Assembly (NCBI GenBank): GCA_963798115.1
Contig: CAWCRT010000003.1
Location: 44,209-108,208 of the forward strand
DNA from: an uncultured Pseudomonadota bacterium
Lineage (GTDB): Bacteria > Pseudomonadota > Alphaproteobacteria > Acetobacterales > Acetobacteraceae
Length of the DNA stretch: 64,000 nt
Reading direction: 5' to 3'
The notes beneath the pieces are model-generated. The model searched no databases. It was not told the DNA's origin and saw only the letters and a list, made by a program, of their open reading frames with translations. Position numbers and translations under genes: made by a program. Within the stretch, counting starts at the first letter, position 1; each line of letters opens with the position of its first letter. Of this stretch, positions 1 through 64,000 are shown piece after piece.

Positions 1-1318
1 CAATGCGCGTCTGCGGCGCGTGCGGCCTGGGGCCAACGACCGACATTTCGCCGCGCAGCACATTCAGCAGCTGAGGAAGCTCGTCGATGCTGAATTTACG
101 CAGCCATCTGCCGACCCGCGTCACGCGCGGATCGTCGCGGGAGGTTTGTTTGACGGACATCAGATCCGAGGCGTTCACAGCCATCGAGCGGAATTTAAAG
201 ATCATGAATTGCTGATTGTTCAGCCCGTTCCGCGGCTGTCGAAACAATACGGGGCCGGGCAAATCCAGCTTGATGGCCGCCGCCACGATGACGAACAGAA
301 TCAGGAACGGGACCAGCACGGTGAGGCTGAAAACAATGTCGAAAGCCTTCTTTTGGATCATTTGCCATTCATCCAGGGGGCGGTGCTGCAGCACCATGAA
401 CGGCAGCGCCCCGATGGTTCGCAGCGGCAGCTGCATCTCCGGATCGCGGATCAGGTATGGCGTGACAAATATATCCGCCGGCACACTGCGGAATCTCCAG
501 GTAATGCCGGGAATATGGCTCTCTGCGCCAAGATCCGGAGGGAAAGCGATGATAATTCCATCGAGTTTTGCTTTTCGGCTCAACCGGATCAGGTCGTCGA
601 TGGAGCCGTCCGTGGGGATTTTGGCCGGTTGGCCCATATCGTCGCAAAAGATTCCTGCGATCTTGATGCCGTCGGGCGAATTGACGCAAAGCCGCTGCGC
701 AATTCTTGAGGCATGGCTGTCATGACCGATGATGGCAATTTTGGAGGTAAGCCTTGGTTCGATGCTGGGGTGATGCAGGACGAAAACAACAAAGCCATGG
801 GCGATGATCAAGGAGATGGCGACCGTCACCATCCATATGCCCGTGGTCCGCAATAAGGTTGGCTCATGCCATCCCAGCCCCAGCCATTTGAAAATCGCGG
901 CCTGAACCAGGCCGGCCAATATGAGGGCGGGCATAATGGAACGGAGTTGCTGAATGAGTTCCCGCCTGAAGCGCGCATGGGGAAGTTGGCGCGTCGGTGA
1001 GGCGAGGAAAAACAACAGGATCGTCACGAGATCCGGCAGTGCCTGTTCAGCGGCATGCGGGTGGCTGAGCAGGTCATTGCTGATCCAGGCGGCAATGCAG
1101 GTTGCGCCGATGACCGTCAGATGATCGATCCATTTGATCAGCCAAACGCGCACGGAATTGCGCCGCGCCGGCGCGGCTGTGGAAACAATCCCGTTATAAT
1201 CTACGAAATTCCGATGGCGCGAAGCTTGTGCCGGAAATGCGCCGGGCGTCGTAGCCGTTGAGCGAATGCCAAGCGTTTCTGGTGGCGGAATTGAAATATA
1301 TTGCCCGTCATCATTCAT
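1..1318 (-). CDS. Exopolysaccharide polyprenyl glycosylphosphotransferase (priming sugar transferase), C-terminus runs off the window
   Basis: Manual reverse translation is open from ATG at 1316-1318 (GGAGG upstream) to base 1. It contains ...FRQPRNGLNNQQFMIFKFRSM...DDPRVTRVGRWLRKFSIDELPQLLNVLRGEMSVVGPRPH, the bacterial sugar transferase signature. Absent from the ORF track because there is no stop inside the window. Confidence 0.85.
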   Translation of the reverse strand, partial: MNDDGQYISIPPPETLGIRSTATTPGAFPAQASRHRNFVDYNGIVSTAAPARRNSVRVWLIKWIDHLTVIGATCIAAWISNDLLSHPHAAEQALPDLVTILLFFLASPTRQLPHARFRRELIQQLRSIMPALILAGLVQAAIFKWLGLGWHEPTLLRTTGIWMVTVAISLIIAHGFVVFVLHHPSIEPRLTSKIAIIGHDSHASRIAQRLCVNSPDGIKIAGIFCDDMGQPAKIPTDGSIDDLIRLSRKAKLDGIIIAFPPDLGAESHIPGITWRFRSVPADIFVTPYLIRDPEMQLPLRTIGALPFMVLQHRPLDEWQMIQKKAFDIVFSLTVLVPFLILFVIVAAAIKLDLPGPVLFRQPRNGLNNQQFMIFKFRSMAVNASDLMSVKQTSRDDPRVTRVGRWLRKFSIDELPQLLNVLRGEMSVVGPRPHAPQTRI

Positions 1319-1766
1319 AGAGCCTCCTTCGCGTATCTTCGGAGCGTGATATCGCTTGGATCGTGGACAAAGCCGGGGGCAAAGCGGGCTCAAGCCCACC
1401 CAAGAGGGAGCCGGCTTTCGAAACAATTTGCCTAAACAATTTGCTTATTTATTGGTTTTATGGATTATTAATTAGATGCGCCAATTTATGCATTAAACGC
1501 GCGACAACGTCAATCATTTCGAGATAACAATAATATGATGATTTTCCAGAGAAAATTCACGCCTAAATGAAATGTAATGGCTAGGCGTCCGGTTTGGTGT
1601 TAGCAACGGATTTGGATACAGCTTAAGAGATATGCCCTTCAGCGTCATTCGCGCAGAATTTTTAAAATTTTTATATTAAGCGTGATTTTTTGGAATCAGT
1701 CGCTGGTCGTGTGCGGTCCGGGGAAGGAGACGGATGATTTAGCAAAAAGCGTTAGGCCCCTGGCTC
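1319..1766. promoter_or_regulatory. AT-rich divergent intergenic region between the priming transferase and the polymerase/GH5/GT genes
   Basis: Visibly AT-rich compared with the flanking coding DNA. Tandem direct repeat AAACAATTTGC at 1421-1431 and 1434-1444. No credible ORF. Confidence 0.4.
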
Positions 1767-2993
1767 GTGGTTTTCAGTGCCATCTTCAATGTCTTTTTAT
1801 GCTTCGTCAGCACACGGCATTGGACGGACATTGGGAGTAGCGAGGTGATCATCGTTGAAGCGGCGATTCTGGCGGCCGGGGCGTTTCTCATCCGCAAGCG
1901 CATTACCAGCGAGTTTCTGCAGGTCACGTTCCTGCTCGTCACCTATTTGGTCGCGCTCAAGCTGATCAATCCCGGGGCGGATCTCAAAATACTGCATGAC
2001 ATCGCGATCATGTATATCTTCTATAAGCTTGGCGCATCGGCCTCGATCGAGACGGGAAACAGAACGCTTTGGGCGGTCATGATCGTCGTTCTCGGCCTTG
2101 GCCTTTTTGAGCTTCTCGACTTGCGGGCGTTCGGCAAGGTTTTTGATGTGTGGTCATATTATGTCGACAAAGGCGCGCTCGGGGAGGATGTCGTCAATTA
2201 CGCGAACACGGCTTTGTTCGTCAGCGCCAATCGCGCCACCGCGGACATGCGCACCTTCCTGCCTGGGCTCTTGGGGGCGCATCGTGTGTCCTCGATTTTC
2301 CTCGAGCCCGTGTCGCTGGGGAATTTCGCGGTCATTACGATGGCGTGGTGTCTGAGCACGTCCGTGGGAAAGCCTTGGAGCCGTGCGCTTTTAGCCGCTT
2401 GTGCGGCATTTTGTGTTGTTCTGGCGGATTCCCGCTTCGGCGCCGCCTGCTGCCTGATGCTGCTGGTCTGCCGGCTGGCATCGCTCCGGTCGGATCTCCT
2501 GGTGTTGTTGATTCCCATTCTGATCCTGATGGGTTTGGTCGTCATCGGCACGGTGGACGGCATGCCGCACGACGCCGTGCCGTATATCATCGACGACAAT
2601 TTTTCCGGAAGATTGCTGTTCTCGGCCAGGCTGCTGGGGTGCTGGGACCCTGGGCAATGGCTGGGTTGGACGGCGTCTGACGTCTATACCGCCGATACAG
2701 GCTATGCGTATCTGATCAATGGGGTCGGTCTTCCATTCGCCTTGCTCCTGCTCTTCCTGTTCGCCGCCAACCGAGTGGCCACAGAAGAAGCGGTGCGGAT
2801 GAAAATCATGATTTCAATCTATTTTGCGGCGGCACTTTGCATCGGCGCGTCGGTCTTCACGATCAAGACGGGTGCGTTGTTATGGTTCTTATATGGCACG
2901 ACCAATGCCGTCGCCGTTACGGCAAGACACCGGGTTCGCCCTGTGGGAGGGCAGTCGCGCGCCGCCCGGCCGGTGGCCAACCAGAATGCTTAG
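1767..2993 (+). CDS. Polytopic membrane protein, O-antigen ligase/EPS polymerase-like
   Basis: 408-aa ORF with many hydrophobic helices, placed between the priming transferase and the glycosyl hydrolase/transferase genes. Start codon uncertain (GTG 1767 or later). Confidence 0.55.
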   Translation: MVFSAIFNVFLCFVSTRHWTDIGSSEVIIVEAAILAAGAFLIRKRITSEFLQVTFLLVTYLVALKLINPGADLKILHDIAIMYIFYKLGASASIETGNRTLWAVMIVVLGLGLFELLDLRAFGKVFDVWSYYVDKGALGEDVVNYANTALFVSANRATADMRTFLPGLLGAHRVSSIFLEPVSLGNFAVITMAWCLSTSVGKPWSRALLAACAAFCVVLADSRFGAACCLMLLVCRLASLRSDLLVLLIPILILMGLVVIGTVDGMPHDAVPYIIDDNFSGRLLFSARLLGCWDPGQWLGWTASDVYTADTGYAYLINGVGLPFALLLLFLFAANRVATEEAVRMKIMISIYFAAALCIGASVFTIKTGALLWFLYGTTNAVAVTARHRVRPVGGQSRAARPVANQNA

Positions 2994-4011
2994 CATGAAA
3001 CATAGGCCGGTGCGGTGGCTGTTCCGCTGCGGCCAAATGCTGGTCATGGTTGTGGCGTTGGCTTTCTGCCAGGAAGCGGCGGCGCAAAGCCTGAAAGGCG
3101 TGAATTTTGCCAGCCCGGCATTTTTTCCATCCCGTCTTCCCGGCCTGTATGGTCAGGATTTCATATATCCCAGCGATGCCGACATTGCGTATTTCACCGG
3201 CAAAGGAATGAATGTTTTCAGGATCTCGATTCTTTGGGAACGCCTCCAACCTTCCCTGAACGGGAAGCTGGATCCGGGGGAGCTCGGCAGGCTCGCCAGC
3301 TTCATCGACGAGGTCGATCGGCATGGTCGCTATACGATCATCGATATCCATAATTATGCGCAGTACCGCGGTGTTATGATCGGGCAAAGCCCGGTGACCG
3401 ACGCCGCTTTCGCCGATCTTTGGACGCGGCTCGCGCGCCATTTTGGCCACGACGATCATGTGATCTTCGGGTTGATGAACGAACCGAAAGTCCAGCAAAT
3501 CGGCGCGTGGCAACAGGCCGTGCAAAAATCGATCGACGGCATTCGTAGCACCGGCGCGCGCAACAGGATTTTCGTGTCCGGCATTGCCTGGGACGGTGCC
3601 GCGCATTTCGCCGAAATCAGCGGGGATTTACTCGCCGCCCTGGTTGATCCGCAACATCGATTGGTCTTCGAGGTTCACACTTATTTCGATTCGGATTCTT
3701 CCGGCACGAGCGAATCCTGCATCTCCTCGCGCGAAGCAGTGGGACGGCTTACGGAATTCACGCAATGGTTGCGCGCGGGACAGAGGCAAGGTTTTTTGGG
3801 CGAGTTCGGCGTGAGCCGGCGGCCGGAATGCCTGGCCGTGCTCAAGAGTGTCGTATCCTATCTCCAGAACAATGAAGATGTCTGGCTGGGATGGACATAT
3901 TGGGCGGCCGGTCCCTGGTGGGGAAACTACATGTTTAGCATTGAGCCTGAGGCGGGTGCGGACCGGCCGCAGATGCTGGTTCTGGAAAATTTCCTGCACC
4001 CATCGTCTTAG
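2986..4011 (+). CDS. Secreted glycoside hydrolase family 5 endoglucanase
   Basis: Motifs NVFRISILWERLQP, IIDIHNY, FGLMNEP (acid/base Glu) and LGEFG (nucleophile Glu). Signal peptide MKHRPVRWLF...AAAQS. The ORF track start at 2824 overlaps the preceding gene, so ATG 2986 or 2995 is preferred. Confidence 0.85.
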   Translation: MLSMKHRPVRWLFRCGQMLVMVVALAFCQEAAAQSLKGVNFASPAFFPSRLPGLYGQDFIYPSDADIAYFTGKGMNVFRISILWERLQPSLNGKLDPGELGRLASFIDEVDRHGRYTIIDIHNYAQYRGVMIGQSPVTDAAFADLWTRLARHFGHDDHVIFGLMNEPKVQQIGAWQQAVQKSIDGIRSTGARNRIFVSGIAWDGAAHFAEISGDLLAALVDPQHRLVFEVHTYFDSDSSGTSESCISSREAVGRLTEFTQWLRAGQRQGFLGEFGVSRRPECLAVLKSVVSYLQNNEDVWLGWTYWAAGPWWGNYMFSIEPEAGADRPQMLVLENFLHPSS

Positions 4012-4128
4012 CAAATCCCATGCGGCTGGTGGCTTTTTCACGGTTGAAATAAGCCGATGTGAAAGGGGGAGAGGCATGATCATCGGCAAAATCGCAGGTG
4101 ATAGCGAATGCTCTGAGGCGCCGCCGGC

Positions 4129-5202
4129 ATGAAAGTCCTGATGGTTAGCGGTTCCTGGCCACCGGAGCCTTGTGGCGTCGGGGATTATGCGAGCCGGCTT
4201 TCAGATGCCCTGGAGGATGTCGGCATAGATCTGCTCCGCTTCGGCGGCGGGCAGGCGCTGCGCATGCGCAATCTGCATCAGTCGCTCGGGCAGGTGCGCA
4301 ATCTGGCGGCGGATATTATTCATTTGCAATACCCGACAATGGCATATGGCAGATCGTTCGCCCCGCCTTTGTTTGCAATGCTGGCGAGGGTGCCGGTTGT
4401 TGTGACCCTGCACAAGTTTGACGGTTTTCGCTTCTACCGGCTTCCCTGGTTTCTTCCCTACGCCATGTCCGTCGATGCGCTGCTGTTCACCACGCCATCC
4501 GAGCGCGATGCCTTTCGCCGCCGGCTCCGTCGCGTCCCGGCTGTGAACGAGATCATCCCGATCGGCAGCAACATTCCCGCAGCGCCCGAGCAGCCGCGTA
4601 GGCCTCGTTCCGTCTGTTACTTCGGCCTCATCATGCCGGATAAGGGGTTGGAGAAATTCATCGAGCTGATGCAACGTCTTGCGGGGCAAAATTTCGCCTT
4701 CACGGTGATCGGTTCCATCCCGCCGAAATGGCGCGCCTATGGCGAAGAGATCGCGACCAAAATTCGTGCCCTCGGCGGCCGGATGGTCATGAATGCGGCA
4801 TCGGATGTCGTGGCGCTGCAATTGCGGCAGAACCGCTACATCTATCTGCCGTTCCCGGATGGTGCAACGGATAGGCGTGGTTCGCTTCTGGCGGCTTTGG
4901 TGAACGGAATCACGGTCCTCGCGCCACTGACGGACATATCGCGCCCTCCCATCACGGACTATGTTGTCCATGCCGGCACGCCGCAAGAAGCGGCCGCCTT
5001 GTTGCTGGAATTCGAGGATGGCCGCCGCGCTCGGCAGGAGGGGGCACGGTTCACGTCGGTTTCAGACTATGACTGGCATACGATCGCGCTGCGGCATCAG
5101 CATGTCTATGAAACCGTGCTGGCGCGCCGAAGCGCGCCTCGCGCATCTCCCGCCGCCGCTGACAGCGCAGCGGCAACGGAAGATGCTTCGAACGTTAGTT
5201 AG
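4129..5202 (+). CDS. Glycosyltransferase, GT-B fold (family 4-like)
   Basis: N-terminus MKVLMVSGSWPPEPCGVGDYASRL is typical of GT4 enzymes. Located in the EPS gene context. Confidence 0.8.
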   Translation: MKVLMVSGSWPPEPCGVGDYASRLSDALEDVGIDLLRFGGGQALRMRNLHQSLGQVRNLAADIIHLQYPTMAYGRSFAPPLFAMLARVPVVVTLHKFDGFRFYRLPWFLPYAMSVDALLFTTPSERDAFRRRLRRVPAVNEIIPIGSNIPAAPEQPRRPRSVCYFGLIMPDKGLEKFIELMQRLAGQNFAFTVIGSIPPKWRAYGEEIATKIRALGGRMVMNAASDVVALQLRQNRYIYLPFPDGATDRRGSLLAALVNGITVLAPLTDISRPPITDYVVHAGTPQEAAALLLEFEDGRRARQEGARFTSVSDYDWHTIALRHQHVYETVLARRSAPRASPAAADSAAATEDASNVS

Positions 5203-6260
5203 GGGATCAGGCGGTCAGCGCGCAGCCGCGTGAATAGTTCAACAAACGCGTCGTCAGTTGGCTGGTAGTCCCTGAACCCAAGACGGCGGCTTTTCGACAT
5301 ATCGGTCACCACCTCGATCGGGCGGCCCAGATCCGCATCGGTGTGCCAGGGCGACGCCAACAGGCCAAGATCGGGCTCTGCCAAGCCGTCCCGTTCGGCG
5401 ACGCGGCGCCAGAGTGCGGCATCGCCTTCCATCTGTTGCTCGAGCGGGCGTATGGTGCCGTCAAACGGTGCGGCCTTCACCCCGAACCAGTCGGCAAGCC
5501 GGCTCCACATCCAGTTCCAACGAAAGACGTCGCCATTCACGACATTGAAGGCTTCGTTGGCCGCCGCGGGAGTCGTTGCCGCCCACAGGAGGTGCTTAGC
5601 GAGCAGGCGTGCGTCCGTCATGTCGGTCAGCCCGTTCCATTGCGCGGCCGAGCCGGGGAATGTGAAAGCCTGGCCCTTCTCGCGGCACAAAGTTGCGTAA
5701 GCCGCCAAGGTCGTTCCCATGTTCATCGCGTTGCCGACCGCTTTGCCGATCACGGTGTGCGGGCGATGAACGCTCCACGTGAAACCATCACGCGCCGCGG
5801 CGGCGAAAAGCTCGTCTTCCTGGTCATAGTAGAAATTCGCGATCTCAAGGCGCTTCTGCTCTTCGCGAAAGGGCGTCTGTGGCAGCGCGCCTTTCCCATA
5901 AGCCTCAAACGGCCCCAGATAATGCTTCAGCCCGGTCACCAGCGCGACATGGCGCGGCCCAGAGGGCTTCTTCAATCCGTTGAGGAGATTCCTGACCATG
6001 GCGGAATTGACGCGGATATTCTCCGCCTCGTTCGCCTGGCGGAGCCAGGTGGTGATGAACACAGCATCAGGATCGATGCCGGTCAGCGCCGCCGCCGTGG
6101 CGCCAGCATCCTGAAGGTCGGCGACGACCGGGTGGACAGAAGCCTGCGATGTCGGCCGGCGGGCAAGGCCATGCACCGTCCAGCCTTGTTCAATCAGCAA
6201 CTCCACCGCCGCACCGCCAACAATCCCGCTGGCGCCGACCACTAAAGCCGTTTTAGCCAT
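5199..6260 (-). CDS. NAD(P)-dependent SDR-family oxidoreductase (extended SDR, epimerase/5-beta-reductase-like)
   Basis: Rossmann motif ALVVGASGIVGGA near the N-terminus. About 353 aa from MAKTAL. Confidence 0.75.
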   Translation of the reverse strand: MAKTALVVGASGIVGGAAVELLIEQGWTVHGLARRPTSQASVHPVVADLQDAGATAAALTGIDPDAVFITTWLRQANEAENIRVNSAMVRNLLNGLKKPSGPRHVALVTGLKHYLGPFEAYGKGALPQTPFREEQKRLEIANFYYDQEDELFAAAARDGFTWSVHRPHTVIGKAVGNAMNMGTTLAAYATLCREKGQAFTFPGSAAQWNGLTDMTDARLLAKHLLWAATTPAAANEAFNVVNGDVFRWNWMWSRLADWFGVKAAPFDGTIRPLEQQMEGDAALWRRVAERDGLAEPDLGLLASPWHTDADLGRPIEVVTDMSKSRRLGFRDYQPTDDAFVELFTRLRADRLIP

Positions 6261-6360
6261 TTCAAACTCCAATCTGTTCTGCCCATGAGGTAGGGAGGCA
6301 GAAGCCTTATTCCAGATGGCGCCATTGCCCGGCGCGCGTTTGGGCTAACAAATAGAGGGC

Positions 6361-7722
6361 TCAGCCAGATCGCCGCACGGGCCGCAAACCCGTTCGAACT
6401 TCCTCCGCGAACAATTGCGGTTGCTCCCATGCCGCGAAATGTCCGCCTTTATCAGGCCGGTTATAATAAATGAGGTTGTGATAGGCCTGCTCGGTCCAGC
6501 TCCGCGGCGCCTGATAATTCTCGCGGGGAAAAACGCTGACGGCCGTCGGCACGGATACGTCCGCTGCCGCGGTAAAGTTGAGGTGAGACTCCCAATAGAA
6601 ACGTGCCGCGGAAATTCCGGTATCGGTCAGCCAATAAAGCGTGACGTCATCGAGCAGATCGTCGCGCGTCAGTGACCCTGCCGATTCTCCATTGACCTTA
6701 TGTCCGAACACCGCCGATGTCAGCGCTGCGGCCGGCTGCACATACACGTCGCCATGATCGAGCATCCAGGCGGCGAGCGCCACGGGCGAATCCGACAGCC
6801 CATACAATGTTTGCGGGCGGGTCCCCATCTCCTGCGCGTAGGCGCGTCGGCTCTTTGCCGCGCTGGCCAGTTGTTCGTAGGCCAACCGCTCGTCCGCCGA
6901 GAGGCTGGCGGGTGGCGGATCGCCGTCCTGGAGTGCCTTCACAATGCCGGGCGGTACGGTCGCGGGGAAGTTGACGTGAATGCCGATCAGCTCCGGCGGT
7001 GCCTGCTTGGCCATGACATTGGCGACGACGCCACCCAGATCACCACCTTGTGCGCAAAACCGGTCATAGCCAAGGCGCTTCATCAATATCACCCAGGCAC
7101 GCGCCGTGCGTTCCGGGCCCCAACCGGTCGTCGCTGGTTTGCCGGAGAAGCCATAGCCCGGCAATGATGGGATCACCAGATGAAACGCATCCGACGCGCT
7201 GGCGCCATAGGCGGTCGGGTTGATCAGCGGATCGATGATCTTGAACTGCTCGATGACCGAACCCGGCCAGCCATGTGTGATGATGAGCGGCATCGCATTT
7301 TCATGTTGCGAGCGCATGTGGATGAAGTGAATGTCGAGCCCGTCGATCTGGGTGAGGAAATTCGGCATGGCGTTCAGCTTCGCCTCGCATTTGCGCCAAT
7401 CGTAATCCGTCCCCCAGGGACGTGCGAATTCCTGGATCATCGCGAGCGGCACGCCTTGGGAATCGTCGGTAACCGTCTCGCGTTCAGGCCATCGCGTCGC
7501 TTGGATGCGTCGCCGCAGATCGACGAGCTGCGCTTCTGGCGCATGCACATGAAGCGGACGAACCGCGTTAGGGGCACCGCTCGTCGCCGGTGCGACTGAG
7601 ACAATGCTCTCGCTCGTCTCTGCCGCAGCGCGCCTCCTCAATAAGGCCGAAGCGACGGCTACCGCAGCGGTGCCAATAACTAGGCGGCGCGACGGCAATT
7701 GGGGGAGGGTGTGGTCTGACAT
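6361..7722 (-). CDS. Epoxide hydrolase family protein (EHN N-terminal domain plus alpha/beta hydrolase), Tat-type signal
   Basis: SRRLVIGTAAVAVA signal, HGWPGS motif, and the conserved N-terminal epoxide hydrolase region (RPLHVHAPEAQLVDLRRRI...RWP). Confidence 0.8.
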   Translation of the reverse strand: MSDHTLPQLPSRRLVIGTAAVAVASALLRRRAAAETSESIVSVAPATSGAPNAVRPLHVHAPEAQLVDLRRRIQATRWPERETVTDDSQGVPLAMIQEFARPWGTDYDWRKCEAKLNAMPNFLTQIDGLDIHFIHMRSQHENAMPLIITHGWPGSVIEQFKIIDPLINPTAYGASASDAFHLVIPSLPGYGFSGKPATTGWGPERTARAWVILMKRLGYDRFCAQGGDLGGVVANVMAKQAPPELIGIHVNFPATVPPGIVKALQDGDPPPASLSADERLAYEQLASAAKSRRAYAQEMGTRPQTLYGLSDSPVALAAWMLDHGDVYVQPAAALTSAVFGHKVNGESAGSLTRDDLLDDVTLYWLTDTGISAARFYWESHLNFTAAADVSVPTAVSVFPRENYQAPRSWTEQAYHNLIYYNRPDKGGHFAAWEQPQLFAEEVRTGLRPVRRSG

Positions 7723-7886
7723 GGGATCTCCGATGGGCCTGTTCGAAACGGAACGTGCGATTTCAGAACGGTGCGCTGCGCGTGAGCCGCGTGAGATCGG
7801 CGTGAAATTGAGATCGCCGATATCCGGCCAGGCAACCCCGGACGTTTCAAGCGTCTATTCGTTGTGCCAATAGACGCGTGTCTTTT

Positions 7887-8954
7887 TTAAAAGGATCGTG
7901 AATTGTTGACGTCGATCACGGCCTGGGCGAAGGCTTGCGGCGCTTCCTGAGGCAGATTGTGGCCAACGCCGCCTGCGATGAGCCGGTATGAGTAGCTGCC
8001 CGAAAATTTGTCGCGATAGGCGGCGGCTTCCGGGTGCGGCGCGCCATTGGCGTCGCCTTCAAGGGCGATTGTTGGAATTGTAACGACCGGAAAGCGCGCG
8101 AGTTTGCTTTCGAGGCGATCATATTTTGCTTCGCCTTGCGTAAGGCCAAGTCGCCAGCGGTAGTTTTGAATCACGATGTTGACATGGTCAGGGTTGTTGA
8201 AGGCGGAAGCCGTGCGGTCGTAGGTGGCGTCGTCAAAATTCCATTTGGGCGAGGCGAGATGCCAGATGAGCTTGTTGAAATCATGCCGGTATAAATCGTA
8301 TCCCGCTTGGCCCCGCTGCGTCGCGAAATAATATTGATACCACCAGCCGAGTTCAGCTTTTGGCGGCAACGGGGTCTCGTTTGCTTTTGGGCTGCCGATT
8401 AGATAGCCGCTGACGGTGACCATCGCGTTGCAACGTTCTGGCCAGAGCACGGCAATCACGTTAGCCGTTCTGGCGCCCCAATCGAAGCCACCGATGGTTG
8501 CCTTGTCGATTTTGAGCGCATCCATCAAAGCGATCATATCGACGGCGAAGACCGATTGCTGGCCATTCCGCGCCGTCTCCGTTGAAAGAAAGCGTGTCGT
8601 GCCGTAACCGCGCAGATAAGGGATGATCACCCGATAGCCGGCTGAGGCCAGCAGCGGGGCCACCTGAACATAACTATGAATATCGTATGGCCAACCATGC
8701 AGAAGAAGGACCGCGTGGCCGTCGGCGGGGCCCGCTTCAGCATATCCGACATTCAGCACGCCGGCATTGATCTGCTTTAATGAATTGAAGGAGGCATTTA
8801 TCTCCGGGCGATTCGTGGGCGTCGTTTTTTCTCCGTTGGATTGTGCGTTGGCTGATCCGATGATGCTGAATTCGGCGGCAACCGTTGCGGCGGCAATGCC
8901 GAGCAGCCGCCGACGATCCTGGTTGATCGTCTCCGCATTCGTGATGCTGTTCAT
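7887..8954 (-). CDS. Alpha/beta hydrolase (epoxide hydrolase/dehalogenase-like), Tat-type signal
   Basis: RRRLLGIAAATVAA signal and LLLHGWPYD motif. Confidence 0.8.
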   Translation of the reverse strand: MNSITNAETINQDRRRLLGIAAATVAAEFSIIGSANAQSNGEKTTPTNRPEINASFNSLKQINAGVLNVGYAEAGPADGHAVLLLHGWPYDIHSYVQVAPLLASAGYRVIIPYLRGYGTTRFLSTETARNGQQSVFAVDMIALMDALKIDKATIGGFDWGARTANVIAVLWPERCNAMVTVSGYLIGSPKANETPLPPKAELGWWYQYYFATQRGQAGYDLYRHDFNKLIWHLASPKWNFDDATYDRTASAFNNPDHVNIVIQNYRWRLGLTQGEAKYDRLESKLARFPVVTIPTIALEGDANGAPHPEAAAYRDKFSGSYSYRLIAGGVGHNLPQEAPQAFAQAVIDVNNSRSF

Positions 8955-8971
8955 TGGTGTGTCTCCTCGTT

Positions 8972-9430
8972 TTAATCCTGGTCCGGAAGCGACATGCGCT
9001 CCTGATCAGGATGACAATCACGTGAAGCCTGAACGAGGGGCGGCAATCGAGATGGGCAAGGCGAACTCACGCGCCTGCTTGTCGAGGCTAGAGGCGCGGC
9101 GAAGCTACGCTGAATCAAGGTACGAAGGTTTGCGTCGAGTTCTGGGATGCCGCAAATTTCGATCAAACTGCTGTCATCGCCAGGATCCAGATCCTGCACA
9201 AAACACATGGCACGCCCCGCATGCATCATCGCGGTGATTTTTGCCATATCCGCGGAATTTAAATTCAACTTGAATGCCAGAGGCCGCATCGTTGGTCTTA
9301 TCTGCTGCGTTCCTGGTTGCGTTGCCTCCGTTGAGTTCGAGGGAGAAGCGGGCTGAGCCAGGCAGTGCGCACCACTCATGAACAAAGCCAAGCCGGCACC
9401 AGTCATGATGGGGAAGTTCTTGTACAGCAT
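8972..9430 (-). CDS. Hypothetical secreted protein
   Basis: N-terminal signal-like MTGAGLALFMSGAHCLAQP. Sits directly upstream of the hydrolase gene on the same strand. No recognisable domain. Confidence 0.4.
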   Translation of the reverse strand: MLYKNFPIMTGAGLALFMSGAHCLAQPASPSNSTEATQPGTQQIRPTMRPLAFKLNLNSADMAKITAMMHAGRAMCFVQDLDPGDDSSLIEICGIPELDANLRTLIQRSFAAPLASTSRRVSSPCPSRLPPLVQASRDCHPDQERMSLPDQD

Positions 9431-9700
9431 GGGATGTCTCCTATGGAGTCGTGAGGTGCAAGACTGAGAAACGCCCGGCAGTTAAAGACTGGTCTTCGCG
9501 TCGCGAGACAATCATTTCACCAGTAAGGGTGGGTCCGACAGGTCATCTCGCGAGACCGTAGCCACAGTGCTCACATCTGTTCACCGGATCTCGTATCTAA
9601 AACGTGGTACACCACTGCCTTGGCTTTGTGGTACACCCTCCCACGGTTCGATTGAATGACTATCGTTCGGCATTCAGTATTTCAGGATGCGGAAGAACCG

Positions 9701-10624
9701 ATGGATCGCATCGACGCTATGAAGATCTTCGTGGCCGCGCTCGACGAAGGCAGTCTTGCGGGGGCGGGCCGCAGACTCGGACGCTCGCCGGCTGCGGTGA
9801 GCCGGGCCGTGGCCTTTCTAGAAGACCGTGTCGGCGCGCCGCTCCTCCATCGCACGACACGTTCGATCAGGTTGAGCGAAGTGGGTGAACGCTATGCCGG
9901 CGCCTGCCGGCGTGTGCTCGCCGAACTTCTGGAGGTCGATATACTGGCGGAAGGGGAGGGATCGGCCCCACGTGGCACGCTGACCCTGACAGCGCCTGTC
10001 ATGAGCGGCGAGGAAATCCTGCGTCCGATCCTGGATGCTTTTCTCGACACTTTTCCAAAGATATCGGCGAAGCTTTATCTGCTCGACCGGCAGGTCAATC
10101 TGATCGATGAAGGCGTTGATGTTGCGTTGCGGATTGCGCATTTACCCGATTCATCAATGGTGGCTGTGCGGGTCGGTGAGGTCCGGCGGATCATTGTCGC
10201 AGCACCTTCCTATCTCGCCCGCCATCCGCGCATTGCCGAACCTGAAGATATCTCGAAACAGCAGATCATCGCCATGACTCAATTCGGCTGGGACGCATGG
10301 AGCTTTCCCGCAGCACCCGGAACGACGATGGCGCGCACGGTACATTTCACGCCGCGTATCGTGGTCAATAGCGTTCGCGCGGCGGTTGCCTCGGCCTCCG
10401 AAGGGCATGGCGTGACGCGGCTCTTGTCCGATCAGGTCGCGGCACATTTGCGGGACGGAAGGTTGCGGATCGTACTGAGTTCCGCCGAGCTTCCGCCTTT
10501 GCCGGTCCATATCGTCACGCCGGAGCGCCGGCTGTCGGTTCCGAAGGTCCGTGCATTCGTGGATTTTGCCGTGCCGCGCTTGCGCACACAGTTTGCGCGG
10601 CTGGTCGTGAATGCCCAGGATTAA
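9701..10624 (+). CDS. LysR family transcriptional regulator
   Basis: HTH region MDRIDAMKIFVAALDEGSLAGAGRRLGRSPAAVSRAVAFLE and a LysR substrate-binding domain. ATG 9701 preferred over the track start 9656. Confidence 0.85.
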   Translation: MDRIDAMKIFVAALDEGSLAGAGRRLGRSPAAVSRAVAFLEDRVGAPLLHRTTRSIRLSEVGERYAGACRRVLAELLEVDILAEGEGSAPRGTLTLTAPVMSGEEILRPILDAFLDTFPKISAKLYLLDRQVNLIDEGVDVALRIAHLPDSSMVAVRVGEVRRIIVAAPSYLARHPRIAEPEDISKQQIIAMTQFGWDAWSFPAAPGTTMARTVHFTPRIVVNSVRAAVASASEGHGVTRLLSDQVAAHLRDGRLRIVLSSAELPPLPVHIVTPERRLSVPKVRAFVDFAVPRLRTQFARLVVNAQD

Positions 10625-11331
10625 TGGCCGGCACTCTGGCCGCCATCGACGTGAAGGATCTCGCCCGTCACGAAGCTGGCCGATTCGAGGTAAAGGATCG
10701 CATCGACGACGTCCGAGATTTCGCCCATATGGCCGACAGGATGCAGAAGATCGAGCTGGGCATAGCTTGCGGCGGGATGCATCGGTGACTTGATGATGCC
10801 GAGCGCGACCGCATTCACCCTGATCCCCCGTTTCGCATATTCGATCGCGAGCGATTTTGTCGCGGCATTCAGCCCGCCTTTGGTCAATGACGCAAGCGCG
10901 GACGGGACTGCGGAACTTGCATGGTCGACCAGGCTGGTTGAGATCTGTACGACATGGCCGCTGCACTGTTTCTCCATCTCGGCGATGGCCAGCTGCGTCA
11001 TGTGAAAGAATCCCGTGACATTGACGCGCAGGAACGCCGCATAATCGGCCTCCGTATACTGGGTAAAGGGCTTGGCCATGAAGATGCCGGCATTGTTGAC
11101 GAGCGTGTCGATGCGCCCGAACCGCGTCATGCCCTCCGAGATTGCGCGTTCGGCCGTTTTTCGGTCGGCGATGTCGCCGGGGACGGTCAGGATATCCGCA
11201 TCGTTCGCCGCCTGAATCGAGCGGGCGACCGCGACCACACGGTAGTTGCGGTCGACATAAGCCTTGACGAGAGCCGCGCCGATGCCCCGGGACGCACCGG
11301 TGATCACGGCAACTTTCTGTTCGCTGCCCAT
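10621..11331 (-). CDS. Short-chain dehydrogenase/reductase
   Basis: VAVITGASRGIG and NNAG motifs; 236 aa. Confidence 0.85.
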   Translation of the reverse strand: MGSEQKVAVITGASRGIGAALVKAYVDRNYRVVAVARSIQAANDADILTVPGDIADRKTAERAISEGMTRFGRIDTLVNNAGIFMAKPFTQYTEADYAAFLRVNVTGFFHMTQLAIAEMEKQCSGHVVQISTSLVDHASSAVPSALASLTKGGLNAATKSLAIEYAKRGIRVNAVALGIIKSPMHPAASYAQLDLLHPVGHMGEISDVVDAILYLESASFVTGEILHVDGGQSAGH

Positions 11332-11949
11332 GGCAAGTTTCCTTCGCTGAGGGGCTGATGGAACGATGGCCGAACGGGCCGTGTGCCATAGATCGCCCCG
11401 AAATTATGCGCAGTTGATGTGCGAGCGAATATACGCTGTTCGGCAGACACTCTTCCGCTGCGCGATTGAATGCGGGGGCAATTTCGATCCCGGCTTTATG
11501 GCCCTTTTTTCCAGGGCGGGACGGGAGAGGCAGGTGGCATCGGGTCGTGGATGCGGTCCAGAAATACGCGCGGCAGCCTGTGCAAGGCCGCCGATCAGGA
11601 ATGGCGGCCCGTCCCAGGGCTGCCCGGCCGTGCCCCGCCGGGTGATCGCCCGGGCCGGAGAGCCCGTCCCCCGGAGTTGCCGTACCGTCTCATATAGAGA
11701 CCTCTCTTGGCCAAGCCGAACGAAACGCCCGGGTTTCGGCGAGGGCAGGCGCGGCTTTATTGTGGCGTGACAATAACGTTTCGTTGAGCCGGCGTTCCAA
11801 GAAACTTTATAAGAAGTTAATGAATCTACACTTAATGGTAGAGCACTCGGTAGACTTTTTCTGTTTCACCGCTTGATCGGCGGCGGCGGGAAGGGCATTC
11901 TGCCGGCGTATCGAGCTAATGCAAAAGAACTAACTAGGGTGGACTACAC

Positions 11950-12912
11950 ATGATACCGTCACGGTACCGAAGACTTGCTTTGTTTTCGCGGCGTCTCCTG
12001 CCGCTTTCGGCCTTGTTCCTGTCGGGCTGTTCGACGGTGCAATACCGCCTGTTCCATCCCGCCGACTCCATCGCCAATGTGGAATGGCACTACACGATCA
12101 TAGACGTCGCGGTGATGCTGCTGATCATCCTGCCGATCACCTTCATGATCGCGCTGTTTCTGTGGCGTTATCGCAAGTCGCGCAATGCGGCCTACGCACC
12201 GGACTGGTCGCATTCGCTCGGCCTGGAGCTGCTGATGTGGGGCTTGCCCCTGATCGTCGTCGCGGTGCTCGGCTATTATTCATATCTGAGCACCATGATG
12301 GTGAACCCTTACGGGCCGACCCTGTTGGCGAAGACCGCGGAGGCGGACGCGCCGTTGCAGGTGGATGTGGTCACCACCGACTGGCAATGGCTGTTCATCT
12401 ACCCCCAGCAGGGAATCGCGACGATTGATGACCTCGTGGTGCCGCAAGGCCGGGTCGTGGATCTGCGCCTGACCTCGGCCAGCGTCGTCAACGATTTCTT
12501 CATTCCGCAGGTTGCGCCGATGATCGACGTCATGCCGGGCATGCGCACCAAGGATGCCTTCCAGGTCAACCGGGTGGGGAATTACGAGGGCTATTCGGCC
12601 GATTTCAGCGGCGAGGGCTTCTCCTGGATGCAGTTTTCCACGCGTATCGTTTCGTCGTCTGATTTTGCCGCCTGGGTCACCCGGACTCAGACTTCGCCGA
12701 ACAGGCTGGACTATGCGCAGTTCCGTCAGCTGGCGCGGCCGACCGTGAATGTCGGCGCCAAGCCGGAATATTTCTCCGGCGTGGACGCGAATTTGTTCGA
12801 TCAGGTCTATCACGCGGCACTGCAAGGCGTGGTCTATCCGGTGCCCCCGGAACTTCCCGCACCGGCGCCGGCAAAAACCGCCGTGGCCGAGGCCGGTCCG
12901 GCCCGTTCCTGA
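11950..12912 (+). CDS. cyoA: Cytochrome o ubiquinol oxidase subunit II
   Basis: Lipoprotein-like LSGCS, two TM helices and a cupredoxin-like domain. First gene of the cyoABCD order. Confidence 0.9.
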   Translation: MIPSRYRRLALFSRRLLPLSALFLSGCSTVQYRLFHPADSIANVEWHYTIIDVAVMLLIILPITFMIALFLWRYRKSRNAAYAPDWSHSLGLELLMWGLPLIVVAVLGYYSYLSTMMVNPYGPTLLAKTAEADAPLQVDVVTTDWQWLFIYPQQGIATIDDLVVPQGRVVDLRLTSASVVNDFFIPQVAPMIDVMPGMRTKDAFQVNRVGNYEGYSADFSGEGFSWMQFSTRIVSSSDFAAWVTRTQTSPNRLDYAQFRQLARPTVNVGAKPEYFSGVDANLFDQVYHAALQGVVYPVPPELPAPAPAKTAVAEAGPARS

Positions 12913-12964
12913 CGCAAAATACGCCCCCGCTAACGCACTTCAGACGAAGAGAAAGGTCTTAACC

Positions 12965-15061
12965 GTGTTCGTTCATGTGCCCGGTCCGTGGTCGCCGCTA
13001 TTTGGCAGGCTGACCCTCAATTCAATTCCCTATACCAACCCGATCATCCTTTTCGCCTTAGCCTTCTCGGCCGTCGCCGGGCTTATGGTCGTCGTTCCGG
13101 TGCTGTATTACCGTAAGGTCGGCTATCTTTTCCGCGAATGGCTGACCACGGTCGATCATAAGAAGATCGGCATTATGTACATGCTGCTCGGCCTGGTCAT
13201 GATGTTCCGCGGCTTTGTCGACGGGCTGATGATCCGCACCCAGCAGGTGATGGCCGACGGCCCGAAATCGCTCGGCCATCTCGGCGCGGCGCACGGCTAT
13301 CTGCCGCCGGAGCATTTCGACCAGATCTACAGCTCGCATGGTACGCTGATGATCATTTTCGCGGTCACTCCGATCCTCACGGGGCTCGGCAACATCGTGG
13401 TGCCGCTGCAGATCGGCGCGCGCGACATGGCCTTCCCGATGATGAACGCGATCAGCCTCTGGCTCACCACGGTGGGCGCGATGCTGGTCATGGCCTCGCT
13501 GTTCGTCGGCGATTTCTCCACCGCCGGCTGGGTGGGCCTCGCCCCGCTCACGGAAGTTCCTTTCAGCCCGAGTGTGGGCGTCGATTACTGGCTCTGGGCG
13601 ATCCAGATTTCGAGCGTCGGCACGACGCTGAACGCGGTCAATATGATCGCCACCATCGTCGGCATGCGCGCCCCCGGCATGCGCTGGGACCGTCTGCCGA
13701 TTTTCACCTGGACGACGCTGTCGACCAACATCATCGGCCTGACCTCCTTCCCGATCCTTGGCGTGGCCCTCGCGCTGCTGGGCGCGGACCGCTATCTCGG
13801 CACGCATTTCTTCACCGCCGGCATGGGCGGCGATCTGATGCTCTACACCAACCTGTTCTGGATCTGGGGCCATCCTGAAGTGTACTTCCTGGTGCTGCCG
13901 GCCTTTGGCATCATCTCGGAAGTCATTCCGACTTTCTCCGAAAAGCCGTTATTCGGCTACATCACCATGGTGGCCGCGACCTTCGCCATCGCCGGGATTT
14001 CCTGGACGGTGTGGCTGCATCATTTCTTCACCATGGGGGCGGGGCCTTACGTCAACACCTTCTTCTCGGTGGCGACCATGCTGGTCGGCATTCCGACCGG
14101 CGTGAAAGTGTTCAACTGGGTCTTCACCCTCTATCGCGGCCGCCTGACCTTCACCGCGCCGATGCTGTGGGCGGTCGGCGCCTTGTTCCTGCTGCTCATC
14201 GGCGGTTTGACCGGCATGATGCTGGCGATCCCGGCGGTGAACTATACCGTGCATAACAGCGTGTTCGTGATCGCCCATTTCCATTGCATGGTGCTGCTCA
14301 TCGCCTATTCGATTTTCGCCGCCACCGGCTACTGGTTCCCGAAAGTCTTCGGCTTCACGCTGGATGAGCGCAGCGGCAAGATGTTCTTCTACACATTCAG
14401 CCTCGGCACCATCGTGCTGTTCACCGCGATGTTCGCGCTCGGTTTCATGGGCGAGACGCGGCGTCTGGACTATCTCTACAACACGCAATGGATGCCGGCC
14501 CTCATCACCGAGGAAATCGGGATCGGCATTTACACGCTCTCCTGCTATTATTTCGCGAAAATGCTGTTTGTCAGCATCCGCGACCGCAAGAAGAACCAGG
14601 TCGGGGCGGATCCCTGGGGGACGTCCCGCACGCTGGAATGGCTCACCCATTCGCCGGTTCCCTTCTATAACTTCGCCGTGATCCCTCAGGTGAATGCACG
14701 CGACGAGCTGAGCTGGCGCTATGCCAACAACGTCGCCGACGCGCAGCCGGAATATTTCACGGATTTCCACATGCCGAACAACACCGTGATTCCGTTGCTT
14801 ATCGGCATCCTCGCCTTCGGCTTCGGTTTCGGTCTGGTCTGGCGGATCTGGTGGATGGCGGGCCTCTCTTTGCTCGGGATCATTGCCGTGGTGATCTATC
14901 GCTCCTTTGCGCGCGACCACGGCTATGTCCTGTCCGCCGAGACGCTGGCGAAGCTGGAGCGGCCGGGCAAGCCGCTCGGCGTCATCGCCGAAACGCAGCA
15001 TCTTAGCGAGGCGGAGCCAGTTGCCGAAACGCATGACCTGGCCGAACTGGAGGCGCAATAA
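12965..15061 (+). CDS. cyoB: Cytochrome o ubiquinol oxidase subunit I
   Basis: Heme-copper oxidase subunit I sequence (LFGRLTLNSIPY..., WLTTVDHKKIGIMY, GHPEVY). The track start at 12749 overlaps cyoA; GTG 12965 preceded by AGAAAGG is preferred. Confidence 0.9.
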   Translation: MFVHVPGPWSPLFGRLTLNSIPYTNPIILFALAFSAVAGLMVVVPVLYYRKVGYLFREWLTTVDHKKIGIMYMLLGLVMMFRGFVDGLMIRTQQVMADGPKSLGHLGAAHGYLPPEHFDQIYSSHGTLMIIFAVTPILTGLGNIVVPLQIGARDMAFPMMNAISLWLTTVGAMLVMASLFVGDFSTAGWVGLAPLTEVPFSPSVGVDYWLWAIQISSVGTTLNAVNMIATIVGMRAPGMRWDRLPIFTWTTLSTNIIGLTSFPILGVALALLGADRYLGTHFFTAGMGGDLMLYTNLFWIWGHPEVYFLVLPAFGIISEVIPTFSEKPLFGYITMVAATFAIAGISWTVWLHHFFTMGAGPYVNTFFSVATMLVGIPTGVKVFNWVFTLYRGRLTFTAPMLWAVGALFLLLIGGLTGMMLAIPAVNYTVHNSVFVIAHFHCMVLLIAYSIFAATGYWFPKVFGFTLDERSGKMFFYTFSLGTIVLFTAMFALGFMGETRRLDYLYNTQWMPALITEEIGIGIYTLSCYYFAKMLFVSIRDRKKNQVGADPWGTSRTLEWLTHSPVPFYNFAVIPQVNARDELSWRYANNVADAQPEYFTDFHMPNNTVIPLLIGILAFGFGFGLVWRIWWMAGLSLLGIIAVVIYRSFARDHGYVLSAETLAKLERPGKPLGVIAETQHLSEAEPVAETHDLAELEAQ

Positions 15062-15690
15062 TGCAGATCAACATCATCAAGGACGGCAAAGTGCCGCCGC
15101 TCTGGCATTACGGGCATGAAGAACATGACGTGATTGCCGCCAAGACTTTCGGCTTCTGGCTGTATATGTTGAGCGACGCGCTGCTCTTCGCCGGGCTCTT
15201 CGCCGCTTATGCGGTGCTCGACCACAGCATGAACACGGCCGGCGGCCCCGGGGAAGCGCAGGTCGTGCATCCGATCGCCGCGACCTGGCAGACGCTCGCG
15301 GTGCTCTCCAGCGTGTTCGCCTACAGCCTTGCCACGGTCGCGCTGAAACGCGGCAGCCGTGCCGGGGTGATCGCCGGCATGATCGCCGCCGCCGTCCTCG
15401 GCGTCGTGTTCATCAGGCTGGAGCTGACGGATTTCATCAGCCTCTTCCATGCTGGCGCGACCCCGGATACCAGCGGTTTCCTCTCCGCTTTCTTCATCCT
15501 CATCGCCACGCACGGGCTGCACATGGCGTTCGGCATTCTGTGGATGCTGGTGATGCTGGTGCAGGTGCGCCGCTTCGGCCTCTCGACTGCGGTGGTGGCA
15601 CAGCTGCTCAATCTGCGCCTGTTCTGGCAGTTCCAGGCCTCGGTCTGGGTGTGCGTCTATGTCTTCGTTTACCTCAAGGGGAGCATCTAA
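15061..15690 (+). CDS. cyoC: Cytochrome o ubiquinol oxidase subunit III
   Basis: 209 aa, 5 TM. ATG overlaps the cyoB stop (TAATG). Confidence 0.9.
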   Translation: MQINIIKDGKVPPLWHYGHEEHDVIAAKTFGFWLYMLSDALLFAGLFAAYAVLDHSMNTAGGPGEAQVVHPIAATWQTLAVLSSVFAYSLATVALKRGSRAGVIAGMIAAAVLGVVFIRLELTDFISLFHAGATPDTSGFLSAFFILIATHGLHMAFGILWMLVMLVQVRRFGLSTAVVAQLLNLRLFWQFQASVWVCVYVFVYLKGSI

Positions 15691-16079
15691 TGGCCACGCA
15701 TCACCCCGATCCCGTGCTGCACCCGGAAGTGCAGCAGGCGAGTTTCGCCGGCTACACCGTCGGCTTCGTGCTGTCGCTTCTGCTGCTACTGGCGGCCTTG
15801 CTGCTGACCGAGCAGCACGCTTTGCCCCCGCTCAAGCTGCTCGGCGCCATTTCCGTGCTCGCCATGGTGGCGCTGTTCGCGCAATGCTTCCTGTTCTTCG
15901 GGCTGAACATCGCTTTGCATAACATCTGGAAGAGCGTGTCGCTGGTCCTCACGGTTCCGTTATTCATTCTCACCATCGGTCTGACCGTCTGGATGTTCCA
16001 TGAGCTGAACGACCTGACGATGATGCCGGGAGCGCAGGTCATGCCGGGGATGACCATGCAGCCGACCTTGCTGGAATAA
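15690..16079 (+). CDS. cyoD: Cytochrome o ubiquinol oxidase subunit IV
   Basis: About 129 aa with 3 TM helices. ATG overlaps the cyoC stop. Track ORF 15540 is trimmed to ATG 15690. Confidence 0.85.
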   Translation: MATHHPDPVLHPEVQQASFAGYTVGFVLSLLLLLAALLLTEQHALPPLKLLGAISVLAMVALFAQCFLFFGLNIALHNIWKSVSLVLTVPLFILTIGLTVWMFHELNDLTMMPGAQVMPGMTMQPTLLE

Positions 16080-16140
16080 CCGGGTAACAGACTGGTTGCG
16101 CGCTCGCGCAACCGGCGTTGCCTGACGCAGACACAGAACC

Positions 16141-16173
16141 GCCCACGGCATCGTGGGCGTTTCTGTTGTTTTA
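16141..16173 (+). terminator. Rho-independent terminator after cyoD
   Basis: GCCCACG-GCAT-CGTGGGC stem followed by GTTTCTGTTGTTTT. A second perfect hairpin GGTTGCGCG-CT-CGCGCAACC lies at 16094-16113. Confidence 0.6.
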
Positions 16174-16180
16174 TGCCAGC

Positions 16181-18238
16181 TTACAGATCGAGCACGAGCC
16201 GGGCTTCCTCACCCTCCGCCGGGCTTGCCGGCCGGGCACAGCAGATCAGGCATTCGTTCTCGGCGACCTTCGCGCTCGGGGGCGTCGGGTAGGCAACCTT
16301 GCCCTCGATGATGGTCGTCCGGCAGGTGCCGCAGCTTCCGTTGCGGCAGCTGAATTCCGGCTCCAGCCCTTGCGCCTCGGTCAGTTCCAGCAGCGAGCCC
16401 GATTCCGGCGTCCAAACGACCGTCTTGTCCGCGCGCTTGAACATCACGGGCACAGGCTGGGTCGCGGGCACAGGCCCGGCATCGGCGCCGGACGGACGAT
16501 CGATGCGGCGCTTCAGCGAGGCCGGTCCGAAGGCCTCGGTATGAATGCGATCGTCGGCGATGTTGATGTCGCGCAGGGCGTCATACAGAGCCTGCGTGAA
16601 GCCCGGCGGGCCGCACAGGTAGAAATCATAATCATTGAGCGGCAGCGCCGCTTTGAGCGCCTCGATGTCGATCAGGCCGGTATGGTCGTAATCGGCTTGC
16701 GTGGCCCCGGTAACGTCGGTGAGCCAGCGACGATAGCGGATCGCGCCCTGGCCGGCTTCCGCGAGGCGTGAAATTTCCGCATCGAAGGCGCGTTCGGCCA
16801 CGTTCAGCGCCGCGTAGAAGAACCAGGCCGGCCGGATGCGGCCGTTGCGTGCACCCTCATCCACGAGGCCATGCAGCATAGCCAGCATCGGCGTCACGCC
16901 AATGCCCGCGGCCAGCAGCACGGCGGGGCGCTTCTCGGCCGGGTCGATGACAAATTCGCCCGCCGGCGCGCGCGCCTTGATGGTATCGCCTGCCTGCAGC
17001 CCATGCAGGAATTTCGAGACGACACCCTGGCGCTTCACGCTGATCCGATAGAATTCGTCGGAGGGTGAGGAGGAAAGCGTGTATTGGCGCTGCAGCGGCT
17101 TCGCCGTGTCCGGGAGCGAGACGCTGATCGGCAAATACTGGCCGGACCGCTGGGGGACGATTTTTTCACCGGAGGCAGGCGCCAAATGAAAGGAGCGGAC
17201 CACGCTGCTTTCATCGACCGTCTTCACGATGCGGAAATCCCCCCAGAGATCATTGGCCGGCCGCGTCGGTTGCTCCCACCGCCCCGTCAGCAGAGTGTGC
17301 GGCGACCAGCCATCTTCCATGAAGCGGGTCTGCAACGGCAAGGCCTGGCGCCGGCGGATGATCTTGTGCGGGCGGAAGCGCCACAGCCTGACCGCCCCCT
17401 GGAACTGCTCGATCTCAGCACTCTCGAAAATAATTTTAACCTCGCCGGTCATTTGCAGGACCGTGCCATTGTCGAAATCGATGAAAATCAACCCGGCTTT
17501 GGAATTGAGCAGGAAATTGCCGAAGCTGTTGAAAAAATTATTGCCGGCGAAATCGGGGATGGTCAGCCAGCCGTCATCGTCCAGCCGGGCAAAACCGGGA
17601 TTGCCGCCACGGTGGGAGACGTCGACGCTGCGCTGGCCTTCAGCGTCTGTCTGGTAGGAGGCGACGAAGAAAGTATCGGCCTTTTTCAGCATCTCGACCG
17701 CCTCGGCATCGAACCCGTCGAGCGTGACGGGCGGCGCGGCGGCAGGTGCCGCCGTGTGGTCAAGGAACACGGATTCGCGGCCCTGGATATATTGCGCGCA
17801 ATTGCCGTAGCCATAACGCACCGCGACGCTGAACCCGGCCGAACCAGTGCGCTGGATGCGGCCGTTCATCCGATTGCGACGCCGCGTCGCGAGCTGGATC
17901 CCCAGCAGCGCGATCGCATCGCCGTCTTCCATGCCGGCCTCGGCGGGGTCGGCGGGCTCGCGGGGCACGGCGACATCAAGATGCTTCGCGTCGGGCGCGG
18001 ACAGGAAGCCGGGCGGGGCGGCGCGCAAGGTCGCCCAGACGTCACCCGCCGGGTCCACGGCGCCGAGCACGGCAAAGGGCAATTGCGGATAGAATTCGCG
18101 CTGCTGGTCGGTCAGATAGTCGCGGACCCAGCGGCGCCCGAGATCATCCATCTGCTCGTCCACGCCATAACGGCGCTGCATCTGCAATTCACCTTCGTGC
18201 CAAGGCGCGGAAGCGAGGGTCGGAGCGGCTGAAGTCAT
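16181..18238 (-). CDS. Three-domain flavoprotein: PNPOx-like FMN-binding domain, ferredoxin-NADP reductase-like domain and C-terminal 2Fe-2S ferredoxin
   Basis: 685 aa. C-terminal CRNGSCGTCRT...CLICC plant-type ferredoxin cysteines, a central FNR-like RQYTLSS motif, and an N-terminal pyridoxamine-phosphate-oxidase-like region. Confidence 0.75.
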   Translation of the reverse strand: MTSAAPTLASAPWHEGELQMQRRYGVDEQMDDLGRRWVRDYLTDQQREFYPQLPFAVLGAVDPAGDVWATLRAAPPGFLSAPDAKHLDVAVPREPADPAEAGMEDGDAIALLGIQLATRRRNRMNGRIQRTGSAGFSVAVRYGYGNCAQYIQGRESVFLDHTAAPAAAPPVTLDGFDAEAVEMLKKADTFFVASYQTDAEGQRSVDVSHRGGNPGFARLDDDGWLTIPDFAGNNFFNSFGNFLLNSKAGLIFIDFDNGTVLQMTGEVKIIFESAEIEQFQGAVRLWRFRPHKIIRRRQALPLQTRFMEDGWSPHTLLTGRWEQPTRPANDLWGDFRIVKTVDESSVVRSFHLAPASGEKIVPQRSGQYLPISVSLPDTAKPLQRQYTLSSSPSDEFYRISVKRQGVVSKFLHGLQAGDTIKARAPAGEFVIDPAEKRPAVLLAAGIGVTPMLAMLHGLVDEGARNGRIRPAWFFYAALNVAERAFDAEISRLAEAGQGAIRYRRWLTDVTGATQADYDHTGLIDIEALKAALPLNDYDFYLCGPPGFTQALYDALRDINIADDRIHTEAFGPASLKRRIDRPSGADAGPVPATQPVPVMFKRADKTVVWTPESGSLLELTEAQGLEPEFSCRNGSCGTCRTTIIEGKVAYPTPPSAKVAENECLICCARPASPAEGEEARLVLDL

Positions 18239-18339
18239 AACGGCCTCTTTGGCTGAATTTGTGATCGCAAAAACCGGCGGTCGTCCTACGGGCTACCGCC
18301 TTGTGGATCTTGACGTAACTCTTTCTCTTTCCGGCTAGA

Positions 18340-19276
18340 ATGGCTATTTTCTGCAAATCATTTTTTCAAAAAGTGGAAAAATTGGACAAGATCAGCGCCG
18401 TAAAAGTCTTGATTGCCGCGGTGGATGCCGGGAGTTTGAGTGGTGCTGCCAGCCGGCTGGGCCGCTCGCCCGCGGCGATTACCCGGATGGTCGCGTTTCT
18501 GGAGGAAGAGCTTGGCGTCGTGCTGCTGCATCGCACGACGCGCTCGATCCGGCTCAGCGAAGCCGGCGAGCGTTACGTTGCGGCGTACCGGCGCATTTTG
18601 GCGGAGCTTGAAGAGGCGGACCTCATGGTGGCGGGTGCGCAGGCGGCGCCGCGCGGGTTGTTGACGGTCACCGCGCCGGTGATGTTCGGGATGAGGATCT
18701 TCAGGCCCATCATCGACGCGTTTCTCCGCGCCTATCCCGATGTGCAGATTTAATATCTGCTTCTGGACCGGATGACGCGCCTGACCGATGAAGGCATCGA
18801 CGTGGCGTTGCGCATTGCGCCGCTCCCCGAATTCAAGCCTGATTGCGATCAAGGTCGGCGAAGTCAGGCGCGTCGTGGCGGCATCGCCAAGCTATCTCGC
18901 AAGCCGGCCGCCGATCCGCGTTCCCGAGGACCTTGCCGCCCATGAGTGCATCACCCATGGCGAGCCCTCGCAAAATGAGATCTGGAGCTTTCCGCCGCTG
19001 CCGGGCATGGACAGGTTGCGCAACATCCGCATGTCTTCACGCCTGCATGTCAATCTGATCGAATCGGCGATTGGCACGGCGGCGGATGGTCATGGGGTTA
19101 TTCGCGTCATGTCCTACCAGGTCGAACAGGAAGTCGAGGATGGGCGCCTGGAGATCGTTCTGGCCGATGCAGAGCCTGACCCGGTCCCGGTCCATCTCAT
19201 CACACCGGCGGGACGGCTGGAGAGCGCGAAGGTCCGGGCCTTTGTCGACTTCGCCGTCGCACGCCTAAGGCGCTGA
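18340..19276 (+). pseudogene. LysR family regulator, disrupted (in-frame TAA plus 1-nt insertion); paralog of 9701-10624
   Basis: The N-terminal ORF 18340-18753 ends at TAA 18751-18753, where the paralog has Lys. The reading frame then shifts near 18830-18831 (CCCGAATTC; removing one A restores PLPDSSLIAIKVGEV, matching the paralog's LPDSSMVAVRVGEV). The C-terminal half continues in ORF 18788-19276. Confidence 0.8.
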
Positions 19277-19277
19277 A

Positions 19278-19328
19278 GGACCAAAAGTTTTTGCGCCGCT
19301 TTTTCCAAAAAGCGGCCTCTTCCTTCCT
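19278..19328. repeat. Nested-palindrome intergenic element, partial copy A (linker, GCCGC arm, CT-rich end)
   Basis: GGACCAAAAGTTTTTGC, then GCCGCTTTTTCCAAAAAGCGGC (19295-19316), then CTCTTCCTTCCT. Lies between two convergent stop codons. Confidence 0.85.
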
Positions 19329-19334
19329 GCCTTT

Positions 19335-20603
19335 TTAATCCCCCCCAGCGGCATGCAGCGCCACATGGAAGACGGCGCCGCAAGGCCGGTTGGGGGCAAC
19401 CCAGAGCTTGCCGTCATGGCTGTCGATGATGGAGCGGCAGATGGCGAGGCCCATGCCCGTGCCGGCAGGCTTGTTGGTATAAAGAGGGGTGAAGATACGG
19501 TCGGCGTCTTCGGGGCGGATGCCGGGGCCGTTATCGGCGACGGAAATATGCACGCTGCCGTCGCGGAACGTGGCGTGCACGGAGAGCAGTCGCGGGCCGT
19601 TGATCGCCGCCATGGCGTCGATGGCGTTGGCGATGAGATTGGCGAGGCATTGGTGGAGCTGGGCTGGGCCGCCGATGATGGCGGGCAGATCAGGTGCCAA
19701 GCTGGTCTGGACGCGAATGCGGTGGCGTTGCAGCTCGGCGCGCAGCCCGGCGAGCACGTCGGCAATGAGGCTGTCGGGGGCCAGGGCAACGCGGCTCTGG
19801 GCGTGGCGGCGGAGCGAAGCGCGGACAGTGTCGACCATCTGCCCGGCATGCAGCCCTTGGGCGGCGATCTGGCTGAGGGCCTCGCGGGCCTCGCCGAACT
19901 CAGGGGTGGGGCGGTCGAGCCAGCGCAGCCCGGCCTGGGCCTGCGTGGTGATGCCGGTGAGAGGCTGCTTGATTTCATGGGCGATCAGGGCGGCGACGGC
20001 ATTGCTGGTGAGGAGCCTGGCCTCGTGCTCGCGGCGCTGGGCGATCATGGCGGCGCGCAGCCGCGGGTAGAGGCGCGTGATCTCGCAGAGCAGGAGGATG
20101 AGCATGAGGCTGCCGGCAAAGAGGCCAAAGAGCTGGCCGCCATACCAGCCGAGGGTGAAGCGGGCCGGTATGGGGAAGGAGAGCAGCAGGAGCTGGATCG
20201 CCCAGGCGCACATCACCACCATAAGCCAGAGAGTCAGCACTGAGCGCAGACGGCGCCAGAGCATGGCGAGGGCAAGGATCGTGAGCAGCGCCGCGCCGCC
20301 GGAGAGATATTGCCCAATGGCGGTGAAATGTAGCGGGTCGCGCAGCAGCACGGGGAGGGCGGCGATGAAGCGGGTCGCAAGCAAGGTCGTGAGGCAAGCG
20401 GCGAAGAGGGTGATGAAGCCCGCGATGCTGATCAGCCAAGCAAGGCGGTTTGTGGCCTGGGCTGGCTGACCGGCATCGTCCGGCCATGCGGCGGCGATGA
20501 GGAAAAGCGGGAAGCCGGCCCATCGGAAAAGCGAGAGCCAGGACAGGCTCTGCAGCGAGGCGCCTTGGGGTGCTGGCAGCCAGGGGATCACGATCAGCGC
20601 CAT
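19335..20603 (-). CDS. Membrane sensor histidine kinase with no adjacent response regulator
   Basis: HisKA H-box AHEIKQPLTGI, HATPase motifs (NLIANAIDA, DNGPGI, GTGMGL) and a multi-TM N-terminus. The track start 20771 reads through a repeat copy; ATG 20603 (MALIVIPW) is preferred. Confidence 0.8.
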   Translation of the reverse strand: MALIVIPWLPAPQGASLQSLSWLSLFRWAGFPLFLIAAAWPDDAGQPAQATNRLAWLISIAGFITLFAACLTTLLATRFIAALPVLLRDPLHFTAIGQYLSGGAALLTILALAMLWRRLRSVLTLWLMVVMCAWAIQLLLLSFPIPARFTLGWYGGQLFGLFAGSLMLILLLCEITRLYPRLRAAMIAQRREHEARLLTSNAVAALIAHEIKQPLTGITTQAQAGLRWLDRPTPEFGEAREALSQIAAQGLHAGQMVDTVRASLRRHAQSRVALAPDSLIADVLAGLRAELQRHRIRVQTSLAPDLPAIIGGPAQLHQCLANLIANAIDAMAAINGPRLLSVHATFRDGSVHISVADNGPGIRPEDADRIFTPLYTNKPAGTGMGLAICRSIIDSHDGKLWVAPNRPCGAVFHVALHAAGGD

Positions 20604-20650
20604 GAAGAGGTGGTGCCGCTCCTGCTGCCGAGCAGCCCCAGATTGTTGCC

Positions 20651-20727
20651 GGCCGTGCCTGCGAACGCCCCAGCCCAAAGACAAGAAGTTTTTGCGCCGC
20701 TTTTTCCAAAAAGCGGCCACTTTCTCC
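20651..20727. repeat. Nested-palindrome element, partial copy B (central hairpin remnant, linker, GCCGC arm)
   Basis: GGCCGTGCCTGCGAACGCCCCAGCCC...AAGTTTTTGC, then GCCGCTTTTTCCAAAAAGCGGC (20696-20717). Lies in the divergent region between the kinase and the FAD-subunit gene. Confidence 0.8.
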
Positions 20728-20877
20728 GCGCGCCCTGATCGGAGGGCTGATCTGGCCCGCGCCGATTGCAACGCTCAATCACGGGGCGCAGAAGTTTTTG
20801 CTGCCAGAACGGGTTGCCGGCCGGTCACGGACAGGCGATGTAGACCGCGCCAACAGACGAAACTCGAGTTTTATTGC

Positions 20878-21762
20878 GTGAAACCCGCCTCCTTCGCTTA
20901 CCACCGGCCGCAGACGGTCGCTGACGCGCTAGCTTTGCTGGCCGAACTCGAGGGCGCAAAACTGCTCGCGGGCGGGCAGAGCCTGGGCCCCATGCTCAAT
21001 CTGCGCGTCGCGCGTCCGGAGCATGTGGTCGACCTCAACGACCTGTTGGAGCTGGATTACGTCCGCCGGCAACCGGGCCTGCTCGAGATCGGCAGCCTGA
21101 CGCGGCATCATCGCGTGGCAACAGATAAAGAGGTGGCGGCTTCCTGCCCGATCCTGGCGGCCGCGGCCGCCAGCATCGGCCATTACGCCATTCGCCAGCG
21201 CGGCACGCTTGGCGGCAGCCTCGCCCATGCCGACCCGGCGGCGCAACTGCCGCTGATCGCGACGCTGCTGGATGCGGAAATTCTCATCGGCGGCCGTGCC
21301 GGCACGCGCACCGTGCGGGCGCGGGAGTTTTTTGTCTCGAGCCTGGTCACGTCGGTACAGCCGGACGAGATGATCCTGGCGGTCCGTTTTCCCGCTTTTT
21401 CCGCCGCCCAAGGGTGGGGGATGGAGATTTTTTCCCAGCGCCATGGCGATTTCGCCATCGTGTCCGTGGCCGCGACGATCGCTTGCGCCCCGTCGGGGAA
21501 GGTGGAGACACTGGAGCTGGCGCTGGGCGGTGTCGATGCCACGCCGCTCTCGCTGCATCAGCGGCTGGCGCCGTTTTGCGGTCGCCTGCCGGATGCGGAA
21601 TGGTGTGCGGAGCTCGCCTGTGTCGCCGCCTCGGCCATCGCGCCGGAGGATGATGTACGCATCCCGGCCGCCTATCGCCGCGAACTTGCCGCGACTTTGA
21701 CCCGCCGCGCGCTGGCTTCGGCGGCGGCGCGGGCGCGAGGGGAGGACCAGAAGAATGGCTGA
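20878..21762 (+). CDS. Molybdenum hydroxylase FAD-binding (medium) subunit, CoxM/XdhB-like
   Basis: VKPASFAYHRPQTVADALALL...LLAGGQSLGPMLNLR, a FAD_binding_5 type sequence. In-frame GTG 20878 chosen; the track start 20497 runs through a repeat. Confidence 0.85.
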   Translation: MKPASFAYHRPQTVADALALLAELEGAKLLAGGQSLGPMLNLRVARPEHVVDLNDLLELDYVRRQPGLLEIGSLTRHHRVATDKEVAASCPILAAAAASIGHYAIRQRGTLGGSLAHADPAAQLPLIATLLDAEILIGGRAGTRTVRAREFFVSSLVTSVQPDEMILAVRFPAFSAAQGWGMEIFSQRHGDFAIVSVAATIACAPSGKVETLELALGGVDATPLSLHQRLAPFCGRLPDAEWCAELACVAASAIAPEDDVRIPAAYRRELAATLTRRALASAAARARGEDQKNG

Positions 21763-22240
21763 ACGGATGCTGATCACCCTCTCTGTGAATGGCGTGGAAC
21801 ATGAAGTCGCGGTGCCGCCGCGCCGGCTGCTCTCCGATGTGTTGCGCGACGATCTCGGCCTGACCGGCACGCATGTCGGCTGCGAGCACGGCGTCTGCGG
21901 CGCCTGCACCGTGCTGATCGACGACCGGCCCGCGCGTGCCTGCCTGACCTTCGCGGTGCAGATGGAGGGGCATGAGATCACCACCATCGAGGCGGTGGCG
22001 CGCGATGGCGCCCTGAGCCCGCTGCAGCAGGCGCTGCATGAGGAGCACGGGCTGCAATGCGGCTTCTGCACGCCCGGCATCATCATGACGTTCGAAGCCT
22101 TCCTGCGGGACAATCCCGACCCGAGCGAGGCGGAAATCCGCGACGTGCTCTCCGGCAATATCTGCCGCTGCACCGGCTACCAGAACATTGTGGTCGCCGT
22201 GCGCAAAGCCGCCGCAATGATGCGCGGGGAGGCGAAGTGA
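21755..22240 (+). CDS. Molybdenum hydroxylase 2Fe-2S (small) subunit, CoxS-like
   Basis: CEHGVCGACTV and CGFCTPG...CRCTGY cysteine clusters; 161 aa. Confidence 0.9.
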   Translation: MAERMLITLSVNGVEHEVAVPPRRLLSDVLRDDLGLTGTHVGCEHGVCGACTVLIDDRPARACLTFAVQMEGHEITTIEAVARDGALSPLQQALHEEHGLQCGFCTPGIIMTFEAFLRDNPDPSEAEIRDVLSGNICRCTGYQNIVVAVRKAAAMMRGEAK

Positions 22241-24594
22241 TGCAGGACACGCCTTTCACGCAGATCGGCCGGGCCATGCCGCGCCGGGAGGATCGGCGAT
22301 TTCTGACCGGCGCCGGCCGCTATCTCGACGACCTCGCCTTCCCGCAGGCTTTGCACGCGACCTTCCTGCGCTCGCCGCACGCCCATGCGCGCATTCTGAG
22401 CATCGACAGCACCCAAGCCGCTGCCATGCCGGGAGTCGCCGCCATCGTCACCGGGCACGACATCGCGCAATGGGCGAGCGTGCTGCAGATGGCCCCGCCG
22501 ATCGAAGGGTTGCACCCGACGGCGATGGAACCGTTCCCGACAGCCAAGGTGCGGTTCCAGGGCGATCTGGTCGCCTGCGTTCTCGCCGCTGACCGCTATC
22601 TCGCCGAGGACGCCGCCGAGGCGATCGAGGTCGAGTATGAGGTGCTGCCCGCCGTGGCGGATATGGACAGCGCCCTCGCGCCCGGTGCGCCGCGCGTGGA
22701 CGAGACATTGCCGAGCAACCAGCTCTCCGAGCAGCATTTTGCCGCCGGCGATGTCGCAGCGCGTTTCAAGACCGCGCATGCCGTTGTGAGCGCCTGTTTC
22801 TCGCAGCACCGGCAGACGCAAATGCCGCTGGAGACGCGCGGCTGCGTCGCCGTGTGGGATGAAGGGCGCCAGCATCTGACCTTTCACACCGGCAACCAGG
22901 TGCCGCATCCGCTGCGCACGTCGCTGGCGCGGCGGCTCGGCCTGGTGGAATCCCAGGTCACCGTGATCTGCCCGGATGTCGGCGGCGGGTTCGGCCAGAA
23001 AATCGCGCTCTATCGCGAGGAGCTGGCGATCGCGGCTTTGGCCCGCCACTTCCAGCGCACGGTGCGCTGGCGCGAAGACCGGATGGAAAACCTCCAGGCC
23101 GCCTGCCATCCCCGCGAGCAGCTCTGCGAGACCCGCGCCGCCGTGGCGGAAGATGGCCGTATCCTCGGCCTCGAACTCTCAATGACCGAGGATTTCGGCG
23201 CCTACTGCTTCTTTCCCGGCAATTATATCGCCCGGGTGGTCGCGCTGATCCTCACCGGCCCGTACCGCATCGCCGATTACGCCTACTCGGTGCGCGTGGC
23301 GATGACCAATAAATGCGGCGCCGGGCCGATGCGCGCGCCGATGGCGATGGCGAGCTGGGTAATGGAAGGCACAATGGATGCCGTCGCCCGGCAGCTTGGC
23401 CTGGATCCGCTGGCGGTGCGCCGCGTGAACATGCTGTCGTCGGCCGAGCTGCCTTATACGATGGCGACCGGCGAGGTGCTGGAAGATGTCACCCCGTCCG
23501 AGACGCTGGAGGCGGTTGCCGCCGCCATCGGCTATGAGGATTTCCGCAAACGCCAGGAAGAGGCGCGGGCACAGAACCGCTATCTCGGGCTCGGCCTGTG
23601 CACGGTGGTCGAGCCGACCACCTATGGTTCACGCTTCTACAAGGCCGCCGGCATTCTCGGTTCCGGGCACGAGGCCGCCTGGGTGCGGATCGAGCCGACC
23701 GGCGCGGTGCGTGCCTCGGTCGGGCTGATGGCGACGGGGCAGGGCTATGAGAGTTCACTGCCGCTCGCCGTGGCGGAGGGGCTCGGCGTCGACGTTTCCA
23801 ACGTGGGCCTGGAACTTGGTAATACCGATGTCGCGCCCTACGGCATGGGCAGCCGCGGCGCGCGTGGCGCCACGGCGGGCGGCGGCGCGCTCTATCTCTG
23901 CGCGCGCAAGGCGCAGGAAAAGGTGCTGGCCATCGCCGCGCATATGCTGAAGCTGAACAGCGCCGGCGATCTCAGGCTGCACGAGGGCACGGTGGAACGG
24001 CTGATCGGCGGCGCCTGGACCGGCACCGGCATCGCGCTGGCCGATGTCGCCAGGATCGCCTATCTCGACCCGCTGGCGCTGCCGCCGGGCATGGAGCCGG
24101 GCCTCGACGTCTCGCACGCTTACGACCCGCCGCCGATGACCTATTCCAACTCTAGCCATGCCTGCGAGATCGAACTCGACGTGCAGACCGGCCGGGTCAA
24201 CATTCTGCGCTACGTGGTCGCCGAGGATTGCGGCACCGTGTTGAACCCGGTGGTGGTGCGCGGCCAACAGATCGGCGCGGTGGCCATGGGGCTGAGCGGC
24301 TCGCTGTATGAGCACGTGTTCTATGACAAGACCGGGCAGAATTTGAGCAGCACGCTCGCCGATTATCTGGTGGCGACCGCCTGCGAGTTGCCGAATATCG
24401 AAATCCTGGCGATGCACACGCCGAACAAGCGCACGCCTGCCGGGATCAAAGGCATGGCCGAAGGCGGCGTGATGGGGGCGATCGGCGCGGTGACCAATGC
24501 CGTGAACGACGCGCTGGCGCCGTTCGGCGTCACCGCCACGCATCAGCCTTTGACGCCTCCCACCCTTCGCGGCCTGCTGCGCGGCCGGATCTGA
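22240..24594 (+). CDS. Molybdopterin-binding (large) subunit of a xanthine dehydrogenase/aldehyde oxidase family enzyme
   Basis: MQDTPFTQIGRAMPRREDRRFLTG N-terminus. ATG overlaps the small-subunit stop (GTGATG). 784 aa. Neither the AYXCSFR nor the AYRGAGR CODH loop is seen; TNKCGAGPMRAPMAM is at the equivalent site. Confidence 0.9.
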   Translation: MQDTPFTQIGRAMPRREDRRFLTGAGRYLDDLAFPQALHATFLRSPHAHARILSIDSTQAAAMPGVAAIVTGHDIAQWASVLQMAPPIEGLHPTAMEPFPTAKVRFQGDLVACVLAADRYLAEDAAEAIEVEYEVLPAVADMDSALAPGAPRVDETLPSNQLSEQHFAAGDVAARFKTAHAVVSACFSQHRQTQMPLETRGCVAVWDEGRQHLTFHTGNQVPHPLRTSLARRLGLVESQVTVICPDVGGGFGQKIALYREELAIAALARHFQRTVRWREDRMENLQAACHPREQLCETRAAVAEDGRILGLELSMTEDFGAYCFFPGNYIARVVALILTGPYRIADYAYSVRVAMTNKCGAGPMRAPMAMASWVMEGTMDAVARQLGLDPLAVRRVNMLSSAELPYTMATGEVLEDVTPSETLEAVAAAIGYEDFRKRQEEARAQNRYLGLGLCTVVEPTTYGSRFYKAAGILGSGHEAAWVRIEPTGAVRASVGLMATGQGYESSLPLAVAEGLGVDVSNVGLELGNTDVAPYGMGSRGARGATAGGGALYLCARKAQEKVLAIAAHMLKLNSAGDLRLHEGTVERLIGGAWTGTGIALADVARIAYLDPLALPPGMEPGLDVSHAYDPPPMTYSNSSHACEIELDVQTGRVNILRYVVAEDCGTVLNPVVVRGQQIGAVAMGLSGSLYEHVFYDKTGQNLSSTLADYLVATACELPNIEILAMHTPNKRTPAGIKGMAEGGVMGAIGAVTNAVNDALAPFGVTATHQPLTPPTLRGLLRGRI

Positions 24595-24615
24595 CAGACG
24601 AGGACATCGAGAGAC

Positions 24616-25497
24616 ATGACGGATTTTCCCGCAATTAAGACGGTTGGCTTCATCGGGCTCGGCATCATGGGCCGGAGCATGGCCGGGCATATCATGGCCG
24701 GCGGCTATGCGCTGCACGTCTATAACCGCAGCCGCGCCAAGGCCGACGAGCTGATCGCGCAAGGCGCCGTGTGGCACGACAAGCCCGGCGAGATGGCTGC
24801 GGTGTGCGACGTGGTGATCACCATCGTCGGTTTCCCGCAGGATGTGGAAGACATCTATCTCGCGCCGGACGGGCTCATCGCCCAGGCCACGCCGGGCACG
24901 GTGCTGATCGACATGACCACCTCCAGCCCCTCGCTGGCGCAGCGCATCGCCGCCGTAGGTGCTGCGAAGGGCGTTGCCGTGCTCGATGCCCCGGTTTCCG
25001 GCGGCGATGTCGGCGCGCGCAATGCCAAGCTCTCGATCATGGTCGGCGGTGAGGCGGCGGCGGTCGAGCATGTCCGGCCGGTGCTGACGCGGATGGGCGA
25101 GAATGTGGTGCGCCAGGGCGAAGCCGGGGCCGGGCAGCATACCAAGATGGCGAACCAGATCACCATCGCCTCGAACATGATGGCGGTGTGCGAGAGCCTG
25201 GCCTATGCCAAGAAGGCCGGGCTGGACCCGCGCCAGGTGCTGCAATCGATCGGCGCCGGGGCGGCCGCCAGCTTCGCGCTGAACAATCTCGGGCCGCGCA
25301 TGCTTGGCGGCGATTTCGCGCCGGGTTTCTATGTGCGCCATTTCATCAAGGATATGAGCATCGCTCTGGCCGAGGCTGAGAGCATGGGGCTGCCGCTGCC
25401 GGGCCTCTCCCAGGCCAAGGCACTGTATGAGCGCCTGGCCGCTTCCGGCCATGAGGATGAAGGCACGCAGGCTTTGTTCCGGCTGTACAGCGCATGA
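24616..25497 (+). CDS. NAD(P)-dependent beta-hydroxyacid dehydrogenase (3-hydroxyisobutyrate/tartronate semialdehyde reductase family)
   Basis: VGFIGLGIMGRSMA Rossmann motif and the DAPVSGG motif. Confidence 0.85.
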   Translation: MTDFPAIKTVGFIGLGIMGRSMAGHIMAGGYALHVYNRSRAKADELIAQGAVWHDKPGEMAAVCDVVITIVGFPQDVEDIYLAPDGLIAQATPGTVLIDMTTSSPSLAQRIAAVGAAKGVAVLDAPVSGGDVGARNAKLSIMVGGEAAAVEHVRPVLTRMGENVVRQGEAGAGQHTKMANQITIASNMMAVCESLAYAKKAGLDPRQVLQSIGAGAAASFALNNLGPRMLGGDFAPGFYVRHFIKDMSIALAEAESMGLPLPGLSQAKALYERLAASGHEDEGTQALFRLYSA

Positions 25498-26135
25498 ATA
25501 TTGACGGCGAATACCGCATTCCGGCATCGCCGCAGCGCGTCTGGGAGGGGTTGAACGACCCCGCCGTGCTGCAGGCGAGCTTGCCGGGCTGCAAGTCGCT
25601 GGAACGGACCGGCGAGAACGAATTCACCGCCACGGTGACCGCCAAGATCGGGCCGGTTTCGGCAACGTTCAAAGGTAAGGTCGAGCTGGCCGATCTCGAC
25701 CCGCCGCATGGCTATACCCTGTCCGGTCGCGGGCAGGGTGGCCCTGCGGGGTTTGCCAAAGGCAGCGCGCAGGTGCGGCTGACGCCAGACGGCGACGGTA
25801 CGATCCTGCGCTACAGCGCTGCGGTGGAAATCGGCGGCAAGCTCGCCAGCGTCGGCAGCCGTCTGATCGGCGGTGTCTCCACCAAACTTGCCGGGGAATT
25901 CTTTGAAAGCTTCGGCCGCGTGATCACCGGCGGCGCCGTGCCGGCGGCAGGCGCGCCGGCAGAGCAGCCCGCCACGGTGATGGCGGCGTCAGTGCAGCCG
26001 GCGCCTGCGTCAGTACCTGCGGCGGTACGCGTGGCTGAAACCGGATATCTCCCGCTGCTCGACCGCTGCGCCTGGCTGGTGGCGGGTGTGGGCATCGGCA
26101 TCGTCGCCACGCTGGCGGTGTTCGGGAAACTTTGA
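25494..26135 (+). CDS. CoxG-like SRPBCC protein with a C-terminal hydrophobic tail
   Basis: MNIDGEYRIPASPQRVWEGLNDPAVLQASLPGC... is typical of the CoxG family. Overlaps the previous stop. Confidence 0.8.
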   Translation: MNIDGEYRIPASPQRVWEGLNDPAVLQASLPGCKSLERTGENEFTATVTAKIGPVSATFKGKVELADLDPPHGYTLSGRGQGGPAGFAKGSAQVRLTPDGDGTILRYSAAVEIGGKLASVGSRLIGGVSTKLAGEFFESFGRVITGGAVPAAGAPAEQPATVMAASVQPAPASVPAAVRVAETGYLPLLDRCAWLVAGVGIGIVATLAVFGKL

Positions 26136-26152
26136 AGGAAATTTAAGGTAAG

Positions 26153-26286
26153 TAAGGAAGGGCTTCTTTTTTGGAAAAAAGAAGCAAAAAACTTTTTTTA
26201 AACTGGGCCGTGCTGGTTTCAGCGGCACCGGCTCAGGTTAACAGAAGTTTTTGCGCCGCTTTTTTCAAAAAGCGGCCTCTTTCCTT
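26153..26286. repeat. Nested-palindrome element, full copy C
   Basis: TAAGGAAGG, arm GCTTCTTTTTTGGAAAAAAGAAGC (26162-26185), linker AAAAAACTTT, central hairpin 26205-26234, linker AGAAGTTTTTGC, arm GCCGCTTTTTTCAAAAAGCGGC (26255-26276), CTCTTTCCTT. Confidence 0.9.
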
Positions 26287-26340
26287 GCCCCGCGCTGATT
26301 GTTAGAGTCCCCTTTTGTTCTGGGCCATCTGGGGGACTAA

Positions 26341-29300
26341 TTGGTTGAAATTCGGGCGGTCGTGCGGCCGAAGGTGGGGTTCGCCTCTCACCAGAATTCG
26401 GTGCCCCTCATCAGCGATTTGCAAATTGAAAACGAGAGTGACGAGGCGGTAGGGCCGGCCATTCTCACCCTCTCCGCCAGCCCCGGCTTCATCGCGCCCA
26501 GGACCTGGCGGATCGACCGGCTGACACCGGGTTCTCTGCTTCGCATTGCCGATTGCCTGACCGAGTTCGATGGCGGGATGCTCGCGGCGCTGAACGAAAC
26601 TCTCCGCGCGCAGCTGATTTTTTCGCTCGCGGTTGAGGATCAGGAGATTGCCGCCGCGCGTTTCGAAATCGAGTGTCTGCCCAGGCTGCATTGGGGCGGC
26701 ATGAGCAGCATGGGGCTTCTGGCGTCATTCTGTATGCCGAACGATCCCGCGGTGGACCGCATCCTGAAAATGGCGTCAGAGGCGCTGCGCGCCGCCGGGC
26801 GGGAAGATGCGATCGACGGTTATCGGCGTTCGCCGAAGGAGGTCTGGCTGCTCGTCTCGGCGATCTGGGCCGCCATCGCCAAGCTGAATCTGAGTTACGC
26901 CCTGCCGCCCGCGAGCTTTGAGCTGGAAGGGCAGAAGATACGCGCGCCCGGCAATATCGCGGATGCCAGGATCGCCACCTGCCTCGATAGCAGCCTGCTG
27001 TTTGCGGCCTGTCTGGAGCAGGCGCAGCTGCATCCGGTTATCATTCTGACCAAAGGTCATGCTTTTTGCGGCGTGTGGCTGCGCGACACGTCTTTGCCCA
27101 ACCTCATTGCCGAGGAGGCCGAGACGGTCCGCAAGCATGTGGCGCTGAACGATCTCGTCGTCTTTGAAACCACTTTGGTGAGCAAGGCGCCGCCCGCGAA
27201 ATTCTCCCAGGCGATCGCCGCCGCGGACCGCCAGATCGACGAGGCGCATGATGCGGATTTCGTCGCGGTGCTGGATATAAAGCGCGCGCGGCTGCAACGC
27301 ATCAGGCCGCTCGGCGGTGAAGAGGCGCCTCAGCGCAACGCGCCGGACATGCCGGATGGCGATCATCCGGTTGAATTGCCGCCAGCTGATTTCATCCCGC
27401 CGCCGCCGGAGCGCGCACCCGCCATTCCCGATACGCCGGCGGGACGCCTGGCGCATTGGCAGCGCCGGTTGCTGGATCTGACCACACGGAACCGCCTGCT
27501 GCATGTTCCTGATAACGCCAGGGCGGTGCGGCCTTTGAGCCAGGACATCGCGCGGCTCGAAGAAAAACTGTCATCCGGTCAGAAGATCAAAATTGCGCCG
27601 CTGCCCGAGCTCGGCGTCGGCGGGCGAGATGAGGCGCAATATGAGCAGCAGAGGCTGGAAAGCCTGAAGGAGCAGGTGACCAGGCTGGCGCTGGAGGAGA
27701 AGCACACGCTGCTCTGCGAGACCGAGAAAGCGAAGCTGGACGCGCAGCTGATCGATCTCTACCGCACGGCGCGGAGCGATTTGCAGGAAGGCGGCGCGAA
27801 CACGCTGTTCCTGGCGATGGGCTTCCTGAAATGGAAAAAAACCGCGGACGACGCGCGCAGCTTCCGCGCCCCGCTGGTGCTGCTGCCGGTGCGGCTGGAG
27901 CGCAAGAGCGCGCTGTCCGACGTGGTCATGACCCAGCATGAAGACGAGCCGCGCTTCAATCTGACATTGCTGGAATTGCTGAGGCAGGATTTCAACCTCG
28001 ATATTCCCGGCCTCAGCGGCGCGCTGCCCGTGCTGCCGAATGGCGGCCTCGACCTCAAGGGGATTCTCACTGCCGTCCGCGTGGCGGTCAGGGATATTCC
28101 GGGGTTCGAGGTGACGGAAGCGGTGATGCTCGCCACCTTCTCCTTCGGAAAATATCTGATGTGGAAGGATATGGTGGACCGCTCGGCCCTGTTGGGCGAA
28201 AGCCCGGTCGTGCGGCATCTTATCGAGCGGAGTGAAGAGCGCTTCCGCACAGGCAGTGGCTTTCCCCGGCCTGAGGAGCTGGACCGCAAGATCGACCCGG
28301 CCGAACTCTTCCTGCCGTTGCCGGCTGATTCATCGCAGATCTCCGCGGTCGTGGCGTCCGCCAATGGCTGCGATTTCGTCCTCGATGGCCCGCCCGGGAC
28401 CGGTAAATCCCAGACCATCGCGAACATGATCGCGCATAATCTCGCACTCGGGCGGCGCGTGCTGTTCGTGGCGGAGAAGATGGCGGCCCTGAATGTGGTG
28501 TATCGCCGCCTGGAGGAGAAAGGCCTCGGCGAATTCTGCCTGCAACTACATTCGAACAAGGCGTCCAAAGTCGATGTTCTGAAGCAGCTGGAACGCGCCT
28601 GGGACACGCGCGACGCTTTGTCCGCCGATGCCTGGGCCAGAGAGGCCGGGAAACTGCGCGCGATGCGGGACCGGCTGAATGAATTCGTGACGCTGATGCA
28701 TGGCGTGCAGCCGAATGGCATGACGCTCTATCAGGCGATCGGCTTCGCCGTGCGGCATGAAGCCGTGCACGCGCCGCGCCTTTCCTGGCCGCATGCCGTC
28801 ACGCATGACGAAGCCGCTATGGCGCATCTGCGTGACCTCGTCCGGCGGCTGGCAATCGGCGCCGCCCAGGTGGCGGGGCTGCCGGAATCATTCGCGCCGC
28901 TCAGGCACATGGAATGGTCGAACGGCTGGCAGGACGAGCTGCTCGAGGCCGCGCATTCATTCCCCGCATGCCTGACGACTCTTCTCGAGGCCAGCTTCAG
29001 GCTTGCGGAAGCCGTGAAGTTGCCGGCCGCGAATGACCTGTCCGCCATCGAGGCTTTGTGCGGCTGCGTGCAGGCGATCCTGAACACATATCAACAGGAT
29101 ATGCGTTTTGCCTTTGCCGCGGATGTCGCGAACCTCGCACCTCTGCTGGCACAGGCCGAGCGTTTGCTTGCGGAATATCGCGCGCTGGAGACGCGGCTCT
29201 CCGTGCCGTTTGCTGACATCGCTTCGGTGCCGGTGGCGGCATTGGAGCTGGAGTGGCAGGCGGCATCGCAAAAATTCGCGCTGTTTGCCCGTGGCGCCAA

Positions 29301-31503
29301 GAAGAAGGTGGCGGAAAAACTGGGCTCCCTCGGCCGTGCCGAAGGCTTGCCGGATCCGGCCGAGGATTTGCCGCATTTGCGCCGGCTCCAGGCCTTGAGC
29401 GCGGAACTCTCAAGCCAGGCGCCGCTGCTGCAAGGAATTCCGGGCTGGAACGGCGTGCAAAGCGACATCGCCAGCATGCAAACCGCCCTGGCGAAGGGTG
29501 AGGCGTTGCGCAAGGCGGCTTCCATCGCGATGGAAGATTCGGAAACGCTCATTGAACGGCGCCAGCAGATGCGCGCCTTGACGGTCGATGCCAATGAGCT
29601 GCTGGCCCCAGGCGGGAAGATCGCCCGGGCGCTGACGGAATGCATTGCCGCGTTGGCGCGGATGCAAAGCCTTACGGCGCAGCTGACCAAGCTGGCCGGT
29701 GCGGAGCCGGATACGGGGCTGAATGCGCTGGGATTGCTCGCGGCTTCCATCGTGGCGCATCCCACGCGCTTGAATCCATGGTGCAACTGGCTGCGCGTGG
29801 TCGCCCAGGCGCAAGCCGCCGGGCTGGCGCCGCTCGTGCAGGCCCTGCGCCGCGATCCCGGCATCGACCTTTCCACCTGTTTCGAAGCCGCTTATGCGCG
29901 CTGGTTCGCCGCACGGCTGATCGACGCGGAGCCGCGCATCAAGGAATTCGTGCCTGATGTGCATATGAGCGATATCGGGATGTTCCGTGCGCTGGAGGAC
30001 CGGCTTGCCGATCTGTCGGTGCGCTACATCAAGGCGCGGATCTGCGGCAAAATCCCGGATAAGAATGACGTCGCGAAAAAGGACGGTTACGGGATTCTGA
30101 AACATCAGCTCCAACTGCAGAAGCGCCACAAGCCGATCCGCCAGCTGACCACCGAGATGGGCGAGGCCTTCACCAGCCTGGCGCCATGCATGCTGATGAG
30201 CCCGCTTTCCATCGCGCAATATCTGCCGCCGGACCAGCCGCTCTTCGACCTGGTGATCTTCGATGAAGCCTCGCAGATCACGCCCTGGGACGCGGTCGGC
30301 GCCATGGCCAGGGGGCGCCAGGTTGTGGTGGCGGGCGATCCGCGACAGATGCCGCCAACGAACTTCTTCGGGCGTTCCGTGGATGAGGACGAAGTCAGCG
30401 ACGATGAAAGGGATGCCGAGAGCATCCTGGAAGAATGCCTGGCTGCCGGTGTGCCGCAACACACGCTGGATTGGCATTATCGCAGCCGGCATGAAAGCCT
30501 GATCGCCTTCTCGAACCATCGCTATTACGACAATCGCCTCATGACCTTCCCCGCGCCGGTGACGCGGGCGAGCGCCGTCTCATGGCGGCGCGTCGAAGGG
30601 GTTTATGCCAAGGGCAACGGGCGCACCAACCAGGCCGAAGCGGAGGCGCTGGTGGCGGAGACCGTGGCGCGCCTTACCGATCCGGAACAGCGGCGCAAAA
30701 CGCTTGGCATCATCGTGCTCAATGCGGAGCAGCAGGAGCTGGTCGGGAACCTTCTGGATCGGGAACGCCGGAATAACCCCGAGCTGGAGCCGTTCTTTGA
30801 CGATGCGGCGACGGAGCCGGTATTCGTGAAGAATCTGGAAACCGTGCAGGGTGATGAGCGCGATGTGATCCTGCTCGGCATCGGTTACGGGCCGACCGAA
30901 CTTGGCGCGCCCGTGATGGCGATGAATTTCGGCCCGCTGAATCGCGATGGCGGCTGGCGTCGGTTGAACGTGGCGCTGACCCGGGCGCGGGCGGAGATGG
31001 TGTTGTTCACCTCGTTCGAGGCGTCGATGATCGACCTTAACCGCACCAACGCCCGCGCGGTGCGGGACCTGAAGCATTTCATCGAATTCGCCGAGCGCGG
31101 CTCGCGGGCTCTGGTGGAGGCCGTGCATGGTTCGGTCGGTGGCTTTGACTTACCCTTTGAGGCAGCCGTGGCGGAAGCTCTGACAGCTAAAGGTTGGGAG
31201 GTGGTGACGCAGATCGGCGTATCGCGCTTCCGCATCGATCTCGGCATCGTGCATCCGGACCGCCCCGGCGATTATCTCGTGGGCGTGGAATGCGACGGCG
31301 CGGCATATCATAGCGCCGCCACCGCGCGCGACCGGGATAAGGTGCGTCAGGCGATCCTGGAAAATCTCGGCTGGAAACTGTTGCGCGTGTGGTCCACCGA
31401 CTGGTGGGTGGACAAGGCCGGGGCGACCGAAAAGCTGCATGCGGGTATCAGCAGGCTGTTGGAGGCTGACCGTGCGCGGTTGGAAAAGGCCGCGGCGGAT
31501 TAA
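26341..31503 (+). CDS. Giant DUF4011 / Upf1-like SF1 helicase fused to a C-terminal Vsr/DUF559-like PD-(D/E)xK nuclease, with an N-terminal transglutaminase-like module
   Basis: RRLLDLTTRNRLLH (DUF4011 hallmark), Walker A LDGPPGTGKSQ (28387-28410), motif II VIFDEASQ (about 30256-30276), VVAGDPRQMPP, WHYRSRHESLIAFSN, TVQGDERDVIL, RRLNVALTRAR. C-terminal RFRIDLGIVH...VGVECDGAAYHS...LLRVWSTDWW. TTG start 26341 with GGGGGA upstream. Confidence 0.85.
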   Translation: MVEIRAVVRPKVGFASHQNSVPLISDLQIENESDEAVGPAILTLSASPGFIAPRTWRIDRLTPGSLLRIADCLTEFDGGMLAALNETLRAQLIFSLAVEDQEIAAARFEIECLPRLHWGGMSSMGLLASFCMPNDPAVDRILKMASEALRAAGREDAIDGYRRSPKEVWLLVSAIWAAIAKLNLSYALPPASFELEGQKIRAPGNIADARIATCLDSSLLFAACLEQAQLHPVIILTKGHAFCGVWLRDTSLPNLIAEEAETVRKHVALNDLVVFETTLVSKAPPAKFSQAIAAADRQIDEAHDADFVAVLDIKRARLQRIRPLGGEEAPQRNAPDMPDGDHPVELPPADFIPPPPERAPAIPDTPAGRLAHWQRRLLDLTTRNRLLHVPDNARAVRPLSQDIARLEEKLSSGQKIKIAPLPELGVGGRDEAQYEQQRLESLKEQVTRLALEEKHTLLCETEKAKLDAQLIDLYRTARSDLQEGGANTLFLAMGFLKWKKTADDARSFRAPLVLLPVRLERKSALSDVVMTQHEDEPRFNLTLLELLRQDFNLDIPGLSGALPVLPNGGLDLKGILTAVRVAVRDIPGFEVTEAVMLATFSFGKYLMWKDMVDRSALLGESPVVRHLIERSEERFRTGSGFPRPEELDRKIDPAELFLPLPADSSQISAVVASANGCDFVLDGPPGTGKSQTIANMIAHNLALGRRVLFVAEKMAALNVVYRRLEEKGLGEFCLQLHSNKASKVDVLKQLERAWDTRDALSADAWAREAGKLRAMRDRLNEFVTLMHGVQPNGMTLYQAIGFAVRHEAVHAPRLSWPHAVTHDEAAMAHLRDLVRRLAIGAAQVAGLPESFAPLRHMEWSNGWQDELLEAAHSFPACLTTLLEASFRLAEAVKLPAANDLSAIEALCGCVQAILNTYQQDMRFAFAADVANLAPLLAQAERLLAEYRALETRLSVPFADIASVPVAALELEWQAASQKFALFARGAKKKVAEKLGSLGRAEGLPDPAEDLPHLRRLQALSAELSSQAPLLQGIPGWNGVQSDIASMQTALAKGEALRKAASIAMEDSETLIERRQQMRALTVDANELLAPGGKIARALTECIAALARMQSLTAQLTKLAGAEPDTGLNALGLLAASIVAHPTRLNPWCNWLRVVAQAQAAGLAPLVQALRRDPGIDLSTCFEAAYARWFAARLIDAEPRIKEFVPDVHMSDIGMFRALEDRLADLSVRYIKARICGKIPDKNDVAKKDGYGILKHQLQLQKRHKPIRQLTTEMGEAFTSLAPCMLMSPLSIAQYLPPDQPLFDLVIFDEASQITPWDAVGAMARGRQVVVAGDPRQMPPTNFFGRSVDEDEVSDDERDAESILEECLAAGVPQHTLDWHYRSRHESLIAFSNHRYYDNRLMTFPAPVTRASAVSWRRVEGVYAKGNGRTNQAEAEALVAETVARLTDPEQRRKTLGIIVLNAEQQELVGNLLDRERRNNPELEPFFDDAATEPVFVKNLETVQGDERDVILLGIGYGPTELGAPVMAMNFGPLNRDGGWRRLNVALTRARAEMVLFTSFEASMIDLNRTNARAVRDLKHFIEFAERGSRALVEAVHGSVGGFDLPFEAAVAEALTAKGWEVVTQIGVSRFRIDLGIVHPDRPGDYLVGVECDGAAYHSAATARDRDKVRQAILENLGWKLLRVWSTDWWVDKAGATEKLHAGISRLLEADRARLEKAAAD

Positions 31504-31641
31504 GGAAGGAAGGGAAGGTTTCTTTTTTGAAAAAAAAGCAAAAAACTTTCTTAAACTTTGGGCCCGTGGCGTTTCAACGCCGCGGGCCCAATTTCAGAGA
31601 AGTTTTTGCGCCGCTTTTTTCAAAAAGCGGCCACTTACTTA
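31501..31641. repeat. Nested-palindrome element, full copy D (left arm degenerate)
   Basis: Begins with the helicase TAA stop (TAAGGAAGGAAGGGAAGG) and ends at the atoE-like stop (CCACTTACTTA). Central hairpin GGGCCCGTGGCGTTTCAACGCCGCGGGCCC at 31560-31589. Confidence 0.9.
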
Positions 31642-33027
31642 AGGAACCAACACCAAAGCCGCCGCATAGATGGCGAGCGACACAATGAACGTGACGGCCG
31701 TGAAGGCCATCACGCGCTGCAGGCGGATGCCGGCCATTGCCACCATCGGCACGGCCCAGAAGGGCTGGAGCATGTTCGAGACATTCTCGGCCATGGCGAC
31801 GCCCATTGCCGTGCGTGCGGTCGAGGCATGGAGGGCCAGCGCGGCCGGCAGCACGAACGGCCCCTGAATGGCCCAGTGACCACCGGCGCTCGGCACCAGC
31901 AGCGTGATGATCAGCGAGCTGATGAAACTCCACAAAGGCAGCGTCGTCTGGCTGGCAATGGTGACAAATCCCTTGGCGATCACCGCGGCCAGGCCGGTGC
32001 CGGCCATGATGCCCATGATGCCGCCATACATCGGGTATTGCAGCAGCATGGAACCGGTCTGTTTCGCCGCTTCGCGAATGGCGTTGGCATAGGCGATGGG
32101 CGAGCCCTGAAGAACCAGGCCGATCAGCAGGAAGATCAGAATCGTCGTGTTGATATCGAGCGAGAAGCCTTTCTCATACCAGGTCATAGCCAGCAGCCCG
32201 CCGCCGAACAGCAGTAGCAGCACGACACCGATGAAGGACCGCTCCATGCGCGCCGCGAGCGAGGTTGCGCCGGCCGCGCGGGCGTGCGGGTCGATGCTGG
32301 TCGTTGCGGCAGGTTCGGAGAAGGCCTGGATATCGCCTTCCTTGGGATGCATCAGGATGAAGATCACGGCCATGACCAGGACGACCAGAACGGTCGGCAC
32401 GAGCACGAAGGGCGCGAAGATCGTCTCGCTCAACGGGATCACATGTCCCGTGGCTTTTTCGACGAAGTTCAGGGCGTTGCCGTGCGAGGCCTGGGAGAGA
32501 GCGATGGAGCTGGAGAGGCCGTTATTGCAGATCGACCAGGCCGAATAGCTTCCGGCCACCAGCCAAGCGAAATCCACGCGCGTCTGCCGGGCGATTTCAC
32601 GTGCCAGAAATGCGGCAACCACCAGGCCCAGCCCCCAATTCAACCAGGCGGCGATGGCGACGACCGGAAACAGCAACACCACCGCTTGCGCCGGCGAGCG
32701 CACATTTTCGGCGAGGCGGCGCAGCCCTCTGCGTACGACCGGCGCATCCGCGACCGCGAAACCGGTCGCGAGAATCAGGATCATTTGCAGCGCAAAGGCG
32801 AGGATCTTGAACGCGCCACCATACCACGCGTTCAGCACGTTCGGCACCGAGGCATGCGGCGCAAACGCAAAGGCGAGAATCGCCACCAGCGCCGTGAGCC
32901 CGATCGACAGGACAAACGGATCCGGCAGGACTTGCTCGAACACATAGACAAGTTTGGCGATCAGCCCGCTTTGGCCCTGGGCGGGCGGCAAGCCCGCGAC
33001 CGTGGCGGTATCTTTACTCGAACTCAT
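31639..33027 (-). CDS. Short-chain fatty acid transporter (AtoE family)
   Basis: 462 aa polytopic protein. The N-terminus ...LIAKLVYVFEQVLPDPFVLSIGLT is typical of the AtoE family. Confidence 0.85.
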   Translation of the reverse strand: MSSSKDTATVAGLPPAQGQSGLIAKLVYVFEQVLPDPFVLSIGLTALVAILAFAFAPHASVPNVLNAWYGGAFKILAFALQMILILATGFAVADAPVVRRGLRRLAENVRSPAQAVVLLFPVVAIAAWLNWGLGLVVAAFLAREIARQTRVDFAWLVAGSYSAWSICNNGLSSSIALSQASHGNALNFVEKATGHVIPLSETIFAPFVLVPTVLVVLVMAVIFILMHPKEGDIQAFSEPAATTSIDPHARAAGATSLAARMERSFIGVVLLLLFGGGLLAMTWYEKGFSLDINTTILIFLLIGLVLQGSPIAYANAIREAAKQTGSMLLQYPMYGGIMGIMAGTGLAAVIAKGFVTIASQTTLPLWSFISSLIITLLVPSAGGHWAIQGPFVLPAALALHASTARTAMGVAMAENVSNMLQPFWAVPMVAMAGIRLQRVMAFTAVTFIVSLAIYAAALVLVP

Positions 33028-33103
33028 AGCGTTTCGTTCCTTATTTTTACTTGAACGATCGGAAGCTTGGGGCCCGGCCTAGCCGGGCGCCGGCAGCATT
33101 TGG

Positions 33104-34306
<1,203 letters not shown>

Positions 34307-34317
34307 GTTTCCGCTCC

Positions 34318-34962
34318 TCAAGCCAGGCCGAGCGCGAAGGGCGCGGCGGTCTTCAGCTTCACCTCGTCGAGGCTGACATCGGGCGCGAGTTCGATCAGGG
34401 TCAGCCCGCCTTTGGTTTTGTCACAGGCGAACACACAAAGATCCGTGACGATCAGATCCACCACGCCGGTTCCCGTCAGCGGCAGGCTGCAACGTTCGGC
34501 GATTTTCGGCGTGCCGTCCTTGGCCGTGTGTTCCATGACCACGACGACGCGCTTCACGCCGGCCACCAGATCCATGGCTCCGCCCATGCCCTTGAGCATT
34601 TTCCCCGGGATGGTCCAGTTCGCGATGTCGCCATTCGCGGCGACTTCCATCGCGCCGAGCACGGTGAGGTCGATATGCCCGCCGCGGATCATCGCGAAAC
34701 TTTGCGAGGACGAGAAAAAAGAGGTCGTCGGCAGAGCCGTGACCGTCTGCTTGCCGGCATTGATGAGGTCCGGATCGACTTCCTCAGGATAGGGGAACGG
34801 CCCCATGCCGAGCATGCCGTTCTCGCTTTGCAGCGTGACATCGATGCCGGGCGGAATATGGTTGGCAACCAGCGTCGGAATCCCGATGCCGAGATTCACG
34901 TAATATCCGTCTTTCAATTCCCGTGCGGCGCGGGCCGCCATCTGATCGCGTGTCCAGGGCAT
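34318..34962 (-). CDS. pcaJ: 3-oxoacid CoA-transferase subunit B
   Basis: 214 aa with the SENG motif ([12 protein letters not shown]). Confidence 0.85.
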
Positions 34963-35693
34963 CAGTGCGCACTCCCCGCAGCTTCGGTTTCCGTTTCGCG
35001 TTCGCGTATCGTCCGTTTTTCAATCCGCTTTTCGTTCACCGTGCTCAGCACGATCCGGTCGACATAAATGCCCGGCGTGTGGATGAAATCGGGATCGAAC
35101 GTGCCGGCGGGCACGATTTCTTCTACCTCGACGATCGAGACTTTTGCCGCCGTGACCATGTCGGCATTGAAATTGCGGGCGGTCTTGCGGAACATGAGGT
35201 TGCCCGCGGGATCGGCGCGCCAGGCTTTGACGATGGCGAGATCCGCTCTCAGCCATTTTTCACGGATATAGCGCACGCCGTCGAATTCTTCTTCCGGCTT
35301 GCCCTCGGCAACGACAGTGCCGACCCCGGTGCGGGTATAGAAGGCGGGAATGCCGGCCCCGCCGGCGCGGATCCGCTCGGCCAGGGTCCCTTGCGGGTTC
35401 AACTCCAGTTCCAGCTTGCCCGCCAGATAAAGCTGCTCGAACAATTTGTTCTCGCCGATATAGGAGCTGATCATTTTGCGGATCTGGCCGTTATTGAGCA
35501 GCGTCCAGAGGCCGAACCCGTCGGCGCCGCAATTATTGGAAACGACCGTAAGGTCGCGCACCCCCGCATTGAGCAGGGCCAGGATCAGGCTTTCCGGATT
35601 GCCGGACAGGCCGAAACCGCCGGACATGACCGTCATCCCATCAAAAAGCACATCTTTTACGGCTTCCGCCGGACTGGAAAAAATCTTTTGCAC
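34962..35693 (-). CDS. pcaI: 3-oxoacid CoA-transferase subunit A
   Basis: [34 protein letters not shown]... The track ORF extends to 35936 but crosses the operator and promoter; GTG 35693 with AAGGGA upstream is preferred. Confidence 0.85.
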
Positions 35694-35704
35694 GCTGTTC
35701 CCTT

Positions 35705-35723
35705 TTGACCGATAATCGGTCAA
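35705..35723. promoter_or_regulatory. IclR/PcaR-type operator (perfect 19-bp palindrome)
   Basis: TTGACCGATAATCGGTCAA lies between divergent pcaI and the IclR gene. The core CGATAATCG matches the PcaR box as I recall it from Pseudomonas. A second partial site TCGTTAATCGG is at about 35729-35739. Confidence 0.6.
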
Positions 35724-35754
35724 TATACTCGTTAATCGGAGTAAAATCCTCGTC

Positions 35755-36555
35755 GTGTCAGAAGTCAAGACAAAGAATTCGTCACCAAATAGTGAGGTTG
35801 ACCCACGTTTCATGACGTCGCTCGCCCGTGGCCTCGAGGTGCTGTGCGCCTTCGAAGGGCACGCCGCGCTGACGGTGACGCAGGCGGCCAAGCGCACGGG
35901 TCTGTCTCGTTCGAGCGTTGCGCGCTGCCTCTTCACCTTGGAGAGTCTGGGCTACGTGGCCGGCGATGGCACGGCCTACCGCCTGCGGCCGTCGCTGTTG
36001 CCGCTCGCTTGTGCCTTCTCCGATTCCGATCCGCTCGCGAAGGCCGGCCAGCCGATCGTCAATGCGGTTTGCGACCGGCTGAAGGAATCCTGCTCCCTGG
36101 CGATGTTCGACACGCGCAGCGGGTACGAGACGGTCGTATATATCTGCCGCGCGGAGACGTCGCGTATCATCTCGCTTCCCTTGCTCATCGGCAGCACGTT
36201 GCCGAGCTACTGCACCTCGATCGGCCGCGTGCTGCTGGCCGCCTTGCCGGATGCGGCGCTGGCAAAATATCTGTCGTCCGGCTCCTTCCCGGCGCGCACG
36301 GCCAAGACGATCACCAGCCAGGCCGAGCTGGACAGGGAAATTGAGCTGGTGCGCCGGCAGGGTTGGGCGATCGCCGATGGCGAGTTGGAGCCGGGGCTGC
36401 GTTCGATCGCGGTACCCGTGCGCAAAGCGGATGGCCAGATCGTAGCCGCTCTCAACCTCGCCACCCAGGCGACGCATCGCAGCCTGGACTGGCTCACCGA
36501 AACGGCGCTGCTCGAACTCCAGGCCGCGGCGACACATCTGGCCCGCGTCGCGTAG
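35755..36555 (+). CDS. pcaR: IclR family transcriptional regulator (PcaR-like)
   Basis: [12 protein letters not shown]...[32 protein letters not shown] region and a C-terminal IclR effector domain. Confidence 0.8.
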
Positions 36556-36698
36556 TTAAGAAAAGAAAGGCTACTTTTTGTGAACAAAAAGTAGCAAAAA
36601 AAACTTTGTTAACTTGGGTCCGTGCCGTTTCAACGCCTCGGGCCCAAACTCAGAAAAGTTTTTGCGCCGCTTTTTTCAAAAAGCGGCTACTTCCTTTT
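36556..36698. repeat. Nested-palindrome element, full copy E
   Basis: Arm GCTACTTTTTGTGAACAAAAAGTAGC (36570-36595), central GGGTCCGTGCCGTTTCAACGCCTCGGGCCC, arm GCCGCTTTTTTCAAAAAGCGGC. Starts 1 nt after the pcaR TAG. Confidence 0.9.
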
Positions 36699-36744
36699 GC
36701 GCGCGCTGACGCCATTATGGGGCCATACTAACTAAGGAAACACC

Positions 36745-37812
36745 ATGAAGAAGCATAGCATAGCGGTGATCGCCGGCGACGGCATCGGCAAGGAAGTGGT
36801 CCCGGCGGCGATCCATGTGCTCGACCGGGTCGCGGCGCAGTTCGGTTTCACGCTCGCCTATCGGAATTTCGACTGGTCCTGCGAAACCTATAAGCAGACG
36901 GGCCGGATGATGCCGGAAGACGGCATCGCGCAACTGGCGGATCACGATGCCATCCTGCTCGGCGCCGTGGGCTTTCCGGGTGTGCCGGATCATGTGTCGC
37001 TCTGGGGCCTGCTGATCCCGATCCGCCGCGAGTTCGATCAATACGTCAATCTCCGCCCGGTGCGCCTGTTGCCCGGCGTGCCGTGCCCGCTCGCGAACAA
37101 GAAGCCCGGCGATATCGATTTCTGGGTCGTGCGCGAGAACACCGAAGGCGAATATTCCCAGCTCGGCGGCCGTTCCTTCGCCGGTACCGAGCGCGAGATG
37201 GTGCAGCAGGTCGCTTTGTTCACCCGTCATGGGACTGATCGCATCCTGCGCTTTGCTTTCGACCTCGCGCAAAAACTCGGCCGCAAGCATGTCACCTCGG
37301 CGACCAAGTCCAACGGCATTTTCCACTCGATGCCGTTCTGGGATGAGCGCTTTGCCGCCATCGGCGCTGAATATCCCGAGATCAGGACTGATCAGTACCA
37401 TATCGACATTCTCGCGGCGCGCTTCGTGATGTCGCCGGAGCGTTTCGATGTCGTCGTGGGTTCGAACCTGTTTGGCGATATTCTGTCCGACCTCGGCCCG
37501 GGCGTGACGGGTACGATCGCGGTAGCGCCTTCGGCCAACCTGAATCCGGAACGGAAATTCCCCTCGATGTTCGAGCCCGTGCACGGCTCGGCGCCGGACA
37601 TTGCCGGCCAGGGCATCGCCAATCCCGTCGGCACCATCTGGTCAGCCGCGATGATGCTGGATCATCTGGGTGAAGCGGACGCCGCGGCCGCGATCATGCG
37701 CGCGATCGAAACGGTGCTGGCACGGCCCGACGCGCCGCGCACGCCAGATCTCGGCGGCCAGGCCCGCACCGATGATCTCGCACGGGCGATTGCGGACGCG
37801 CTGCCGAAGTAA
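36745..37812 (+). CDS. ttuC: Tartrate dehydrogenase/decarboxylase (D-malate dehydrogenase), isopropylmalate dehydrogenase family
   Basis: MKKHSIAVIAGDGIGKEV N-terminus, NLFGDILSD motif, 355 aa. Confidence 0.8.
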   Translation: MKKHSIAVIAGDGIGKEVVPAAIHVLDRVAAQFGFTLAYRNFDWSCETYKQTGRMMPEDGIAQLADHDAILLGAVGFPGVPDHVSLWGLLIPIRREFDQYVNLRPVRLLPGVPCPLANKKPGDIDFWVVRENTEGEYSQLGGRSFAGTEREMVQQVALFTRHGTDRILRFAFDLAQKLGRKHVTSATKSNGIFHSMPFWDERFAAIGAEYPEIRTDQYHIDILAARFVMSPERFDVVVGSNLFGDILSDLGPGVTGTIAVAPSANLNPERKFPSMFEPVHGSAPDIAGQGIANPVGTIWSAAMMLDHLGEADAAAAIMRAIETVLARPDAPRTPDLGGQARTDDLARAIADALPK

Positions 37813-37950
37813 GGAAAAGCTAAGCGGCCGCTTTTTGGAAAAAGCGGCACCAAAAACTTTTATCGGTTTGGGCCGGCGGCTGTGAAACCCGCACGGCCCA
37901 AATTTAAAAAATTTTTGCGCCGCTTTTTTCAAAAAGCGGCTACTTTCTTT
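37810..37950. repeat. Nested-palindrome element, full copy F (both arms GCCGC type)
   Basis: Starts at the ttuC TAA. Arms GCCGCTTTTTGGAAAAAGCGGC and GCCGCTTTTTTCAAAAAGCGGC. Central GGGCCGGCGGCTGTGAAACCCGCACGGCCC. Confidence 0.9.
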
Positions 37951-37962
37951 AATTAATTTCTT

Positions 37963-38346
37963 ATGCCGGACAGCAACATCGCCGAGGCCATCTTCGTCGT
38001 TCATCTCGCGATCATTGTCTTCAATGTCGCGGGGTTGATCGTGATTCCGTTGGGCGCCTGGCTGGATTGGGCCATCGTCCGCATCGCCTGGCTGCGCCTG
38101 CTGCATTTGGCCCTGCTCGCCATCGTGACCGCACAGGCGCTTGCCGGAAAGGCTTGTATTCTGACGATCTGGCAAAGCGATCTGCTCGGCCTCGGTCAGC
38201 CGGCTCAGCCGATGATCATGCGCTGGGTCGAGCGGCTGGTTTATTGGAACTTGCCGATGTGGGTTTTCGCCGTGATGTATAGCGGCGTGTTTTTATATGT
38301 TCTGGCGCTGACTATGTTCGTGCCGTTTTGGAAGAAAGTAAGATAA
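37963..38346 (+). CDS. DUF2784-like small membrane protein
   Basis: 127 aa, 4 TM. The pattern FVVHLAIIVFNVAGLIVIPLG...LLHLALLAIVTAQAL..CILT resembles DUF2784. Confidence 0.65.
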   Translation: MPDSNIAEAIFVVHLAIIVFNVAGLIVIPLGAWLDWAIVRIAWLRLLHLALLAIVTAQALAGKACILTIWQSDLLGLGQPAQPMIMRWVERLVYWNLPMWVFAVMYSGVFLYVLALTMFVPFWKKVR

Positions 38347-38435
38347 AAAGTAAGTGGCCGCTTTTTGAAAAAAGCAGCACCAAAAACTTTTGGGACTTTA
38401 GGTCCGTGGCAGCGAAACCAGCACGGCCCAAGTTA
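38344..38435. repeat. Nested-palindrome element copy G, left part (interrupted by IS630)
   Basis: Starts at the TAA of the DUF2784 gene. Arm GCCGCTTTTTGAAAAAAGCAGC, linker, central hairpin, then ...CCCAAGTTA is cut at the TA at 38434-38435. Confidence 0.85.
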
Positions 38436-39531
38436 CTCACAAGTCGATAATTTAGGCGACAAATATGTTGACATGAACGCCATGGGTTGATTCAAGGTTT
38501 TCATGAAGTGCGACGGACGCAAGCTTGATCACAAGACGTTGGAAACGATCCGGCAGATGGCGGTTGAGCGTGTTCGAGAGGGTGAATCGGCTTCGACGGT
38601 GATCGCGTCCTATGGTTTCAGTCGCACATCGATTTACCGGTGGCTGAAAGCTGTTGAGGATGCTGGCGCGGCCGCATTGCGGGCGCGTTCGGCGCCTGGG
38701 CGTCCACGCAGCCTTACGGCCGAGCAGGAGCAACAGGTTTTCCGTTGGATCAACGGCAACGACCCGCGTCAGTACGGGCTTGATTTCGGGCTGTGGACGC
38801 GCGCGCTGGTAGTGGAACTGGTCGAGCGGAAGTTTGGGATCAGGCTTGGCCTGACGGCGGTCGGGAGTTGCTTGCCCGGCTCGGGCTGACGCCGCAAAAG
38901 CCGCTTGAGCGTGCCTACCAGCGCGATCCGGAGGCGATCGAGCGCTGGCAGCGTGAGACCTATCCGGCGATTGCACGGCAAGCCAAAGCCGAGGGCGCGG
39001 AGATATTCTTCTGGGACGAATCTGGGTTTCGCGCCGACGCCGTTCATGGGCTGACCTGGGGCGTCAAAGGACAGACACCGGTGGTGGAGCGCCCTGGCCA
39101 ACGACAGTCGATTAGCGCGGCCTCGGCGGTGAACGCCAAGGGCGCCTTTTGGTATTGCACCTATGAAGGCGGGCTCACGGCCGAATTGTTCGTGACGCTC
39201 CTGCGCCAGATGATGCGCTATCGTCGCAAACCTGTGCATCTGATCGTCGATGGGCTGCCAGCGCACAAGACCAAGCTGGTGAAGGACTATGTCCAATCGA
39301 CCAAGGGCCGGCTGACGCTCCATTTTCTGCCGGGCTATGCGCCGGAACTCAACCCGGACGAACTGGTCTGGAGCTACGTCAAGCGTACCGGCGTGGCACG
39401 CACGCCTCTGCGCAAGGGCGAACAAATGCGCGACAAAATCAGCGCTCAATTGGCAGCCATCAAGGCAATGCCGCGTCTTGTCCGCTCATTCTTCAAAGCC
39501 CCATCTGTCGCATATATTACCGACCGGTGAG
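38436..39531 (+). mobile_element. IS630-family insertion sequence (about 1.1 kb) with TA target duplication
   Basis: Terminal inverted repeats CTCACAAGTCGATAATTTAGGCGAC (left) and GTCGCATATATTACCGACCGGTGAG (right). TA is present on both sides (38434-38435 and 39532-39533). Internal Tc1/mariner-type transposase. Confidence 0.85.
38503..39530 (+). pseudogene. IS630 transposase split over two frames (HTH part 38503-38889, DDE part 38793-39530)
   Basis: The junction reads ...LGLTAVG / ELLARLGLTPQKPLERAYQRD. One extra G in the GGG run at 38863-38865 would fuse the frames. This is either a 1-nt deletion or a frameshift-dependent gene. Confidence 0.75.
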
Positions 39532-39589
39532 TAATAAAGTTTTTTTGCTACTTTTTGTTCACAAAAAGTAGCCTTCTCTTTCTTCCTTA
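39532..39589. repeat. Nested-palindrome element copy G, right part
   Basis: TAATAAAGTTTTTTTGC, arm GCTACTTTTTGTTCACAAAAAGTAGC, CTTCTCTTTCTTCCTTA. Ends on the glxA-like stop codon. Confidence 0.85.
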
Positions 39590-40558
39590 CCTCCGGAAGC
39601 GTTCGCGATATTCGCTAGGGCCGGTGCCAATACGGCGCAGGAAGGCCCGCCGCATCGTGTCGGGATTGGCAAAGCCGCAGCGGGCAGCCACGCGTTGCAG
39701 TGCCGTGTCGGTGTCTTCGAGCAGGCGGCGCGCGGAATTGACCCGCGCCATTTCAACGAAATCGCCCGGCGTAGCCCCGGCCTCTTGCAAGAACACGCGG
39801 GTGAAATTGCGCACGCTCATGCCCGCTCGCCCGGCGAGCGTGTTCACCGACAAATCGAGGGAAAGATGGTCGAGCACCCAATGCTGCACTGACTGGATAC
39901 GCCCCTCGGTCGCCACCTGCGCGGCAAGATGGGCGCTGAATTGTGACTGGCCGCCGGGGCGCTTGAGGAAGACCACGAGGCGCCGGGCGACGGCCAAGGC
40001 CAGTTCGCGGCCATGATCGTCTTCGATCAGCTTGAGTGCCAGGTCGATCCCCGCGGTGACGCCGGCCGATGTCCAGAGCGGGCCGTCTTCCACATAGATC
40101 CGGTCCGGCTCGATCCGCGCGGCGGGGAAGCGCTCCGCCAGTTCGGCGGCGTGCTGCCAATGAGTCGTGGCGCTCAGCCCATCGAGCAATCCGGCCGCGC
40201 CGAGGAAGAAAGCGCCGGTGCAGACAGACCCGTAGCGCCGCACTTGCGGGGCGCGGTTGCGCAGCCAGCCATGCAGATCGGTGCTCGTGTAGGCTTGGGC
40301 GTAAGACGGCGTGCCGGCGACGAGCAGCGTGTCGATCGTGCCCTCATCTTCGAAGATCGAGCTTTCGGCGAGAATGGACATGCCGCCGGCCCGCACGACC
40401 CGGTCGTGGCCGGCCGCCACAAGGCGAACTGCATAATGGCAGCGACCGGGGGCCTGGCGGTTGGCTTCGAGGAAAGCGTCAAGCGGTCCGGAGACGTCGA
40501 GAGACTGCGCGTCCTCCGGGACGATGATTGCAATGGGTTGGGGCCGAACTTCAGTCAT
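39587..40558 (-). CDS. GlxA-family transcriptional regulator (DJ-1/PfpI domain plus AraC HTH)
   Basis: N-terminal class-I amidotransferase-like domain (SVCTGAFFLGAAGLLDG) and C-terminal AraC-type HTH. Confidence 0.85.
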   Translation of the reverse strand: MTEVRPQPIAIIVPEDAQSLDVSGPLDAFLEANRQAPGRCHYAVRLVAAGHDRVVRAGGMSILAESSIFEDEGTIDTLLVAGTPSYAQAYTSTDLHGWLRNRAPQVRRYGSVCTGAFFLGAAGLLDGLSATTHWQHAAELAERFPAARIEPDRIYVEDGPLWTSAGVTAGIDLALKLIEDDHGRELALAVARRLVVFLKRPGGQSQFSAHLAAQVATEGRIQSVQHWVLDHLSLDLSVNTLAGRAGMSVRNFTRVFLQEAGATPGDFVEMARVNSARRLLEDTDTALQRVAARCGFANPDTMRRAFLRRIGTGPSEYRERFRR

Positions 40559-40595
40559 GTTCCGCCCCTACGCATGGCGCTTTCGCCGGCTTGGA

Positions 40596-41573
40596 TCAAG
40601 ACCGCTTGGCGCGCTCGTGAAAGATCGATCCGATGAAATCGAGGCTGGTCCGCGCCGCGAGCAGCGAGGTGACGCCGGAAGGGTCGTAAGGCGGCGAGAC
40701 CTCGACGAAATCCACACCGGCGACGTCGAAGCGCTTGGCCACTTCGCGCAGAATGTCCTTCACCTCGTAATAGGTGAAACCACCATGGCTGATGGTCCCC
40801 GTGCCCGGCGCGATCGACGGATCGAAACTGTCGATGTCGATCGACACATAGACCCGCTCGCGATCGGGAATATGGGCGAGTGCCGCGACCGCGCCGATGG
40901 TCCGGCATTTCCGCAAGCTGAACATATGCGTGCCATAGGCCTTCGCGGCCTCGTAATCCTTCTGGCTCACCGACCCCATATTGCGCGGGCCGAGCGTGGT
41001 GATGCCTTTGACATGCGCCATTTCCGAGGCGCGCCGCATCGGGCAGCCATGACCCCAGGTGATGCCGTTACGGCCATCCACGAAATCGAAATGCGCGTCG
41101 AGATGGATGATGTGGACCGGCTTTTCGTTGGAATAGGCTGCGATCGTCGCCATGCTGATGGCGTGGTCACCACCGAAAATAAAGGGCATCGTTTTCGCAT
41201 CGAGCATGGCGCGAACCGCCAGCTCGGCATTGGCCAGGCTGAGCCGTGCATCGGCATAGACCACGTCGGCATCGCCGGCATCGACGATCTTCACGTCCTT
41301 GGCGGAGAGATAGGTGACCTCATCCTCGAAATCGAAGGAGCCGGCAGGGCCGAAGCTGTGGAACATCGACATTTCGCGAATGGCGCGAGGCCCGAAGCGG
41401 GTGCCGGCGCGGTAGCTCGACGCCGTGTCGATCGGCACGCCGAGAATCGCGACGTCGGCGCCGTCCAACTTGTCCCAATCGGTGCAGGCGGGTTGACCGG
41501 CAAAGGTCACCAGCCCCGAGAATGGCGGGTCCATCCGCTCCGGCATATTCCGGCTGATTTTCGCGGTATTCAT
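40596..41573 (-). CDS. Agmatinase/ureohydrolase family protein
   Basis: Mn-binding motifs GGDHAIS, HLDAHFD and SIDIDSFDP. Confidence 0.85.
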   Translation of the reverse strand: MNTAKISRNMPERMDPPFSGLVTFAGQPACTDWDKLDGADVAILGVPIDTASSYRAGTRFGPRAIREMSMFHSFGPAGSFDFEDEVTYLSAKDVKIVDAGDADVVYADARLSLANAELAVRAMLDAKTMPFIFGGDHAISMATIAAYSNEKPVHIIHLDAHFDFVDGRNGITWGHGCPMRRASEMAHVKGITTLGPRNMGSVSQKDYEAAKAYGTHMFSLRKCRTIGAVAALAHIPDRERVYVSIDIDSFDPSIAPGTGTISHGGFTYYEVKDILREVAKRFDVAGVDFVEVSPPYDPSGVTSLLAARTSLDFIGSIFHERAKRS

Positions 41574-41778
41574 TGAGGGAATCCATCCTTGTCTCGCCCG
41601 CCGGCCTGGGCGCGGCGGTCTGGAGCATGATTGCTTCAGCTCGTTGAGAATGAAGAAACTTACCGCCGTTTCCAGGCGGCCCGCTCTGCCGGGCCGGTGG
41701 TGCCCACCAGCCCGACATTTAAGCTTTCAGTCCAAGGCTCCGGAGCATGACGGGTCATGCTCCGGAGCCTTCGGGAAA

Positions 41779-42432
41779 TCAGCAGATCTCTTCGGTGACG
41801 CCCTGGCGTTCGTAGGCGCGGCGAACCGCAGGAAGGGCGGTGACCATGTCGAGCAGTCGGGCGATGGCGGGGCGCGCGCGCGGCGGCTTGGTCATCGGGC
41901 GAGCCCAGCGGGCGAGCATGACCAGATAGAAGTCGGCGGCGCTCAGGCTGCCACCCATGAAGAGCGGGCCGTTCGCCTGGAGATGCTGCTCGATGACGTC
42001 CAGATAGGCGCCGGCGCGGGCTTCGGCGCCAGCCTTCACGATCGCGGTGGCGGCGGCATCGTTACCGGTGAGGCGATCAGGGTACTGCCAGATCATCAGC
42101 TCTTCCTGCAGCGAGTTCGTCAGGAAGCTCATCCACTGGTAGAATTTCGCGCGTTCCGGGGTGCCGACTTTCGGCGCCAGGCCGCCCTCGGGGTGCCGAT
42201 CGACCAGATGCAGGCAAATCGCCGCCGCCTCGAACAAAGCGACGCCGTTATCGACCAGGGTCGGAATGCGGCCGTTCGGGTTGATCTTCAGATATTCAGC
42301 GGATTTCTGCGCGTTATTGGCGCGCTCGACGAGCACGAGCTCGTAGGGCTGGCCGAGCTCTTCGAGCACCATTTGCGGCGCGGCATTGGCGTTGCTGGGA
42401 AAATAATGAAGCTGGTACAATTTCGTCTCCAT
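41779..42432 (-). CDS. Glutathione S-transferase
   Basis: METKLYQLHYFPSNANAAPQMVLEELG...INPNGRIPTL. The track ORF (to 43095) is trimmed to ATG 42432. Confidence 0.85.
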   Translation of the reverse strand: METKLYQLHYFPSNANAAPQMVLEELGQPYELVLVERANNAQKSAEYLKINPNGRIPTLVDNGVALFEAAAICLHLVDRHPEGGLAPKVGTPERAKFYQWMSFLTNSLQEELMIWQYPDRLTGNDAAATAIVKAGAEARAGAYLDVIEQHLQANGPLFMGGSLSAADFYLVMLARWARPMTKPPRARPAIARLLDMVTALPAVRRAYERQGVTEEIC

Positions 42433-42663
42433 TTGGTGTGGCTTTGCCGCGTGAAAGATAGATTTCCCTGAGCCCGGCCACAACGTAAGACACACGTCAT
42501 TTTTGGCCAAACTCGCGCCGATTATGGCCGTCTTGGTCCTGGTAGGCATCGCCGGGGTTGGCCGGCCGGCACCGTGGACAGACGGCGCTTTTCCCTGCAA
42601 ATTCAGGCAAGGTCGCCGCAAATCCGCGCCATAAAAATATAAACGTTTGGGGGAACATCCGTC

Positions 42664-43719
42664 ATGCCGCTTTTCCGGGAACAAGATCTGCGTGCCATCA
42701 CCTCGCTGATCGTCAGCCGCATGGGCAGCGATGCAGAGGAAGCCGGGCTCGTCACCGACCATCTGCTGCGCGCCAATCTCGCCGGCCACGATAGCCATGG
42801 CGTCGGCATGTTGCCGATCTATGTGCGGCTGCTGCGTGAAGCTCTGCTGGTACCGAACCAGAGCCTGCAAACCGTGCTGGATTTCGGCGCGCTGCTGGTG
42901 TTCGAGGCGGAGAGGGGCTTTGGCCAGCGCATGGCGGCCCAGGCGGTCGACCAGGCGATCGCCCGAGCGAAAACCTTGGGCGCCTGTGTGATGAGCCTGC
43001 GCAACAGCTCGCATATCGGCCGCATCGGCACCTATGGCGAGCAGGCGGCGGCGGCCGGCATGGGCTTTATCGGCTATGTGAACGTCACCGACCATTGGGA
43101 CATTTCAGCCCCTTACGCCTGCGCGGAAGGCAGGCTGGGCACCAACCCGTTCGTCACCTCCGTGCCCGGGCCTGAAGGGCCGCTGCTGCTGGATATGGCC
43201 ACCACCACCATCGCCGCCGGCAAGGCGCGCGTGGCCCGCAACAAGGGGCAGAACGTGCCGACCGGTTGCCTGCTGGATGCCGGCGGCCAGCCGACCCAGG
43301 ACCCGACGCCGTTCATCGATGAGCGCATCGGCGCGCTGACCACCTTCGGCGCTCATAAAGGTTCGGGCCTGGCGGTGATGTGCGAGATCATGGCCGGCGC
43401 CATCGGCGGCGGGAAGCGCGCCGGTGAGCCGGCCAGCGGCGGCATCGTGAACAGCATGTTCGCGATTTTGGTGGATCTGTCCCCTCTTGGCGGGGCTAAG
43501 CTGCAGGGCTCTGTGCAAGCCACGCTCGACCATATCCGCGCCGCGCGCATCGCCCCTGGCTTCACGGAAATCCTGCTCCCCGGCGAGCCGGAACGCCGCA
43601 TGGCGGCAGAGCGGCGGGCACAGGGCATTCCGCTGGATGAAATGAGCTGGGCACAAATCCGCGAAGCGGCGGTTAGCCTGGGCATTACTGAGGCTGAGTT
43701 CGCTGCTTGCACGGCTTAG
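42664..43719 (+). CDS. Ldh_2 family (malate/L-lactate/ureidoglycolate dehydrogenase-like) oxidoreductase
   Basis: LLRANLAGHDSHGVGMLP and NSSHIGRIG motifs are typical of the family. Confidence 0.85.
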   Translation: MPLFREQDLRAITSLIVSRMGSDAEEAGLVTDHLLRANLAGHDSHGVGMLPIYVRLLREALLVPNQSLQTVLDFGALLVFEAERGFGQRMAAQAVDQAIARAKTLGACVMSLRNSSHIGRIGTYGEQAAAAGMGFIGYVNVTDHWDISAPYACAEGRLGTNPFVTSVPGPEGPLLLDMATTTIAAGKARVARNKGQNVPTGCLLDAGGQPTQDPTPFIDERIGALTTFGAHKGSGLAVMCEIMAGAIGGGKRAGEPASGGIVNSMFAILVDLSPLGGAKLQGSVQATLDHIRAARIAPGFTEILLPGEPERRMAAERRAQGIPLDEMSWAQIREAAVSLGITEAEFAACTA

Positions 43720-43865
43720 AGGGAAGTTAAGAAAGAAGCCGCTTTTTGGAAAAAGCGGCGCAAAAACTTTTTTGAGTTTGGGCCCGTGGCGCTCGAACGG
43801 CACGGGACCAAACTAACAAAGTTTTTTTGCTACTTTTTGTTCACAAAAAGTAGCGCTTCCTTTCA
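43717..43865. repeat. Nested-palindrome element, full copy H
   Basis: Spans from the TAG of the Ldh2 gene to the stop of the convergent SDR gene. Arms GCCGCTTTTTGGAAAAAGCGGC and GCTACTTTTTGTTCACAAAAAGTAGC. Confidence 0.9.
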
Positions 43866-44630
43866 AAGCACGGCGGTGATGCCGCCATCGACATAGACGA
43901 TCTGGCCGTTCACGTAATCCGACGCGCCCGAGGCAAGAAACACTGCGGTGCCGATCAGATCTTCCGGCCGTCCCCAGCGTTGCGCCGGCGTGCGGGTGCG
44001 CAGCCAGGATGCAAAATCCGGATTGTCGGCCAAGACGGAGGTCATGTCGGTGAGCATGAAGCCAGGGCCGATCGCGTTGGCCTGGAGCCCGTGTGCGGCC
44101 CATTCGGCGGCCATGGCCTGGGTGAGCAGTTTGATGCCGCCTTTGGCCGCCGCATAGGGCGCGACCGTGGCCCGCGCCAACCCGCTCATCAGCGAGCCGA
44201 TATTGATGATCTTGCCGTGGCCGCGCGGGATCATTCGCTTTGCCGCCTCCCGCCCGATGGTGAAGGCGCTGGTCAGGTTGGTATCGATAACGCGCTGCCA
44301 TTCCGCCGTGGTCAGCTCGATCATGGGCTTGCGCAGCTGGATGCCGGCATTGTTGACGAGAATATCGATATTGGTGCCGGCCTCGTCCAGCCGGGCGAAA
44401 GCGGCAATGACCGCGGCTTCGTCGGTCACGTCGAAAGCCAGCTCCTGCACGTTATATCCAGCCTCTCGCAGCGATGCGGAAGCTGCGCTCAACCGCTCCA
44501 CATTGGCGCCGTTCAGCACGAGCGAGGCGCCAGCCGCGGCCAGGCCGGCCGCGATCGCCTGGCCCAGCCCGCGCGACGAACCCGTAACAAGGGCGGTGCG
44601 GCCGGAGAGGTCAAAAAGAGTCTGTGTCAT
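43863..44630 (-). CDS. SDR oxidoreductase (gluconate 5-dehydrogenase-like)
   Basis: ALVTGSSRGLG, NNAG and YAAAKGG motifs. Confidence 0.85.
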   Translation of the reverse strand: MTQTLFDLSGRTALVTGSSRGLGQAIAAGLAAAGASLVLNGANVERLSAASASLREAGYNVQELAFDVTDEAAVIAAFARLDEAGTNIDILVNNAGIQLRKPMIELTTAEWQRVIDTNLTSAFTIGREAAKRMIPRGHGKIINIGSLMSGLARATVAPYAAAKGGIKLLTQAMAAEWAAHGLQANAIGPGFMLTDMTSVLADNPDFASWLRTRTPAQRWGRPEDLIGTAVFLASGASDYVNGQIVYVDGGITAVL

Positions 44631-44693
44631 TTTTATCTCGTTTCCTTCGCGATTGTTCTTGGTCTTGGCGAGGATGGCATGAGATTGAGTTGA

Positions 44694-44814
44694 GTGAAAG
44701 GAAGAGGCGCTTTTTGAAAAAAGCGCAGGCCCGTGGCAGCTCCACCAGAACGGCCCAAGTTAGCAAAGTTTTTTTGCTACTTTTTGTTCACAAAAAGTAG
44801 CCTTCCTTCCTTTT
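44694..44814. repeat. Nested-palindrome element, full copy I (left linker deleted)
   Basis: GTGAAAGGAAGAG, arm GCGCTTTTTGAAAAAAGCGC directly abutting the central hairpin, linker, arm GCTACTTTTTGTTCACAAAAAGTAGC, CTTCCTTCCTTTT. Confidence 0.85.
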
Positions 44815-44822
44815 GTCTTGCT

Positions 44823-45545
44823 TCACGCCACGCCATGCCCCGCCCCCAGCAGCGCACTTTTGAACGAATTATCCTGCAATAGATTGGCGCTGTAATCGCT
44901 GCGGATGATACGGCCGGTTTCGAGCAGATAGGCGCGATGGGCGATGCGCAGGCTGAGATTCACATTCTGCTCGACGAGCAGGATCGTCATGCCCTGGCGG
45001 TTGAGTTCCTCGATGGTCCGGAACACCTGTTTGACGATGACGGGGGCGAGGCCGAGCGATGGCTCGTCGAGCATCAGCAATTGCGGTCGGGCCATCAGGC
45101 CGCGCCCGATCGCAAGCATCTGTTGCTGGCCGCCGCTCAAGGACCAGCCCATTTGCGTATAAAGCCGCTTCAGGTCAGGGAAAATATCCAGCACGCGCTC
45201 GATGTCCTGCTCGGTCTCGCGGCGCGTGGCGTGGCGGTTGGAAGTGCCCATGATCAGATTTTCGCGCACCGTCAGGCCAGGAAATACATGGCGGCCTTCA
45301 GGAACATGGGCGATGCCTCTCCGCACCACCTGTTCGGGGCTCAAACGCTCAATCGGCTCGTCCTGAAAAGCGATACTGCCGCGTAACGGGTGGAGAAGAC
45401 CGGAAATGGTTTTGAGCGTGGTCGATTTTCCCGCGCCGTTCATGCCGAGCAGGACGATGATCTCGCCTTGCATGACTTCCAGGCTGATATCGTGCAAGGC
45501 GCGGACTGCGCCGTAATTGGTCTGGATGTTGTGGAGCTTAAGCAT
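44823..45545 (-). CDS. livF: Branched-chain amino acid ABC transporter ATP-binding protein
   Basis: Walker A GMNGAGKST, signature LSGGQQQ, Walker B LLMLDEPS. Confidence 0.9.
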   Translation of the reverse strand: MLKLHNIQTNYGAVRALHDISLEVMQGEIIVLLGMNGAGKSTTLKTISGLLHPLRGSIAFQDEPIERLSPEQVVRRGIAHVPEGRHVFPGLTVRENLIMGTSNRHATRRETEQDIERVLDIFPDLKRLYTQMGWSLSGGQQQMLAIGRGLMARPQLLMLDEPSLGLAPVIVKQVFRTIEELNRQGMTILLVEQNVNLSLRIAHRAYLLETGRIIRSDYSANLLQDNSFKSALLGAGHGVA

Positions 45546-47340
45546 AGGCGATGTCGTCCCCCAGATAGGCTTTCACCACGGCCGGATCCTGCAACACGTG
45601 CGAGACCGAACCCTCGCTGATTTTCTGGCCGAAATCCATGACATAGGCGCGCGTCGCCACGCTCGAGACGAAGGACATGTCGTGCTCGATCAGGAGCATG
45701 GTCAGCCCCAGCGCATGGATGCGGTAGAGGATTTGCGAGAGCGCCGCGGTCTCTTCGTGATTCATGCCGGCGGCGGGTTCGTCGAGCAGCAGAAGCTCGG
45801 GCGAAGAGACGATGGCCCGGGCGATTTCGACGATGCGCTGTTGCCCGTAAGGCAGGTTTTTGGCTTTGACATCGAGCCGATCGAAGCCAAGGAAATGCAA
45901 TATATCCCGCGCCTTGGTGCGGGCTGTCTCCTCTTCCCGATAACCCAGGGGGCGCGACAGCAATGTACCGACGAGCCCGACCGTGCCTTTCGAAAAATAA
46001 CCGACGGCGACATTCTCGAGGGCGGTAAGCTCGGGAAACAGGCGGATATTCTGGAAGGTCCGGCAGATGCCGAGGCGGTTGATGGCGTTGGGCGGGTTGT
46101 TGCTGATCTCACGGCCGCGATAGGTGATCGAGCCTGAAGAGGTGTTGTAGATCCCGCTCAGCACGTTCAGAACGGTGGTCTTTCCCGAACCGTTGGGTCC
46201 GATGAGCACGGCGACATCGCCTTTGCAGATCGTGAGGTCGAGATTCTGCACGGCCTTGATCCCGCCGAAATGTTTGCTGAGGGCTTTGATTTCGAGGAGT
46301 GGCTCGGTTGTGGCGACCGGGCGGATGGAAGGCGCTGATGCGCCAGCGGCCGGCCTGGTCCACGCGGCGCCCTGGGCGGTCGCTTTCCGGAGTTTCTGGC
46401 CGAGCAAGGCGGCGCCGCGCAACACCAGCCCATACAGCCCCTCGGGCAGAAACAGCACCACGACGACAATCAGAAACCCATAGATCGCGATCGTGTAGGC
46501 TTGAAGGAATCTCAGAACTTCCGGGAGGAAGGTGATGAGTGCGGCGCCGAGGCTGGTACCGATGATCAACTCACGGCCGCCGACCAGCACCATGGCGAAG
46601 AAGGAAACGGATTGGTAGAAACTGAAGACGTCGGGGCTGATATAGAGCGATCCTGAGGCGTAGAGGACGCCGCCAAGCCCGCCCAAGGCGGCGGAGACCG
46701 AGAATGCCAGAACCTTGGTCCAGAAGACGCTGATGCCGTTCGAGGCGGCGGCAATTTCGTCTTCCCTAAGGGCGAGCAGCGCCCAACCCAGCCGCGAGTG
46801 GCGCAGACGGAAAACGACATAGGCGGCGAGGCAAAAGACGCAGAGTGCGAACCAGTAGAAGGTGAGGTCCGTCAGCGTGCCGATACCCGGCAGGGTGGGA
46901 CGCGGAATATTGGCAATGCCGTCAGCGCCGCCGGAAAAGCCGCGCCAATTGTTCAGAACGACCTGCGTGATGATCTGAAATCCGATCGTGACCAGTGCGA
47001 GATAGTGGCTGGCCAGCCGCAGGGAGATGGCGCCGAGGAAAAGGCCGAAAGCCGATGTCACCATGAGCGAGACCAACAGGCTCAGCCAGTAGGAGACACC
47101 ATAGGTCACCGCAAGCACGGAAAAGACATAGGCGCCGATTCCAAAAAACGCAGCCTGCGCCAGCGAAATCTGGCCGGAAAAGCCGAGCAGAACCGTCAGG
47201 CCAAGGGCTGCGGTGGCGTAGGAAACCGTGAGGATCAGCAGCGTCTGATAATAGGCGCCGGTGCGGCCAGCCGGGAGAAACAGCGGTACGAGTGCGAGAA
47301 TGATCGGGAAGGGTAGAAATTTCAGAATCTTGATGATCAT
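45538..47340 (-). CDS. Fused LivM-type permease and LivG-type ATPase
   Basis: The N-terminal 330 aa or so is polytopic and LivM-like. The C-terminal part has GPNGSGKTT, YGQQR and LLLLDEPAAG. Confidence 0.85.
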   Translation of the reverse strand: MIIKILKFLPFPIILALVPLFLPAGRTGAYYQTLLILTVSYATAALGLTVLLGFSGQISLAQAAFFGIGAYVFSVLAVTYGVSYWLSLLVSLMVTSAFGLFLGAISLRLASHYLALVTIGFQIITQVVLNNWRGFSGGADGIANIPRPTLPGIGTLTDLTFYWFALCVFCLAAYVVFRLRHSRLGWALLALREDEIAAASNGISVFWTKVLAFSVSAALGGLGGVLYASGSLYISPDVFSFYQSVSFFAMVLVGGRELIIGTSLGAALITFLPEVLRFLQAYTIAIYGFLIVVVVLFLPEGLYGLVLRGAALLGQKLRKATAQGAAWTRPAAGASAPSIRPVATTEPLLEIKALSKHFGGIKAVQNLDLTICKGDVAVLIGPNGSGKTTVLNVLSGIYNTSSGSITYRGREISNNPPNAINRLGICRTFQNIRLFPELTALENVAVGYFSKGTVGLVGTLLSRPLGYREEETARTKARDILHFLGFDRLDVKAKNLPYGQQRIVEIARAIVSSPELLLLDEPAAGMNHEETAALSQILYRIHALGLTMLLIEHDMSFVSSVATRAYVMDFGQKISEGSVSHVLQDPAVVKAYLGDDIAYA

Positions 47341-47387
47341 GCTGTGTTTCCCGTCGGAGAAGCCAGGTGCCGTGACGGCGTGGGAGA

Positions 47388-48272
47388 CTAGACTTTTTGC
47401 GAGACTTTTTCGCCGAAGAGGCCGAGCGGGCGGAAGATGAGGAAGAGGATCAGAAAGATGAACGGAAACGCGTCGCGGTAAGAGCTGGAGAGATAGGTGG
47501 CGCCGAAGGTCTCAACCAGGCCGATGGCAAGCCCACCCATGATGGCCCCCTTCATGCTGCCGAACCCGCCGACAATCGCCGCGGCGAAGGCCTTCAAGGC
47601 AATGGTGGCGCCCATCGTCGAGGTCACCATATAGACCGGTGCAATCAACAGGCCGGCAAGCCCGGTTAACCCCGTGCTGATCGCGAAAGTAAGAGCGGCC
47701 ATGCGCGAGACCCTGATGCCCATCAGCCGCGCGGTGTCCGGGTCCTGCGCCGTGGCCTGCAACTGCTTGCCAAGTTTGGTTCGTTCAAGAAACCAGTTCA
47801 GAAGCGCCACCAGCACGGCGGTGACGGCAATGATGACGAGATATTGCGGATAAAGCGAGACGCCGGCGATGTGCACGGATTGGGCGCGGAAGATACTCGG
47901 AAGCTGATAGGGCAGGGGACCGTAAATGATCCGGAAAAGTTGCTCGATGAAGGTGGAAGCGCCGACCGTGGCGATCATCACCGGCAGAAAGGTGCGCGGG
48001 CGATTGCGCACAGGCTGGTAAATCAGAAGTTGAAAAAGCGCGCCGCAACCGGCGGTCAGAAGAATGGCCAGGATGATGGCGAGCCAAAAAGGCAGGCGTG
48101 CGCCCAATTCCAAGCTCACCATGAAATAGGCGCCGATCATCGCAAAATCACCTTGCGCGAAATTCACGACATTCACGGAGGAGTAGATCAGGCCGAAGCC
48201 GAGCGCGATGAGGCCATAAATGCTGCCGACCGCGATGCCCGTTACGGCTAGCTGAATGAATTCGGATAACAA
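47388..48272 (-). CDS. livH: Branched-chain amino acid ABC transporter permease
   Basis: LSEFIQLAVTGIAVGSIYGLIALG is a LivH-type N-terminus. TTG 48272 is preceded by AGGAGA. The track start 48434 overlaps the binding-protein gene. Confidence 0.8.
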   Translation of the reverse strand: MLSEFIQLAVTGIAVGSIYGLIALGFGLIYSSVNVVNFAQGDFAMIGAYFMVSLELGARLPFWLAIILAILLTAGCGALFQLLIYQPVRNRPRTFLPVMIATVGASTFIEQLFRIIYGPLPYQLPSIFRAQSVHIAGVSLYPQYLVIIAVTAVLVALLNWFLERTKLGKQLQATAQDPDTARLMGIRVSRMAALTFAISTGLTGLAGLLIAPVYMVTSTMGATIALKAFAAAIVGGFGSMKGAIMGGLAIGLVETFGATYLSSSYRDAFPFIFLILFLIFRPLGLFGEKVSQKV

Positions 48273-48351
48273 GCGCGTTCTCCTGCAATACGGGCTGAAG
48301 GCAAGGCGGCACGGGGCATCACGAACGCCTCGGGCCGCGCGCTGTCCGGGG

Positions 48352-49497
48352 CTACGAGGAGCTGAAATCGACGAATTTGATCGGTTCGGCGGTTTTGTTC
48401 TGGAGTTGCACCACCCAGTAGCCGTGCAGCCCATCGCCGTTCGGGTCGAAGCTGTAGGTTCCCTCGACGCCGTGATAATTCTGCACCGCGTGCATCCCCT
48501 TCTGGATGGCGCTCGGCGATGTTCCGTTTGCGGCCATCACCTGGCCGAGCACGGTTACGGCGTCATACACCCAGGCGCCGAACAGATCCGGCGAGCTGTG
48601 ATATTTCGCCTCATAGGCGCTCGAAAATGCCTTCGATTCCGGTGTTCCCGATGCGACGAAATCCGACACGCCATAGGTGCCGTTCACGGCATTGCCGGCC
48701 AGTTGAATATCGACAGCCGTTGCAATCGAGGGTGAGCCCATGATCTTGATGTTCAAGCCGAGCTGGCGAAGCTGCTTGAGCATCTGCGCCTCGTCTTCGG
48801 CATTGGTCATATAGGTCTCGAGCGTATCCGCGCCGGATCCTTTGATGTTTTCAAGATAAGAGGTGTAATCCTGCGTCGCGGTTGTATAGCCTTGTTCGGT
48901 CAAGACCGGGACGTTGTCTTTTTTCAGCGCGGCAACCAGCAGATTCTTCCCCGCGGTGCCAAAGGCATCCGTGTCGTAGAGGATTGCAACTTTCTTGCCG
49001 CCCATCTCGCCGGTTGAGTACGCCACCATCGCCTGTGAGGCGTAGGTGTCGTTGGGGCGGAAGCGAAACACCCAGGGGTTGCCGATATGGGTCAGTTTCG
49101 GGTCGGTGCCGCCGATCAAAGTGGGGATCTGGTCGCGCAGAACATAGGGGAGCGTGGCCTGGACGATGGTGCTGCGCACCGAGCTGACGATCGCCACGAT
49201 GTTCGGGTCCGAGGCGAGTTTTTCATAAGCGGAGACGCCGGCCTGGTTCTGGTCGCGATCATCTTCGATGACCAGTTTCAGCATCTGTCCATGAATGCCG
49301 CCGCGCGCATTGATCTGGTCGACGGCCAATTGCGCGCCGTTGACCGTGTGGCTGTCGCTCAAGGCGGATGGACCGGAGAGGTCGGCCAGCAGACCGATTT
49401 CAATTGTCCCGCCAGCGGCATGGCCATTGTGAGACATGACGAGCAAGGAGGCTAAACCAAATCCCAAAAGCCGAGCATTGGACATTTGTTTCCCCAT
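48352..49497 (-). CDS. ABC transporter substrate-binding protein (LivK/amide-binding family)
   Basis: Signal peptide followed by a type I periplasmic binding fold sequence. Alternative ATG at 49485. Confidence 0.85.
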   Translation of the reverse strand: MGKQMSNARLLGFGLASLLVMSHNGHAAGGTIEIGLLADLSGPSALSDSHTVNGAQLAVDQINARGGIHGQMLKLVIEDDRDQNQAGVSAYEKLASDPNIVAIVSSVRSTIVQATLPYVLRDQIPTLIGGTDPKLTHIGNPWVFRFRPNDTYASQAMVAYSTGEMGGKKVAILYDTDAFGTAGKNLLVAALKKDNVPVLTEQGYTTATQDYTSYLENIKGSGADTLETYMTNAEDEAQMLKQLRQLGLNIKIMGSPSIATAVDIQLAGNAVNGTYGVSDFVASGTPESKAFSSAYEAKYHSSPDLFGAWVYDAVTVLGQVMAANGTSPSAIQKGMHAVQNYHGVEGTYSFDPNGDGLHGYWVVQLQNKTAEPIKFVDFSSS

Positions 49498-49650
49498 TAT
49501 TTTTTATGTTTTGTGTTTAGACCGGTATGCGGAGCCTAACCCAAAGTCAAGAAAAAAGCCGTTGACATAACCGCGCCTTGCCGAGCGGGATGGGGCAAGA
49601 ACCATGCCGTTTTCTCGCGGCAAGCAACGTGGCTCTGGATGTATCATTCC

Positions 49651-49717
49651 GGCCTCATAACGCCGTGCGGACCAAAAGTTTTTGCGCCGCTTTTTCCAAA
49701 AAGCGGCCGCTTCCTTA
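49651..49717. repeat. Nested-palindrome element, partial copy J
   Basis: ...CGTGCGGACCAAAAGTTTTTGC, then GCCGCTTTTTCCAAAAAGCGGC, then CGCTTCCTTA. Ends on the stop codon of the TPR gene. Confidence 0.8.
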
Positions 49718-51817
49718 ACCATGCTCTAACAGAGCGACCGCGATGTCGTGAACGACAGTCTCCCACGCGCCGCGCCGGTGTTGGCGGAACAATAGTAGCG
49801 ATCTGTACCATGGGCTGTCTTCGCGCCTCATCAGCCAGCGCCAGTCGGGCACAAAAGGCAGCATCACCCAGGCTTGGTGGCCGATGGCGCCGGCAAGATG
49901 CGCGACGGAGGTGTCGACGGTGAGGACGAGATCGAGCTCGGAAATGGCCGCGGCGGTTTCGGTGAAATCATTGAGATACGGCGACAGATCTTCGATCACG
50001 CCGGGCGGCGCGGTGTTAAGGTCAGCGCGGCGTTCGCCGAGCTGAAGGCTGTACCAGCGAATGCCGGGAACGTTCCAGAGCGGCGCCAAGGCGGAGAAGG
50101 GCAGCGAGCGGTTGCGGTCGTTCCCGTGCTGCGGATTTCCCGCCCAGACGAGTCCGACACGTCGTTCGGTGGCGGAAGAGAGACGTTGCCGCCAGTCCCT
50201 GCGGCGCGCCTCCTCGATCCGGATATAGGAAGAAGGTGCCGGAATCGTTGTCAGGCTGGTGGCGAAAATATGCGGCAGGCTCATTAGCGGGCAGTGAAAA
50301 TCGTAGTTGGGGAGGGGATCGCCGGTGGCAATCAGCCGCTCCACACCTTGCAGGCCGGTGAGAAGTTTCAGCAGAGCGCGTGGCGTTTGCAGAACGACCC
50401 GCCCGCCCTGAGCCGCGATCAGCGCCGCATAGCGGCAGAATTGAATGGTATCGCCCAGCCCCTGCTCGGCATGCAGCAGGATCGTCCGCCCGTTCACGGC
50501 CTCGCCTCGCCATTGCGGCTTGGCAAGAGCGCGCAGCTCGGGCGCTTTTTCTGTCTTGCGCCAGCGCCACTCATATTCCGCCCAGCCGTCGGGCATGTCG
50601 CCGGCCAGCAGCAAACTGATGCCGCGATTGAAATGCCCTTGGGCGTAGTCGGTTTCGTGGCCGATGGCGGTGTTGTGGACGGCAATGGCCTCGTCCAGGC
50701 GCCCCAGATTCTTCAGCGCGTTGCCGAGATTGGAGTGGGCCTCGGCGAAATCCGGCTTGAAGCGGATGGCCGTGTGGTAGGCGGCCACGGCCTCGTCCAG
50801 GCGCCCCAGATCCTGCAAAACGTTGCCGAGATTGGAATGGGCCTCCGCGAAATCAGGCTTCAGGCTGATGGCACATCCGTAGGCGGCAAGCGCTTCGTCG
50901 AGGTGGCCCGTATCTTTCAGCAGGTTGCCGAGATTGGAGTGGGCTGCGGCGAAATCCGGCTTCAGGCGGATAGCCTCGCGGTAGGCGGCGGCGGCCTCGT
51001 CCGGGCGCGCCAGATTTTTCAGCGCGTTGCCGAGATTGGAATGGGCTTCGGCGAAATCAGGCTTGAGGCGGATGGCCTGGCCATAGGCGGCAATGGCGTT
51101 GTCGAACTGTCCGAGTGTTTTCAGCGCGACGCCCAAATTGAAATGGGCTTCGGCGAAGTCCGGCCTGGCTTCGATGGCGTTTCTGTAGGCGGCAACCGCC
51201 TGGTCGAGCTGCCCGGACGCTTTGAGGGCGTTGCCAAGGTTGGAGTGGGCATGGGCGTCGTCAGGCCTAAGGCGGATGGCCTCGTTATAGGCGCAGATGG
51301 CCTCGTTGATGCGCCCCAGCCCTTGCAGGCTGTTGCCGAGACCGGCGTGGGCCTCGGCGACGTCCGGCTGGTAGAAAATGGCCCTGTTGTAAGCGGCCAC
51401 GGCCTCATCCAGGCGCCCCGCCTTCCTCAGGGCATCGCCCAAATTGAGATGAGCTTCGGCGAAATCGGGTTTGCACGCGATGGCCTTGCCATAAGCGGCG
51501 ATCGCCTCCTCGAGGCGCCCCATGGCCTTCCAGGCAGTGCCGAGATTGGTATGATAGGCGGCGATGTCCGGCTTGATGCTGATCGCCTGGCCGATCCTCT
51601 CTACGGCAGCATGATATTGCCCGCTCTGATGGGCGAGCGCGCCGAGCAGATGCAGGGCGTCGGCATGACGCGCATCTATTGCCAGAATCTGGTGGTAGAA
51701 TGGCTCAGCCTCGGCCAGCTGACCGGCCCGGTGGTGCCGCAGGCCCGTTTCCAACAGGCCGGAGAGATCTGACGGCAAAGGGGGCTGCGCGTGATGCCGT
51801 TCGTGGTCCGGTTCCAT
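49715..51817 (-). CDS. TPR-repeat protein with a C-terminal GT-B glycosyltransferase-like domain (GT9/GT41-like)
   Basis: At least 12 consecutive 34-aa TPR units (PDFAEAHSNLGNALK..GRLDEA.AAY..AI). The C-terminal EQGLGDTIQFCRY...VDTSVAHLAGA resembles heptosyltransferase/SPY-like domains. Confidence 0.75.
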   Translation of the reverse strand: MEPDHERHHAQPPLPSDLSGLLETGLRHHRAGQLAEAEPFYHQILAIDARHADALHLLGALAHQSGQYHAAVERIGQAISIKPDIAAYHTNLGTAWKAMGRLEEAIAAYGKAIACKPDFAEAHLNLGDALRKAGRLDEAVAAYNRAIFYQPDVAEAHAGLGNSLQGLGRINEAICAYNEAIRLRPDDAHAHSNLGNALKASGQLDQAVAAYRNAIEARPDFAEAHFNLGVALKTLGQFDNAIAAYGQAIRLKPDFAEAHSNLGNALKNLARPDEAAAAYREAIRLKPDFAAAHSNLGNLLKDTGHLDEALAAYGCAISLKPDFAEAHSNLGNVLQDLGRLDEAVAAYHTAIRFKPDFAEAHSNLGNALKNLGRLDEAIAVHNTAIGHETDYAQGHFNRGISLLLAGDMPDGWAEYEWRWRKTEKAPELRALAKPQWRGEAVNGRTILLHAEQGLGDTIQFCRYAALIAAQGGRVVLQTPRALLKLLTGLQGVERLIATGDPLPNYDFHCPLMSLPHIFATSLTTIPAPSSYIRIEEARRRDWRQRLSSATERRVGLVWAGNPQHGNDRNRSLPFSALAPLWNVPGIRWYSLQLGERRADLNTAPPGVIEDLSPYLNDFTETAAAISELDLVLTVDTSVAHLAGAIGHQAWVMLPFVPDWRWLMRREDSPWYRSLLLFRQHRRGAWETVVHDIAVALLEHG
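50700..51600 (-). repeat. Tandem 102-bp coding repeats (TPR units) inside the TPR gene
   Basis: GTTGCCGAGATTGGA(G/A)TGGGC...GCGAAATC(C/A)GGCTT recurs at about 50722, 50823, 50926 and 51027, then in more diverged form. Confidence 0.8.
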
Positions 51818-52011
51818 GCTTCGCCTTCGGCCTCCCCGCTGACGGCCTCCCTATCCTATCATCGAAAGCCTTTACAACCAGGAGATGAAAAGGGGATTTG
51901 ACCGGGCGAGCGCGATCTGACAGGTAGAGGAACCGGAAAAACACAGGCAGTCCCCCGATTCACCGTGCGGATTTCGGCCAAGCGGCGAATCACAGTAGAT
52001 CAGAACCATTC

Positions 52012-52302
52012 ATGAGCGCTTCCAGTTCGTCACAAGATCTTCCGCCCGATAACCGTCGCGGCAAGCCGCGCTGGCGGACATTGAAGAGCGGAAAACTGTT
52101 CTTCGGTGGTTTTCAAAAGACCGTCTTCGACTGCCTGGTGCTGGATCTGTCAGAAACCGGCGTGCGTATCGAGACCTCGGTGATGGTCGATGCCCCGGAG
52201 ACAGCGTTCCTGCAGATCCAGGAAGAAATGATCGGCCCGATGAAAAAGCGCTGGGCCTCAGGCAACCAGCTCGGTTTCGAGTTCGAACCCCGTGAGGGGT
52301 AA
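52012..52302 (+). CDS. PilZ domain protein (c-di-GMP receptor candidate)
   Basis: RxxxR (RRGKPR) and DxSxxG (DLSETG) motifs; 96 aa. Confidence 0.8.
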   Translation: MSASSSSQDLPPDNRRGKPRWRTLKSGKLFFGGFQKTVFDCLVLDLSETGVRIETSVMVDAPETAFLQIQEEMIGPMKKRWASGNQLGFEFEPREG

Positions 52303-52458
52303 GTATAGGAAGTAAGGGCCGCTTTTTGGAAAAAGCGGCGCAAAAACTTTCTTGGACTTTAGGCCTGAGACGCTCGAGAGGCACGGGCCCAAAGTAGCAA
52401 AGTTTTTTTGCTACTTTTTGTTCATAAAAAGTAGCCTTCCTTCCTTCTTCTTTTCTTA
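52300..52458. repeat. Nested-palindrome element, full copy K
   Basis: Runs from the pilZ TAA to the stop of convergent tadE. Arms GCCGCTTTTTGGAAAAAGCGGC and GCTACTTTTTGTTCATAAAAAGTAGC (one G-T position). Long CT-rich end. Confidence 0.9.
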
Positions 52459-52977
52459 CTGAACCTGCACCGTGCTGGTCGCGCTGAGCTGTTGGGGGGA
52501 GTGCAAAATCCCCGGCAGCGGCACGGGCAAAAACACGCGCGCCGTGACCTGATATGTCACCAGCGTCTGCTGCGTTTGCGTCGACGGGCAGACGGTCGGC
52601 GAAGGGGCGGAGATCGCCGTGCTCGCGGTGGCCGGCGGGGTGAAGCAGCTATAGGAGAGCGCGCCGTTGGCGCCGCCGTTAGAGAGATTGGCCGGCAAGG
52701 TGATCTGATAGTCCGATTGCTGATTTATCAGGCTGATAATGTAGCCTGCATCTGTCAGATTGGTCGCCTCGCCGGGATTGGTCCAGGCAAAATAGTCGAG
52801 CGCCTGGATCGCGGTCCTGAGCTGGGCCTGGGCTGCCATGATGAGGACGAAATCCGTCCCGCCGGCGAAGAGCGGAAACAGGATGAAGACCGACATGAGT
52901 GCGAATTCGAGCGAGACGCTACCGCGCCGGCTCCGCGCGGCCTTGCGCCGCAGTGCGCGGGTCAGGAGTTCGAGCAT
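52456..52977 (-). CDS. TadE/TadF-like pseudopilin
   Basis: N-terminal GSVSLEFALMSVFILFPLFAGG TadE-like domain. Confidence 0.75.
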   Translation of the reverse strand: MLELLTRALRRKAARSRRGSVSLEFALMSVFILFPLFAGGTDFVLIMAAQAQLRTAIQALDYFAWTNPGEATNLTDAGYIISLINQQSDYQITLPANLSNGGANGALSYSCFTPPATASTAISAPSPTVCPSTQTQQTLVTYQVTARVFLPVPLPGILHSPQQLSATSTVQVQ

Positions 52978-53537
52978 GAGCTGGCCTGGTTCTGTGACCC
53001 CATCACGCTGGTGACGGTCGTGATGCTGAGCGGGATGGACGGAAACAGCTTGTTAAAGCCGATCGGCGACCATTGGTAGGTGCCGGTAAGGGTGAGGTAA
53101 AGTCCGGGCGGGTCGTTGGCATCGCTACTGGTGCCGTTATTCGTCCAGGTGATCGCAAGGCGCGGATTGGCGCCATTGGTCTCGCCGGCAGCCGGGAGCG
53201 CCGGGCCGACGGCATTGTTGAAGTCGGCGATGACAAGGCTGTCGGCGGGGCAGGTGAGCGCGCCGGCATTAGCATATTCGGCCGAGCTGTAGACGGCGGC
53301 GGCGCGGGCGGCGCTCTGCACGCCGCGCGCAAGGGCTGAAAGCGACATGCCGAGCAGCCCTAAATTGACGATGCCAAAAATGAACAGAAGCAGCGCCAAC
53401 CCGCAAATCGCGAATTCCACCGCCGCGGCCGCTTGCCGTGCCTGCGCGAAGGCCCGCGCCATGGCGGCGAAGCGCATAAGTGAGCCTGGTTTTTTGCCCC
53501 TGCACGGGGCCAGAGGCTTGGCGGAACGATTTGGCAT
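52962..53537 (-). CDS. TadE/TadF-like pseudopilin
   Basis: AAAVEFAICGLALLLFIFGIVNLG TadE-like domain. Start at 53537 or 53477. Confidence 0.7.
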   Translation of the reverse strand: MPNRSAKPLAPCRGKKPGSLMRFAAMARAFAQARQAAAAVEFAICGLALLLFIFGIVNLGLLGMSLSALARGVQSAARAAAVYSSAEYANAGALTCPADSLVIADFNNAVGPALPAAGETNGANPRLAITWTNNGTSSDANDPPGLYLTLTGTYQWSPIGFNKLFPSIPLSITTVTSVMGSQNQASSCSNS

Positions 53538-53551
53538 GAAGCGGCGTAACC

Positions 53552-55587
53552 TTAGCGTACCAGCACGGCGCTGCCGCTGGTCGGCCCGCTTGAGCCCCCG
53601 CTGGTGGGCGTGTCCGTGAGATGGATGTTGCCGCTCCCGCTGTCGCTGATCGAGGCCACTTCGAGCCCGGGGAGGCCGGTGGTGTTGATGGTCATGCTGG
53701 CGCCGCCCGACACGGTCAGCGGCGCATCGGGGGCATAGATCGCGCCATTGAAAGCGCCGGAGGCGCCTTCGGTGACATTGTCGGCCGTCGCATCGCCGCG
53801 GGACTGATAGATGAGTACGCCGCAAATGCCCTCGCCATCCGTTCCGTCATAGGGGGCGGAAGAGCCTTCATAGGCGGGATCAGGGAAACTGGCGGAAGAG
53901 GCGCAATTGCTGGTCGGCGCGGATAAGGAGACGTTCGCCCCCGCATCGATGGTGAAGCCGGCATTGCCCTCGAGCACGAAGGTGACATCGTTGCCGGTGA
54001 CGGTGGGGCCGGAGCCGATATTGAGATTGCCGTTGCGGATATAGTAAATGCCAGGGTTGAAGGTCACGGAGCTGGCGCCGCCGCTGATGGTGAGCCCGCC
54101 ATCGAAGAAATAGGTGTTCGGCGCCGGCGTGGCATTGGCCGATACCGGATTGCCGAACACATAGGTGCCTTGCCCGGCGTAAAAGGCCCCGCCGGCGCCC
54201 GAATTCGTGGCGTTGGAATTGCCCGCATAGCTCGTGAGTTCATAAAGGCCGGAACTCAACGTGACCTGCGGGCTCCCATTGGTGATCCCGATGCCGCCAT
54301 TCACGTAATAGGTGGGGCCTTCGAGTGTGACGGACGAGGAGATGTTGGTCGAGAGGCCCCAGCCGGAATAGGCGCTGCCGGACATCGCGCCGTTCAGATA
54401 ATAGGTGCCGGGGTAAAGCGTGGCGGAGCCGTTGGTCAGATAGGTGCCGCCATTCACCACCATCGTCATCGGAGAAGGTTGGGTGCTGCTGCCGATCGTG
54501 AGCCCGTTGTCGGAGGTCAGACTCATCCCGCCATTGATGTAGTAGCTGTCCCCGTTCAGTGTCGTGGTCTGGTTCGACTGGATGCTGAAGCCGCCGGTGA
54601 CGTAAGTGTTGCCGGTGTTGGTTGCCTCGTTGAGAACCAGCGAGTTCATGTCCTGGCCATTGTCCATGCCGGTGAAATAGTCCGGGTCGAGGTCACAGTT
54701 GCCGGAATTGCAACTCCCGATGCCGGCCGTATCCCATGTGCCCCAGCCAAGAGCCGGAGTAACCGGGCTGCCGGTCTCAGCCGGGGCGGGCGGCGTCGTC
54801 CATCCGGGATTCCAGATCGACATGCCGCCCGAGGCGCTATCGGCCGGGTTCATGTCGGCGAGCGGATCGGTTGTTGCCGGCGCGTTCAGGGTGACGGTGG
54901 ATGTGGACCCGGCGGGGCTCGCATTGGCATCGGTGCCGATATAGCCGGAATAGGCGGGTGCGCTGACGCAACTCGCCATGGTCGTCACCGCGGTGCCGAT
55001 GATTTTGCCCGAGCCGGTCACCGACATGCTACATCCGGAAGCATCGTTTGAATCGACGCCGCAATTCGTGGCGACCACTTGCGCGCCGCCATTGACCGAT
55101 ATGGTCCCTTGCGTCGCGATCAGGCAGGCCGGACTACTCGCGGCGATCACGTCCGCCGCGGCACTTGCCGTTTGCGTGCCGGCCGGCAGGCCCCGCCATC
55201 CCGGGCCACCGACCCCGGAGAAGAACCCGCTGCGCGGTATGGTCGCACTTGCCACCCATTGCGTGCTGGCGGTGCCATTCACTGTTACGCTGCTGGTGGC
55301 AAGCGTCAGGGTTGCGGTGGTCAGCGCAAACTGTCCGTTGGTGGCCTCGTTGGCCGCGTTGAGGGCAAAATCTTCCGCGACGTTTGTTGTGCTGACGCCG
55401 TATTTCTCCGCCGCGGTCGCGGCGGCGAGTGCCGCGGCATCGGCCGCCGATTGCAGCGCCTCTTGCTGCTCATACCAATAGCCGAGATCCACGGTGAGGC
55501 CGGTCGCCGCAATCAGAAGCGGGCTGCAATGGCAATGATCAATGCCACCCCCGCCTTACGCTCCCTCAATCGGTGCAGGCGACGCAT
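53552..55587 (-). pseudogene. TadG-like pilus-associated protein, frameshifted in the N-terminal membrane helix
   Basis: The main frame starts only at GTG 55492 (VDLGYWYEQQEALQSAADAAALAAA, inside the TadG N-terminal domain). The upstream frame encodes MRRLHRLRERKAGVALIIAIAA and then stops. One extra C in the run at 55521-55523 would join ...AIAA to PLLIAATGLTVDLGYWY. Confidence 0.65.
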
Positions 55588-55887
55588 AACGGGCTGCAGA
55601 ACAACATGAGAAGGCATCAGATTATCCTAAGCAAGGCTCTGGCAGGTCGGCGTGAGGTCCTGTTGACGGTTCCTGTGCTGGAATTTGGTGGAAAAATCAA
55701 GCATTTGGCTGCCGAAAGCCGTGTGAGTGAAACAAACAGAATCTTGTTTCGAGCATGGCTTCAACGCTTCAGGCGTCAGCGCCTTGGCCCAGGCGGCGAC
55801 CTCCGGCTGTTTGCCTCGAAAACGGCCTCTTCCGTGCGGTTTTCCTTGCGGTCGGTTTACAGAATGTTTCGATCGGCCCCCAACGCT

Positions 55888-56340
55888 CTAAGCGTTGCCG
55901 CTGGCGTGGTAGGCAATCTCAAAGCGCCGTCCGCTCCGGGTCTCGCCAAAGGCCAGATCGATCTTGCCGCCAAAGCGTGGATCCAAGGTTCTGATCACGG
56001 CCATGTCGTAGGGCAGGTCGCCGAAATCGCCCAGCGCGGCCACCGAAACGGGCCCTTCGGGAAGCCGTATCGAAGCGGGCAGAAGCAAGAGAACTTCAGG
56101 CCGGCCGAAGGTTTCACAGAGCGCATGAAAAAACGGGCCTTCGAGAAAGGCCAAGGCGGCGGCGGGATCGTTCCAAAGATAAAAGGTGGCGTAAGCGGGT
56201 TTGTCGGGATCCACCAGAAACCATTTATGAGCGAGGCCCGGTAGCCCGTCGAAAAGCGGGCCGCGCTCCGCGGCGCGCCGGCGAACCGCCTGAACATCGT
56301 CTGCTGTCTTGAGGTTGATCAGATAGTGCATCGCAATCAC
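55888..56340 (-). CDS. DUF4865-like protein
   Basis: VIAMHYLINLK...RRRAAERGPLFDGLPGLAHKWFLV resembles the DUF4865 N-terminus. GTG 56340 follows AGGAGG. Confidence 0.6.
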   Translation of the reverse strand: MIAMHYLINLKTADDVQAVRRRAAERGPLFDGLPGLAHKWFLVDPDKPAYATFYLWNDPAAALAFLEGPFFHALCETFGRPEVLLLLPASIRLPEGPVSVAALGDFGDLPYDMAVIRTLDPRFGGKIDLAFGETRSGRRFEIAYHASGNA

Positions 56341-56452
56341 GGCACCTCCTAACGACCTGTTTAACGCTGGTCCTGATGCGTTCGTTCCGGGCGGGAAGGC
56401 TCGCATATCCGAGCGCCCATCGCAATGACGACCGCCCGGATGTTTCCCGAGG

Positions 56453-56653
56453 TCAGTTGACCTTGTAGCCCTCCTCCTCGATCGCCTTGATCACGGCGTC
56501 GGCCGGAATTGTCGTGTCGGCGGCGGTGATCTTCACCAGCCCTTGCGGCAGATCGACGGCCACCGCCAGCTGCGGGGAAATCGCATGAACCGCCTCGGTC
56601 ACCGCTTTCACGCAATGGCCGCAGGTCATGCCTTCGACTTTCAGTTCCAACAT
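56453..56653 (-). CDS. copZ: Copper chaperone, HMA domain
   Basis: MLELKVEGMTCGHCVKAV... The track ORF is trimmed to ATG 56653. Confidence 0.85.
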   Translation of the reverse strand: MLELKVEGMTCGHCVKAVTEAVHAISPQLAVAVDLPQGLVKITAADTTIPADAVIKAIEEEGYKVN

Positions 56654-56723
56654 ATGTCTCTCCAGCGAATGGTCCCGGCGGAGCCTTGCGTCTCCGTCCA
56701 TCTGACCGATGCCGTGCGGGTAG

Positions 56724-56748
56724 AGGTTCCAATAGTTGGAAGGTCAAG
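56724..56748 (-). promoter_or_regulatory. MerR/CueR-type promoter-operator for copZ
   Basis: The minus strand reads CTTGACCTTCCAACTATTGGAACCT: a TTGACC -35 overlapping CCTTCC-N7-GGAACC. Confidence 0.5.
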
Positions 56749-56771
56749 CGATCAAGCGCGGAAAATCCGGA

Positions 56772-56795
56772 TTGACCTTGCCATCATGGGAAGGT
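56772..56795 (+). promoter_or_regulatory. MerR/CueR-type promoter-operator for copA
   Basis: TTGACCTTGCCATCATGGGAAGGT: a -35 TTGACC overlapping the dyad CCTTGC-N7-GGAAGG. The layout matches the E. coli copA CueR box as I recall it. Confidence 0.6.
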
Positions 56796-56846
56796 GCACC
56801 TGTCACACACGAACCCCACCGGACTGATGGGATGCGGGAGAGTGGT

Positions 56847-59104
56847 ATGAGCGAACTTGGTTTGATGGCGCGGCGTGAGGCCAACGAGGCAGCGCCGCAT
56901 CGTGGTGCGACCGTGGATTTCGGCGTCGAGGGCATGACCTGCGCCTCTTGCGTAGGGCGGGTCGAGCGCGCCATCCGGCGTTTGACGATGGTGGCCGATG
57001 TCGCGGTCAATCTCGCCACGGGTCAGGCGCGCGTGACCTTTGCGGCCGACCAGCCCGGGATCGAGGCGGTGACGGCGGCGGTGACCAAGGCCGGTTATGG
57101 CATCTCCGTAAAGCAGGCTGAACCGGCGGATGACGACAAGCACGCGGAATCACGGCGCGCGCTTCTGCGTGTCGGGATTTCGGCCTTGCTGACCCTGCCG
57201 CTGTTTTGCGGGATGCTCCTGCATCTCGCCGGCTCGCCTGGGATGCTGCCTGGCTGGCTGGCGCTGGCGCTCGCCACACCGGTGCAGTTCTGGCTGGGTT
57301 TCGGCTTTTATCGTAGCGGCTGGAAGGCGGTCCGCGCGGGCGCCGGCAATATGGAGCTGCTGGTGGCGCTGGGCAGCTCGGCCGCTTACGGCCTCAGCCT
57401 CTATCTGCTGATCCGCGCCTGGGTCGTGGGCGGCATGCCGGCCCTTTACTTCGATGCCTCGGCGATGGTCATCACGCTCATCCTGTTCGGTAAATGGCTG
57501 GAAGCCCGGGCCCGGCGCCAGACCGGCGCGGCCTTGCGGGCCCTAACGGCCCTGCGCCCTGAGCAGGCGCGCCGGCGCGAGGCGGATGGCACTGACCGTG
57601 AAATTCCCCTGGCCACGTGTCGCGGTCGGCGATCTGGTGGTGATCAGGCCGGGCGAACGGATTCCCGTCGATGGCATCGTCGTCGAGGGCAGCAGCGCCA
57701 CGGATGATTCGATGCTGACCGGCGAGAGCCTGCCGGTGCCGAAATTTGCCGGCGATCGCGTGATCGGCGGCGCGATCAACGGCGAGGGCCTGCTGCTGGT
57801 GGAAACCAGCGCGGTCGGGGCGGAATCGACGCTCGCGCGGATTGTCCGGCTGGTCGAGAACGCGCAGGCGGCAAAGGCGCCGATCCAGAAGATGGTGGAT
57901 CGTGTGGCGGCGGTTTTCGTGCCGGTGGTGCTCGTCATTGCCGCACTCACCTTCCTTGGGCAGTGGCTGGTCGGCGGCCATGTCGCGCCGGCGATCCTCG
58001 CTGCGGTCGCGGTGCTGGTCATCGCCTGCCCCTGCGCGCTGGGGCTTGCCACACCGACGGCGGTGATGGCCGGGACCGGCGTGGCGGCGAAGCACGGCAT
58101 TCTGATCAAGGATGCGGAAACGCTGGAGATGGCGCGGCGCGTCGATGCCGTGATGTTCGACAAGACCGGCACCCTGACCGAGGGCAGCCCCTCGATCACC
58201 GCCATCGAGGCCGCCGAAGGCATGACCCGCGCGGAAATCCTGCGCCTGGCCGCCGGCCTGCAGCAGGGCAGCGAACACCCGCTGGCCAAGGCCGTGCGTG
58301 CCCGCGCGCAAGCCGAGGCCATTGAAGTCCCCGCCGTCAGGGATGCGAAAGCCCTGCCGGGGCGCGGCGTGGCGGGACTTGTCGAAGGGCGCTTGCTGGT
58401 CTTGGGTTCGCGGCGCGTGCTTGAAGAACTATGGCTTGGATCCCGCTTCACTCGCCGCCCAGGCCGCGCGGCTTCAGGAGGAAGGCCGGACCGTTTCCTG
58501 GCTGATCGCGCCGGGCGCAGAGACCGCGCCTGTCCTCGGCCTGATCGCCTTTGGCGATGCGCTCAAACCATCGGCCCGGCCGGCCGTCGCGGCGCTGCGG
58601 GCGCTTGGGCTGCGTGTGGCGATGCTGACCGGCGACAATGCGGGCAGCGCCAAAATGGCCGCCGCTTCGCTCGGCATCGACGATGTCAGGGCCGAAATCC
58701 TGCCTGAGGAGAAGGAAGAAGCCGTCAGCGCCTTGCGCCGGTCCGGCCGCGTCGTCGCCATGGTCGGCGACGGCCTCAACGACGCGCCAGCTCTGGCCGC
58801 GGCGGATCTTGGCATCGCCATGGCGACCGGTTCCGATGTCGCCATGCACACCGCCGGCATCACGCTGATGCGCGGCGACCCCGCTCTGGTCGCCGATGCG
58901 CTCGACATCTCCCGCCGCACCGTGGCGAAAATCCGCCAGGGCCTGTTCTGGGCGTTCATCTATAACGTTATTGGCATCCCGCTGGCGGCCTCCGGCCATC
59001 TGAGCCCGGTTATCGCCGGTGCTGCGATGGCATTCTCCAGCGTCAGCGTTGTGTCCAATGCGCTGCTGCTTCGGAGTTGGCGGCCGCGTAGTAAGGAAAA
59101 GTAA
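56847..59104 (+). pseudogene. copA: Copper-translocating P1B-type ATPase with two frameshifts
   Basis: Three consecutive frames carry GMTCASC (HMA), then [33 protein letters not shown] and DKTGTLT, then MLTGDN, GDGLNDAPAL and the C-terminal TM helices. The frame breaks are near 57611-57618 and 58426-58431. Confidence 0.9.
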
Positions 59105-59232
59105 GCGCTACTTTTTGTGAACAAAAAGTAGCAAAAAAACTTTGTTAATTTGGGCCTGCGGCGTTCGAGCGCCTCGGGCCCAAAGTCCAGAAAGTTTTTG
59201 CGCCGCTTTTTTCAAAAAGCGGCCTCCTTCTA
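59091..59232. repeat. Nested-palindrome element, full copy L
   Basis: GTAAGGAAAAGTAAGC contains the last copA codons and its TAA. Arms GCTACTTTTTGTGAACAAAAAGTAGC and GCCGCTTTTTTCAAAAAGCGGC. Confidence 0.9.
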
Positions 59233-59316
59233 ACTTTCCTCCAATTTGGTTGACGCTTCCCCCTCCGGCCCATAGCATCCCCTGCAAATAAAGCCCGCAA
59301 TAAGAACGGAGGAAAC

Positions 59317-60660
59317 ATGCAGAGGATTCGTATGCTGTTCGTGGCGGCCCTGATGTCGGGCGCCGCGATACCCGCCATCGCCTTAGGCCAGACAGCTTGC
59401 CCGGCGGCCAACATGTCGCTGCCGCCCGGCGCCAACGCCACCAACCCGTCGGCGCCCTTCTATATCGACAGGACCGGGCTCGACTTCACAACTGCGCCGC
59501 CCACGCGCAATCCGTTCAACCCGCACTACCCGCACGCGACCGTGCTGCGCGCGGGCAGGCTCCCGTCGCCCGGCGCGATCGGCAATTTCATCATCGGGCC
59601 GGTCCATCCGGCCGCGCCGGAAACCGTCGCGCGGGCCGGCGTGCCGCAAGGCACGGTCTATGACCTCACAATGACCTCGGTGGATGGCACTATCTACAAG
59701 CCGGGTATCGTGCGCGACGATCCGAATGGCTGCCTCAATGAAGCGCTGGAACAAGGCCATACCATCCCAGGCGATCCGTCGAACATATTGGTGCCGACCA
59801 GCCATGCCGGCATCTGGACGCGCCCGGTCGATGTGTATGTTCCGGCCGGCTACGTCCCTGGCACCGAAGCCCCCTTCATGGTCGTCGGCGATGGCGGCCC
59901 GCACGGTTTCTTCAACGAGCGTCAGCTCTTCACGGTACTCGACAACCTCATCCACGAGCATCGGTTGCCGCCGATTGTCGTTATCAGCATCGGCGCCGGC
60001 GGCCAGGATGCCCAAGGCAGCGAGCGCGGGCTGGAATATGACACCGTCTCCGGCGCCTATGCCGAATGGGTGGAAACCGAGGTGCTCCCGCTCGTCGAGC
60101 TGCAAACCAATGTGCGCCTCACCAGTGATCCGGACGGGCGGGCCACGCTCGGCATCAGCTCCAGCGGCGCCGCCGCCTTCACCATGGCCTGGTTCCACCC
60201 TGAGCTTTACCACCGCGTGCTGGCTTACTCGCCGACCATGGTTAACCAGCAATGGCCGCATAATCCGGCGCTGCCGGGCGGCGCCTGGGAATATCATGAT
60301 GCCTGGGCCGGCCCCGCCGTCGCGCCGCGCGCTGTCGAAGGCCTCAATGTCACGGCGACCGATGCCTCCACCGGCGCGCCGCTTATCCCGAACAGCCCGC
60401 GGAAACCCATCCGCTACTGGTTCGAGACCGGCGACCGCGACCTGTTTTACCCGCTGGCGACCATGCCGGACGGCATGCATGACTGGACGCTCGCCAATGA
60501 GGATATGGCCCGCGTGCTGGCCGCCAAGGGCTATCAGTATCAGTTCGTCTTCGCCCGCAACGCGCATCATGTGGACAAAGCGACCGTCGCCCAGACGCTG
60601 CCAGAGGCGCTTGAATTCGTCTGGCGCGGTTATCCGGTTACGCGGGAGGCAAGTAAGTAA
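59317..60660 (+). CDS. Secreted esterase-family alpha/beta hydrolase (enterochelin esterase-like)
   Basis: Signal peptide MQRIRMLFVAALMSGAAIPAIALGQ. The GISSSGAAA nucleophile elbow is in a putative-esterase type context. Confidence 0.7.
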   Translation: MQRIRMLFVAALMSGAAIPAIALGQTACPAANMSLPPGANATNPSAPFYIDRTGLDFTTAPPTRNPFNPHYPHATVLRAGRLPSPGAIGNFIIGPVHPAAPETVARAGVPQGTVYDLTMTSVDGTIYKPGIVRDDPNGCLNEALEQGHTIPGDPSNILVPTSHAGIWTRPVDVYVPAGYVPGTEAPFMVVGDGGPHGFFNERQLFTVLDNLIHEHRLPPIVVISIGAGGQDAQGSERGLEYDTVSGAYAEWVETEVLPLVELQTNVRLTSDPDGRATLGISSSGAAAFTMAWFHPELYHRVLAYSPTMVNQQWPHNPALPGGAWEYHDAWAGPAVAPRAVEGLNVTATDASTGAPLIPNSPRKPIRYWFETGDRDLFYPLATMPDGMHDWTLANEDMARVLAAKGYQYQFVFARNAHHVDKATVAQTLPEALEFVWRGYPVTREASK

Positions 60661-60800
60661 GGAAGGAAGAGGCCGCTTTTTGGAAAAAGCGGCACCAAAA
60701 ACTTTCGTGAAACTGGGCCTGTGGCGTCGAAACGGCACGGGCCCAGTTTAAAAAAGTTTTTTGCTTCTTTTTTTCACAAAAAGAAGCCTTTCTTGCTTAA
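60653..60800. repeat. Nested-palindrome element, full copy M
   Basis: GTAAGTAAGGAAGGAAGAG includes the esterase S-K-stop codons. Arms GCCGCTTTTTGGAAAAAGCGGC and GCTTCTTTTTTTCACAAAAAGAAGC. Confidence 0.9.
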
Positions 60801-60849
60801 GCCATCTTCGTTGACACGGCTGAGCGGTCGATTACTTCTCATCGCGATG

Positions 60850-61088
60850 GTCCTTCTTCGACGAAGGTGAATAGGGAATTCGGTGCGGGCTTTGCGGCCT
60901 CATGCCGAAGCTGCCCCCGCAACTGTAAGCGGAAAGCTCCTGTCTCTCGGTCACTGGATTTTCTTCCGGGAAGGCTGACGGGGGCGTCTGATCCGTGAGC
61001 CAGGAGACCTGCCATCGCATCGCAAGGCTGACCAGGCGGGGCGCCCGGTTAAGTTTTTCCTGCCGGGTTCGTCGCCCGGCTTTGTTGT
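60850..61088 (+). ncRNA. Cobalamin riboswitch with a terminator-type expression platform
   Basis: AATAGGGAATTCGGTGCGGG...GCTGCCCCCGCAACTGTAAGCGG core. B12 box AGCCAGGAGACCTGCC at 60998-61013. Downstream hairpin GCCGGG-TTCGTCG-CCCGGC followed by TTTGTTGT (61062-61088). Confidence 0.85.
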
Positions 61089-61137
61089 GACAGGTCAGCG
61101 CCCCGGCCTTGCGCTTCATGCGTGCATTGGGGAATCC

Positions 61138-61539
61138 GTGTCGAAATCTTTGTCTACCCAGCTGCATGTCTGTGTGACCTGCAAAGCCGCCGGCGAGGCC
61201 GCGGAACCGCCGGGGCAACGCCTCTATGAGGCTTTGGCGGAAGGCGTTGCCGGCACCGAGGATGAGCTGGAAGTGCGCCCCGTTGCCTGCCTGGCCTCCT
61301 GCGAACGCGGCTGCACGGCGGCGATCTTCAAGCCGGGCAAACCGTTCGGTTACCTGCTCGGTTATCTGCAACCGCAGCAGGCTGCGGATATTCTCGATTA
61401 TGCGCGCCGCTACGCTGCCTCGCCGACTGGCTCGGTGATGCCCTCGCGCCGTGCGCCCTCGCTTGCCCATTCCATCCTCAGCCGTTTCCCTGCCTATGGG
61501 CTGGACATGATGGAAACTCACCCGAAAGAGAAACAATGA
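61138..61539 (+). CDS. DUF1636-like metal-binding protein (cobalamin cluster)
   Basis: LHVCVTCK...VACLASCERGC cysteine pattern. The track start GTG 61087 lies inside the riboswitch terminator U-tract, so GTG 61138 is preferred. Confidence 0.65.
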   Translation: MSKSLSTQLHVCVTCKAAGEAAEPPGQRLYEALAEGVAGTEDELEVRPVACLASCERGCTAAIFKPGKPFGYLLGYLQPQQAADILDYARRYAASPTGSVMPSRRAPSLAHSILSRFPAYGLDMMETHPKEKQ

Positions 61540-62576
61540 GCCTCCACGCAGCAAAAATCCCCACCACCATCATCACCGGCTTTCTCGGTGCGGGGAAAAC
61601 CACCCTCGTGCGTCATATTCTGGAGACGGCCGGCGGCCGGCGCTTCGCGGTGATCGTGAACGAGTTCGGTGCTCAGGGCGTCGATGGCGAGATCCTGCAG
61701 ACCTGCGGTTTCGAGGGTTGCGACGAGACGAACATCATCGAACTCGCCAATGGTTGCCTGTGCTGCACGGTCGCCGATGATTTCGTGCCGACCATCGAGG
61801 CGCTGCTCGGGCGCCCCAATCCGCCGGAATATATCATCATCGAAACGTCAGGCCTGGCGCTGCCCAAGCCGTTGATCAAGGCGTTCGGCTGGCCGAGCAT
61901 CCGCTCGCGCCTGACCGTGGATGGCGTGGTCGCCGTGGTGGACGGCCCGGCCGTGGCGGCCGGGCGGTTCGCCGATGATCCGGAGGAAGTGGCGCGCCAG
62001 CAGGCGGCGGATCCCTCGCTCGACCATGACAATCCGTTGGCCGAAGTCTACGAAGACCAGCTCAGCGCCGCCGACCTCGTGGTGGTGAACAAGGCCGATC
62101 TCTTGAGCGCGGACGAGCTGGCGCGGGTCCGGGCGATGATCGATGAGACCCTGCCGCGCGCGGTCAAACAGGTTCCGGCCACCAACGGCAAGCTCAGCCT
62201 CGATGTCCTGCTCGGGCTGGAAGCGGCGGCGGAGGATGATCTCGCGGCGCGCCCCTCGCATCACGATGCCGAGGACGGCGAACATGAGCATGATGATTTC
62301 GACAGTTTCGTCGTGCCGGTTGTGGAAATTGCCGATCCGGTCGCATTTCAGGCCCGGCTCGAGGCAACCGCGGCGGCGCATGACGTGTTGCGGATCAAAG
62401 GGTTCCTCGCGGTCGAGGGCAAGCCCCTCCGGCTGGAGATCCAGGGGGTCGGCACCCGCTTCCGGCAGAATTTTACCCGTCCCTGGACGGCGGATGAAAA
62501 GCGGGCCGGGCATCTCGTGGTGATCGGCCGCACCGGCATGGATCGCGCCGGCATCGAAGCCCTCATCATCGGTTAG
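61536..62576 (+). CDS. cobW: Cobalamin biosynthesis GTPase CobW (G3E family)
   Basis: ITGFLGAGKTTL P-loop, GCLCCTV motif, His/Asp-rich stretch HHDAEDGEHEHDD. Confidence 0.9.
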   Translation: MSLHAAKIPTTIITGFLGAGKTTLVRHILETAGGRRFAVIVNEFGAQGVDGEILQTCGFEGCDETNIIELANGCLCCTVADDFVPTIEALLGRPNPPEYIIIETSGLALPKPLIKAFGWPSIRSRLTVDGVVAVVDGPAVAAGRFADDPEEVARQQAADPSLDHDNPLAEVYEDQLSAADLVVVNKADLLSADELARVRAMIDETLPRAVKQVPATNGKLSLDVLLGLEAAAEDDLAARPSHHDAEDGEHEHDDFDSFVVPVVEIADPVAFQARLEATAAAHDVLRIKGFLAVEGKPLRLEIQGVGTRFRQNFTRPWTADEKRAGHLVVIGRTGMDRAGIEALIIG

Positions 62577-62610
62577 AGCGTGACAGGGTTAAGGCAGATG
62601 ATGTCTCAGC

Positions 62611-62749
62611 GAAGAGAAAGGCTTCTTTTTGTGAACAAAAAGAAGCAAAAAAACTTTGTTCATTTGGGTCCGTGCGGTTTCAGCGCCTCAGGCCCAAAGT
62701 CGCAGACGTTTTTTGCGCCGCTTTTTTTCAAAAGAGCGGCTGCTTTCCT
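62611..62749. repeat. Nested-palindrome element, full copy N
   Basis: GAAGAGAAAGG, arm GCTTCTTTTTGTGAACAAAAAGAAGC, central GGGTCCGTGCGGTTTCAGCGCCTCAGGCCC, arm GCCGCTTTTTTTCAAAAGAGCGGC (slightly degenerate), TGCTTTCCT. Confidence 0.9.
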
Positions 62750-62784
62750 GTCTTCAGCCAAGCCTGTCAGGTTCTAAACCCTTA

Positions 62785-64000
62785 TGCACATCCTGTTCCG
62801 CGAGCAGCGTAGCCTCGATGAAGCGGCCGCCGCTGTGGAGCTGGGGCACAGCCCGGCCGATCTGGTGCTGCTCTCCTTCTCCGATGCGGATCTGGGCGCG
62901 GCCGCCATGGCCTGGCGCCATATGGGGGCGGCGCGGCCGGGGCTGCGGCTAGCCAATCTGGCCGAGCTGCGTCATCCGCTCTCGGTCGATCTCTACGCGG
63001 AACAGGTTCTAAGCCACGCGAAAGCGGTGATCGTGCGGCTGCTCGGCGGCCTCGATTACTGGCGTTACGGCTGCGAGGAGCTGCTGGCTTTGTGCCGCGC
63101 GCGGGGCATCCCGCTCGCGGTCATTGCCGGTGACGGGCAAAGCGATACGCGCCTTGCGGATTTCTGCACGGTCAGCGCCGACCTCGCGGCGCGGCTCGAC
63201 GGTTATTTCCGCGAGGGCGGCCCGGCCAATCTCGCCAATGCCTTGCGCCTCGGCGCCTCCCTGGCCGGGCTCGGCGCGCCGCCGGACCAGGGGCCGGTAC
63301 CGGTGCCGCGCTTTGGCCTGCATGAATTGCCGGCCGCGGCCGCGGCAGAGGCGCCGCTGGCCGTGCTCGTCTTCTACCGCTCGCATTTGCTCTCGGGCGA
63401 CATCGCGCCGATCGAGAGCTTGAGCGAGGCGTTGGCAAAACGCGGGATCGGCTGCCGCGCGCTCTATGTCGACAGTTTGAAATCCCCGGACGCCGCCGCT
63501 TTCACAGCCGCCCAGCTGCGCGCCTGGCGGCCGCGCGTGGTGCTGAACGCGACCGGGTTTTCCGCCCGTGGCGAACGCGGATCGCCGCTGGATGAGGCCG
63601 GTTGCCCGGTGCTGCAGCTGATCCTCGCGGGATCGACGCGGGAGGCCTGGGGCAATTCGACGCGCGGCCTCTCGCCCGCCGACATGGCGATGCAGATCGT
63701 GCTGCCCGAATGCGACGGCAGGCTCTCGACCACGGCCATTTCCTTCAAAACGCCAGGGACGCGGATCGAGGCGTTGGAATTCGCCCAGACGATGCATCAG
63801 CCGGAGGCAAAGCAGGTCGCCCTGGCGGCAGATCGCGCCGAAGGGTGGATCCGGCTGGCGGCAAGCCCGGCGGCGGCGCGGCGCATCGCCCTCGTTCTGT
63901 CGGATTATCCGGGCGCTGCCGGCGCGCAGGGGCAGATCGGCCATGCGGTGGGGCTCGATAGTTTCGCGAGCCTGGATGCGATCGCGTCATTGCTGCGCGA
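62785..64000 (+). CDS. cobN: Cobaltochelatase subunit CobN, N-terminal part (continues beyond the window)
   Basis: Manual translation from ATG 62785 is open to the window end: MHILFREQRSLDEAAAAVELGHSPADLVLLSFSDADLGAAA...VIVRLLGGLDYWRYG...VLVFYRSHLLSGD, which is typical of CobN. Confidence 0.9.

Follow-up and report, generated by a model that had tools for sequence, protein, structure and literature searches.

The single large gene at positions 26341-31503 (+ strand) of the 64,000-nt stretch of DNA analysed here (the window) probably codes for a ProA-family protein (PADLOC candidate PDC-S37); this family is a sister of the validated single-gene system Hhe, from which we mainly infer the mechanism. 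The gene, carried by some close relatives and missing in others, would be a rather ordinary defence gene from an already catalogued family of giant helicase-nucleases.

Family assignment and comparison with Hhe

The list of open reading frames and the translation gave a single ORF of 1720 aa, stop included, beginning with TTG. Since the orthologues L001, L002 and L005 start at the same codon (GTG in L001, ATG in L002 and L005), this start is supported. When the whole protein was compared with the NCBIfam model NF058533.1 ('anti-phage protein ProA'), a score of 1988 bits was obtained, against a curated cut-off of 1500, with an alignment running nearly end to end (aa 14-1718 on profile positions 2-1718 of 1903). 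The top PADLOC model was PDC-S37, with 1148 bits (aa 369-1714 on profile positions 9-1349 of 1550). Moreover, ProA was the highest-scoring profile for each of the four protein segments searched separately, and the first 340 residues alone reached 352 bits (the N-terminal module, profile positions 2-321), ProA being their sole match among the NCBIfam and PADLOC families. Homologues at 52-59% identity were found in Pseudomonas, Sphingomonas, Klebsiella plasmids and others. The sequence-only reading had described a 1720-aa gene in which DUF4011, an SF1B helicase of the Upf1/Dna2 type and a Vsr-like nuclease are fused, and had proposed it as a defence candidate; the ORF was confirmed with every motif in its place, the fusion was borne out by Pfam and the motif positions, and the membership of a defence-associated family by the ProA and PDC-S37 models. 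As no publication behind the ProA name or PDC-S37 was found in a literature search that included the DefensePredictor preprint, the anti-phage label rests on the name of the curated NCBI model and on the PADLOC candidate. The genes behind the PDC models lie within BREX, DISARM, type I RM or Hma systems, and the PADLOC preprint in which they are defined as candidates does not mention S37 by name (10.1101/2024.01.29.577857).

The gene had previously been proposed to be Hhe itself (HheA / Gao_Hhe). Hhe is reportedly the single-gene system of Gao et al. 2020. The two share their layout, which Pfam showed for this protein: one polypeptide combines DUF4011, an Upf1-like SF1 helicase whose Walker A and motif II are set far apart by a very long insertion, and a Vsr-like nuclease at the C-terminus. 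Hhe profiles did match aa 1301-1720 strongly (468 bits for NCBIfam and 363 bits for PADLOC). However, the Hhe equivalog model NF042953.1 gave 803 bits for the whole protein, in two stretches, against a curated cut-off of 2000, and the PADLOC Hhe model gave 586 bits, about half the score of PDC-S37. Furthermore, ProA and PDC-S37 outscored Hhe by far on every segment, while the N-terminal 340 residues, with the beta-sandwich and the putative transglutaminase-like module, and most of the helical insertion, which is largely unrelated, were left unmatched by the Hhe models. It is thus very improbable that the gene is Hhe proper, and the profile scores suggest a placement outside the clade of the validated E. 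coli Hhe. From the earlier identification, the layout and the shared DUF4011, Walker A and C-terminal parts were retained, but not the curated identity. The annotation is corrected from Hhe to ProA / PDC-S37, a name that current NCBI models would assign automatically.

Domain architecture

The protein carries in one chain, and in this order, a beta-sandwich, a putative transglutaminase-like domain, DUF4011, an SF1B Upf1-like helicase and an MTES_1575/Vsr-like nuclease, located as follows:

26341-31503, + strand: complete ProA-family coding sequence (NCBIfam antiphage_ProA, 1988 bits; PADLOC PDC-S37, 1148 bits)
26341-26685, + strand: all-beta, sandwich-like domain, aa 1-115 (AlphaFold2 model, Foldseek, family conservation)
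26686-27330, + strand: putative transglutaminase-like (papain-fold) core, aa 116-330 (invariant triad, model, weak Pfam matches, Foldseek)
26980-26982, 27058-27060 and 27166-27168, + strand: putative triad Cys214, His240 and Glu276 (alignment conservation)
27331-27456, + strand: Pro-rich, poorly conserved linker, aa 331-372 (model, conservation, dN/dS)
27466-28260, + strand: DUF4011 (Pfam PF13195, aa 376-547) with an extension to about aa 640
28288-28560, + strand: first part of RecA-like domain 1 (RecA1), with Walker A (Pfam AAA_30/AAA_19, aa 665-722)
28561-30180, + strand: all-helical insertion of about 540 aa in RecA1, aa ~741-1280 (AlphaFold2 model)
30181-31140, + strand: rest of the SF1B helicase core (Pfam AAA_11 and AAA_12, motifs, Foldseek)
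31156-31443, + strand: MTES_1575 / Vsr-like PD-(D/E)xK nuclease, aa 1606-1701 (PF18741)

Residues 1-112 were modelled by AlphaFold2 as beta strands (pLDDT ~96), and the Foldseek matches to the N-terminus, over about 117 aligned columns, were transglutaminases, CARDB and carbohydrate-binding-type sandwiches; the beta-sandwich is conserved throughout the ProA family. Regarding the core that follows, an alignment of 142 sequences, 141 of them diverse representatives, had Cys214 and His240 in all 142, and at position 276 Glu in 137 and Asp in the other 5. In the model, Cys214 starts the helix 214-227, His240 starts the strand 240-246 and Glu276 lies just after the strand 272-275, a layout in which a helix begins with the Cys and later strands carry the His and the acidic residue, as looked for in a transglutaminase-like triad. 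The window's own N-terminus had no Pfam match, and weak transglutaminase-like matches, none of which reached the gathering score, appeared only in a scan of 16 family members, where DUF553 'Transglutaminase-like' matched 12 (best E 0.0035) and Transglut_core matched 3 (best E 0.019). A profile of this core had no match in the PDB, and the best Foldseek matches were animal transglutaminases (E ~1e-3), whose ~117 columns possibly cover the beta-sandwich alone. On these sub-threshold Pfam matches and Foldseek matches possibly limited to the beta-sandwich, the core may be assigned as transglutaminase-like, the profiles being weak but consistent.

A total of 3597 cluster representatives were matched by the N-terminal module, which, among the 150 listed, started within the first ~175 residues of proteins of ~1700-2400 aa, the shorter matches being mostly fragments. 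This module is a hallmark of the family and distinguishes ProA from Hhe. The 'extra' N-terminal module pointed out earlier is therefore present but not unusual, since thousands of comparable giant proteins have it at their front end. A transglutaminase-like domain placed like this one had already been reported in related giant proteins in 2013 (PMC3710099). The linker that follows it lacks regular secondary structure in the model and shows the lowest conservation of the protein.

DUF4011 was matched over the full length of its profile (E 2e-42), with its hallmark RRLLDLTTRNRLLH at aa 375, and is common to the Hhe and PDC-S37 profiles. Walker A, GPPGTGKS (aa 683-690, nt 28387-28410, with K689), was invariant in 52 homologues, and so were the helicase motifs of the SF1B core; the latter comprises motif II, DEAS (aa 1308, nt 30262-30273), GDPRQMPP (aa 1332), TVQGDERD (aa 1501) and RRLNVALTRAR (aa 1540), with AAA_11 at aa 1301-1340 and AAA_12 at aa 1360-1556. 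Walker A and motifs II, III, V and VI were all found, and RecA1 and RecA2 fold like those of Upf1, Sen1 and Dna2, as in an SF1B Upf1-like helicase. By Foldseek, the helicase resembled Aquarius, Dna2, Senataxin/Sen1, Upf1, IGHMBP2 and nsp13, and a PDB sequence search with the full protein returned the generic SF1B core only (Sen1, IGHMBP2, Dna2). The eukaryotic Upf1, Sen1/Senataxin, IGHMBP2, Aquarius and Dna2 have the fold and motifs of the helicase core in common with this protein, over ~300-470 residues at 15-20% identity, and Dna2 also unites a helicase and a PD-(D/E)xK-type nuclease in one chain; however, the accessory domains are unrelated, and the nuclease here is a Vsr-type one at the C-terminus.

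The insertion in RecA1 was modelled as helices only (pLDDT mostly 85-95), and neither a PDB sequence search nor Foldseek returned a solved structure alike. Both the ProA and the PDC-S37 profile include it, and the Hhe profile has a still longer gap (Walker A aligns at ~330-475 and motif II at ~1282). Motif II follows Walker A at a distance of 618 residues, and the ProA profile has the two equally far apart. In this way, the gap of about 600 codons to which attention had been drawn is real, but instead of being unusual it is a hallmark of the family.

The nuclease was identified by PF18741 MTES_1575 (E 3e-35, 120.6 bits against a gathering cut-off of 38.2), with weak matches to DUF559 and Vsr. 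Its residues D1633, E1650 and D1652 were invariant in the 52 homologues and H1657 was conserved in at least 90% of them, the motif VECDG lying at aa 1649 and the motif RVWSTDWW close to the C-terminal end. Among the Pfam families suggested for checking, DUF4011, AAA_11, AAA_12 and MTES_1575 were all found and DUF559 weakly, whereas DUF3320 was absent from the Pfam and NCBIfam profile searches: there was no PF11784, and the C-terminal DUF3320/winged-helix part of the ProA profile (~1719-1903) was not matched. This short form is common to all eleven of the homologues nearest to the protein (P0001-P0011, at 68-86% identity). It also appears in other lineages and accounts for roughly one in four of the 120 closest homologues, while most relatives have the DUF3320/winged-helix tail. 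Two candidate origins of the short form were rejected. An ORF at 31558-32217 (+ strand), considered as a split-off DUF3320 tail, is antisense to the transporter gene, which is the real one, and contains no DUF3320, and truncation of the gene by the downstream repeat does not fit the orthologues without that repeat copy, which have the same C-terminus.

With the ProA / PDC-S37 family, the protein shares the N-terminal module (ProA), DUF4011, the split SF1B helicase with a helical insert and the MTES_1575 nuclease, and it differs in having no C-terminal DUF3320/winged-helix and in belonging to an Acidocella-like lineage. Giant proteins combining HEPN, a transglutaminase-like peptidase, an SF-I helicase, a Vsr REase and two wHTH domains were described in 2013 by Anantharaman et al., with HEPN fusions in related giant proteins, and those of the MTES_1575 type were predicted to be modification-independent, restriction-like defences (PMC3710099). 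An SF-I helicase and a Vsr nuclease of the MTES_1575 type, together with the putative transglutaminase-like domain, are also present here; in contrast, this protein has no wHTH/DUF3320 tail and no HEPN, which had no Pfam match here, aa 1-112 being all beta in the model. Some family members carry additional RNase_T and WYL domains.

Genomic context, repeats and turnover

Upstream of the gene lie a Mo-hydroxylase large subunit, a dehydrogenase and CoxG, and downstream, on the opposite strand, a short-chain fatty-acid transporter and a thiolase, so that the picture of a gene standing alone among unrelated metabolic neighbours holds. No integrase, transposase or tRNA gene adjoins it, no tRNA was found anywhere in the window, and there is no defence island at this locus or around the three distant homologues examined. 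The gene is flanked by two copies of a repeat:

26150-26281, + strand: repeat copy 'C', about 130 nt, palindromic, three-hairpin (repeat comparison; ten core copies in the window)
31506-31636, + strand: repeat copy 'D', the same repeat in the same orientation, beginning right past the stop codon and reaching to where the convergent transporter gene has its stop

At least ten copies of the repeat core were found in the 64-kb window, where none was expected by chance. The repeat is consequently a common intergenic element and not the border of a dedicated cassette, and the bracketing of the gene by copies C and D, although true, is weak evidence in itself. An Rfam search of the flanks gave no family for the repeat, only chance miRNA and snoRNA matches far below threshold, and nothing exceeding the shuffled expectation was obtained in the promoter and terminator scan.

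The occupied and empty forms of the locus differ exactly at the flanking repeats. In the Acidocella genome L009, CoxG and the transporter are 97 bp apart, with one partial D-like repeat copy and no ProA, and the flanking genes resemble those of the window as closely as those of the ProA-carrying L001 do. Moreover, within the genus, relatives that are 73-77% identical carry ProA in at least three further places. It is an accessory gene, mobile over evolutionary time. On the other hand, its divergence from the L001 orthologue equals that of the flanking housekeeping genes, which points to stable inheritance for some time. The window, L001 and L009 are almost equidistant, L001 and L009 being slightly closer to each other, and the balance between gain and loss at the CoxG/transporter site leans weakly to a deletion in L009.

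Regarding other replicons, 555 plasmid records had a match and 71 of them a full-length homologue. Conjugative or mobilizable plasmids had homologues lying between IS elements (in one case IS110 and IS5), and some copies were interrupted by IS21. Among phage genomes, there was a single full-length match, at 31% identity and on an unannotated faecal contig, and a phage origin was rejected on this ground. The frequency of full-length homologues on large plasmids and their near absence from phage genomes would agree with a protein that restricts mainly plasmids or other mobile DNA, or that takes part in the competition between mobile elements, the phage label being incidental; the entry of conjugative ssDNA could be a target for a helicase-nuclease that responds to DNA structures and is independent of modification. 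Nevertheless, the related Hhe is validated against phages, and the copy studied here is chromosomal with no adjoining mobile-element genes, so this explanation is considered to have a small chance of being correct.

A housekeeping or stress role, in which a bacterial Dna2/Upf1-like helicase-nuclease would serve in DNA repair or in the processing of replication forks without being an immune gene, appears unlikely, if somewhat less so. It would account for the solitary position among metabolic genes, also seen in the Pseudomonas and Sphingomonas homologues, for the P. chlororaphis homologue that adjoins sbcCD divergently, for the structural resemblance to Dna2 and Sen1, and for the strong purifying selection and the divergence in step with the flanks; in addition, the core genes of P. 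aeruginosa include a large one with DUF4011 (PMC10250203). Against it stand the presence or absence at the same site between equally related genomes, the variable locus within one genus, the carriage on conjugative or mobilizable plasmids with IS21-interrupted copies, the fusions to RNase_T, WYL or HEPN, typical of conflict systems, and the listing under defence in curated databases.

Selection and proposed mode of action

The catalytic motifs are all intact and every domain is under purifying selection. Compared with the 86%-identical orthologue, the overall dN/dS was 0.13, varying from 0.03 to 0.23 in the folded domains, with 0.03-0.04 for the Walker A part and about 0.05 for the nuclease, while the highest values of all regions were found in the 42-residue linker (0.29-0.58).

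As an anti-phage ProA protein, the gene product would be expected to work alone and without requiring DNA modification, judging from Hhe and from the logic of the domains. The helicase would load on foreign or replicating DNA and translocate 5'->3', and the C-terminal nuclease would cut the loaded DNA, so that the replication of the phage or other invading DNA would stop. In the case of Hhe, protection was observed against lambda, T3, T7 and PhiV-1, the nuclease-site mutant being unprotected (10.1101/2022.06.16.496414), and T7 DNA-metabolism genes behaved as triggers (10.1101/2024.10.10.617714). The putative N-terminal transglutaminase-like domain could be catalytically active, and would then be a switch or sensor working by proteolysis, or else a second effector directed at proteins. 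A bolder proposal, held with low confidence, is that the Cys-His-Glu centre is both catalytically active and essential, and that the ~130-nt palindromic repeats, abundant in this lineage, may be recombination handles by which such defence genes are inserted or deleted at ordinary places in the chromosome, outside classical defence islands. If this were true, ProA-type proteins would be three-enzyme immune machines, in which a peptidase or cross-linking activity senses a phage protein, or unleashes or backs up the helicase-nuclease.

The conservation of the triad in 142 out of 142 sequences offers a clear and cheap mutational hypothesis, in a family that, like Hhe, had no solved structure in the PDB sequence search or Foldseek. 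Furthermore, the clean pair of occupied and empty sites, with a lineage-specific repeat at its borders, is an example of the turnover of 'solo' defence genes outside islands, here in an acidophile lineage without phage-host models.

Gene architecture and family assignment

ORF listing and translation gave a single ORF of 1720 aa at 26341-31503 (+), bearing out the single gene proposed in the sequence-only reading, and all the motifs quoted there were found at their positions. The TTG start at 26341 was supported by the orthologues, which begin at the same codon, with GTG in the 86%-identical one (contig L001, position 10001) and ATG in those of 75-77% identity (L002 and L005, both at 10001). 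A few bases 5′ of the start there is a G-rich, Shine-Dalgarno-like run. With a start codon as weak as TTG, the protein, potentially toxic, may be kept at a low level of expression.

The metabolic neighbourhood was also confirmed, with a Mo-hydroxylase large subunit, a 3-hydroxyisobutyrate-dehydrogenase-like gene and CoxG upstream, and a short-chain fatty-acid transporter and a thiolase on the opposite strand downstream, while no integrase, transposase or tRNA was found near the gene. A 219-aa ORF directly 3′ of it (31558-32217, +) was rejected as spurious, being antisense to the transporter gene (31639-33027, −). The longest ORF of the Mo-hydroxylase large subunit (22057-24594, +) comprises 845 aa, the L001 orthologue being called at 784 aa with similarity over ~830 residues; the real start probably lies 3′ of 22057.

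Motifs and profile domains of the 1720-aa protein
aa 375, DUF4011 hallmark RRLLDLTTRNRLLH
aa 376-547, DUF4011 (Pfam, 2e-42)
aa 683-690 (nt 28387-28410), Walker A GPPGTGKS with K689; AAA_30/AAA_19 (Pfam) at this motif
aa 1308 (nt 30262), motif II DEAS
aa 1606-1701, MTES_1575 (Pfam, 3e-35)
aa 1649, nuclease motif VECDG

The Pfam domains expected beforehand were recovered (DUF4011, AAA_11, AAA_12 and MTES_1575), with the exception of DUF3320, which the Pfam scan did not find in the protein. Among 52 homologues, the helicase motifs and the nuclease residues D1633, E1650 and D1652 were invariant, and H1657 was at least 90% conserved.

Regarding the family, the protein had been proposed to be Hhe (HheA, Gao_Hhe), an identity contradicted by the profiles of NCBIfam release 20, in which the Hhe equivalog scored 803 bits, below its cut-off of 2000, vs. 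1988 bits for the equivalog ‘anti-phage protein ProA’ (cut-off 1500), positions 2-1718 of whose 1903 aligned to aa 14-1718. In PADLOC-DB a defence model was indeed the best match, albeit the candidate PDC-S37 (1148 bits), ahead of Hhe (586 bits). When the protein was cut into four segments, ProA or PDC-S37 was the best match for each, and aa 1-340 were matched by ProA alone, Hhe and PDC-S37 giving no match there. Judged by these profile scores, the gene is a member of ProA/PDC-S37, a sister of Hhe; the earlier defence interpretation was close and its filing as Hhe wrong. Two traits previously regarded as unusual proved to be family traits, namely the N-terminal module, covered by the ProA profile, and the long stretch between Walker A and the DEAS box. 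The profile of Hhe likewise has its Walker A region (~327-475) far from motif II (~1282), so the split of RecA1 characterizes the whole group. The PDC models are 145 candidates from genes embedded in BREX, DISARM, type I RM or Hma systems (10.1101/2024.01.29.577857) and, PDC-S37 included, represent candidate defence families. No publication behind the ProA name was found in the literature searched, so the label comes from NCBI curation alone.

Predicted structure of the two halves

AlphaFold2 models, as suggested in the sequence-only reading, defined the domains, the helical insert included. For aa 1-640, the model (built on an alignment of 66 sequences; mean pLDDT 85.6, ~96 over aa 1-320) showed two domains, a beta-sandwich (aa 1-112) and an alpha/beta domain (aa 120-320). 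In the latter, Cys214 lies at the start of a helix and His240 at the start of a strand, with Glu276 after the strand that comes next. Across the query and 141 diverse cluster representatives, Cys214 and His240 were present in 142/142, while position 276 was Glu in 137 and Asp in five. The top PDB matches in Foldseek were the animal transglutaminases TG2, factor XIII and TG3 (E ~1e-3, ~117 columns), which may cover only the sandwich, and a profile search of PDB sequences gave no match for the transglutaminase-like region. Sub-threshold Pfam matches among 16 family members were to DUF553 ‘Transglutaminase-like’ (12/16) and Transglut_core (3/16). The alpha/beta domain is likely transglutaminase-like, and its catalytic competence is plausible as a prediction. 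Giant proteins in which HEPN is joined to a transglutaminase-like peptidase, an SF-I helicase, an MTES_1575 Vsr-type REase and winged helices that overlap DUF3320 were described earlier, with the prediction that they are modification-independent restriction-like defences (PMC3710099, Anantharaman et al.).

A second model (aa 631-1720, pLDDT 75) confidently predicted a purely helical insertion at aa ~741-1280. The surrounding helicase core matched Aquarius, Dna2, Senataxin/Sen1, Upf1, IGHMBP2 and nsp13 in structure, and Sen1, IGHMBP2 and Dna2 also in sequence. No Hhe- or ProA-type protein was found among the solved structures searched.

Repeat-bounded occupied and empty sites

Two copies of a ~130-nt repeat flank the gene. 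This repeat is intergenic, imperfectly palindromic, with three hairpins and the core AGTTTTTGCGCCGCTTTTTTCAAAAAGCGGCC, which occurs at least ten times in the 64-kb window (none expected by chance).

Repeat copies in the window
26150-26281, full copy C
31506-31636, full copy D
19286, 20687, 26246, 31601, 36657, 37910, 43737 (−), 49677, 52317 (−), 59193, positions of the core

Further copies were present in related Acidocella-like contigs (L001, L002/L003 and L009), the downstream one in L001 being inverted relative to that of the window, and no Rfam family matched the repeat. It is a general intergenic element that looks like a lineage-specific REP/MITE-type element.

The L001 orthologue occupies the same site, with CoxG on one side and the transporter on the other, while relatives of 73-77% identity had the gene at three other loci, one of these genomes carrying the CoxG operon on a separate contig without it. 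In Acidocella sp. SMAG_U15517 (L009), CoxG and the transporter are 97 bp apart, with one partial repeat copy between them. When the empty L009 694-792 was compared to the occupied positions 26136-31638 of the window, the indel borders fell inside the repeat copies and the leftover partial copy was D-like. From this spacing and repeat comparison, the two forms differ by repeat C, the ProA gene and part of repeat D, a difference compatible both with a deletion, through recombination of the two direct copies, and with an insertion, through recombination at a resident copy. The repeats may mediate acquisition or loss of ProA. The flanking proteins of L009 were 79-91% identical to those of the window, and those of L001 equally close (81-94%), identities that lean weakly towards loss in L009. 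In the Acidocella-like lineage, the ProA gene is accessory.

In L001 (18226-25175), ProA is followed after a few kb by a cluster of aryl-polyene or lipid-export type (acyl-carrier, AMP-ligase, ApeI-like, lipid A acyltransferase-like, LolA-like and MMPL). This cluster directly adjoins ProA in the 77% relative L005 (1-9488) and, from synteny with both, would lie at ~34.4-45 kb of the window. Its differing distance in L001 and L005 points to local rearrangement around the gene.

Distribution, selection and putative function

The dN/dS against the 86%-identical orthologue was 0.13 overall. It was lowest for the helicase core and nuclease (0.03-0.09), intermediate for the N-terminal domains, DUF4011 and the insert (0.13-0.17), and highest for a short linker (0.29-0.58). 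The closest named homologues were from Acidocella (71-75% identity), followed by full-length relatives of 55-59% identity in Pseudomonas, Sphingomonas, Undibacterium, Iodobacter and others. DUF3320 is present in most relatives (~1940-1960 aa) and missing from about a quarter (~1720-1800 aa), the short form being a common variant of a known family. As sole query, the N-terminal module matched 3597 cluster representatives, of which 766 reached E ≤ 1e-30; among the 150 matches listed, it starts within the first ~175 residues of full-length proteins (~1700-2400 aa), the shorter ones being mostly fragments. Some members have gained an N-terminal RNase_T exonuclease and a C-terminal WYL domain; the metagenomic member P0291 (2336 aa) starts with RNase_T (DEDD exonuclease) and ends in DUF3320 and WYL, an accretion of nuclease/sensor domains resembling the HEPN fusions described in 2013.

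By tblastn, full-length homologues appeared on 71 plasmid records, including IncFIB plasmids of Klebsiella, Raoultella and Enterobacter and replicons of Paracoccus, Novosphingobium and Comamonas, while phage genomes were essentially without them in the phage genome search. One plasmid homologue has IS110 and IS5 on its two sides, and IS21 interrupts some. In two Klebsiella pneumoniae plasmids (CP094888.1 and CP095469.1, 99447-106980), the homologue is in two pieces with istA/istB of an IS21-family element under the match, a natural insertional inactivation. Such plasmid carriage, together with the presence/absence polymorphism and the conflict-type domain accretions of the family, argues against the main alternative to immunity, a housekeeping repair role. 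That role is still kept in play by the lack of defence-island context around the gene and by P. aeruginosa having a DUF4011 gene among its core genes (PMC10250203). Three distant homologues examined were solitary among ordinary genes, one of them adjoining sbcCD. This homologue, on the Pseudomonas chlororaphis chromosome (L089/L090, 4883-15832), is next to sbcC-sbcD in divergent orientation, which may be a coincidence or reflect a functional tie to the processing of DNA ends and hairpins.

Hhe gives protection from lambda, T3, T7 and PhiV-1, its activity being lost on nuclease-site mutation (10.1101/2022.06.16.496414). Its trigger appears to be what T7 DNA-metabolism genes do, not one protein (10.1101/2024.10.10.617714). 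Because of these findings, ProA is proposed to be a stand-alone, modification-independent, DNA-targeting defence, whose SF1B motor would move 5′→3′ on DNA structures from invading or replicating foreign DNA and, by translocating, would bring the Vsr-type nuclease to foreign DNA, the N-terminal transglutaminase-like domain being a putative switch, sensor or second effector. The protein itself has three catalytic centres, all intact, within a single chain, and it shows strong sequence constraint and turnover between genomes.
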